Origin: Methanobacteriota archaeon
Lineage (GTDB): Archaea; Halobacteriota; Methanosarcinia; Methanosarcinales; Methanogasteraceae
Direction: 5' to 3'
DNA: 40,457 nt
NCBI GenBank assembly: GCA_048634345.1
Contig: JAIWAP010000003.1
Coordinates: 1 to 40,457, forward strand
Shown here one piece after another: positions 1 through 40,457 of the stretch. Position 1 is the stretch's first letter; every line of letters begins with the position of its first letter. The position numbers and the translations under genes are program-made. The notes beneath the pieces are model-generated. The model saw only the letters and a list, made by a program, of their open reading frames with translations, searched no databases and was not told the DNA's origin.

Positions 1-5
1 AAGAA

Positions 6-200
6 GTGGAATTGGTTCGGATAATCGGAGTGGTTCTGGTGATTGCAGGACTGTTATTCACCGCTTTGACCACAGTAAAAAGAGATGTCACGATCGAGTT
101 CGGGGTCTCTGAACGAACCATCAAATACGTGGGCGGAACCGGAATAATACTCATCGCGATAGGGGCGTACATGTTACTGAAATCAGCTACGTTTGTCTAA
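6..200 (+). CDS. Small two-TM membrane protein (hypothetical)
   Basis: 64-aa ORF with two hydrophobic stretches (IIGVVLVIAGLLFTALT; YVGGTGIILIAIGAYMLL). The start is uncertain at the window edge. Confidence 0.6.
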   Translation: MELVRIIGVVLVIAGLLFTALTTVKRDVTIEFGVSERTIKYVGGTGIILIAIGAYMLLKSATFV

Positions 201-252
201 ATTTGACGCAAATCATCCAAAATAACAATACAACGACACAAATTGATTATGG

Positions 253-2796
253 GTGGTGCAATCGATGGATATATCTAACAAGAACCCGTTTCGCCAGAGA
301 ATCTGCATTCTTTTAGTGCTGACGCTCTGCACAGGGCTATGTGCCGGAGTGGATACGAGACTCTCAAAGATAACACTGTCGGAGGGAGAATCCCATGATA
401 TAGGGGATGGCTACTCGATCACAGTCACCGAAATCGATCTGAGAGGAAACAAAGCCACGTTTGAACTGATCACGGATGGGCGGTCTGTTGATTCTACGAC
501 TGTATACCGCGGTGAGGGGTTCACGCTTAGTGGTCTGGAAAATTTTTATTTCGAAGCCACTCTGGATGTCATATTTGTCGGCACTGAAACGACACTGGTC
601 CAGTTGATCGGCAGCGAGAGTGGGTACCCGGCAGAGACCGGAGGTGAAGATACAACCGATACAACACCCCCGACCGTAACAGAAAAGAGCCCGACCGGCG
701 AAAATGTCCCGGTTGCGACGCGAATATCCATAACATTCAGTGAACCGATGAACATGGAATCGGTAGAAAATGCATTCTATATCTATGATTCTATGGGGAA
801 TAGAGTCTCTGGCAAGTTTAGCTGGGATGGTAACACGATAATCTTCTCACCGAGTTCCAATCTTGACTATAACACACGGTACTTTATATATCTCTCTGAT
901 AGTGCACATGATCTGGCGTACAATAGCTTATATTATGAGTGGAACTTCAGAACCGGACTGCCGAACAATCCCCCCAACACACCGAACCCCCCATCAGGAC
1001 CAAACACAGGGTACGCCGGGACATCCTACAGTTATTCGAGCTTCACCAAAGACCCTGATGGCGATCAGATACGATATACCTTCGACTGGGGCGATGGCAT
1101 TGCATCAGGGACCGAATTTGTGGATTCGGGCAGAAGTGCGAGCCAATCTCATGTCTGGGATGTGGAAGGGGAGTACAGCGTCAGGGTAATGGCTGATGAT
1201 AGCGAAGGCGGTGAATCGGGCTGGTCGCCTCCGCTGGTGGTCGCGATATCAGGGCACGCCCGCCCGACCGCCATAATATCGGCAAACCCGACTGTGATAA
1301 CCGAAGGCGAGCCCGTGTCGTTTGGCGCTGAAGGATCCAAGCCCGGTGATCCGGATGGTGAGATCATTTCTTATGATTGGGACTTTGGTGACGAATCTAC
1401 TGGCGCAGGGGTGAACGTGGAGCACACATACCCCCGCAGCGGGCGTTATACTGCCACGCTCACGGTAACAGACTACGAGAATGTATCTGCCACCGACTCA
1501 GTGGGTATAACCGTTGAACCCGCATCTGTTCTCTCGGTCTCAATCTCCACTGATTCCGTACCTTCGGGTGAATCGGGTGAGGTGCTCGTTTGGGTCACCT
1601 CAAACGGCGATCCCGTACAAGATGTCAGTATATATCTCTCAGCCACGACCGGTAGTCTCAATCCGGACGAGGGCATGACTGACCGCGAGGGTGAGTTCGC
1701 CTCTATCTTCACCGCGCCAATCGTGGATGCAACAGAACGATATACCATATACGCAGAAGCAGAGGTGGAAGGCATGAGCGGCGAGGGGTCGGAATCGGAT
1801 TTGATTGTGGTTGGACCAGATATACCACCAACCGCATACATGGATATATATCCAAATCCGGCAGAAGAGGGCGAGAGTGTGACGCTTGATGGCTGGGGTG
1901 AGGATGAGGGTGGTGAAGTGGTTGAGTGCCGATGGACGTTTCCTGACGGAAGCATACGCTCATATTATAGCGATTCATCAGAGCTAACACTCGAACCTGA
2001 TGAGGTTCAGGCGGGATTGTATCGTTTTGCAGTCAGGGATGATGATGGTCTCTGGTCAGAAACAGCCGATCTGGAATTACAGGTGACAGCGCCGCCCGAA
2101 AGTCCGACTTCCACGCCAACATCCGAAAAAAAAACCGATCCATTCTCACTCCCGGTCGCTGTTGCAGCAGTCGCAGCACTGGCAGCAGGTGCTCTATTAA
2201 TTCATATCGCGAGAAGACCGCCGGACGGAAACGGGAAGCCTGAGAAACAGCAATATGGCACGATATATGCAACCTCCGACCCTAAAGAAGCCATAGTTTC
2301 CCTGGATGTGTTAAATATCAAAGGAATATCACCAATAGAGGTGAATAACATCGCGGTAGGCACCCATATCGTTCTGTTTGCAAAATCCGGCTATTTTGGT
2401 TGCAAGAAGACGGCTATAGTCGTCGCCAACAAGAGAGTCAAGGTTCACTGCGACCTGACCGAGATACCCGAGATTAAACTGAAACTCACCCCGGATCCAG
2501 CCGAGATTTTGGCGGATGGCGAGTCAAAATCGACGATAACCATAGAGATTGTGGATAAAAAGGATAGGCAGATTCCGGTTCCAAGCGATGCAATGATCAG
2601 TCTGGAGACTGACAGCGGAGTGATCGACTCGCCTGTCAAGATACTCGCAGGCGATGCTTCTACCACGTCAATCCTGACCGCTTCCGAATCAAGCGGGACT
2701 GCTACAGTGAAAGCAGAACTTGAGGTGGTGTTGAAGCTAAAAGGCGAGACGACGGTTGAGTTTCTGGAACGAAAGACCAAGAGAGATAAGAAATAG
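253..2796 (+). CDS. Multidomain cell-surface protein: signal peptide, S-layer-like domain, Big_5 Ig, PKD repeats, Ig-like domains, internal TM, PEGA and invasin-like Big_1 domains
   Basis: N-terminal hydrophobic signal. TLSEGESHDIGDGYSITVTEIDLRGNKA resembles the Methanosarcinales S-layer domain. DTTPPTV...ISITFSEPMN is Big_5-like. YTFDWGDG and YDWDFGD...HTY...YTATLTVTD are PKD motifs. TM is LPVAVAAVAALAAGALLIHIARR. YGTIYATSDP...GTHIVLFAKSGY is PEGA-like. ILADGESKSTITIEIVD is Big_1-like. Confidence 0.85.
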   Translation: MVQSMDISNKNPFRQRICILLVLTLCTGLCAGVDTRLSKITLSEGESHDIGDGYSITVTEIDLRGNKATFELITDGRSVDSTTVYRGEGFTLSGLENFYFEATLDVIFVGTETTLVQLIGSESGYPAETGGEDTTDTTPPTVTEKSPTGENVPVATRISITFSEPMNMESVENAFYIYDSMGNRVSGKFSWDGNTIIFSPSSNLDYNTRYFIYLSDSAHDLAYNSLYYEWNFRTGLPNNPPNTPNPPSGPNTGYAGTSYSYSSFTKDPDGDQIRYTFDWGDGIASGTEFVDSGRSASQSHVWDVEGEYSVRVMADDSEGGESGWSPPLVVAISGHARPTAIISANPTVITEGEPVSFGAEGSKPGDPDGEIISYDWDFGDESTGAGVNVEHTYPRSGRYTATLTVTDYENVSATDSVGITVEPASVLSVSISTDSVPSGESGEVLVWVTSNGDPVQDVSIYLSATTGSLNPDEGMTDREGEFASIFTAPIVDATERYTIYAEAEVEGMSGEGSESDLIVVGPDIPPTAYMDIYPNPAEEGESVTLDGWGEDEGGEVVECRWTFPDGSIRSYYSDSSELTLEPDEVQAGLYRFAVRDDDGLWSETADLELQVTAPPESPTSTPTSEKKTDPFSLPVAVAAVAALAAGALLIHIARRPPDGNGKPEKQQYGTIYATSDPKEAIVSLDVLNIKGISPIEVNNIAVGTHIVLFAKSGYFGCKKTAIVVANKRVKVHCDLTEIPEIKLKLTPDPAEILADGESKSTITIEIVDKKDRQIPVPSDAMISLETDSGVIDSPVKILAGDASTTSILTASESSGTATVKAELEVVLKLKGETTVEFLERKTKRDKK

Positions 2797-3006
2797 GGGA
2801 CCGGGGGATGCGAAAGAATCGATGGCAGTCCCGGATTCGTGCTATTTGTCCGGGGCACATGCGTTCGTGATAGAATCTGCATCAGTGGGTGGCGACGCCA
2901 ATCATAAGTCCCCCGTATAATCCTCACGATCAGAAATAGCCCAACAATGGTTATCACAATCATCCATCCTTCCACCTTACCCTCTTTGGTAAACTTTGTC
3001 GATAAT

Positions 3007-3771
3007 AAAATAATCCCATGTCTTGATACGACCTTTGACGAGAGCGGTAAAGCCGTGGTTGTCAAGGGAATCGAATTTGAGAGCCTGTGGTATGCGGGCG
3101 ATCCGGTAGAACTTGCCAGACGGTACGCAATGGCAGAAAGCCGATGAACTGGTCTTCCTCGATATCTCAGCCTCGACCGATGACAGAGCCACGATGACCG
3201 ACGTGATCAGAAGGGTTGCAGACGTTGTCACGATCCCGTTCTGCGTCGGCGGCGGAATTGCGAGCTTCTCAGACTTTGAGCGGGTGCTTGGTGCGGGCGC
3301 AGACAAAGTCGGGATCAACACCGCAGCGGTCAAGAACCCGGAACTGATCAAGGAGGTTTCGGATGCATTCGGGTCTGATAAGATCGTCGTTGCGATCGAC
3401 TGCAAACGCAGGTTTGAGGAGGGCGATGGAAAGACGACAGTCGAGCTTGAAGACGGAACGCAGCATGGTACGACGTCGTCATATACGGCGGCAAAGAACT
3501 CACCGGAATCGACGCCACCCTGTGGGCGCAAAAGATGCAGGACCTTGGCGCTGGCGAGATACTGCTAACGAGCAAGGACCGGGACGGGACAAAGGACGGC
3601 TACGACATTCCTGTGACAAAAGCAATCGCTGAGGCGGTGGATATCCCAGTGATCGCATCAGGCGGCGTCGGGACGATGGATCACATCTATGACGCGTTTG
3701 TCAGCGGCGCGGACGCTTGTCTTGCAGCGAGTATATTCCACTACGAGACCTACACTGTGGGCGAGATCAAG
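3007..3771 (+). pseudogene. hisF: Imidazole glycerol phosphate synthase cyclase subunit, broken by two frameshifts and truncated at both ends
   Basis: KIIPCLD...VVKG...[10 protein letters not shown] is in frame 1; [12 protein letters not shown]...[12 protein letters not shown]...VVAIDCK is in frame 2; [10 protein letters not shown]...[21 protein letters not shown]...ASGG...ACLAASIFH is back in frame 1. There is a +1 shift near 3137-3139 and a -1 shift near 3461. No native start or native C-terminus is present. Confidence 0.9.
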
Positions 3772-3933
3772 GCTTCGCACCGTCCTGCCGACATGCAAAA
3801 CGTTTTCCGACGATGTTCGGGATTTAACACGTTATATACGTTTTGTGGTGGGGGTAACATGAGGGATTTCATGCTAAACGGTCTTGAAATTGACATGCCT
3901 CCGAATAATAGTGCATAATTAGAATTGCTACAC

Positions 3934-5485
<1,552 letters not shown>

Positions 5486-5490
5486 ATCAC

Positions 5491-6525
<1,035 letters not shown>

Positions 6526-6713
6526 TTAAAACCTTATTGGTGTGTGGTGTGCGATGTGTGATGTGCGTGGGATGTGGTGGTCAACCAACTCCCAATTCTT
6601 ATTTTAAAAATCAGTCCGGGCGGGGGCACACATAATCAGAATTGCCGGGCAAAAGTCTCCCGGTAACAGTAAATTATTTATTCCTTTGGTTATAACCCTT
6701 CTATTAAGGGTGT

Positions 6714-7805
6714 ATGGGGAGGCATATTTGCTTGAATAATCAGAAATCAATCAACGGGAACGTTGCGTTGCTCTGCGCTGTACTGATCGGAATCACGAAC
6801 ATCTATGTAGCGCCAATCTATGACGGCACATCCGGTTTTATGGTGCTGTTTGTGCTGATGGTGCTCACAGGGCTTGCCGTGCCGGTCATATACATGATCC
6901 CGAGCCACGCAGTCAAGTTTGCAGCATACATATTCCTTGGTTTTTCTGCATACTGGGCTGTGGGTGCTGCAATGAATCTCACGCATACCGGAGACATCTT
7001 TGACTCATTCCAGTTCCTACCGATAGTCATCTTTGCCATGGCAAACTCCATCGTCATTCTCATCGCAATCGTGGACGCGCCGAAGTACGGATATGGATTT
7101 GCAGGGGTGGGCGCTGCTATTGTGATATATAACGTCACAATGGCATGGAATCTGGACTTTGTTGGCAGTAAACCGGATATGCTGCTGTTAGCGCTCGTTC
7201 TGTGCTCATTGATACCATTACTCTGGTGCTATATGCTTGCAGGCACTGCAAGGAATCTCGTATTCTCTGCCACCAATCGATTCTATGCGACACTGAAAAC
7301 AGGAATCCTGACGCTTTCGGTCTTTATCATACTCGTTGCAACGATTGCGATCAGCAGGCTCCCGATCAACGAACTCTCTGATATAAGCGTCTTTCTCTCG
7401 ATGACCAGCGGAGAACTCCTGAAACTCTGCTGGTATTACCTCTTATCGCACGTTGTCTTCGGTGTGTTCGTTTTCTTCGCAAACCATCTGGTATTAAACG
7501 CGTTTGACATTGAAAAGACGATCACAGAGGATGGGGCGGTCATGTATCGCAGGTTGGCAGCCGAAGAGGATGGAGAGACGGGCGAAGAATCGGAAAATCC
7601 ATACAGCTCAATATTAAAGGGGATGAATAACTTTCAGGGTGAATTCAAGAAGGGGCAGTTGAATCGACTGGCGTGTGTGCAGGGAGTTGGTAAATTCAGG
7701 AATGAACTGGATTTACTCGTCTCAAAGTATGATTACGGATCAAGAGACGATGCCGAAGAATTGTTGCACCAAATAGAGCGGAATGTGGAGTTCTCATTCA
7801 AATAA
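6714..7805 (+). CDS. Polytopic membrane protein (about 8 TMs) with an acidic linker and a C-terminal soluble helical domain; function unknown
   Basis: Many hydrophobic segments over aa ~15-265, then EEDGETGEESEN and a soluble tail. Its stop abuts the ATG of the next gene (TAAATG). Confidence 0.8.
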   Translation: MGRHICLNNQKSINGNVALLCAVLIGITNIYVAPIYDGTSGFMVLFVLMVLTGLAVPVIYMIPSHAVKFAAYIFLGFSAYWAVGAAMNLTHTGDIFDSFQFLPIVIFAMANSIVILIAIVDAPKYGYGFAGVGAAIVIYNVTMAWNLDFVGSKPDMLLLALVLCSLIPLLWCYMLAGTARNLVFSATNRFYATLKTGILTLSVFIILVATIAISRLPINELSDISVFLSMTSGELLKLCWYYLLSHVVFGVFVFFANHLVLNAFDIEKTITEDGAVMYRRLAAEEDGETGEESENPYSSILKGMNNFQGEFKKGQLNRLACVQGVGKFRNELDLLVSKYDYGSRDDAEELLHQIERNVEFSFK

Positions 7806-8681
7806 ATGCTGACAACAGACGACTATCTCAAGATCCTTGAGACATGCACGATCAAAGGACACGATGACGCCATCGTACGGGCGCTACGGTACATTGATCT
7901 CGGTTATCCGATCATGTTGTACGGTCCTCCGGGTAACGGGAAAACAACGATCGCAGAACATCTTTTGACGTATCTTGGTGGTGGAAAGGACACGTTCTAC
8001 GAGATCGAGGGCACAGAAGGGATGAACGAGTACCATATCATCGGCGGATTTCATCCACTCTCGATGTCTGGCAACTCGGCGCTTGCAGAGCAGTTCGTGT
8101 ATAAGCACGGAATCGTCGCGCGAGCGATCTTTGACCACAAAAACCTCTTGATCGACGAGTTCACGCGTGCGCCGAGTTCTGCGTACTCAGGTCTCTTTCT
8201 GCTGCTCTCGCTCGGAAAACTGCCGCTCGAATACATGGAAACGACCATTACGAAGCCTGATGACTGGATATTGATCACGACCACGAATTTCGGAGACGAA
8301 GGAACTTATCGGCTCAGCAATGCACTGAAAAGGCGTTTTGTCCCGATAGACATCAGTTATCCGAGCAGTTCAACCGAGAGAACGCTGCTTGCTTCAATCA
8401 CCCCCGATCTTGATGAAAAAGTGGTCGAAGGCATACTCACGTTCGCAGATGAGACCAGAGCGATCTGGAAGAAGGATCGTGGGATTCCGCAGGGACTATC
8501 TACCGACGGAGTTATCAGAATGGCTCGGTACTGCGAGCTTTCCATGAAACAAGGCTCCGATCATGTCAGTGCGTTCATGGACGCCGCATTCCATCAGAGC
8601 ATGATCATTGCGGACGAGACCGACCCGCATTCGCTACATCGGGTGCAGGAACTGGCGATCTCGGTCGGAGACGCGCTGTGA
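7806..8681 (+). CDS. MoxR/CbbQ/GvpN-like AAA+ ATPase (AAA_5 type)
   Basis: Walker A GPPGNGKT, Walker B LLIDEFTRA, sensor I TTN, Arg finger ALKRRF, and the SYP motif. Confidence 0.9.
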   Translation: MLTTDDYLKILETCTIKGHDDAIVRALRYIDLGYPIMLYGPPGNGKTTIAEHLLTYLGGGKDTFYEIEGTEGMNEYHIIGGFHPLSMSGNSALAEQFVYKHGIVARAIFDHKNLLIDEFTRAPSSAYSGLFLLLSLGKLPLEYMETTITKPDDWILITTTNFGDEGTYRLSNALKRRFVPIDISYPSSSTERTLLASITPDLDEKVVEGILTFADETRAIWKKDRGIPQGLSTDGVIRMARYCELSMKQGSDHVSAFMDAAFHQSMIIADETDPHSLHRVQELAISVGDAL

Positions 8682-8697
8682 GGGTATATGCTCGGGA

Positions 8698-8729
8698 AAA
8701 TTGCGGATAAAATCGGTGTAAATCTGCGT
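8698..8729. repeat. 32-bp dispersed intergenic repeat, copy 1 (copy 2 at 17727-17758)
   Basis: aaattgcggataaaatcggtgtaaatctgcgt versus aaattgtggataaaatcggtgtaaatcggtgt: 29/32 identical, and both are preceded by ggtatat. Confidence 0.8.
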
Positions 8730-8758
8730 CTAAAGATCTTATCCATGAGAGATGGGGG

Positions 8759-9712
8759 ATGAAAATGCACCTCAACAACGTAGTAGACAACTCTACAGAT
8801 AATATCGTGGCAGATACACTGACATACTGCGCACAATTCCTTGAAAAGCGTAAGCCCCGAATTTACAGAAAGATAATCGACAATTGCAGGGATATAGGTA
8901 GTGATGTGCTCAAAAGAGATTATTATGTGCCACCGTCACTCGAACGGATGGCATACCAGCCGTACAGCGGTGCTGGCACCATTGCGGTCAATCGCACGCA
9001 GCAGGAGTTCTGCACCCGGGGGCGACAGATGGGGGCGGTCATTGGAAGATCGAGGGCGCGGAGCAAGCCTGCGCTGCATCTTGCAGTCGTGCTCGATAAC
9101 TCTGACCGGATGACTGCGTGGGCACAAGCCCGGATGCTCGGGCGCGAGGTGCCCGGCAAGGATGCACCATCCGCGTTTGCAAAGATCGCTGCGATCGCGC
9201 TGCTCGAAGCGACCTGCGCTGCAAAGACCAGATCGCTCATCACCTTCGGATCAGATGCCCGTGCAGATATCAATATCCACGGCGACATCGATTACGGGAC
9301 ATTGCTTGCGGCAGACGGCGCAGGATGCTGCAGACTCGATCTTGCGATTGCATCGCTGCTCCGTACAAGATGGGATCTTCAAAATGGCGAGCGACATTTG
9401 ATTATACTGACAGGCATGCCCCCTGAGACCGGCACCGGCGTGCTGCTCGACGATATCGGCGTACAGGAGGCGAGTCTGTTATACATGCGGCGGATGGTCA
9501 GGGAAGGCGTGCGGATACTGTATCTCCCGATACTCCCGCAGACGGAGCTTATCGATACAAGAATCGGAGCATATACGAGCAGAACCTTTGCCCAGCGCAT
9601 CCATGAGCTTAAAATCGCGGTCTCGGTGATCGGGCGGGCAGACACTTTTGTACCTGCGTTGCGTGGCGGTATCAAGCAGATGCTGCAGCAGAGTCTGAAT
9701 TTGGGGTGCTGA
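8759..9712 (+). CDS. VWA-like protein with a degenerate MIDAS motif; probable partner of the AAA ATPase
   Basis: LHLAVVLDNSDRM (DxSxS-like), LITFGSDA, RLDLAIA and HLIILTG follow the VWA strand order. It sits directly downstream of the MoxR-like gene. Confidence 0.7.
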   Translation: MKMHLNNVVDNSTDNIVADTLTYCAQFLEKRKPRIYRKIIDNCRDIGSDVLKRDYYVPPSLERMAYQPYSGAGTIAVNRTQQEFCTRGRQMGAVIGRSRARSKPALHLAVVLDNSDRMTAWAQARMLGREVPGKDAPSAFAKIAAIALLEATCAAKTRSLITFGSDARADINIHGDIDYGTLLAADGAGCCRLDLAIASLLRTRWDLQNGERHLIILTGMPPETGTGVLLDDIGVQEASLLYMRRMVREGVRILYLPILPQTELIDTRIGAYTSRTFAQRIHELKIAVSVIGRADTFVPALRGGIKQMLQQSLNLGC

Positions 9713-9829
9713 AGCGTTTGCAGTTAGTATGCACCAGGGTCCATACGTCAACTATTACGATCATCGACGGTGGAGGGAGTAAAACCTAATCTTGCTCCGG
9801 GAAAGAAAAGATGTGAAAGGAGATTAACA

Positions 9830-9988
9830 ATGAAAACAATAAAACAGGTTCGGAGGAGTTATTACATTGAGAATAATCTGCCTGCCGATGTTACCAAAAA
9901 CCATGGTTGGAAAATCGGGGGTGGCAGATGGCAGGCTATGGATCAAGACGTGCGAATCAAGACGGTGCTCGTAGCGGGGTGCAGATGA
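9830..9988 (+). CDS. Small hypothetical ORF (52 aa) or gene remnant
   Basis: A strong AAAGGAGA SD precedes ATG 9830 and the stop lies 4 nt before ogg. No recognisable motif. Confidence 0.35.
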   Translation: MKTIKQVRRSYYIENNLPADVTKNHGWKIGGGRWQAMDQDVRIKTVLVAGCR

Positions 9989-9992
9989 GACT

Positions 9993-10628
9993 ATGACTAT
10001 GAATAACTTACTACAAACCATCGAGCGCCATATGGTCGATGCAGAGTTGACCACACTGGTAGATACTCGCATAAAGGAGTTTGATGAACTCGGAGAGAAG
10101 TCGTGTGGCGAAATTTTTAAGGAGCTCTGCTTCTGCATAATGACCGCCAATTTTGCCGCCGAAAAGAGTATAGAAATTCAGGAAGCGATTGGGAATGGTT
10201 TTTTAACTCTTTTTGAACCGCAATTAGCAGATAAACTGAAAGAACTCGGTTATCGCTACCCAAATATCAGAGCAAAATATATTGTGGAGGCAAGAAGACA
10301 TAAAGATTCGTTAAAAGAGACCGTTGAGTCTTTTGACGACGAATATGAATCGAGAGAGTGGCTGGTTAAGAATGTGAAAGGGATTGGTTACAAAGAAGCG
10401 AGCCATTTTCTCAGGAATATCGGCTACAAAAATTCAGCGATCGTGGATTTTCACATAATCGATCTTTTGGCAAGGTGTGGGCTGATTGAAAAGCCAAAAA
10501 CGCTCACAAAAACGAAATATATGGAAATTGAAGAGTTGCTCGGGAAAATTGCGGCAGAAGCAAACATGAATCTGGCAGAACTGGATCTGTATCTCTGGCA
10601 TATCGAAACAGGGAAGGTGCTGAAGTGA
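9993..10628 (+). CDS. ogg: 8-oxoguanine DNA glycosylase/AP lyase (HhH family)
   Basis: ELCFCIMTAN, YRYPNIRAKYI, REWLVKNVKGIGYKEASHFLRNIG, AIVDFHI, and C-terminal LDLYLW..ETGKVLK. Confidence 0.93.
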   Translation: MTMNNLLQTIERHMVDAELTTLVDTRIKEFDELGEKSCGEIFKELCFCIMTANFAAEKSIEIQEAIGNGFLTLFEPQLADKLKELGYRYPNIRAKYIVEARRHKDSLKETVESFDDEYESREWLVKNVKGIGYKEASHFLRNIGYKNSAIVDFHIIDLLARCGLIEKPKTLTKTKYMEIEELLGKIAAEANMNLAELDLYLWHIETGKVLK

Positions 10629-10801
10629 ACATCGTTATCGAGCAGGACGGTATCGCTACCATGGCAGTCTTTGCAATGCGCACCCATGTCCCGCGTATAT
10701 GTCCATGCTTATATTGCATTTCAGGCATTTTGGCGGCATAATTTTAAGTACACTGCCGCGGATTCATGATCAACGCCAACAGTGACATAAGGAGACATAC
10801 T

Positions 10802-11185
10802 ATGAAGGAACAGACCGAAGTTCGGAATCTCAAAGAAGGCAGATATGTGATTATTGATGATGAAGTATGCGCGATCAAGGGTATTTCGAAATCGAAGCCC
10901 GGGAAGCATGGATCTGCCAAAGCGCGGGTCGATACCATCGGACTTTTTGACGGGCAGAAGCGATCGATCGTGCAGCCGGTATCAGCCAAGATATTCGTGC
11001 CGATCGTCGAGCGCAAGACCGCACAGGTCCTCTCGATTACAGGTAACGTTGCACAGTTGATGGATATGGCTGAGTACACCACATTCGAGCTTCCGATCCC
11101 TGAAGAGTTCCGTGATCGTGTTGCGGAGGGGGAGGATATCACATACATCACCGCAATGGGCAAGATGCGGCTTGATATGAGATAA
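10802..11185 (+). CDS. eif5a: Translation factor aIF5A
   Basis: Hypusine loop KSKPGKHGSAKAR; AGGAG SD before ATG 10802. Confidence 0.97.
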   Translation: MKEQTEVRNLKEGRYVIIDDEVCAIKGISKSKPGKHGSAKARVDTIGLFDGQKRSIVQPVSAKIFVPIVERKTAQVLSITGNVAQLMDMAEYTTFELPIPEEFRDRVAEGEDITYITAMGKMRLDMR

Positions 11186-11215
11186 TACGCAGTGTATAAT
11201 GCGTAATCTACAATA

Positions 11216-12103
11216 ATGTTCAGAGAGCGTGTCTTCGCTGATGCGGCGTCCAGGTACGAAGATGCAGGCTTCGTGATATTCGGCGTGCCTTTCGATGCCA
11301 CTTCGTCCTTCCGGTACGGTAGCAGCGAGGCGCCCGATGTGATAAGAAAGGCAAGTTACAACTTTGAGACGTACAACGATTTTTTTGATGTCGATCTGAC
11401 CGATCTCTATATCCATGACCTCGGCGATCTCGATCTTGATACCCACACCGGGGATATGCTGCAGATGGTTTATGATGTCTCTGCGATGATTCTACGGGAC
11501 AGCAAGATCCCGATTGCACTTGGCGGAGAGCACACGCTGACTTATGGTTGTGTCCGGGCTTTTACAGAGGCGTTTGGAGATCCCGCCCCGGATTTCGGAG
11601 TGATCATCCTTGATGCACATCTCGATCTGCGCGACGAATATCTCGGCGCCAAACAGTCGCATGCATGTGTTTCAAGAAACATCATCGATGACCTGACTGA
11701 TAACTGCGTTCTAATCGGCGTGCGGAGCGGTTCGGCAGAGGAATACGCCCACGCAAAGGAAAGGGGGATTTTATGGCACTCTGCTGACGAGGTGGACGAC
11801 GCAGGGATAGAATCTGTGATTCGTGAAGCGCTCGACGCACTGTCTGGTCGCGGCTGCGAGCGGATTTATCTGTCCATCGATACCGATGTGATCGATCCCG
11901 CGTATGCACCCGGCGTTGGCAATCCTGAGCCGTTTGGGTTAAGCCCGCGGGACGTGCGTGCTGCAATACGGCTTGCCGCGCCATACGTGTGCGGTTTTGA
12001 CATTGCCGAGGTAAACCCGGGCTACGACCATGGGGAGAGTGCGATGCTTGGCGCACGGCTGGTGCGGGAGTTTATCGCGGCGAAGAGCGTTTGTACTTGT
12101 TAG
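11216..12103 (+). CDS. speB: Agmatinase (ureohydrolase family)
   Basis: GVPFDATSSFR.G, LGGEH, DAHLD, SIDTDVIDPAYAPGVG.PEP. Linkage of aIF5A with agmatinase is typical of archaea. Confidence 0.93.
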   Translation: MFRERVFADAASRYEDAGFVIFGVPFDATSSFRYGSSEAPDVIRKASYNFETYNDFFDVDLTDLYIHDLGDLDLDTHTGDMLQMVYDVSAMILRDSKIPIALGGEHTLTYGCVRAFTEAFGDPAPDFGVIILDAHLDLRDEYLGAKQSHACVSRNIIDDLTDNCVLIGVRSGSAEEYAHAKERGILWHSADEVDDAGIESVIREALDALSGRGCERIYLSIDTDVIDPAYAPGVGNPEPFGLSPRDVRAAIRLAAPYVCGFDIAEVNPGYDHGESAMLGARLVREFIAAKSVCTC

Positions 12104-12191
12104 TGCACGCCGACACGAGTTAGGGCATCATTGCAGGATACAGGGGTTAGGTACATATTGTTACTGATTCAGATGTAGACGTTGCATATCC

Positions 12192-13949
12192 ATGAGAATC
12201 GCAATACTGAACCAGGACCGGTGCCAGCCAGGAATGTGCTCGCTTGAGTGCATCAAATACTGCCCGCGTGTGCGGACAGGCGACGAAACCATCAAAATGG
12301 AGGGGAAAAAGCCGGTCATTTCGGAAGAACTCTGCATAGGATGCGGTATATGCATCAAAAAGTGTCCATTCGGGGCTATTAAGATTATATCACTCCCTGA
12401 GTCCCTGACCGAGCCATCGCACAGATATGGCGCCAACGGTTTTGTGTTATACGGCATGCCGATACCGCAGCAGGGTAAGGTGGTCGGAATACTCGGTCCA
12501 AACGGGATCGGGAAAACAACTGCGGTCCAGATCCTATCCGGGAATCTGAAGCCGAATCTTGGAGTTGATGCTGATTGGGACGATATTTTCAAGTATTATG
12601 CCGGTTCTTCGCTTCAAGATTATCTGATAAAAATATCCCGGAATGAAATCAAATTGTCTCAGAAACCACAGTATGTGGATCGGATTCCCGGAGCGTTTAG
12701 CGGCGATGTATCAGAATTGCTTGGAAGGGTGGACGAGCGGGGAGAACTCGACAACCTGATCTTAAAACTCGATATCAAACATATCCTGCACCGTGATCTG
12801 GGAGATCTCAGCGGCGGCGAGCTCCAGCGCATCGCAATCGCGGCGTGTGCAGCCAGGGATGCCGATTTCTATTTCTTTGACGAGATAAGCCCGTATCTCG
12901 ACATTCACCAGCGCATCCGCGCGGCGGTCATGATCCGGGAGCTTGCAGCGCACAGCGCCGTGCTGGTCGTTGAGCACGATCTTGCAATCCTTGATCTGCT
13001 TGCTGATGTCGTGCATGTCGGGTACGGTGAACCGGGCGGGTTTGGCGTGATCACGCACCCGAAAGGCGTGCGGCAGGCGATCAACCAGTATCTGCGCGGG
13101 TTTCTGCCAGAGGAGAACGTGCGGATCAGACCAAGCCAGATCGATTTCGAGGTACATGCGCCGAGATCGGCGAAGGATATTCCGGTGCTCTTTAAGTTTT
13201 CAGGATTTACGAAAGCGTATGACGTGTTTTCACTTGACGTGGCTGGTGGCGAGATGCATGTTGGCGAGGTCGTCGGCGCAGTAGGTCCGAACGGGATCGG
13301 CAAGAGTACGTTTGCAAAACTGCTCGCGGGGGTGACCCAGCCGACAACCGGGGAGGTGTCCGCCGATATCAAGATTTCATACAAGCCGCAGTACGTAAAA
13401 CCGGATTCTGATCTCCGTGTCCACGATTTCCTCAGAATCATCACGCGCAAGGTCGATACCAGTTATTACGAGACAGAGATCGCAGGTCCGCTCCAGCTCA
13501 AATACCTGATGGAACGAGAGATATCAGCCTTAAGCGGCGGAGAACTCCAGCGGGTCGCAATCGCCGCATGTCTCTCAAGGGATGCTGACCTGTACATCCT
13601 GGATGAGCCGTCCGCGCACCTCGATGTCGAGCAGCGGGTCTCTGCGTGTACCGCGATCAGGCGGTTTGCCGAGAACAGGCATGTGACCGCGATCGTGATC
13701 GATCACGACATCTACATGGTCGATCTCCTGAGTGACCGGCTGCTGGTCTTTGAAGGGGAGCCTGCCGTGCACGGTGAGGTCTTCGGACCCTTTGACCTGC
13801 GCGAGGGGATGAACAGGTTCCTTGCGAATTTGAACATCACATTCAGACGAGATGAGGAGACAAAGCGACCAAGGATCAATGAACTTGGATCGCGGCTTGA
13901 TCGGGAACAGAAAGCAAGCGGGGAGTATTATTACGCGGCGGTTGAGTGA
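12192..13949 (+). CDS. rli: Ribosome recycling ATPase ABCE1 (RLI)
   Basis: N-terminal Fe-S cysteines (CQPGMCSLECIKYCP; CIGCGICIKKCP), two GPNGIGK P-loops, two LSGGELQR signatures, and C-terminal GEYYY. Confidence 0.97.
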   Translation: MRIAILNQDRCQPGMCSLECIKYCPRVRTGDETIKMEGKKPVISEELCIGCGICIKKCPFGAIKIISLPESLTEPSHRYGANGFVLYGMPIPQQGKVVGILGPNGIGKTTAVQILSGNLKPNLGVDADWDDIFKYYAGSSLQDYLIKISRNEIKLSQKPQYVDRIPGAFSGDVSELLGRVDERGELDNLILKLDIKHILHRDLGDLSGGELQRIAIAACAARDADFYFFDEISPYLDIHQRIRAAVMIRELAAHSAVLVVEHDLAILDLLADVVHVGYGEPGGFGVITHPKGVRQAINQYLRGFLPEENVRIRPSQIDFEVHAPRSAKDIPVLFKFSGFTKAYDVFSLDVAGGEMHVGEVVGAVGPNGIGKSTFAKLLAGVTQPTTGEVSADIKISYKPQYVKPDSDLRVHDFLRIITRKVDTSYYETEIAGPLQLKYLMEREISALSGGELQRVAIAACLSRDADLYILDEPSAHLDVEQRVSACTAIRRFAENRHVTAIVIDHDIYMVDLLSDRLLVFEGEPAVHGEVFGPFDLREGMNRFLANLNITFRRDEETKRPRINELGSRLDREQKASGEYYYAAVE

Positions 13950-14005
13950 CGCGTTCGTACATGCTGGAGATAAGTGTCAGAGAGACTGATACGTCGTGAG
14001 TTCCC

Positions 14006-14962
14006 TTAGTCCACTTCGATTCTGCAATGAACCGCAAAATGGTCGGACGCCTTCCATGCATCCCTGCTGCCTGACGCGATCATCCCTGAATCCATGACAT
14101 ACCTGACCGGACTATCCGGTTGCAGCATATCCTGCGAGACAAGGATGTGATCGAGCCAGACGCGGTGCCGGTAGCCCATCTGGTGCTTCACGATCGGATC
14201 TGGAAAATCAACCGTCCACAGCTTCTTCTTCAGACTTGAATCCTTTGACATCCACCACAGCGTGTTGTGAAATATCCTGTCAGGATCATAGACCGATCCC
14301 ATGACCGTCTCAACAAAGCTCCGCCCGACCATCATCTCGAACGGATCCATCCCTGGACCATCGTTCATATCCCCCATCACCATGACCGGAACCGGGTCAG
14401 GTTCCAGGGTCAGTTGATCCAGACGCTCCCTGAGCTTGATCGCCTGTCCGAGAAGGCGTTTTCGGTTCGCAAGCGAGATCTTCTGGAAATTGTACAGATC
14501 AACCACCGAAAAGACCCCTTTGGACTTTGCATGTACCATGATGAGCCGGATCCTCTGCCCGCCTGCGCCGATCTCAAATACCGCCTCAAGAGGCTTTCGT
14601 TCCCATTTGTGCACCTCTTTCAAGCCGTCGTTCTCGATGTCAGCCTCCCACGGCTCATAGAACGAGAACGCATCATCAACGGCAACGAGACGGAATGGCT
14701 CCCGGTAATAGAAGACAAGGTTCTGCCCGCCCCGGCTGACCCCGCAGGCAAGCTGGTAGCCGGGCAGATAATTCTCGATGAAGAAGCTGTGCTCCGCAGG
14801 GGCGTTTGCAGCCTCGCATATCCCGAGCACGTGCGGATTTACCTTCCTGATCACCGATGCGATCTTCTGTGCCCGTGCTTCATCCTCTGGCTTGATGACA
14901 TTATTCTGAAACATCCGGTTCATGTGCTCGATGTTGTACGACATGACGGTATATTCAGTCAT
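14006..14962 (-). CDS. Endonuclease/exonuclease/phosphatase (EEP) family protein
   Basis: VMSYNIE, VLGICE, MVHAKS, VMGDMND, WLDHILVS and ASDHFAV are the canonical EEP motifs. Confidence 0.9.
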   Translation of the reverse strand: MTEYTVMSYNIEHMNRMFQNNVIKPEDEARAQKIASVIRKVNPHVLGICEAANAPAEHSFFIENYLPGYQLACGVSRGGQNLVFYYREPFRLVAVDDAFSFYEPWEADIENDGLKEVHKWERKPLEAVFEIGAGGQRIRLIMVHAKSKGVFSVVDLYNFQKISLANRKRLLGQAIKLRERLDQLTLEPDPVPVMVMGDMNDGPGMDPFEMMVGRSFVETVMGSVYDPDRIFHNTLWWMSKDSSLKKKLWTVDFPDPIVKHQMGYRHRVWLDHILVSQDMLQPDSPVRYVMDSGMIASGSRDAWKASDHFAVHCRIEVD

Positions 14963-14989
14963 TTTCCATCCTGTGCCAGATATTATAGT

Positions 14990-16180
14990 TCAGAAGTCGG
15001 TCATCACTCTGAACTGGTCGATCTCATCTTTTGCAAGCCCTTTTATGAACGTCTCGGCGGTCTGATACACGTCCTTCGCATTCGTGATCGCACGCCCGAC
15101 CACGAGAATATCGGCTCCCGCACCAAGGGCATCGTTAATATTGTCCACCCGGACGCCGCCTGCAACCGCGATCAACATCTTTGTGGAGCGCTTCTCTGCA
15201 AGCGCCTTGATCTCAGGGATGCTGCCCCACTGGTATTCGGTCTCTTCGACATCGATTGCGCGGTGCAGTTCCACGACATCAGGAAGTGCTTTTAACTTTC
15301 TTAGCATCGGCATCGGGTCGGGCAGGTTCAGGGTGTCGATCACTGCATAGATCCCGGTCTTGTGCGCTTCCTCAATCACTTTGTCGATTGTCGAGATAGG
15401 TGCAAGCGCAGATACCACAACCGCGTCGGCGGTCGCATCAGCAACCATGCGCGCTTCGAGATTGCCGGTGTCAAGCGTCTTTAAATCGGCAACGATGAAC
15501 GCATTCGGCGCAACCTCCCGTATCTTTGTGATCACATCGACGCCGTACCGCTTGATCAGCGGGGTGCCAGCCTCAAGGATGAGATGATCGCTATCTGGCA
15601 GCGACTTTATGACCCCGCGTATCTGATCGATGTCCGGATTATCGAGAGCGACCTGGAGATATGGCGGATCCCACAGACGTGAAATCTTGAAGCCCATAAT
15701 CGCATGTGTGCCACGATCCTTCTCTTTGAGCACCGTATCGATTCCCGGAAACCCGCTCATCGCACGTTCGAGTGCCAGTTTCGTTGCTCCGTAGTTATAC
15801 CGGTATATCCGGTTGTAATCCGCAGCTTGCGGGTGGATGAAGACGCTTGCGACGATCACAAGTTCTTCGGTCCGTTCTTTCGGGATGATTCCCGCCTCGA
15901 CCGCATCTGCGATCGCCTTTGCAACAGCAGCCTGCGCAGGACCAAAGATGAGCGCAGCCTGATCCATATTCTTCACCGTCACCTTTGGCACGATCAGGGT
16001 TGCCGGTTTTGTGAGCAGATTCGGGCGGATGACTGAGAGCAGGGGCGTGTGCCCCTCTGACATCTGGGTCATCCCGGTTGCGAACGCCTGCCCGACCGGA
16101 CCGTCTTTGTCCCCGATCATCAGGTCAACGTGTGCGAGTTCTGGCGCCTCGCCGATTAGAGCTTCTCCGATTGATATCAA
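14990..16180 (-). CDS. fae-hps: Bifunctional formaldehyde-activating enzyme / 3-hexulose-6-phosphate synthase
   Basis: Fae part: [23 protein letters not shown]...[15 protein letters not shown] part: [37 protein letters not shown] start with a GAGGT SD. Confidence 0.95.
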
Positions 16181-16290
16181 GTGATTACCTCGCGTTTATT
16201 GGTAGTGGTTATGGTTCGGGCATCACATAATTACTTTGGTTCGCGCAGTAATTGTATATGGCATCTGAATGAACATCCATGAAGATGGGA

Positions 16291-16386
16291 ATGAAAAACA
16301 TGCACATAACTAAAAAGACTCAAGAACGGCTTATTATCAAACACTACCCGTCGATAGTGTTTTTAACGCTTGGAGGTTGTATCTGA
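16291..16386 (+). pseudogene. N-terminal remnant of an unknown, probably membrane, protein, cut at the MITE left end
   Basis: MKNMHITKKTQERLIIKHYPSIVFLTLGGCI* runs into a hydrophobic stretch and stops on a TGA supplied by the MITE TIR at 16384-16386. Confidence 0.4.
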
Positions 16387-16636
16387 CATCCCGCACGTGT
16401 TTGTGCAAAAAGATCTATTTTTGCAAATGGTGAATAGTGGCTACTGATTGTGATTTTTGGTTTTTGAAGATAATCACTTTATTAAAATACATATTTTTTA
16501 CATAAACATGTAAAGCATCCTCTGTTGAAATTGGGTAGGTTGTGCCACTACAGTATAAAAATAATATTTTTTGGATATTTAAAAACGTTACCAGTAGAAA
16601 TTATGTAAAAATAGATGGCGACCTGCGGAATGTGAG
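16383..16636. mobile_element. 254-bp non-autonomous MITE with imperfect 16-bp terminal inverted repeats (IS1634-like ends)
   Basis: Left end ctgacatcccgcacgt (16383-16398) matches the reverse complement of right end acctgcggaatgtgag (16621-16636), i.e. ctcacattccgcaggt, at 13/16. The interior is AT-rich and non-coding. The IS1634 assignment is from memory of IS1634 termini. Confidence 0.7.
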
Positions 16637-16809
16637 TTTAATCCACTCCCGAAGCCGAAGATATATCACTCGCTATACAACCTGAACCCGTAGAGGATGT
16701 GCTTGGAAAGCCGGATGAGGGAAATCTTCACGTCCGGTTCTGTGAGGGGGTTCATAGTAACCTCAAACCCGCGAATGTGGTGAGAGGTGCGCTATGAGCT
16801 CTACTCGAT
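16637..16809 (+). mobile_element. Group II intron 3' fragment (end of maturase, domain V, domain VI), copy 1
   Basis: FNPLPKPKIYHSLYNLNP*. DV is AAGCCGGATGAGGGAAATCTTCACGTCCGGTTC (16708-16740) with the AGC triad. DVI is a stem with a bulged A ending ...ctactcgAT. Confidence 0.9.
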
Positions 16810-16838
16810 ATTTTAACAGATTATTTTCTGGCACGCCC

Positions 16839-17627
16839 TTAGCTCATCTTCAGTTCGTGCAACTCATATTCCAAGCCCTCGGCGTCCAGCCGTCTGAGCA
16901 GCGAAGGCAGTTCATCGTCCACTGAAACCACGAAAGACGACATGCCATGCCACGCTGCTTCAATCACCGCCTCCTTTGCACCAAACATAACATCTGCATC
17001 GATCCCGATATTTTTAAGAGATATTAACGCCTCCACGCCCACCGCAACGATCAAATTATTGCCTTCTGCAAGTTTTTTGAGCCGCGGGTAATTGACGGCA
17101 GCAGAACCCCCGCGATTAACCTTTGGCACCTTCCCGATCGTGATTTTCACAGCCGGAAGCTCGATGATCCCTTTCATATTGGTAACGCCCACATCTTTGC
17201 CCATGGGCACATCAGCGAGGATCTCGCCTGTCGCGCTCGCTTCGTGTGTTGTGGATGCATATAGCAATCCGTCATGCATATACAGAAAGACGCTGGTGCC
17301 TGCCTGCAACGGTTCATCTGCGATTGCAGTCCAGACTGTAACCTGGCTGACAACCTCGTCAAGTATGAACCCGGTATACCGTTTAAGTGCGAGCGCGTTC
17401 TCGGTTATCCATTCGATTCCTTTTGCAGTCACCTTGTACCTGACACGCCCGTCGCTGTACACGAAACCTTGATTCGCCAGTTCCTTGAGGTATTCGGAGA
17501 CTGCCTGCGGCGTAACTCCAAGCGTGTGAGCAATCTCGCTCTGGCGCACATTTGGCTGATGCGCCGCAATCTCCACAAGAATCTGGAACTTTGTTGTATC
17601 GCGTTTGCTTTGAATGATGAGTGCCAT
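16839..17627 (-). CDS. Winged-helix transcriptional regulator (archaeal COG1497-like)
   Basis: N-terminal wHTH TKFQILVEIAAHQPNVRQSEIAHTLGVTPQAVSEYLKEL...GRVRYKVT, followed by a conserved archaeal C-terminal domain. Confidence 0.85.
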   Translation of the reverse strand: MALIIQSKRDTTKFQILVEIAAHQPNVRQSEIAHTLGVTPQAVSEYLKELANQGFVYSDGRVRYKVTAKGIEWITENALALKRYTGFILDEVVSQVTVWTAIADEPLQAGTSVFLYMHDGLLYASTTHEASATGEILADVPMGKDVGVTNMKGIIELPAVKITIGKVPKVNRGGSAAVNYPRLKKLAEGNNLIVAVGVEALISLKNIGIDADVMFGAKEAVIEAAWHGMSSFVVSVDDELPSLLRRLDAEGLEYELHELKMS

Positions 17628-17726
17628 ATCGGTAAATCATATAGTCTATATTTAATATAAACTTTTTGGTCGATTGTTTTGAGTGTTATTTTGTCGAAAT
17701 ATACTTGCGCGGTATATCATCCCTGT

Positions 17727-17758
17727 AAATTGTGGATAAAATCGGTGTAAATCGGTGT
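17727..17758. repeat. 32-bp dispersed intergenic repeat, copy 2
   Basis: 29/32 identical to 8698-8729; contains tandem aaatcggtgt units. Confidence 0.8.
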
Positions 17759-18013
17759 ATACTTCGCACCGCCACAAACTGAGCTTTTTTGCAAATGTGT
17801 CAGTGGGATGTGTTGACACACGCGAAAGACGTGACGATAGAGATGACACCCTTCGCGTCTCTCTCGCCTTTCTCGTTAAATCGAGAACGCAAAGACGCGA
17901 GGGCGCAAGGACGAGAAAGATCGGATAAACCTCTTGGTTGGCTATCATGTTGTATGTGCCCCGGTCTTGTGTATTCATGGTCAAATTGGCAATTACAAAA
18001 GTCGCAGTTTATG

Positions 18014-18664
18014 CCGGTGATGAGTATATATCTTCACTATGCGCTGGACACGTGGTTCGAGACTGAAGTACTGCCACAGCTAACTGGTTTCGCCCGGCTT
18101 GTTCGATATGCGGATGACTTCGTTGTCTGTTTCGAAAACGAGGAAGAAGCCAGAGTATTCGGAGATGAGCTGAGGCGGCGAATGGGTGAGTTCGGACTCA
18201 CGATATCTGAAGAAAAGAGTAAGATCGTCGAGTTCGGACGATGCGCATGTACGAGAGCGAAGCGATATGGCTGGAAATGCGAGACCTTCGACTTTCTCGG
18301 CTTCACGCACTTCTGCGATAAAACCCGAAGAGGCAAATTCAAGCTTGGGCGGAAAACGTCTCGCAAGAAGTTCAGACAGAAGATGGTGGATATGAATATA
18401 TGGCTGAAGCGTATCCGGAATCTTGCTGAACTGAAAGAATGGTGGAATGCACTGGGACTAAAGTTGGTCGGACACTACCGCTACTATGGAATGAGCGGGA
18501 ACATACGATCGCTACAGAACTTCTACCATCATGTCGTGAGACTCGCCTTTAAATGGATAAACAGGCGCAGCCAGAAGAAAAGCTACAACTAATATCAGTT
18601 TCATCGTTTTCTCCAATTTAATCCACTCCCGAAGCCGAAGATATATCACTCGCTATACACCTGA
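18014..18664 (+). pseudogene. ltrA: Group II intron reverse transcriptase/maturase remnant, no endonuclease domain
   Basis: RT0-3 are missing. An in-frame TAA at 18590-18592 interrupts KSYN*YQFHRFLQFNPLPKPKIYHSLY. There is also a 1-nt deletion relative to copy 1 near 18659. Confidence 0.85.
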
Positions 18665-18789
18665 GTCTGTAGAGGATGTGCTTGGAAAGCCGGATCTGGG
18701 GAAATCTTCAAGTCCGGTTCTGTGAGGGGGCTCATAGTAACCTCAAACCCACGAATGTGGTGCGAGGTGCGCTATGAGTCCTACTTGAC
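18014..18789 (+). mobile_element. 5'-truncated group II intron (RT domains 4-7, maturase X, DV, DVI), copy 2
   Basis: IYLHYALDTWF, LVRYADDFVV, FDFLGF, and domain X (GHYRYYG...KWINRRSQKK). DV/DVI lie at 18688-18789 and end ...ctacttgAC. The 173-nt segment 18617-18789 is near-identical to 16637-16809. Confidence 0.92.
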
Positions 18790-19244
18790 ATGCTAAACCG
18801 GAATAAATTAGTGGCATTCGCCCATTCGTGAAATTCGTGATAAAAACTGTTAGAAATAGACCAAATTCTCGACAAACTCCTCGAAACCAGAGTAGAGCGA
18901 GTTTTGGTAAATACCCGATATGGCTGGTCGTTTGTTCACCACAACGCGAGATATCAGAGAGCCGTAAATTCTACATCCATAATTCTTATCCCGCACTATG
19001 TAAAAATCCAGTGATATTTAAACTTTTCATCCACTTTACTTGCCGATCTCACCGCTTTTTGCATGCCTTCACTTGTGGCATCGTGGTGTTTCGTTGCCTG
19101 TGGTGAAGGTGGTTGTCACCAACAATGTGGAAAATGGCTTCATCGCCCTCGTCATCCATCACATTTGGATTACGTACCTTGATTTGACTTTTATCATTTA
19201 AATCTTCTGTGGTCTGGCGGCTGCCCCTCCCCCTCCCGCGTTCC

Positions 19245-20312
19245 TCACGCTTTTATCAGGTGGACTGCGGTTGCCTTAAACGATACTACTACCCCCGAAC
19301 CAACACCGAGTCCGAGCTCTTCTGCCGATCGTTTCGTTATCAGGACCATGAGCGGAAAACCGCAATCGATCCTGAGGCGAACCATCGCGCCAAACGGCGT
19401 GATCCGGGTGACTTTGCCGGCAAAGCAGTTCCGCGCACTGCTCTTCCGGTCCGGATCATTGTCCGGTGCGATCGTGACATCCTCCGGGCGAAGGCAGATG
19501 CGGACCACGTCGCCTTCGGGGTAACCCGACACCGCATCGATCATGCATCCGCCGCCTGCATCAATGGTCGCAAGATCGTTTGTGTTTGACACGACCCTGC
19601 CATCAAGGATGTTCTCGACGCCCACGAAGCTTGCGACCTCATCCGAAACCGGCTTGCTGAAGACCTCCTCCGGCGTTCCTGTCTGCACGATTATGCCGCC
19701 TATCATCACGCCGATGCGATCCGCAAGCATCATCGCCTCGGTCTGGTCGTGGGTGACATGGATCGTGGTCAGCCCTGCCTCGTGGTGGATCTGCTTGAGT
19801 TCATCCCGTAGCATGTTCTGCGTCCGGTTGTCAAGCGCACTAAGCGGCTCGTCAAGGAGGAGCGTTCGCGGCTTTGCCACGACCGCCCGCGCAAGCGCGA
19901 CCCGCTGCTGCTCTCCGCCAGAGAGCGTGATCGAATAACGATGCGCCAGATGCGATATGCCAAGAAGTTCCATGATTTCATTTACTTTCTGCTTTCGCTT
20001 GCCGGTGGGGATTTTTTCGAGTTTTAAGCTGAATTCTATGTTTTCTTCCACGTTTAAATGCGGAAAGAGCGAGTAATCCTGATAAACAAATCCAACGTTC
20101 CTTTGTTCTGGCGGAAGGTTGGTGACGTCCATCTCATCGATCATGATGCTGCCACCATCCGGGTAATAAAAACCCGCGATCAATTCGAGCAGCAGCGTCT
20201 TTCCGGAGGCTGTCGGTCCCAAAATTACAAAATACTCGCCTTTTTTGACGTGCAGATCAATGCGGAGCGAGAATTCCTTCCAGTCTCTGGATAAGTCTTT
20301 GATCTCGATCAT
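19245..20312 (-). CDS. wtpC: Tungstate/molybdate ABC transporter ATP-binding subunit with C-terminal TOBE domains
   Basis: GPTASGKT, LSGGEQQRVALARA, LLLDEP, HVTHD, and TOBE motif SSARNCFAGKV...ITKRSAEELGL...SFKATAVH. Start placed at MIEIKDLS (20312). Confidence 0.85.
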   Translation of the reverse strand: MIEIKDLSRDWKEFSLRIDLHVKKGEYFVILGPTASGKTLLLELIAGFYYPDGGSIMIDEMDVTNLPPEQRNVGFVYQDYSLFPHLNVEENIEFSLKLEKIPTGKRKQKVNEIMELLGISHLAHRYSITLSGGEQQRVALARAVVAKPRTLLLDEPLSALDNRTQNMLRDELKQIHHEAGLTTIHVTHDQTEAMMLADRIGVMIGGIIVQTGTPEEVFSKPVSDEVASFVGVENILDGRVVSNTNDLATIDAGGGCMIDAVSGYPEGDVVRICLRPEDVTIAPDNDPDRKSSARNCFAGKVTRITPFGAMVRLRIDCGFPLMVLITKRSAEELGLGVGSGVVVSFKATAVHLIKA

Positions 20313-20393
20313 TGTCTCGAATTTGCGTTTTCTGATATTTCCGATATTCTTTGCCGGGGCACACTTGCATGGTTTGCCTGCTGCCGCCAACTT

Positions 20394-20819
20394 TTAACTT
20401 TCAAACCTTAAACCCGGGATCAACTCGCCAACCGTAGATATCTTCTGCTGCGACCTGCTCACCTTCGCAGACACAGGTTTGCTTCCAAGAATATTCAGCC
20501 ACACGCTCACAGGCATGTATCCGACTCCTGGGTGCCCTTCATTTGCCCCGGTGTCATGCTTCGCGTCCCGCTCTGATTTCTTCGCCAGAGCGACAACGGT
20601 GCCGTATTCGCTGCTTATCTTCACAGGATCGCCGTCGCCGGCATCAATTTTCTTCAAATCAGCCGGATCGAGCAGGATAACTGCGGACAAGTCCTGATAC
20701 TCCTTGCTGAACTTCCCGTGTTTCAGTTCTGCCTCGGTCTGGAAGATGTCATGATATCCGACGATCGCAATTTTGCGTTCAGGCGCGGCAAGAAACTGAT
20801 CGATCTTGATCCCTGACAT
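20394..20819 (-). CDS. FwdD/FmdD-like molybdopterin-dinucleotide-binding domain protein (divergent)
   Basis: HDIFQ...AVILLDPADLKKI..GDGDPVKISSEYGTVVA...HPGVGYMP..WLN. Coupled to the fwdB-like gene. Confidence 0.8.
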   Translation of the reverse strand: MSGIKIDQFLAAPERKIAIVGYHDIFQTEAELKHGKFSKEYQDLSAVILLDPADLKKIDAGDGDPVKISSEYGTVVALAKKSERDAKHDTGANEGHPGVGYMPVSVWLNILGSKPVSAKVSRSQQKISTVGELIPGLRFES

Positions 20820-20820
20820 A

Positions 20821-22047
20821 TCACACCGCCTCGAGCAGTCGTTTCATGATGCTCGCGTCAGACATCCGCGCCGGTGTGCCAGCCCTCATGCCGGCACCAG
20901 TCTGCCCGGTTTCCATGATGCACGGGAGATCTATCTCTGCTCCGTCCATCCGCACCGCAGTGCCCGCGAGGTCAACGCCGCCTGCCGCACAGGGAATCAC
21001 AACATCGGCGCAACCTGCCGTCAGGGTCTCGTTTGGATCGATCACGATTATGCTGGCGTCGATATCGCACGCCTGTGGCAGCGAGCTTACAAGGTCAAAG
21101 CCGACGCAGAGCAGGCAGTCAGCCTCGCGCAGACTGGCAAGAGTGAGTTTTGAGGTCGGGGTGCAGCCGCCTTGATGCCCGCGCGCAGTAGTATCGGTAG
21201 TAGTATTAGTGGTAACAGTGGCGGCGGTCTTTACAGCAGTAATCGACCGCAGATTGTACTGGGAATACAGCGGGAGAATCCGGAAATCCGAAAACTCATT
21301 CAGTTCATCCATCAGCCGGATGATCGCATCGCGCGGCACCGATTCTACCAGTCCGGGTCCTGCAAAGATGACGCCGAACTCAGCCTTCTTAAGCGTACCT
21401 GCAAGTTTCAGGACCTGCTTGCTGTCATACACAGTCTTCGGAACTTTGTTTCGGAGCGCAAGCATCAGCGCATCCATAAATTCAATATTGCGACCTGGGA
21501 TGATCTCATGCATGCTTTTGCAGATGCTGGCGGTGTGCGATCTGCGGACATCGATCGCGATCGCGGTGCGGTCCTCCTCCCAGCCATGTTGCCGGTTCTT
21601 GCCGCGTGGATAGTACGCATATCCTGACAGCAGCCGCGGGTGCGTGTTCATCGGATCCGCGCCCCAGAACAGGATCACGTCTGCCATGTCCCGCACCTCC
21701 GGCAGCGTGCATGTCCTGACCCGACTGTGAACGATGTCATCGAGGAGGGGTGTGTGGGCTGAGCATGTATCGATGCCTGCCCCGATCTTCTCTGCCAGCC
21801 GAATGCCTGTTGCTTGCGTTTCTGTGACGGAATTGCCAAATCCAAGAAACATCGGTCGTTCTGCGTCCGCAAGCAGGGTGGCAGCGCGCCTGATCGCATC
21901 ATCGATACTCACGACCTTATGATTCACCATTGGCTCGATCTGCTGCCGGCTCAGGATGTGCGCAGCCCCGATCCGGCACGCATGTCTCACCTCGCCACCG
22001 TGTACCTCAATATCCTCGCATAGAAGCGCACATCCCGTGCATGTCAA
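20821..22047 (-). CDS. FwdB/FmdB-like protein with degenerate active-site motifs
   Basis: CTGCALLC...C 4Fe-4S motif, TCTLPEVRDMADVILFWGADPMNTHPR and GTAVRMDG are kept. The canonical ...VCHGP and MRGHYN motifs read DTCSAHTP and LYSQYN. Confidence 0.85.
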   Translation of the reverse strand: MTCTGCALLCEDIEVHGGEVRHACRIGAAHILSRQQIEPMVNHKVVSIDDAIRRAATLLADAERPMFLGFGNSVTETQATGIRLAEKIGAGIDTCSAHTPLLDDIVHSRVRTCTLPEVRDMADVILFWGADPMNTHPRLLSGYAYYPRGKNRQHGWEEDRTAIAIDVRRSHTASICKSMHEIIPGRNIEFMDALMLALRNKVPKTVYDSKQVLKLAGTLKKAEFGVIFAGPGLVESVPRDAIIRLMDELNEFSDFRILPLYSQYNLRSITAVKTAATVTTNTTTDTTARGHQGGCTPTSKLTLASLREADCLLCVGFDLVSSLPQACDIDASIIVIDPNETLTAGCADVVIPCAAGGVDLAGTAVRMDGAEIDLPCIMETGQTGAGMRAGTPARMSDASIMKRLLEAV

Positions 22048-22404
22048 TCATCGCACCTCGATTCGCTGCACAAACATCATCGGATAATCTGCATCCTCGT
22101 CGTATTTCATGCCCGCATACACAACCGCAGTGCCAAATTCAACAATCGCAGTCACCGTAAGCATTCTGCCGTCAAGTTCGCAGTATCCGAAATCGTTCAG
22201 CCGTTTTTTAACCATTTCACGATCGATGGACACTGAAATCTCCTGCACATACGGCTGCAATGATATACTATCCTCAATTGCCTGCGCAAGGCTCCCTGCG
22301 GTATCCGGATTGACAGGAGAGCCGGTAAACTGGTGGTACATGGCGCCAAGCTTGATTCCCGCCTCGAGCAGGGCGCGATCCCGATCTGTTATCCCGGTCA
22401 TCAT
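22048..22404 (-). CDS. mptD: Archaeal dihydroneopterin aldolase
   Basis: RALLEAGIKLGAMYHQFTGSPV...IEDSISLQPYV...YCELDGRML...DYPMM (MJ0408-type family). Confidence 0.88.
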   Translation of the reverse strand: MMTGITDRDRALLEAGIKLGAMYHQFTGSPVNPDTAGSLAQAIEDSISLQPYVQEISVSIDREMVKKRLNDFGYCELDGRMLTVTAIVEFGTAVVYAGMKYDEDADYPMMFVQRIEVR

Positions 22405-22487
22405 GGTCTATGGTATCTGTGATGTTATTTAACATATCACACAGCACACAGCAAACCATTATTAATATCACCCGAAATAACATTATC

Positions 22488-23615
22488 ATGTCCGGGAAAA
22501 CGCTGATGTGGGATCAAACGCTGTTCAGGCGGGGCGAAATCTTTGAATTCGATCACTTCCCTGAGCATTTTGCACACCGGGATTCGCAACTCAGATCGCT
22601 CATGTTCGGGGTGCGCCCCGCGATGCAGGGGATGCGCCCGCTCGATCTGATGTGCGTGGGTCCGCCCGGTACCGGAAAGACCACGGCGGTGAAGAAAGCG
22701 TTTGAGGAACTGGGCGAACATGCGCCGGGCGTGATCACTGTGCATGTCAACTGTCAGGCAAACCAGACAAGGTATACGATATTTTCAAGTATTTTCCACA
22801 AGCTGATTGGTCATGCGCCGCCCGCATCCGGCGTTTCGTCCAGGAAACTACTTGATGAGATCGCAAAATACCTTATCCAGAATGAAAAGATTCTGATTGT
22901 AGCGCTCGACGATATAAATTATTTGTTCTACGAAAAAGAGGTGGATAATGTACTATACTCACTATTACGTGCTCATGAAACTCATCCCGGGACTAAGATC
23001 AGCGTGATCGCGATTCTGAGCGATGATCGCATGAATTATGTCTTTGATCCGAAGGTCGGCTCGATCTTCCTGCCAGAAGAGATCCTGTTCCCGGTATACG
23101 CATGGGATGAGCTGAAGAGCATCCTGCACGATCGTGCAAGGCTTGGATTCTACGATGGGGTGATTTCGGATGACGTGCTCGACGTTATCGCTGATTACAC
23201 GTCAGAAGCGGGAGATCTCCGAGTCGGGATCGATCTCCTAAAGCGATCAGGTCTTGGCGCCGAGCAAAGAGCGAGCATGACCATCTCAGTGGAGGACGTG
23301 CGTTTCGCGTACCAGAGATCACGGATGCTGCACCTTTCACGAGTGATATCGTCGCTTAGCGAGGGAGAGCGTGCAATTCTTGCAATTCTTGCAAAAAAAG
23401 GCGCATTAACAGCAGGCGATGCGTATGCTGCATTTCACGAATCGATGGGACTTGGATACACAAAATTTCACACAATGTTAAACAAACTCGTGTCCCTGCG
23501 ACTGATCGACACCGATTTCCCGACCGCTGGCATGCATGGCAGAAGCCGCACGATCAAGCTGCGGTATGGCGCAGATGACGTGCTGAGCGCTGTGCAGCCC
23601 TCATCTGCCACGTAG
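22488..23615 (+). CDS. cdc6: Orc1/Cdc6 family replication initiation protein
   Basis: P.HF.HRDSQL, GPPGTGKTT, VHVNC, LDDINYL, GDLRVGIDLL and a C-terminal winged helix (GRSR). Start placed at ATG 22488. Confidence 0.93.
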   Translation: MSGKTLMWDQTLFRRGEIFEFDHFPEHFAHRDSQLRSLMFGVRPAMQGMRPLDLMCVGPPGTGKTTAVKKAFEELGEHAPGVITVHVNCQANQTRYTIFSSIFHKLIGHAPPASGVSSRKLLDEIAKYLIQNEKILIVALDDINYLFYEKEVDNVLYSLLRAHETHPGTKISVIAILSDDRMNYVFDPKVGSIFLPEEILFPVYAWDELKSILHDRARLGFYDGVISDDVLDVIADYTSEAGDLRVGIDLLKRSGLGAEQRASMTISVEDVRFAYQRSRMLHLSRVISSLSEGERAILAILAKKGALTAGDAYAAFHESMGLGYTKFHTMLNKLVSLRLIDTDFPTAGMHGRSRTIKLRYGADDVLSAVQPSSAT

Positions 23616-23743
23616 CGCGGTTGCTGCCCGGCAGGATGAAATGCGCCAGCAGCGGCATCGGGCTACCAGACATTCCGAATCAAATTTCACTTTCACCCCG
23701 CTCATGCTAAACGATTAATACACCTCGGAAGACAGTTTGATCA

Positions 23744-24730
23744 ATGACTACGAACGAAATGTCCATTGAAGAACTTCCGGGAATCGGTCCTGCGACTGCC
23801 GAGAAACTGAAGGACGCCGGATTCAGTTCAATCGAGGCGATTGCGGTTGCATCGCCATCCGAACTTGCGAACACCGCCGAAATCGGGGAGTCTACGGCTT
23901 TCAAAATCATTGCTGCCGCCCGCAGATCTGCTGATATTGGGGGATTTGAGACCGGAGATACCATCCTTGAGCGGCGGAAGGAGGTCGGCAGGATCAGCCT
24001 CGGATGCGCAGAGGTTGACAAGATGATGGGTGGGGGATTTGAAACCCAGGCGATCACCGAGGTGTATGGTGAGTTTGGGTGTGGAAAGACCCAGATAGCA
24101 CATCAGATTGCAGCAAATGTCCAGTTGTCGGTTGACCGGGGTGGGCTGGATGGATCTACAATCCTCATCGACACAGAGAACACCTTTCGGCCAGACCGGA
24201 TCGAACAGATGGTAAACGGTCTGTCGAAGCGATATGACGACGATTTTGATCCTGAGGAATTTCTCAAGAACATCCATGTTGCCCGTGCATACAATTCGAA
24301 TCACCAGATGCTCCTCGTTGAAACCGCCTCCGAGCTTGCTGATTCGCTCAAAGACACTGACAAACCTGTGCGTTTGCTCATCGTGGATTCGCTGACCGCG
24401 CATTTCCGGGCGGAATATGTCGGGAGGGGCACGCTCTCTGACCGGCAGCAGAAATTAAACAAGCATCTGCATAACATCATGCGGTTTGGCGATCTGAACA
24501 ATGCCGCAGTCTTTATAACCAATCAGGTGATGTCAAAGCCGGACGCGTTCTTTGGCGACCCGACAAAGCCAATCGGCGGGCACATTCTGGGGCACACCTC
24601 GACATTCCGGATATATTTGCGAAAATCAAAAGGCGATAAGCGTGTCGCAAAATTGGTCGACTCACCCAACCTACCTGATGGCGAGGCATTGTTCACGGTG
24701 ACGTATGACGGGCTGTTTGGCGATGAATGA
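23744..24730 (+). CDS. radA: DNA repair and recombination protein RadA
   Basis: [62 protein letters not shown]. No intein. Confidence 0.98.
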
Positions 24731-24859
24731 TTGAAGCGGTTTTCCGACCCCTACCAATCTCGATGGCACGCTCCCGGCAACCATGAGCTAAATCCCGACT
24801 GCCGCGGGGCGTGCCCGGATGTTCTTTCGCGGGCTGTGGCACTCCAGTCACAGGCATTA

Positions 24860-24939
24860 AAAAACGATTTTTTCACAAAAAATCGAGTAAAAACTGCCCT
24901 TTGGGTGGGGCTGGCGATATACTTTTTCGTAAATGGAAA
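24860..24939 (+). repeat. ~80-bp dispersed double-hairpin repeat, copy A
   Basis: cgattttttCACaaaaaatcg hairpin + aaaaactgccctttgggtgggg + tatactttt. Nearly identical to 33032-33112. Confidence 0.88.
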
Positions 24940-25042
24940 TGGTGCGTAGAGTGACTGGATGCTATAGTGTATATACCATAAAAAATCTCCTCGATATCGG
25001 CGTAAGTCTTATGCACCTATCAGACGCGAATATTACATACTG

Positions 25043-25633
25043 ATGAAATCGATCATCCACGCACTGCTGGTGTGGTCAGTGCTTGTAACTCTGGCGGCAT
25101 CTGCCATAGAGGCTGACATGGCATACACTGATTACGCCACGCCGGGCACGATTCCACCTATCGAGATCTGGCAGGGATCGATCGCAACATCCCGCGTATC
25201 GATCACGAACCACGGAAACCTCTGCTATGACGCCAGTCTAAAATTCCCGGATCATCAAGACCTGCCGCCCGGAATCACGATATCTCCGGTGGAATCGCAG
25301 ATTCTTGATGTCGGCGAGACCGCTTGGTACCAGATAACGATTCATGCGAGCGAGAACGCATCTGTGGGGACATACACAATCAGGGTTGCGGACAACATCG
25401 CAAACGATCCGTATACCTGGCAATCTGTCGAATTATCGGTCGTACCGCCGCCCTTGCCACCCACGCCAGCGCCTACCGCGCGGGTTACGCCGATCGCACG
25501 ATCGATTCCAACCAGATCGACAGGGGACGGGGGGGTTGAAGCCTGCGGGACGGATGTTTCGATCGTGGTCAGGGTGATTGTGATCGCTTTCGTGGCGGCA
25601 GGGATTGCCGTTGTTCTGTGGCGCAGGAGATGA
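25043..25633 (+). CDS. Secreted Ig-like (NEW3/COG1470-like) protein with a Pro/Thr linker and C-terminal membrane anchor
   Basis: Signal peptide; beta-sandwich pattern (SITNHGN...LPPGITISP...ASVGTYTIRV); PPPLPPTPAPT linker; TM followed by WRRR. Confidence 0.8.
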   Translation: MKSIIHALLVWSVLVTLAASAIEADMAYTDYATPGTIPPIEIWQGSIATSRVSITNHGNLCYDASLKFPDHQDLPPGITISPVESQILDVGETAWYQITIHASENASVGTYTIRVADNIANDPYTWQSVELSVVPPPLPPTPAPTARVTPIARSIPTRSTGDGGVEACGTDVSIVVRVIVIAFVAAGIAVVLWRRR

Positions 25634-25708
25634 CCGAAATCACCCGTCGCCCGGGTATGTGTGAGATTATGTGTGAGATATATCTGCCATCGCAGGCAAG
25701 AGTACAGA

Positions 25709-27490
25709 ATGGTGTCATCTATGGACATGCACGGCTGGACCGGAAACATCGCTGCAATCGATCTTGATCGCGGAACAATCAGGCGCACCAGTCTCCCCGG
25801 AGACCTCGCAAAAGACTTTCTCGGCGGAAGGGGACTTGGCGTGGCGCTTATGTGCAGCATGGCAGACCCAAACCCGGATCCTGCCTCTGGCGCTCTTTCT
25901 GCCCCGCTTATACTTGCAGTAGGTCCGCTCACAGGCATCGCGCCGATGTCAGGGCGCCATTCGTTTGTCACGAAGTCCCCGCTCACTGGCACGATCGTTG
26001 ATTCAAGCGGTGGGGGATTTTTCGGAAGCGAATTAAAACGCGCCGGACTTGACGCGCTGATCATCACAGGGGGGTCTGATACGCCGGTGTACATCAGAAT
26101 CGACGATGGTGACATAAGCATCAACGATGCGTCCAGCCTGTGGGGGCGAAACGTGCACGAGACAACAGACATGCTGACGGCTGAACACGGTGGGCGGGTG
26201 GCATGTATCGGGCGCGCCGGGGAGAAATGCGTCCGGTTCGCAAACATCATGAACGACCACCTCCACGCATCAGGACGGGGTGGTATCGGGGCTGTGATGG
26301 GGCAGAAGAGGCTAAAGGCGATCGATCTTCACGGGACCTGCAAACCGGGTGTTGCTGACAAGGAACGGTTCAGGGCGGTTAAAGAAGAGATCATGCGGCT
26401 GCTGCGCGCAAATCCCGCACTAAAAAGCCTCTCGACGTACGGAACTCCCTCGCTCGTGAACCTGATCAATCATTTCAAGCTAATGCCGGTCAGGAACTTC
26501 CGGAATATGCAATCCGTGGCTGCCGAGTCAATATCTGCTGAATACATCAATGAAAAGTACAGCGATGGAATGAAGAGGCATTCATGTCACAAATGCTCTG
26601 TTGCATGTAAACGCAGTACGCGGGAAGGGATCGAGATTCCGGAATATGAAACGATCGCGATGTTCGGACCTGACTGTGATAACACCGATTTCGATAAAAT
26701 CGCGGACGCAAACCGGATATGCAACGACTATGGCATGGATACAATCTCGTGCGGCTCGACCGTCGCATGTCACCAGGAGATATGCGGAGAGGCACGCGAA
26801 ACGACTGAAATGACAAAAATAGTCTCCATGATCGGGGAGCGGGAAGGGATCGGCGATGCATTGAGCAGGGGGTCTAAGGCATATTCAGAGACGAAGAACG
26901 CGGGAGACGCGAGCATACACGTCAAAGGTCTGGAACTGCCCGGATATGATCCGCGGGGTGTGCTCGGGCAGGCGCTCGGCTACGCGACGTCAAACCGCGG
27001 CGGGTGCCATACGCGTGCGTACATGGTTGCGCCTGAGATCATCGGCAAACCGAAGCTGATCGACCGCCGCACACTCGTCGGAAAGCCGGGGCTGGTCTCT
27101 ATATTCCAAAATCTCTCGGCTGCGATGGATTCACTTGTGATGTGCCGCTTCTCATCCTTTGCTCTCTCAGCCGAGGAGTATTCGGACATGCTTAGCGCTG
27201 TAACCGGACTTCCGTATACCTCAGAGGATCTGCTGCGCACAGGCGAGCGGATATGGAATCTTGAGCGCATGTTCAATCTACGTGCAGGCTTCACGCGAGC
27301 AGATGACACGCTGCCGGGCAGGTTCTTTGGCGATGGCGGTATCAATCGCGGCGAATTTGAGCGTGCGCTGGACGAATACTACCGGTTCAGGGGCTGGGGG
27401 CTTGATGGAGTGCCTGCTGGCTGGAAACTCGCGGAACTCGGGATTGCAAACCAGTTTGAAGACCGTTTCTTGACATATAGGAAAGTATAA
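25709..27490 (+). CDS. aor: Tungsten-containing aldehyde:ferredoxin oxidoreductase family protein
   Basis: GWTGNIAAIDL, FLGGRGL, KSPLTG, GRGGIGAVMG.KRLKAI, CxxCxxxC, PEYET, DYGMDTIS, VKGLELPGYDPRG, RGGCH. The start is at 25709, 25721 or 25727. Confidence 0.93.
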   Translation: MVSSMDMHGWTGNIAAIDLDRGTIRRTSLPGDLAKDFLGGRGLGVALMCSMADPNPDPASGALSAPLILAVGPLTGIAPMSGRHSFVTKSPLTGTIVDSSGGGFFGSELKRAGLDALIITGGSDTPVYIRIDDGDISINDASSLWGRNVHETTDMLTAEHGGRVACIGRAGEKCVRFANIMNDHLHASGRGGIGAVMGQKRLKAIDLHGTCKPGVADKERFRAVKEEIMRLLRANPALKSLSTYGTPSLVNLINHFKLMPVRNFRNMQSVAAESISAEYINEKYSDGMKRHSCHKCSVACKRSTREGIEIPEYETIAMFGPDCDNTDFDKIADANRICNDYGMDTISCGSTVACHQEICGEARETTEMTKIVSMIGEREGIGDALSRGSKAYSETKNAGDASIHVKGLELPGYDPRGVLGQALGYATSNRGGCHTRAYMVAPEIIGKPKLIDRRTLVGKPGLVSIFQNLSAAMDSLVMCRFSSFALSAEEYSDMLSAVTGLPYTSEDLLRTGERIWNLERMFNLRAGFTRADDTLPGRFFGDGGINRGEFERALDEYYRFRGWGLDGVPAGWKLAELGIANQFEDRFLTYRKV

Positions 27491-27560
27491 AAACAAACCC
27501 CGCCCGAAGGGCAGTTTTTGATAAAACTTTTGTGAAAAGTTTTTTTGTGATTTTTGGACG
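27482..27560 (-). repeat. Dispersed double-hairpin repeat, copy B (inverted and diverged)
   Basis: The reverse complement reads aaaacttttCACaaaagtttt-atc-aaaaactgcccttcgggcgggg...tatacttt. It lies between the convergent aor and glycosylase genes. Confidence 0.75.
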
Positions 27561-27583
27561 GAGCACCTTGCGCCCCCGCGTTC

Positions 27584-27913
27584 TCAAACATCGCATTCGC
27601 AGCACCGCTCCCGGAGGATCCGGATCTGTTCCTCATACGGAGTAACAAATTCGGTCTGTCTGGCTTCTCCAGTCGCAAGCTTCACATCAAGGGGCGTATG
27701 ATGCTTGTATCCTCGATTCGCCATCTCCTCAACCAGTTTCTCGTGTCTCAGGTAGAGTGCTCTGAGCCGCCCCTTCCAGCGCAGGGTCTCAGGGTGGTTC
27801 GCGTACGCTTTCTTGTTGCCGGTTATTATCGACCACATCGCATGAAGTTCCCTGTGCTCGCCGAGCAGATGGTTGCGGCATAATTTCTCGGGAGGTATAT
27901 CCCAGATTCTCAT
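27584..27913 (-). CDS. Pyrimidine-dimer DNA glycosylase / T4 endonuclease V-like family protein
   Basis: MRIWDIPPEKLCRNHLLGEHRELHAMW...YANHPETLRW...RHEKLVEEMANRGY. Confidence 0.85.
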   Translation of the reverse strand: MRIWDIPPEKLCRNHLLGEHRELHAMWSIITGNKKAYANHPETLRWKGRLRALYLRHEKLVEEMANRGYKHHTPLDVKLATGEARQTEFVTPYEEQIRILRERCCECDV

Positions 27914-28362
27914 AAACTTACCTCCAAACCGGTTTTTTCAAAATACATAACTCCACCATCCTCCTTTACCGCCGAAAACCCGTTTCTGTGGTACAGGTTG
28001 ATTGCGTCCTCCAGCCGTGCATCGGTTTTGAGCACAACCGTTGAATAGTTCTCCTCTGCAAATTTTAAAGCCTGAATGAAGAGAGCTCTCCCAAAACCCC
28101 TCCCTCTGAAGTCTTTTCTTACATAGATGCGCTTTATCTCGCACGTCCTGTCATCTATTCGTCTCACAGCACTCGTGCCTATAATCGTGCCGTCCACGAC
28201 CCCGGTGTAGAAGATTCCGCGATTATGCCGGTAATAATCATCGACCTCATCCAGATCAAAGTCTTTTGCAGGGTCGTACTCAAAACCCTCTTCGCTCAGC
28301 ACTTCCAGAACCAGTTCCTTCACCGCAGAGGTCATTGATCTATGAAATATCTCGGTTCTCAT
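27910..28362 (-). CDS. GNAT family N-acetyltransferase
   Basis: CEIKRIYVRKDFRGRGFGRAL (acetyl-CoA motif A) and AINLYHRNGF. Confidence 0.92.
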   Translation of the reverse strand: MRTEIFHRSMTSAVKELVLEVLSEEGFEYDPAKDFDLDEVDDYYRHNRGIFYTGVVDGTIIGTSAVRRIDDRTCEIKRIYVRKDFRGRGFGRALFIQALKFAEENYSTVVLKTDARLEDAINLYHRNGFSAVKEDGGVMYFEKTGLEVSL

Positions 28363-29570
28363 CGCAGATATGCCTCCGGGCGCTTGAGAAAGTCAAGCAC
28401 GATCGTTTGCAGAATCTCTGTGCCGGTCATGAGCACATCCTCGTCGATATCGAACCTGCTCGAATGGTTGCCCTCAACGACCCCTTTCTGCAGGTTCAGC
28501 GTCCCGAGCAGGAGATATATGCCAGGCACCTTCTCCAGGTAAAACGCGAAATCCTCGGCTCCGAAGATCGGTTTAGCCTCACAATCGACATCCGGGAATG
28601 TTTTCGTAAGTGTGGCACTCACAGCTTCCGTAAATGCGTTATCGTTCACGAGCACAGGGTAGCCATGGAGCACGTCGAGATCGTACGCGGGAAGATTAGC
28701 AACCCCGCCCCCATCGCCCTTCCTGTACGTCTGCATCAGGGCGTCGAGCGTCTTTTCGATCGTTCGCTCGATCGTCTCTGTGTCGCGATCATCAAACGTG
28801 CGGAAGCTCCCGAGTATATCCACCTCATCCGGCGTCCTGTTGAACTGCGCACCCCCGCGTATCCTGCCGATTCCGAGGACGTACCTCGCGGGATCGAGTA
28901 TACCCCCAACCCCGCCTGTAATGGTGCGAATGAAATCCGATGCGATCAGGATCGGGTCGATGCAGTCCGCGGGATTGGAATGGTGCCCGCCTTTCCCTGT
29001 GATCTTTATCGAGAAGACGTTTGAGCTTGCCATGAACCTGCCCGGTCGAAACGCTATTTTCCCGAGGTCGATGTAACCAAAGATATGCATCCCGAGGATC
29101 CCGTCCACCCCATCAAGCCCGCCCTCTGCAATCACCCGCGCTGCGCCACCGGGCGGCTGCTCCTCGGCTGGCTGGAAGATCAGCCTGACGCTTCCGGGCA
29201 GTCTGTCGCGCATCTCCTGAAGTGCGCATGCAGCACCAAGAACCATCGCGATATGCCCGTCGTGCCCGCAGGCGTGCATGATGCCCGCGTTCTCTGATAT
29301 ATACTCCCCGTTCAGCGCGGTCGGCTCTTCCAATACTTCAAGCGCATCAGTATCACTCCTGAGCGCGATGCAGGGGTGCGGCGCACGTCCGTGGATCGTT
29401 GCGATGACGCCGGTGTCTGCGATCTTCTCTGACTCGATCCCGAGGTCGCTCAGTACTCTTATGATCCTCTCCTGCGTTTTGAACTCCTTGAAACTCAGTT
29501 CGGGTTCCCTGTGAAATTCGCGCCTGAGCCAGATGATCCAGTCTTTGAGGGGGCAGGGTGTCACGTTCAT
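28359..29570 (-). CDS. M20D family amidohydrolase (N-acyl-amino acid amidohydrolase-like)
   Basis: RREFHREPELSFKE, ALRSDTDAL, MHACGHDGH, FQPAEE, GKGGH, GAEDFAFY, NHSSRFDIDE. Confidence 0.93.
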   Translation of the reverse strand: MNVTPCPLKDWIIWLRREFHREPELSFKEFKTQERIIRVLSDLGIESEKIADTGVIATIHGRAPHPCIALRSDTDALEVLEEPTALNGEYISENAGIMHACGHDGHIAMVLGAACALQEMRDRLPGSVRLIFQPAEEQPPGGAARVIAEGGLDGVDGILGMHIFGYIDLGKIAFRPGRFMASSNVFSIKITGKGGHHSNPADCIDPILIASDFIRTITGGVGGILDPARYVLGIGRIRGGAQFNRTPDEVDILGSFRTFDDRDTETIERTIEKTLDALMQTYRKGDGGGVANLPAYDLDVLHGYPVLVNDNAFTEAVSATLTKTFPDVDCEAKPIFGAEDFAFYLEKVPGIYLLLGTLNLQKGVVEGNHSSRFDIDEDVLMTGTEILQTIVLDFLKRPEAYLR

Positions 29571-29693
29571 TTCCTCATGGTTTGGTGTTTTGGATTTTAT
29601 GTTTAAGTTGAGTTTAAGTGGGTTTTTATCCTGTCCGGACCGGTGCTCATGAAAGCTGCGAGATGCGGCGTCCGGGATTCATGATTCAATGAT

Positions 29694-30932
29694 TCACAAT
29701 CCCGCGTTCTTTTCAGCCACCAGAATTACTGTGTCATAAGTAAAAAGCAACCGCCCGTCAGCGTCAAAACGGACATTGAGACCTGTTCTGTCATCTCCAA
29801 TCGAATCAATCATCGTGCGTCGCATCTGCTCGACGATTTCGTCTCCGGGATCGGCGATGCCCGCCCATTCATCAAAATATAAGTCAGCATCCCAGTTTCT
29901 TGCGTGAATCATCTTCAGTCCGGCATCGCGAAACATTCCTTCCAGTTCTGACTGCGGATACAGCCGGACATGGGACGGATCACGAATCTGCTCGATTTCA
30001 TTGTGGTACTTGCTCTTTGCAGTATCCCCAGACGAAAGCCCGTCCACGAGTACGATCGTTCCGCCGCCTTTACAGACACGAACCATTTCTGATATCACTT
30101 TTCCCGGGTTCGTAAAATGGTGGAATGCGAATCTACAGGAGACGATATCGAAAGACCCATCATCAAACTCAAGGGATTCAGCATCCATCATCTCAAAAGT
30201 GACGTTGGTAAGTTTCCTTTCATCACGGATTCCTTTTGCAATATCAATCATGTCACGCGTTATGTCGCAGCCGGTGACCTCAAAAACCCTGTCTGCAAGC
30301 TCAAACGCCATAAATCCGTTCCCTGTTGCGATATCAAGCACCTTATCAGATCTTTTCGGTGCAGCCAGATCAACGATCAGGTTCAGGTGATCTTTATTCG
30401 CTAAAATGCTGCTCTTTGAATATGCGGCTGACTGCCTGCCAAACCGCTCCTTTGCAGACTCTTTCTTGCGGTGGGCAACAAGACCCCCGTCCAGCAGGAT
30501 CTCGCGCAGGAAATCGGGCATCTTTGTCCCGGTATACTTGCAACCACCTGCCTCAACGATTCCATTCTCGATATCGATCTCGATCGCGTCCCCCTGCTCA
30601 CAGGAGATCGTTGTTCCGGTTTCTAGAATCGGAAGACCGATGTTTATTGCGTTTCTGAAAAAAATACGTGCGAATGTTGCTGCTACAACACATCCGACGC
30701 CAGCATGTTTGATCGCAAGCACTGCCTGCTCTCTTGATGACCCGCATCCGAAATTCCTGCCGGCGACGATGATGTCTCCCTTCTCTACCTTTCCTGCAAA
30801 TTCAGGATCGATACCTTCGAGCACATGATCGGCAAATACCTGCAGATCGGTGGTGCGCAGGTATTTGCCAGGGATGATCGCATCGGTATCGATGTCATCT
30901 CTGAATATCCAGGCTTTTCCTTTTATTTTCAA
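29694..30932 (-). CDS. hacB: Fusion of homoaconitase/isopropylmalate isomerase small subunit (aa ~1-157) with a class I SAM-dependent methyltransferase (aa ~158-412)
   Basis: N-terminal part: [47 protein letters not shown]-terminal part: [54 protein letters not shown]. One continuous ORF. Confidence 0.88.
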
Positions 30933-31723
30933 TTCAGAACGACCAGTGGATGTCTTCCCTTTGCCTTTGGCTTCTCTTTGTGCGGCTCTCTGATGATCTC
31001 GGTGTACTCATCCATCTCCTCCTTGCCGTTCACGAAGATTGCCGTGAAGTACTTCATGGTTCTTGGATCCATTCCAAGGAATCCGAAGTGCAGCGCGAGT
31101 TCGACTATGAACCAGTACATCGCCAACAGGTGGATCGTGCGCACAAATCCGATCGGGGACATGTTGAACAACGGGGATACATATCCAACGCCCACGAGAA
31201 TCGCCGGTTCGACAATGGTCTGCCAGATAGCGAATTCAGGATTGTACATGATCACACCGGATATGACGATCAGCACGACCGCAATGTTCTCAGGAATCAC
31301 CATCAGTTTGATGAACGGGTGCAGTTTGTTCTTGTAGTGCCCCGACTCCTCGTCGACGATGACGAATCGCGGATACTCTGCCTTACCAAAGAGACTGAGA
31401 AACTGATTCTTTAGCTGGATCGCATCAGGTATGAAGAATATCTCTGAGAGAAGATGCCCGCTCGTGATCAGATTGTATGGAATAAATATCCAGACTGCCA
31501 TGATGAATATGAGCGCGGCAAACATGTGGAACAGGCGCACGGTTTCATACGGGATGAGCTGCCATGCGTTTGCTGACGCTTCCATCACTGTACACATGTT
31601 GAACTGCTTTGCCATGTACCAGCCAGTGATGATAAGGGTCACACACGAAAATAAATGGAATGCATGCGCACGCATACCTTTCGGATCATATCGTTCGGTT
31701 ACTAAACCTGTACTTTGTGACAT
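30929..31723 (-). CDS. vhtC: VhtC/VhoC-like di-heme cytochrome b (methanophenazine-interacting type), orphan
   Basis: ERY...[49 protein letters not shown]...KYFTAIF match Methanosarcina VhtC as recalled. AGGAGG SD before ATG 31723. Confidence 0.8.
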
Positions 31724-31897
31724 GTGATGCCTCCTTCTGTTGCCTCCGCGGCAACATGCGATATACGGATTGATCGCTTTTAAATGTTGTGGTTTGGAGT
31801 GGCGCATGGCGAATATTTATCACCAATCATCAGGGCAGGGGTTGCTGTGATTGACCCGTGGAAAGTGATAATATATACCTTGATATAAGTCCGTATT

Positions 31898-32962
31898 GTG
31901 AAAAACGAAAAGCAGATCATCGAAGCTGCCATGTTTGCTTCGGATCGCTCGATTGACATAAGACAGTTGAGTGAGTTAATCGGGGAACCTGTGGATGAAA
32001 CCACCCTGATCCTGAACGAGCTGGTCGAAGAGTACGGCAGGCGAGAATCCGGGCTTGAAATCCTGAAATCAAGCGATACAAAATATTTGATGCGAGTTAG
32101 ACCTGAATATGTCGAATATGTGAAATCGTTCGCCCCAAAGGAACTGCCCACACCAGTTCTCCGAACGTTATCGATGATTGCGTACCATCAGCCAGTAAAA
32201 CAATCGGACATTGTGAGAATTCGTGGAAACTCGACTTATTCGCACATACACACCTTAAGCGAGATGGGGCTGATCGCATCGACTCCGAATGGACATACAA
32301 AACTTCTCACAACGACGCCCGGATTTGCAGAATACTTTGGTCTGGATTCGAGCAATCCTGATGCGATCCGGACTGCGCTGAAGGCGAGGCTGGCGGCACG
32401 GATCGGCGTGACCCCGATGTATGAATCGCTTTTGCATCGTTATGGGGTGCCGTGTGTCACGGTCAATGCTTATAACCCGTCTGCCGAAGATATTGCATTA
32501 TTAACTGACGTTCACACGCTTATTATCTCAAAAGGCTACTTGGATAAGGTCAAGAAGCATTTTTCAGGAGAGATCATCGAGATTGCGTCCACCACCTTTG
32601 ACGACCTGCTGCAATCAGCGGAACCGATCGGCAGGTATGGCACGAAACGTGATGTTTCAAAAGTTATCTCCGAATTAAATGAGTTGAATGAGAAGTATCA
32701 TGCAAGATCGAGAAAAATGGATGTGGAACTGGACATCAAGGTAAAACCAGCATCGGAAATGGCATCTCACATCTTAAACGATCTCGGATTCACGATATCG
32801 CAAACAGGAGTGACAGTGGTGCCGGATTATCTCGATGCGGGCGATGCAGGCAGCATCACGTTTCCCACACACAGCAATGCGTCAGCCGACGTGATCGAGC
32901 GCATCTGCGCCAGATACGATGCGATCCTCGAAGGGTTGCAGAGCGGGTGTCCGCGCAGGTGA
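31898..32962 (+). CDS. scpB: SMC-Scp complex subunit ScpB with a ~190-aa C-terminal extension
   Basis: IIEAAMFAS, LRTLSMIAYHQPVKQSDIVRIRG and TTPGFAEYFGL define ScpB (about 165 aa); an extra domain follows. Confidence 0.88.
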   Translation: MKNEKQIIEAAMFASDRSIDIRQLSELIGEPVDETTLILNELVEEYGRRESGLEILKSSDTKYLMRVRPEYVEYVKSFAPKELPTPVLRTLSMIAYHQPVKQSDIVRIRGNSTYSHIHTLSEMGLIASTPNGHTKLLTTTPGFAEYFGLDSSNPDAIRTALKARLAARIGVTPMYESLLHRYGVPCVTVNAYNPSAEDIALLTDVHTLIISKGYLDKVKKHFSGEIIEIASTTFDDLLQSAEPIGRYGTKRDVSKVISELNELNEKYHARSRKMDVELDIKVKPASEMASHILNDLGFTISQTGVTVVPDYLDAGDAGSITFPTHSNASADVIERICARYDAILEGLQSGCPRR

Positions 32963-33031
32963 GGGGGGTTGTGGCGGTGTGAATTTATATGCTCGCGCAA
33001 GAGTGCAACAATCGATCAGAAACACGTCCTG

Positions 33032-33112
33032 AAAAACGATTTTTTCACAAAAAATCGAGTAAAAACTGCCCTTCGGGTGGGGGCCGGTGATATACTTTTT
33101 CACAAATGAAAA
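33032..33112 (+). repeat. ~80-bp dispersed double-hairpin repeat, copy C
   Basis: Near-identical to 24860-24939 (about 7 differences). Confidence 0.88.
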
Positions 33113-33247
33113 AGCGAACCGCTTTTGCGCACTTGCGGGTGGGCCGGGGGTATTCGGAGAGAACGCATGCAGGCTGCTGAAGGAGGTACTCGAATACGAT
33201 CAGAGGTGCATCCGGATGTGTTGGTATTATATAATATATATTTAAAT

Positions 33248-33347
33248 GACGGGTGTGATAGAAACTCCGTACCTGCGGTATGCAGGAAACTGACCCCGGG
33301 TTTGTCTGGGAAAACAGCAACACAGAGCAACTGGTACACTACTTTTT
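33248..33347 (+). ncRNA. Candidate structured small RNA or pyrBI leader
   Basis: Follows a TATA-like tract (33226-33247). Contains hairpins cctgc-ggtat-gcagg and ctg-a-ccccggg..ctggg-aaaa-cag, with gtacc/ggtac able to close the structure (competing with the first hairpin). Ends at a T5 run. Confidence 0.3.
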
Positions 33348-33394
33348 AATACATGAAAACGACTATATACAGGTGATGGAAGGACGGGAATAAT

Positions 33395-34306
33395 GTGAAT
33401 CCGATACAACACATCATTAATATACAGAGTTTTTCGCGCGGTGAGATCGACCGAATTTTAGACCGTGCCGCACAACTCGAGCCGATTGCACACGGCGGAG
33501 CGTCTGATATCCTGGCTGGTAGGATACTTGCGACGCTATTCTACGAACCAAGTACCAGAACCCGGCTTTCGTTTGATGTAGCGATGAAACGGCTTGGCGG
33601 CAATGTCATCGATTTTGGTCCGACTGAAGGGTCATCGGTTGCGAAGGGCGAGAACCTTGCAGACACCATCTCAGTTATGGCAGGGTATGCCGATGCAATC
33701 GTTCTGCGGCACCCGAGAGAGGGTGCAGCACGGATGGCGTCTGAATTCTCGTCAGTTCCGGTCATAAATGCAGGCGATGGCGCAGGACAGCATCCGACAC
33801 AGACGCTTCTGGACCTGTACACGATACGAAAGGAAAGCAAACTAAATAAAGTGAAGATCGCAATTGTCGGGGATCTCAAGTATGGCAGAACCGTTTATTC
33901 ACTCACACATGCGCTTTCCCTGTACAACGCCGAGATATATCTTGTCGCGCCAGATCAATTGAGGATGCCTGATTCGATGAAACGTGACCTGACGAACGAA
34001 GGGGCAAAAATCACGGAAACCGGAAATCCGGACGACGTTATTGGCTTGGTGGATGTGCTGTACATCACAAGGATTCAGAAGGAGCGGTTCCCTGACCCCA
34101 GCGAGTACCAGGCAGTCGCCGGGAGCTATAAAATAACAGAAGAGACGTTAAAGGATGCAAAAGACGATTTAATCATCATGCATCCGCTTCCAAGATTGGA
34201 CGAGATCGATCCCGGGGTTGACAAAAGCAGACATGCGGTATACTTCAAACAATCATTCTATGGCGTGCCTGTGCGCATGGCGATTCTCTCGATGGTGATG
34301 GGATGA
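33395..34306 (+). CDS. pyrB: Aspartate carbamoyltransferase catalytic subunit
   Basis: FYEPSTRTRLSF, INAGDG..QHPTQ.LLD, GDLKYGRTV, TRIQKERF, MHPLPR. Confidence 0.98.
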   Translation: MNPIQHIINIQSFSRGEIDRILDRAAQLEPIAHGGASDILAGRILATLFYEPSTRTRLSFDVAMKRLGGNVIDFGPTEGSSVAKGENLADTISVMAGYADAIVLRHPREGAARMASEFSSVPVINAGDGAGQHPTQTLLDLYTIRKESKLNKVKIAIVGDLKYGRTVYSLTHALSLYNAEIYLVAPDQLRMPDSMKRDLTNEGAKITETGNPDDVIGLVDVLYITRIQKERFPDPSEYQAVAGSYKITEETLKDAKDDLIIMHPLPRLDEIDPGVDKSRHAVYFKQSFYGVPVRMAILSMVMG

Positions 34307-34776
34307 AACAGGAAAACCAGCCTGAAAACCGGGAACTGCGGGTCAGGAGGATCCGAAACGGCACGGTGATCGATCATATCGCTGCAGGGCAGGCGCTGAA
34401 TGTGCTGCGCATATTAGGCATCACCGACCGATCGACAGAGGTGATGAGCGTGGTCATGAACGTCTCTAACCGGACGAAAGATATCGTTAAGATCGAGGAT
34501 CGAGAATTAAATCCCGGAGAAGTGGATGAAATTGCATTGATCTCACCTGATGCGATTATCAACATCATACGCGACTACAAGGTCGTGGAAAAGTACAAGG
34601 TGATTCTTCCAACAGAGATCGAGGGAGTGGTCAGGTGTATGAACCCAAACTGCATCACAAACACCGATGAGCCGGTTAAACCGCGGTTTACGATACATCG
34701 TGGCGATGGAGTCGAACTGCACTGCATGTACTGCAGAAGGATAATCACAGATCGGATTGCGGATTTCCTTATTTGA
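34303..34776 (+). CDS. pyrI: Aspartate carbamoyltransferase regulatory subunit
   Basis: LRVRRIRNGTVIDHI, KDIVKIE, and Zn ligands CMNPNCIT...CMYC. ATGA overlap with pyrB. Confidence 0.97.
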   Translation: MKQENQPENRELRVRRIRNGTVIDHIAAGQALNVLRILGITDRSTEVMSVVMNVSNRTKDIVKIEDRELNPGEVDEIALISPDAIINIIRDYKVVEKYKVILPTEIEGVVRCMNPNCITNTDEPVKPRFTIHRGDGVELHCMYCRRIITDRIADFLI

Positions 34777-34836
34777 CGGATGAAAGATTAATATATCAAA
34801 TAACACCACCTAATTTAATTGCAGAGGGTGATTACG

Positions 34837-35658
34837 ATGATTGAACATGCACTATGGGCGGCACTCCTACTCTTGATCATAGCATCGGCGCTGCCCGGAC
34901 AGTACCGGCGGTACCGATTTCTTGCAGGATCCACGGGCTGGGGCTTCTTTGCGATCCACTGGCTAATCCAGCCGGCGCATTATATCGAGATTGGTGATTA
35001 CGTAAACGTCCTGCTGGTGCTGGGCGTGGCGGTCTTCTGCATGATCATTGCCCATGCGATGTACCGGAATTACAAGCATAGCGTGGACGATGGGGACATT
35101 CTCCTGACGATAACGACTGCAGCAGCGCTTGGCGGTCTGTTTTACTATCCGTTTGCCAGAATAGAGTTTCTCAACACGTTCCTGATCTCTGTAGTCACAG
35201 AACAGGTCGTGTATGTCCTGCACCTGTTCAGCGTGCCGGCACAACTGGTTGATTGGAATCAGATCGAACTAAACTACCACACGATTACGATTATTCTTGC
35301 ATGTACCGCGATCGAAAGCATCGCAATATTCATCGGACTGATCTTCTGTGTCCGTGCACCTATGAAAAGGACCATGATCGCATTTATTGCCTCGGTTCCA
35401 ATGATTTACGCACTGAATATGGTCAGAAACGTATTTGTCGTGGTTGCTTTTGGGTATATGTGGTTTGGCGAGCGTAGTTTTCAGATTGCACACCACATTA
35501 TCGCGAAGATCGGCGCAGGAATCGCACTCTTCGTGATCGCGTATATTGTTTTGCAGATGCTTCCCGAACTATTGAGCGCAATCGACCAGTTGTTTGCGAT
35601 CGTGCGCAGATACTTAACTACTATAACCACTCGCAATGAGCGCGAGGATGGGCTATGA
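34837..35658 (+). CDS. artA: Archaeosortase A
   Basis: Multi-TM protein with the Cys/Arg/His-type motifs IILACTAIESIA, LNMVRNVFV and AHHIIAK; adjacent to psd and pssA. Confidence 0.9.
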   Translation: MIEHALWAALLLLIIASALPGQYRRYRFLAGSTGWGFFAIHWLIQPAHYIEIGDYVNVLLVLGVAVFCMIIAHAMYRNYKHSVDDGDILLTITTAAALGGLFYYPFARIEFLNTFLISVVTEQVVYVLHLFSVPAQLVDWNQIELNYHTITIILACTAIESIAIFIGLIFCVRAPMKRTMIAFIASVPMIYALNMVRNVFVVVAFGYMWFGERSFQIAHHIIAKIGAGIALFVIAYIVLQMLPELLSAIDQLFAIVRRYLTTITTRNEREDGL

Positions 35659-36302
35659 TGATCAAGCTTGCAGAAGGCTCGATCAGGTGGATCGTCTCGG
35701 CAGCGTTCTGTACCCTGACGTCAGCTCTGCTCATCAGCGTCGATGAAAGGATGCGAACCGTTACGTATCTCTTTATTTTACTGACGATATTCTTTATCGG
35801 GTTTTTCCGGGATCCGCACCGCACACCAGACCCGCATCCCGGCGTTACCGACGATTGCGCAATGCTTGCGCCGGCTGATGGTAGGGTCATGGCGATCAAG
35901 AATGGTGCGGTACAGATCTTCATGAACTTTCATGACGTGCATGTCAACAGGGCACCGGTTTCCGGCAGGATCAAAGCAATCAAATACACGAAAGGGAGTC
36001 ACATCCCGGCTTTCACGAAGGATTCACTCAGAAACGAGCGAAACGAGATCGTTATCGAAAATGATGGATTTGATTGCACAGTCACTCAGATCGCCGGAAC
36101 GATAACGCGCAGAATCGTCCCTTACGTCGCAGAAGGTGATTTCGTGCAGCGGGGCGGGCGTGTTGGCATGATCAGATTCGGTTCAAGGGTGGACATGACC
36201 CTGCCGCCCGGATTTGAGCCTGCTATACGTAAAGGGGACAAAGTGCGCGCTGGCGAGACTGTAATCGCCATAAAAACGTCAGGAACGAGTAGCGATGAAT
36301 GA
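35655..36302 (+). CDS. psd: Archaetidylserine (phosphatidylserine) decarboxylase proenzyme
   Basis: FFRDPHR, APADGRV, IFMNFHDVHVNRAP, QIAG..RRIV, and cleavage motif RFGSRVD. Confidence 0.93.
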   Translation: MMIKLAEGSIRWIVSAAFCTLTSALLISVDERMRTVTYLFILLTIFFIGFFRDPHRTPDPHPGVTDDCAMLAPADGRVMAIKNGAVQIFMNFHDVHVNRAPVSGRIKAIKYTKGSHIPAFTKDSLRNERNEIVIENDGFDCTVTQIAGTITRRIVPYVAEGDFVQRGGRVGMIRFGSRVDMTLPPGFEPAIRKGDKVRAGETVIAIKTSGTSSDE

Positions 36303-36996
36303 GCGTATCCGGAATGGAACCGACCTGAATATACTGAGGCTGGTTCGCATGCCAGACCTGATCACGATCTTAAATGTGCTGTTTGGATTCACAGCCATCC
36401 TATATCTGCTGAACGGTGATCCGGGCGGCGCTGCAATCATGGTTCTGGCTGCTGCGCTCGCAGACGGCGTGGACGGCGCCGTTGCAAGACGTGTTGAATT
36501 GGGAGTTATGGGAGAACACCTTGACTCGTTTGCAGACGCCATCTCATTTGGAGTAGCCCCTGCGCTCATCTATTATACAATGGTTGGCACCGATCACCAC
36601 ACGACTGCATGTGGTTTCTCTGCCGCATATCTTGTCTGCGGAGTGCTCCGGCTCTCCAGATTTGGGATATTGGATGATGATGAGTTTCGCGGGCTTCCGA
36701 TCACCGCAGCAGGTACATTTGCTGCGCTGTTATTATATTTAATTGATTATATCCATTATCCGCAGTACGTGATGACCGGTGTGTTTGCCGGATTATCGGT
36801 GCTGATGGTCAGCAATATACCGTATCCGAAGATCAGATCGGTCAGGATACTGGTGCCGCTTACTATTGTGTTCGTCCTCACAATCATCGCACATTACGGC
36901 GGACTTTGCGACTGGTTTGCATGGATTCTCGCAGGGCTAGTCGGGTGTTATCTGTTAAGCCCGCTGGTCTGGCATGGTCCGAATCGCCGGGGCTGA
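36295..36996 (+). CDS. pssA: Archaetidylserine synthase (CDP-alcohol phosphatidyltransferase)
   Basis: PDLITILN, DGVDGAVAR...GEHLDSFADAISFGVAP, LRLSRF, FRGLP, LMVS. Confidence 0.93.
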   Translation: MNERIRNGTDLNILRLVRMPDLITILNVLFGFTAILYLLNGDPGGAAIMVLAAALADGVDGAVARRVELGVMGEHLDSFADAISFGVAPALIYYTMVGTDHHTTACGFSAAYLVCGVLRLSRFGILDDDEFRGLPITAAGTFAALLLYLIDYIHYPQYVMTGVFAGLSVLMVSNIPYPKIRSVRILVPLTIVFVLTIIAHYGGLCDWFAWILAGLVGCYLLSPLVWHGPNRRG

Positions 36997-37182
36997 CATC
37001 ATCGAGTCTTGCTGGCAGTCCCTGCTTGATTCAGGATAGAAGTCCTCGTTATATGTCTCCTGACTATCGATATCATCGATCAGATCGCCCTGCACAGATG
37101 AGTGTTTCGTTCAACGTTTCGTACATAAGTTGTGCCGGTACGTTATGGGTTGTATGCATCACGTTTCGCGGGTTTGCGGACT

Positions 37183-37893
37183 TCACCGCCCATATCTTCG
37201 CTGACGCTTCTGATAGTCCCGTATGATCCGGAGGAAGTCCAGTATTCGTATCTCGGCGAAATTCACATCTGTGAAATATAACTCAGAATAGATCGTCTGC
37301 CATATCAAAAAATCGGTCAGAGACTTCCCGCCTGCACGAATGACCAGATCCGGTTTATATTTGAAAATGAGGTGAGATTCGATCATATCCGTATTGATGT
37401 CATCAAAATCAGTTTCTCCGGACTCCACCTTCTTTAAAATATCTTTTATCGCATCGGTAAGCTCAAGTTTTCCACCATACCCGATCGAGATATCGAGTTT
37501 GACCCTACAATCCACGTCCATGTCCGCGTCCATGCCCCGATCAATGTCCACGTCCCCGCCCTCGCTGTGGTCTATGGTAGAGATCATTCTTGCCCCAGAA
37601 TCGTCCCTGACATACATCCTTACAATCAGATCGGTTTTATCCAGTCTATCAACGATTCGAGAGGTTACATCCTCTTTCAGACCTTCATCTACGGTCACAG
37701 CGATGTAAACGATGAGTGATTTGATGCCGAGGTCTGCGCACCATAAAACAAAGGATCGCAGTTTTTCGATCCCGACTTGTGTGGAAATATCGCTCTCGGT
37801 CATCACGAGCGTCAGTCCGGCAGGCATGTTGTGCCTGACGACCCGGGAGTGCAGCCGGTATTCGTAGATGCGCTCGTAGATGCGTTGGAGCAT
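37183..37893 (-). CDS. cis-prenyltransferase-like protein lacking the catalytic DGNRR motif (NgBR/Nus1-like subunit)
   Basis: ISIGYGGK.EL, PDLVIRAGG..LTDFLIWQ..YSELYF and C-terminal RQRRYGR are present. The N-terminal P-loop reads VMTESD instead of IMDGNRR. Confidence 0.85.
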   Translation of the reverse strand: MLQRIYERIYEYRLHSRVVRHNMPAGLTLVMTESDISTQVGIEKLRSFVLWCADLGIKSLIVYIAVTVDEGLKEDVTSRIVDRLDKTDLIVRMYVRDDSGARMISTIDHSEGGDVDIDRGMDADMDVDCRVKLDISIGYGGKLELTDAIKDILKKVESGETDFDDINTDMIESHLIFKYKPDLVIRAGGKSLTDFLIWQTIYSELYFTDVNFAEIRILDFLRIIRDYQKRQRRYGR

Positions 37894-37960
37894 GACAGGT
37901 TATTCGGGCTTAACGGTGTTATCATTTGTGCGGATCGCAGTTTTTGCGCGGGTTAATTAT

Positions 37961-38635
37961 ATGCCCACGCGGTGCACAATTCCGGATGTGAGAAGACCGA
38001 AGCATTACAGGGACGATTGCGACCGGATCGCATTCATGTATGACCCCCTTGTCAGATCTCTTTCTGCCTTCATCGGCGGAGAACGGGGTCTGGAGGCGAT
38101 GCGGACCTCTGTCATCGACGAGATGGGAGTAACACCGGGCACAAAGGTTCTGGACGTCTGCTGCGGCACCGGTGTGATGTGTGCGATGATTGCGGATGTG
38201 GCAGGGGCTGGTGGAGAGGTGGTCGGCGTTGATCTGTCCGAAAAGATGCTTAAAAAAGCAGAGAAGAGGAAAAAAGATAATGTGCGGTTCTGCCTCTCGA
38301 ATGCAGAGGAGATCCCTTACGAGGATGGATATTTTGACTGCGCATCCATAACATTCGGCTTGCATGAGATGCCGTATCAGGTGCGGATGAACGTGCTTTG
38401 CGAGATGCGGAGGGTTATAAAGCCGGGCGGGAAGATCGCGGTCCTTGATTATTCATATCCCACAAATAAACTGATCCGGTGCCTGTTTAATATCTGGATG
38501 TTTGTGGAAGGAGAAACAGCGAAAGACTTCATCAAAAGGGATTTGTCCTCGATGATCCGGGATGCCGGATTTAATTTTATCGAAAAATCCGTCTGTTCAT
38601 ATAACACAGTTCAGATTGTGAGCGGTGTGAGGTGA
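37961..38635 (+). CDS. Class I SAM-dependent methyltransferase (UbiE/MenG-like)
   Basis: VLDVCCGTG, VVGVDLSEKML, NAEEIPYEDGYFD, FGLHEM, EMRRVIKPGG. Confidence 0.9.
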   Translation: MPTRCTIPDVRRPKHYRDDCDRIAFMYDPLVRSLSAFIGGERGLEAMRTSVIDEMGVTPGTKVLDVCCGTGVMCAMIADVAGAGGEVVGVDLSEKMLKKAEKRKKDNVRFCLSNAEEIPYEDGYFDCASITFGLHEMPYQVRMNVLCEMRRVIKPGGKIAVLDYSYPTNKLIRCLFNIWMFVEGETAKDFIKRDLSSMIRDAGFNFIEKSVCSYNTVQIVSGVR

Positions 38636-38693
38636 TGTGAGCGGGGTTAATGTAAGAGGGGTTGGCGTGAGACTTGCGTGATGTGAGATAGAG

Positions 38694-39557
38694 ATGACGT
38701 GGCACAACGATAACCATGGACCCAGACCTGAATCAGAAGGTGTATCAGAACCTGAATTAGAAACTAAGATCGCACATATACTCATTAACCGTATCATGGA
38801 TTCTGTGCGGCTGTGTATGTATGGCTGCGATGGCGTCGCGTTCTCTGGCGGCATCGACAGTTCGCTCATCGCATCTGTTGCGGCATCGATGAACCCAGGG
38901 ATTGAATTGTATACAATCGGAATGAGCGGCTCCCATGACATAAAACAGGCAGAACGGGCGGCAACACTACTTGGACTGCACGACCGACTGCACATCTGCG
39001 AGTGTACTCTGGCAGATACCCGGTCCGCGCTCCTGCCTGTGATGCGCGCAATCGGAAGCACAAGTCCGGTTGCGGTCGGAATCGGTCTGTGCATGTACTT
39101 TGTATCAAGATGTGCGCATACACACGGAGATTCGGTGCTGCTGACCGGTCAGGGCGCAGACGAGTTGTTTGCCGGATACAAGCGATATGAACAGATGTTT
39201 GATGAGGGGGGGCTTGACCGCGAGCTTAAAAAAGACCTGCTTGCACTCCCTGATCAGGTTGCGCGGGATGCGGCGGTTGCGCAATTAAGCGGTGTGGAAC
39301 TGCGCATGCCGATGCTCTGTCCTGACGTGGTGAACCTCTCCTGCAAGATCGATGTCAGACTCAAGATCCGCAAAGGGGATGGTTATGTACGAAAATACAT
39401 TCTGCGGAAGGCGTCTGAAGAGTATCTCCCTGCAGAGCTTGCGCGGGCGCCAAAGAAAGCAGCACAGTACGGTACCGGCATCCAGAACGTGCTTCGCAGG
39501 ATGGCGCGCCGGGACGGAGTTACTCAGGAGGATTTTTTGCGCGGGATGCTGCCATAA
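38694..39557 (+). CDS. Asparagine synthetase C-terminal (PP-loop ATP pyrophosphatase) domain protein with no glutaminase domain
   Basis: VAFSGGIDSS, LLTGQGADELFAGY, ELRMP, RKYILR, PKKAAQYGTG. There is no N-terminal Cys/Ntn domain. Confidence 0.85.
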   Translation: MTWHNDNHGPRPESEGVSEPELETKIAHILINRIMDSVRLCMYGCDGVAFSGGIDSSLIASVAASMNPGIELYTIGMSGSHDIKQAERAATLLGLHDRLHICECTLADTRSALLPVMRAIGSTSPVAVGIGLCMYFVSRCAHTHGDSVLLTGQGADELFAGYKRYEQMFDEGGLDRELKKDLLALPDQVARDAAVAQLSGVELRMPMLCPDVVNLSCKIDVRLKIRKGDGYVRKYILRKASEEYLPAELARAPKKAAQYGTGIQNVLRRMARRDGVTQEDFLRGMLP

Positions 39558-39728
39558 AACCCAGTCCCGCGATGTTAACTATTGATGTGATAACAGTTCA
39601 CCACCATGGAATATACCAGATGAGGCTGCATTCTTCTTCTCCGGATGGAATGGAGGTTTCAGTCGGTATTGTTCTCGTTGATCCGGAGACACTGGCAGGA
39701 TGGAAATGTTTATATGTGATTAACACAT

Positions 39729-39778
39729 TTACTAAATTTAGTAATACTTCATGTTGCTAATACTATATAAAGTATTAC
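39729..39778. promoter_or_regulatory. Palindromic operator-like cluster overlapping a TATA box upstream of the 88-aa ORF
   Basis: Perfect palindrome TTACTAAATTTAGTAA (39729-39744); TAATACT-atataa-AGTATTA (39758-39777); GTAATACTT/AAGTATTAC inverted pair. Confidence 0.55.
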
Positions 39779-39800
39779 AATAAGGAAAGAGGTGCAATGA

Positions 39801-40067
39801 ATGATAGAACATGTTGAACCCGTTAAAGTGCAGATGCAGCTTGGTGAGCTCGATCTCACCGGCATCGACAAAATAGCCGAAGACGCTGTGGACTTCATAA
39901 ACAACGGTCAGATGAATGTGAGACAGGCATCAGCCTGGGCTATCCATCATCTTGAGGATCCATGGGGATTTCCGTCGCTCAACACGCTGTATCACCAGAT
40001 GGTTAACCGGTTAGAGAACAACTTCGAGGCAAAGCGGGAACTGGTTACATACATTCAGAGGTGGTAA
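39801..40067 (+). CDS. Hypothetical protein (88 aa)
   Basis: GAGGTG SD, upstream TATA, and a downstream hairpin plus T-run. No recognisable family. Confidence 0.7.
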   Translation: MIEHVEPVKVQMQLGELDLTGIDKIAEDAVDFINNGQMNVRQASAWAIHHLEDPWGFPSLNTLYHQMVNRLENNFEAKRELVTYIQRW

Positions 40068-40080
40068 AACCTCGGAATAG

Positions 40081-40117
40081 GTGTGTCGATCAATTCGGCA
40101 CATCCGTTATTTTTTTT
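40081..40117 (+). terminator. Hairpin plus oligo-T putative terminator
   Basis: gtgtgtcga-tcaat-tcggcacat followed by T8, just after the 88-aa ORF. Confidence 0.5.
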
Positions 40118-40194
40118 CTATCCTTGCGGACGTGGCACTGATCCGGTGTGGGATATTATCCCACAAATCATGAAATTCGTGTTATATTTTTGTT

Positions 40195-40457
40195 GTATGT
40201 GTTTAGCTCCCCCACATAACCACCCCTTCCACGGTTCTTCCGGATCGATCTAAAACCCATTCTCGACCACAAAACTTCTATATTATTACTGTAATAGCCT
40301 TCCAAGAGGACTATGGACAAGGACGCAATCATCAAACAACTTCAAGACGCTATTGACCAACTTAAGCGTGAGAACAAGTCGCTTAAGACCTGCATAAAGG
40401 AACTCGAAGCCAAACTGGCTATGCATGATAACGCACATACCCCGCCAAGCCTGAAGC
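40195..40457 (+). mobile_element. Left end of an IS66-family element with the transposase N-terminus (runs off the window)
   Basis: Putative TIR GTATGTGTTTAGCTCCCC at 40195. The ORF from ATG 40313 reads MDKDAIIKQLQDAIDQLKRENKSLKTCIKELEAKLAMHDNAHTPPSLK: a coiled coil plus NxxxPPS, typical of single-ORF IS66 transposases. Confidence 0.75.

Follow-up and report, generated by a model that had tools for sequence, protein, structure and literature searches.

The window, a stretch of 40,457 nucleotides, carries on its reverse strand an open reading frame (29694..30932; TTG start, TGA stop) of 412 amino acids plus stop that encodes two domains in a single frame, and this frame is kept in relatives. 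Residues 1-158 (30459..30932, reverse strand) form a HacB-type small-subunit domain (aconitase domain 4), identified by profile matches, PDB alignments and Foldseek, and residues 159-412 (29697..30458, reverse strand) form a YcgJ/BH2331-like class I SAM methyltransferase domain, identified using Pfam, PDB and Foldseek. Residues 41-100 match Pfam Aconitase_C, and residues 185-343 hold the Pfam class I methyltransferase domains. Three motifs are located on the same strand: a YLRT loop (residues 24-27; 30852..30863) and, read from the ORF translation, a GSSRE motif (residues 64-68; 30729..30743) and the conserved SAM-binding motif I, VLDIATGNG (residues 198-206; 30315..30341). The start of the fused ORF aligns with residue 1 of MJ1271 in the PDB alignment, and the same position is a GTG codon in other species.

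A VhtC-like cytochrome b gene (292 aa; 30929..31807, reverse strand) lies immediately upstream, and its stop codon overlaps the start of the fusion by 4 nt (TTGA). Its Pfam matches (DUF4405 and Ni_hydr_CYTB) are both weak, and it scores 33 bits against TIGR02125. The cytochrome b gene is directly upstream of the fusion in 25/25 ANME-2c loci, and VhtC-like cytochrome b was found in 24/26 for family f1, 18/20 for f2 and 16/33 for f4. Co-transcription and translational coupling of the fusion gene with the cytochrome b gene are probable. PMC9012536 reports a VhtC-like cytochrome b for ANME-2a/b/c, and the Mco clusters of ANME-2a/b described there combine a VhtC-like cytochrome b with a multihaem cytochrome; the ANME-2c locus resembles these in the VhtC-like gene and its matching distribution, but in ANME-2c the cytochrome b gene is followed immediately by the HacB-methyltransferase fusion and not by a multihaem cytochrome. 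A gene for aldehyde:ferredoxin oxidoreductase (AOR) is also encoded in the window, 2.2 kb from the fusion.

Architecture and conservation of the fused gene

The domain boundary falls at residue 158/159 (nt ~30458/30459), within a 23-residue stretch as first read from the ORF list. The junction itself (14 residues, ~152-165; 30438..30479, reverse strand) contains no linker, stop or start codon, and no in-frame ATG, GTG or TTG was found between residues 138 and 198 of the fused ORF, which rules out a separate methyltransferase translated from an internal start in that interval. In alignments, the N-terminus of the free-standing methyltransferase falls exactly on the junction, and the AlphaFold model has a single helix over residues 151-166 that spans it. 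These observations confirm a single in-frame fusion joining a HacB-type domain to a complete methyltransferase, as the preliminary description had proposed. Recurrence of the junction is far above chance, given that it is free of indels and invariant in length in 24/24 aligned orthologues and is bridged by contigs from three RNA libraries (X10, X16 and X17) and from an independent DNA run (X3).

The fused form was identified in 25 of the 27 species genomes of the ANME-2c family, across four genera: 23 full-length single matches, one uninterrupted frame that contains an insertion, and one copy truncated at a contig end. In one of the other two family genomes (G010) the only copy is 5'-truncated and frameshifted and lies beside transposase-like ORFs; in the other (G017, 68% complete) no copy of the fusion was found. 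Among ANME-2c loci from named public MAGs, 25/25 have the fusion in one frame, and both Pfam domains occur together in 66 of the 120 protein clusters listed; the fused frame is seen in 61 full-length clusters. Both halves are under purifying selection, with a median dN/dS of 0.095 for the HacB half and 0.138 for the methyltransferase half (266 pairs, 24 sequences). The concern that the fusion might be confined to this assembly, whether as an assembly chimera or through a stop codon lost in one strain, is thus dispelled: the same frame recurs across the family genomes, the named MAG loci and the full-length protein clusters, and independent DNA and RNA-library contigs cross the junction, leaving such an artefact a negligible probability.

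In a search of 1.84 billion proteins, a single one of the best 150 representatives covers both halves, which points to a single origin of the fusion, and no second independent origin of the architecture was seen among these 150 representatives; the longer matches consisted either of methyltransferases in tandem or of LeuD linked to DUF429 or an M20 fragment. Literature searches found no earlier description of a HacB-methyltransferase fusion, in agreement with the initial reading, which knew of none.

Identity of the HacB and methyltransferase halves

The N-terminal half belongs to the LeuD/HacB family, with a score of 210.7 bits against NCBIfam TIGR02087 (LEUD_arch; cut-off 108.95) over residues 5-157. 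Scores for the more specific models HacB2_Meth (NF040625; 203.2 bits) and HacB_Meth (NF040604; 179.4 bits) are both under the equivalog cut-off of 230. The domain matches PDB entries 2pkp (158 bits) and 3vba (160 bits), and Foldseek aligns it with the swivel-domain fold of 3vba, 2pkp and 1v7l at TM 0.90-0.92. The sequence GCGSSREQA is identical across the alignments of the HacB domain, 2pkp and 3vba; GSSRE has a substrate-binding role in the aconitase family. The YLRT loop of the fused domain equals that of 2pkp (MJ1271), whereas the isopropylmalate isomerase (IPMI) subunit 3vba has YLVY, in line with the YLV(M/Y/T) form typical of IPMI subunits, and this loop is, as Jeyakanthan et al. reportedly found in 2010, what sets substrate specificity. 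YLRT is retained in 22/23 fused loci and in 6/7 free orthologues. In comparison with MJ1271, the fused domain has the same fold (TM 0.90, 51% identity), aligns over the full length from residue 1, and shares the YLRTTD loop and GSSRE; however, MJ1271 is a free protein of 170 aa, whereas the fusion replaces its last ~12 residues with a methyltransferase of 254 aa, and the fused domain differs from MJ1271-type HacB in remaining under the NCBIfam HacB equivalog cut-offs.

Free HacB orthologues in the other five families have 64-75% identity to the fused domain and are encoded in frames of 156-224 aa. One of these (L118) passes the HacB2_Meth cut-off with 233.1 bits, and two others, cut at alignment edges, score 219.9 and 227.3 bits. 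The fused domain is the sole member of this 64-75% identity clade in the ANME-2c family genomes; the remaining small subunits there are two paralogues with ~50% and ~45% identity, which have YLVT and KYKY loops and HacB_Meth scores of 142 and 129 bits. Together with the loop shared with 2pkp, this clade membership supports the assignment of the N-terminal half as HacB-type. Each family genome encodes three small and three large LeuC/LeuD-type subunits. The third small subunit of the window's own genome (contig C91) adjoins methanogenesis marker 11. HacA-like large subunits were identified in 27/27 family genomes, with complete top matches of 502-527 bits, below the cut-off of 550; searching the window's own assembly (64% complete) did not turn up the top-type HacA.

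The C-terminal half is a class I methyltransferase based on matches to Pfam Methyltransf_31, Methyltransf_11 and Methyltransf_25 (E 1e-23 to 1e-24; 83-85 bits, gathering cut-offs 21-27). A match to Pfam Ubie_methyltran (75 bits) overlaps these generic domains. The PDB search returned 1xxl (E 1.3e-55) and 1vl5 (E 2.2e-48) over ~220-240 residues, and Foldseek gave TM 0.90-0.92 to YcgJ/BH2331 structures. The YcgJ/BH2331-like subfamily has no curated model and is defined here by PDB 1xxl and 1vl5; the fused domain belongs to it by similarity over its full length, which takes in the C-terminal lid as well as the motifs CRxAxHHF and RDPSH, both conserved in at least 95% of the aligned rows. Bacillus subtilis YcgJ (1xxl/2glu) and B. 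halodurans BH2331 (1vl5) thus share sequence, fold and both motifs with the fused domain, and differ from it as free-standing bacterial structural-genomics proteins that never occur joined to a domain of the aconitase family. To our knowledge, this family has had crystal structures for two decades and no known function; literature searches for YcgJ, BH2331, 1xxl or 1vl5 returned no function in titles or abstract openings. A search of the ESM Atlas with the methyltransferase domain returned nothing more specific than clusters labelled 'class I SAM-dependent methyltransferase', most of them from bacteria.

Tam (Escherichia coli) and Tmt1 (yeast) are trans-aconitate methyltransferases. An affinity to these enzymes or to BioC had been suggested from the initial reading, and it did not hold against the YcgJ/BH2331 matches: Tam is absent from the 21 PDB sequences found at E <= 1e-10, Agrobacterium Tam (2p35) is the 48th Foldseek match (19% identity, TM 0.62; generic fold similarity only), and the BioC model (TIGR02072) scores 57.6 bits against an equivalog cut-off of 184.95. 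UbiE/MenG (TIGR01934) was likewise rejected, with 81.6 bits against a subfamily cut-off of 158.35. Tam and Tmt1 share with the fused domain the class I SAM methyltransferase fold, and offer a conceptual precedent for the handling of aconitase-type by-products.

At least 95% of the homologues, whether fused, archaeal or bacterial, keep motif I residues L199, D200, A202, G204 and G206 and pocket residues C266, R267, H271, H272, R317, D318 and S320. The fused methyltransferase has 49-53% identity to free archaeal orthologues, whose two groups have only 42% between themselves; no accelerated divergence of the fused domain was seen. Based on these identities and on the conservation of the pocket, the methyltransferase looks unaltered by fusion. 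The orthologues of Ca. Methanoperedens and Ca. Methanovorans (ANME-3) have 44-53% identity to the fused domain over the full 250 aa, the same length and the same motifs, and differ in being separate genes that are unlinked to hacB.

Distribution and gene context of the methyltransferase

Outside the ANME-2c family, the HacB orthologue is free-standing and the methyltransferase orthologue is a separate, unlinked gene: HacB was found near the free-standing methyltransferase in 0/54 loci, within up to 4 kb. The preliminary description had regarded such separation in relatives as a finding that would count against coupled function; it applies in all 54 loci beyond the family but not inside the family, where the two genes are fused. 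The separation elsewhere weakens the case for functional coupling, and a link between the methyltransferase and intermediates of coenzyme B synthesis may exist but is unsupported.

Within Methanosarcinales, the methyltransferase is limited to lineages named as methanotrophs and to families f2 and f5. It was found in 0/164 methanogen genomes (14 genera) of family f4 and in 0/6 of family f6, and bacteria without coenzyme B carry homologues with the same pocket. The gene contexts of the free methyltransferase vary between loci. Across the 54 loci and 12 further loci, no conserved neighbour was found except AOR, which is in tandem with the methyltransferase in two f4 genera (eight loci, comprising seven Methanovorans MAGs and L064, and two further genomes of the second genus), and no aconitase-family neighbour was found.

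Functional interpretation and significance

We infer that the ORF encodes a bifunctional protein derived from one ancestral ANME-2c fusion, in which the HacB half serves in homoaconitase and the methyltransferase keeps the chemistry of its free relatives; we favour this reading and consider it fairly probable. The fusion would have arisen once, in the family's common ancestor, and been retained since. The HacB half would most likely pair with a separately encoded HacA to form a [4Fe-4S] homoaconitase, which would drive the 2-oxoacid elongation cycles leading to 2-oxosuberate and on to coenzyme B. The methyltransferase half, complete and probably active, is predicted to be joined to it by one continuous helix, and most likely carries out the reaction that its free orthologues catalyse in bacteria and in the other methanotrophic Methanosarcinales. 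Fusion would accordingly serve to fix co-expression and stoichiometry, and not to open up new chemistry with intermediates of coenzyme B synthesis.

A linker-free, rigid junction kept across four genera is nevertheless beyond a bead-on-a-string arrangement, and gives some Rosetta-stone prior for a functional link. As the initial reading proposed, the tethered methyltransferase could use a homoaconitase-cycle metabolite as its substrate, whether by methyl-esterifying dead-end trans-(homo)aconitates in a Tam-like repair, by masking a carboxyl group for BioC-like chain-length control, or by making a methylated coenzyme-B-type product. The family-wide fusion with its invariant junction is in keeping with such chemistry, as are the confinement of the methyltransferase within Methanosarcinales to named methanotrophs and families f2 and f5, and the many conserved Arg and His residues of the pocket, which could accommodate an anion, a carboxylate for instance; a further, weak contextual link to acid/aldehyde chemistry comes from the tandem with AOR in two f4 genera and from the AOR gene near the fusion in the window. 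However, specific similarity to Tam or BioC is absent, the orthologue is away from hacB in 54/54 loci elsewhere, bacteria lacking coenzyme B encode homologues that share the pocket, and the methyltransferase was not found in the f4 and f6 methanogens (0/164 and 0/6 genomes), which must make coenzyme B; the fused domain also does not show accelerated divergence. We consider coupled chemistry unlikely. A narrower proposal, which we hold to be distinctly unlikely, is that the YcgJ-like methyltransferase is a methanotroph accessory enzyme that methylates a carboxylate of 2-oxoacid elongation or coenzyme B synthesis (trans-(homo)aconitates or a 2-oxosuberate-derived acid) and was welded to homoaconitase in ANME-2c. 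If so, ANME-2c would have either the first metabolite-repair enzyme physically attached to a member of the aconitase family or a pathway to a modified thiol cofactor, and the AOR tandem of ANME-3 would be another sign of that chemistry.

The remaining alternatives concern the role of one half or the other. The HacB half might have been recruited, together with the methyltransferase, to some other pathway, another of the three LeuC/LeuD-type paralogue pairs then being the homoaconitase. The presence of three small and three large subunits in each family genome, the proximity of the third small subunit to methanogenesis marker 11 and the scores of the fused domain under the HacB equivalog cut-offs would allow for this; yet the fused domain groups with the free HacB2-type clade by its YLRT loop and its 64-75% identity, and the other paralogues have different loops and lower HacB_Meth scores, making recruitment elsewhere highly improbable. 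It is also conceivable that the methyltransferase domain is non-catalytic and acts as a SAM/SAH-sensing regulator of homoaconitase, for which, by analogy, a rigid helix to the catalytic small subunit could be suitable. All family-wide motifs are kept as in the free enzymes, including pocket residues outside the SAM site, and dN/dS is 0.14 over the entire domain; a sensor of this kind would appear very improbable indeed. Retention of the free relatives' chemistry by a bifunctional fusion remains our preferred reading.

Methyl-coenzyme M reductase cannot work without coenzyme B, whether the enzyme oxidises methane or makes it. ANME-2c are an uncultured, globally important methane sink, and as the only HacB-type subunit in ANME-2c exists as a fusion, accounts of cofactor synthesis in these archaea must include the fused protein. 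Should the methyltransferase be unrelated to the pathway, the locus would be a documented stable fusion that cautions against over-reading of Rosetta-stone evidence. The methyltransferase family is itself a candidate marker of something that methanotrophic Methanosarcinales do differently, based on its methanotroph-confined distribution within Methanosarcinales and on the lack of any match in the 164 methanogen genomes of the neighbouring family. HacA with the HacB-methyltransferase fusion is an expressible target, through which the substrate of the YcgJ/BH2331 family as a whole could be established.

The fused frame and its occurrence in ANME-2c

The ORF at 29694..30932 (- strand) encodes 412 aa, opens with TTG and closes with TGA, with Pfam matches to Aconitase_C (residues 41-100) and to several class I methyltransferase models (residues 185-343), and an NCBIfam LEUD_arch match at residues 5-157 (210.7 bits vs. 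a cut-off of 108.95). The fusion junction reads [17 protein letters not shown], and residues 138-198 around it contain no ATG, GTG or TTG in frame; the next downstream start candidate would delete helices conserved in free methyltransferase homologues. A separate methyltransferase translated from an internal start was considered and rejected. The N-terminus of the free relatives (MGIKESA...) aligns straight onto the junction; thus, a HacB without its short C-terminal tail is joined to a methyltransferase without approximately four residues. Junction length is constant across 24 aligned orthologues, and in the AlphaFold2 model of the fused protein (60-row alignment; mean pLDDT 91.3, pTM 0.77) a single helix (residues 151-166) is predicted to span it. 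The preliminary description of a seamless single ORF joining HacB to a SAM methyltransferase is therefore borne out.

The fusion is real, of single origin and family-wide. The window's family is represented by 27 species genomes from four genera. Of these, 23 contain a full-length single fused match; G018 keeps both halves in a single open frame that carries an insertion, a contig end truncates the gene of G001, G010 (84% complete) retains a decayed copy, and no fused gene was found in G017 (68% complete). A single TGA reported in four of the 23 full-length matches is, in the one case checked (L021; ORF of 410 aa), consistent with the alignment overrunning the normal stop. A protein search recovered both Pfam domains in 66 of 120 protein clusters among the matches listed, 61 of the 66 being full-length (407-432 aa; 73-92% identity); some records in the two-domain clusters bear the name Candidatus Methanogaster sp. 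ANME-2c. One cluster alone spans both halves among the best 150 listed in the representative search, indicating a single origin. The suspicion that the fusion exists only in this assembly, as an artefact or single-strain accident, is contradicted by the same contiguous frame in all 25 ANME-2c-type loci of named public MAGs, by near-identical DNA in cold-seep and marine-sediment runs from nine studies, and by contigs that bridge the junction in an independent DNA run (X3, 30312-31094) and in RNA libraries X10 (29600-30623, no differences), X17 (30279-30730) and X16 (30322-30538, related strain), the RNA-library contigs being open to DNA carry-over and no proof of a single transcript.

The G010 remnant (L050:3011-4052) is 5'-truncated and frameshifted with the junction still recognisable; it adjoins a pair of transposase-like ORFs of opposite orientation and lacks an upstream cytochrome b gene. 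Both halves are under constraint, with median dN/dS of 0.095 (HacB part) and 0.138 (methyltransferase part) over 266 pairs of 24 aligned orthologues (dS about 1).

Identity of the two halves

The N-terminal half aligns from residue 1 with the homoaconitase small subunit of M. jannaschii (PDB 2pkp; 158 bits) and has an intact GSSRE motif. It shares the YLRTTD loop of 2pkp, whereas 3vba (160 bits), a subunit of an isopropylmalate/citramalate isomerase, reads YLVYTK there, in keeping with the earlier reading of YLRT as a homoaconitase-type rather than LeuD-type mark. The loop at this position is said, after work by Jeyakanthan and colleagues in 2010, to determine substrate specificity. YLRT occurs in 22/23 fused and 6/7 free loci. 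The fused HacB domain scores under the NCBIfam HacB cut-off of 230 (203.2 bits for HacB2_Meth and 179.4 for HacB_Meth), and one free orthologue passes the HacB2_Meth cut-off (233.1 bits).

In a survey of 121 genomes of the order, a free-standing HacB orthologue (64-75% identity; open frames of 156-224 aa) was identified in each of the five other families, and long HacB frames only in the window's family, among the matches listed. Neither the window's own genome nor the other family genomes yielded a HacB-clade copy beyond the fused one, only other paralogues; in the former, the second small subunit is a LeuD (YLVT loop) adjoining LeuC. The fused gene is accordingly most likely this lineage's HacB. 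The same three small-subunit classes recur across the family genomes, with three large subunits to match, and the best HacA-like large subunit is on contigs other than that of the fusion. No top-type HacA was found in the window's own 64%-complete assembly, where a partial large subunit (contig C87) belongs to the second large-subunit group. Because these archaea depend on coenzyme B, the fused HacB half very probably retains its homoaconitase role.

Other members and neighbours of these gene sets were also observed. Aconitase-family subunits number six in each family genome, three small and three large, so that there is a third pair; the third small subunit of the window's genome (L003:1486-1998, +, contig C91; 170 aa) has the loop KYKYDE instead of YLRT/YLVT and immediately precedes the gene for methanogenesis marker protein 11. 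The HacA of a same-genus genome (L138:1480-2748, -) lacks any ATG, GTG or TTG from the preceding stop to its conserved N-terminus (...NIPTISEK...), where the proteins of other genera begin M(P/L)TISEK, which suggests an unusual start codon in the window's genus. Downstream of leuCD on contig C15, a 205-aa ORF (L002:2625-3242, +) with a YADDFVV motif resembles reverse transcriptases of group II intron or retron type. Fusion of LeuD-type genes to unrelated neighbours, or their mis-calling as one gene, happens now and then: of the single protein representatives P0150 and P0157, one joins a LeuD-type domain to DUF429 and the other carries an M20 peptidase fragment at its C-terminus.

Profile and motif comparison shows the C-terminal half to be YcgJ-type. 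A profile of the fused domain and 14 free relatives matched B. subtilis YcgJ (1xxl/2glu; E 1.3e-55) and B. halodurans BH2331 (1vl5; E 2.2e-48), with the remaining solved methyltransferases far behind (E 2e-17 or weaker); Foldseek concurred (TM 0.90-0.92). Both structures are structural-genomics entries, and no function for either was found in the titles and abstract openings searched. A specific relationship to Tam or BioC, whose chemistry the preliminary description invoked, is not upheld: Tam (2p35) appeared only at Foldseek rank 48 (19% identity, TM 0.62), and BioC, like UbiE/MenG, scored far below cut-off. The motifs characteristic of the YcgJ/BH2331-like family, CRxAxHHF and RDPSH (C266, R267, H271, H272, R317, D318 and S320 in the fused protein), are each kept by 95% or more of the aligned sequences, whether fused, archaeal or bacterial. 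Identity to free archaeal orthologues is 49-53% for the fused domain, vs. 42% between the two free archaeal groups; thus, there is no sign of faster change after fusion.

Genomic context

At E <= 1e-40, the methyltransferase was identified in 25/26 genomes of the window's family (fused) and, among the other families (f2-f6), in 15/20 (f2), 21/34 (f3), 1/1 (f5), 0/33 (f4) and 0/6 (f6). When the whole of f4 (177 genomes, 16 genera) was searched, only two genera yielded it (9/10 and 3/3 genomes), with 0/164 genomes elsewhere. The free-standing loci carry record titles naming Candidatus Methanoperedens and seven Methanosarcinaceae MAGs; PMC12180501 gives the isolates of those seven (KA19, B4-05, E21_metabat_bin_6, Jaco Scar, CSMAG_471 and HMMV2) as Ca. 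Methanovorans (ANME-3). Among bacteria, MAGs of Rokubacteria, Alphaproteobacteria and Methylocella carry homologues (35-41% identity), and ESM Atlas clusters are mostly bacterial. Outside the ANME-2c family the two genes are unlinked: HacB is absent near the methyltransferase at all 54 free loci (flanks up to 4 kb), where neighbours vary from locus to locus. The sole recurring neighbour is an aldehyde:ferredoxin oxidoreductase (AOR) directly downstream, at eight loci (seven Methanovorans MAGs and L064) and also in two more genomes, both from the second f4 genus (together L043-L049, L064, L151 and L152); this AOR is 57% identical to that of the window (25661-27490, +), 2.2 kb from the fusion. 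At L043 and L044 a 267-aa Fer4 protein is encoded upstream of the methyltransferase.

Directly upstream of the fusion in 25/25 ANME-2c loci is a gene (30929-31807, -) for a 292-aa membrane protein with weak matches to DUF4405 and to the Ni/Fe-hydrogenase cytochrome b model (Ni_hydr_CYTB); its stop overlaps the fusion start by 4 nt (TTGA), and contigs of RNA libraries X16 (30820-31058) and X17 (30776-31109) bridge the boundary. This is probably the VhtC-like cytochrome b of ANME-2a/b/c that Chadwick et al. (PMC9012536) assign to a proposed methanophenazine:cytochrome c oxidoreductase (Mco), and the distribution of homologues fits: 24/26 in the window's family, 18/20 in f2 (41-49% identity), 16/33 in f4 (33-40%, often two copies) and 1/34 in f3. 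In these other families the homologue sits elsewhere. According to the same authors, the multihaem partner is encoded elsewhere in ANME-2c; thus, the slot after the cytochrome b is taken by the HacB-methyltransferase gene. The downstream M20 peptidase, GNAT acetyltransferase and pyrimidine-dimer DNA glycosylase genes (27584-29570, -) keep their order only in the window's own genus, and therefore lie outside the conserved unit.

Possible significance of the fusion

That the methyltransferase acts chemically within the homoaconitase branch seems unlikely, although the invariant, rigid junction, an Arg/His-rich pocket and the restriction of the enzyme, within the order, to methanotrophic lineages are in its favour. 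Against such coupling, searches of 164 f4 and six f6 genomes did not recover the methyltransferase, which is present in bacteria; it would thus not be needed for coenzyme B synthesis generally. This dispensability favours a fusion that serves expression or stoichiometry, which we judge the likelier of the two and reasonably probable. In such an expression or stoichiometry fusion, the HacB half would pair with separately encoded HacA in homoaconitase, and the methyltransferase half would perform the same chemistry as its free relatives.

In agreement with the preliminary description, no account of a HacB-methyltransferase fusion was found in the main-text passages searched on ANME and homoaconitase, none of the literature searched joined homoaconitase, a methyltransferase and ANME-2c, and the fusion- or coenzyme B-related text of PMC9012536 does not mention it. 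Both domains come from known families; what is new in ANME-2c is the way the two are combined and the coupling of this combination to the gene for cytochrome b.
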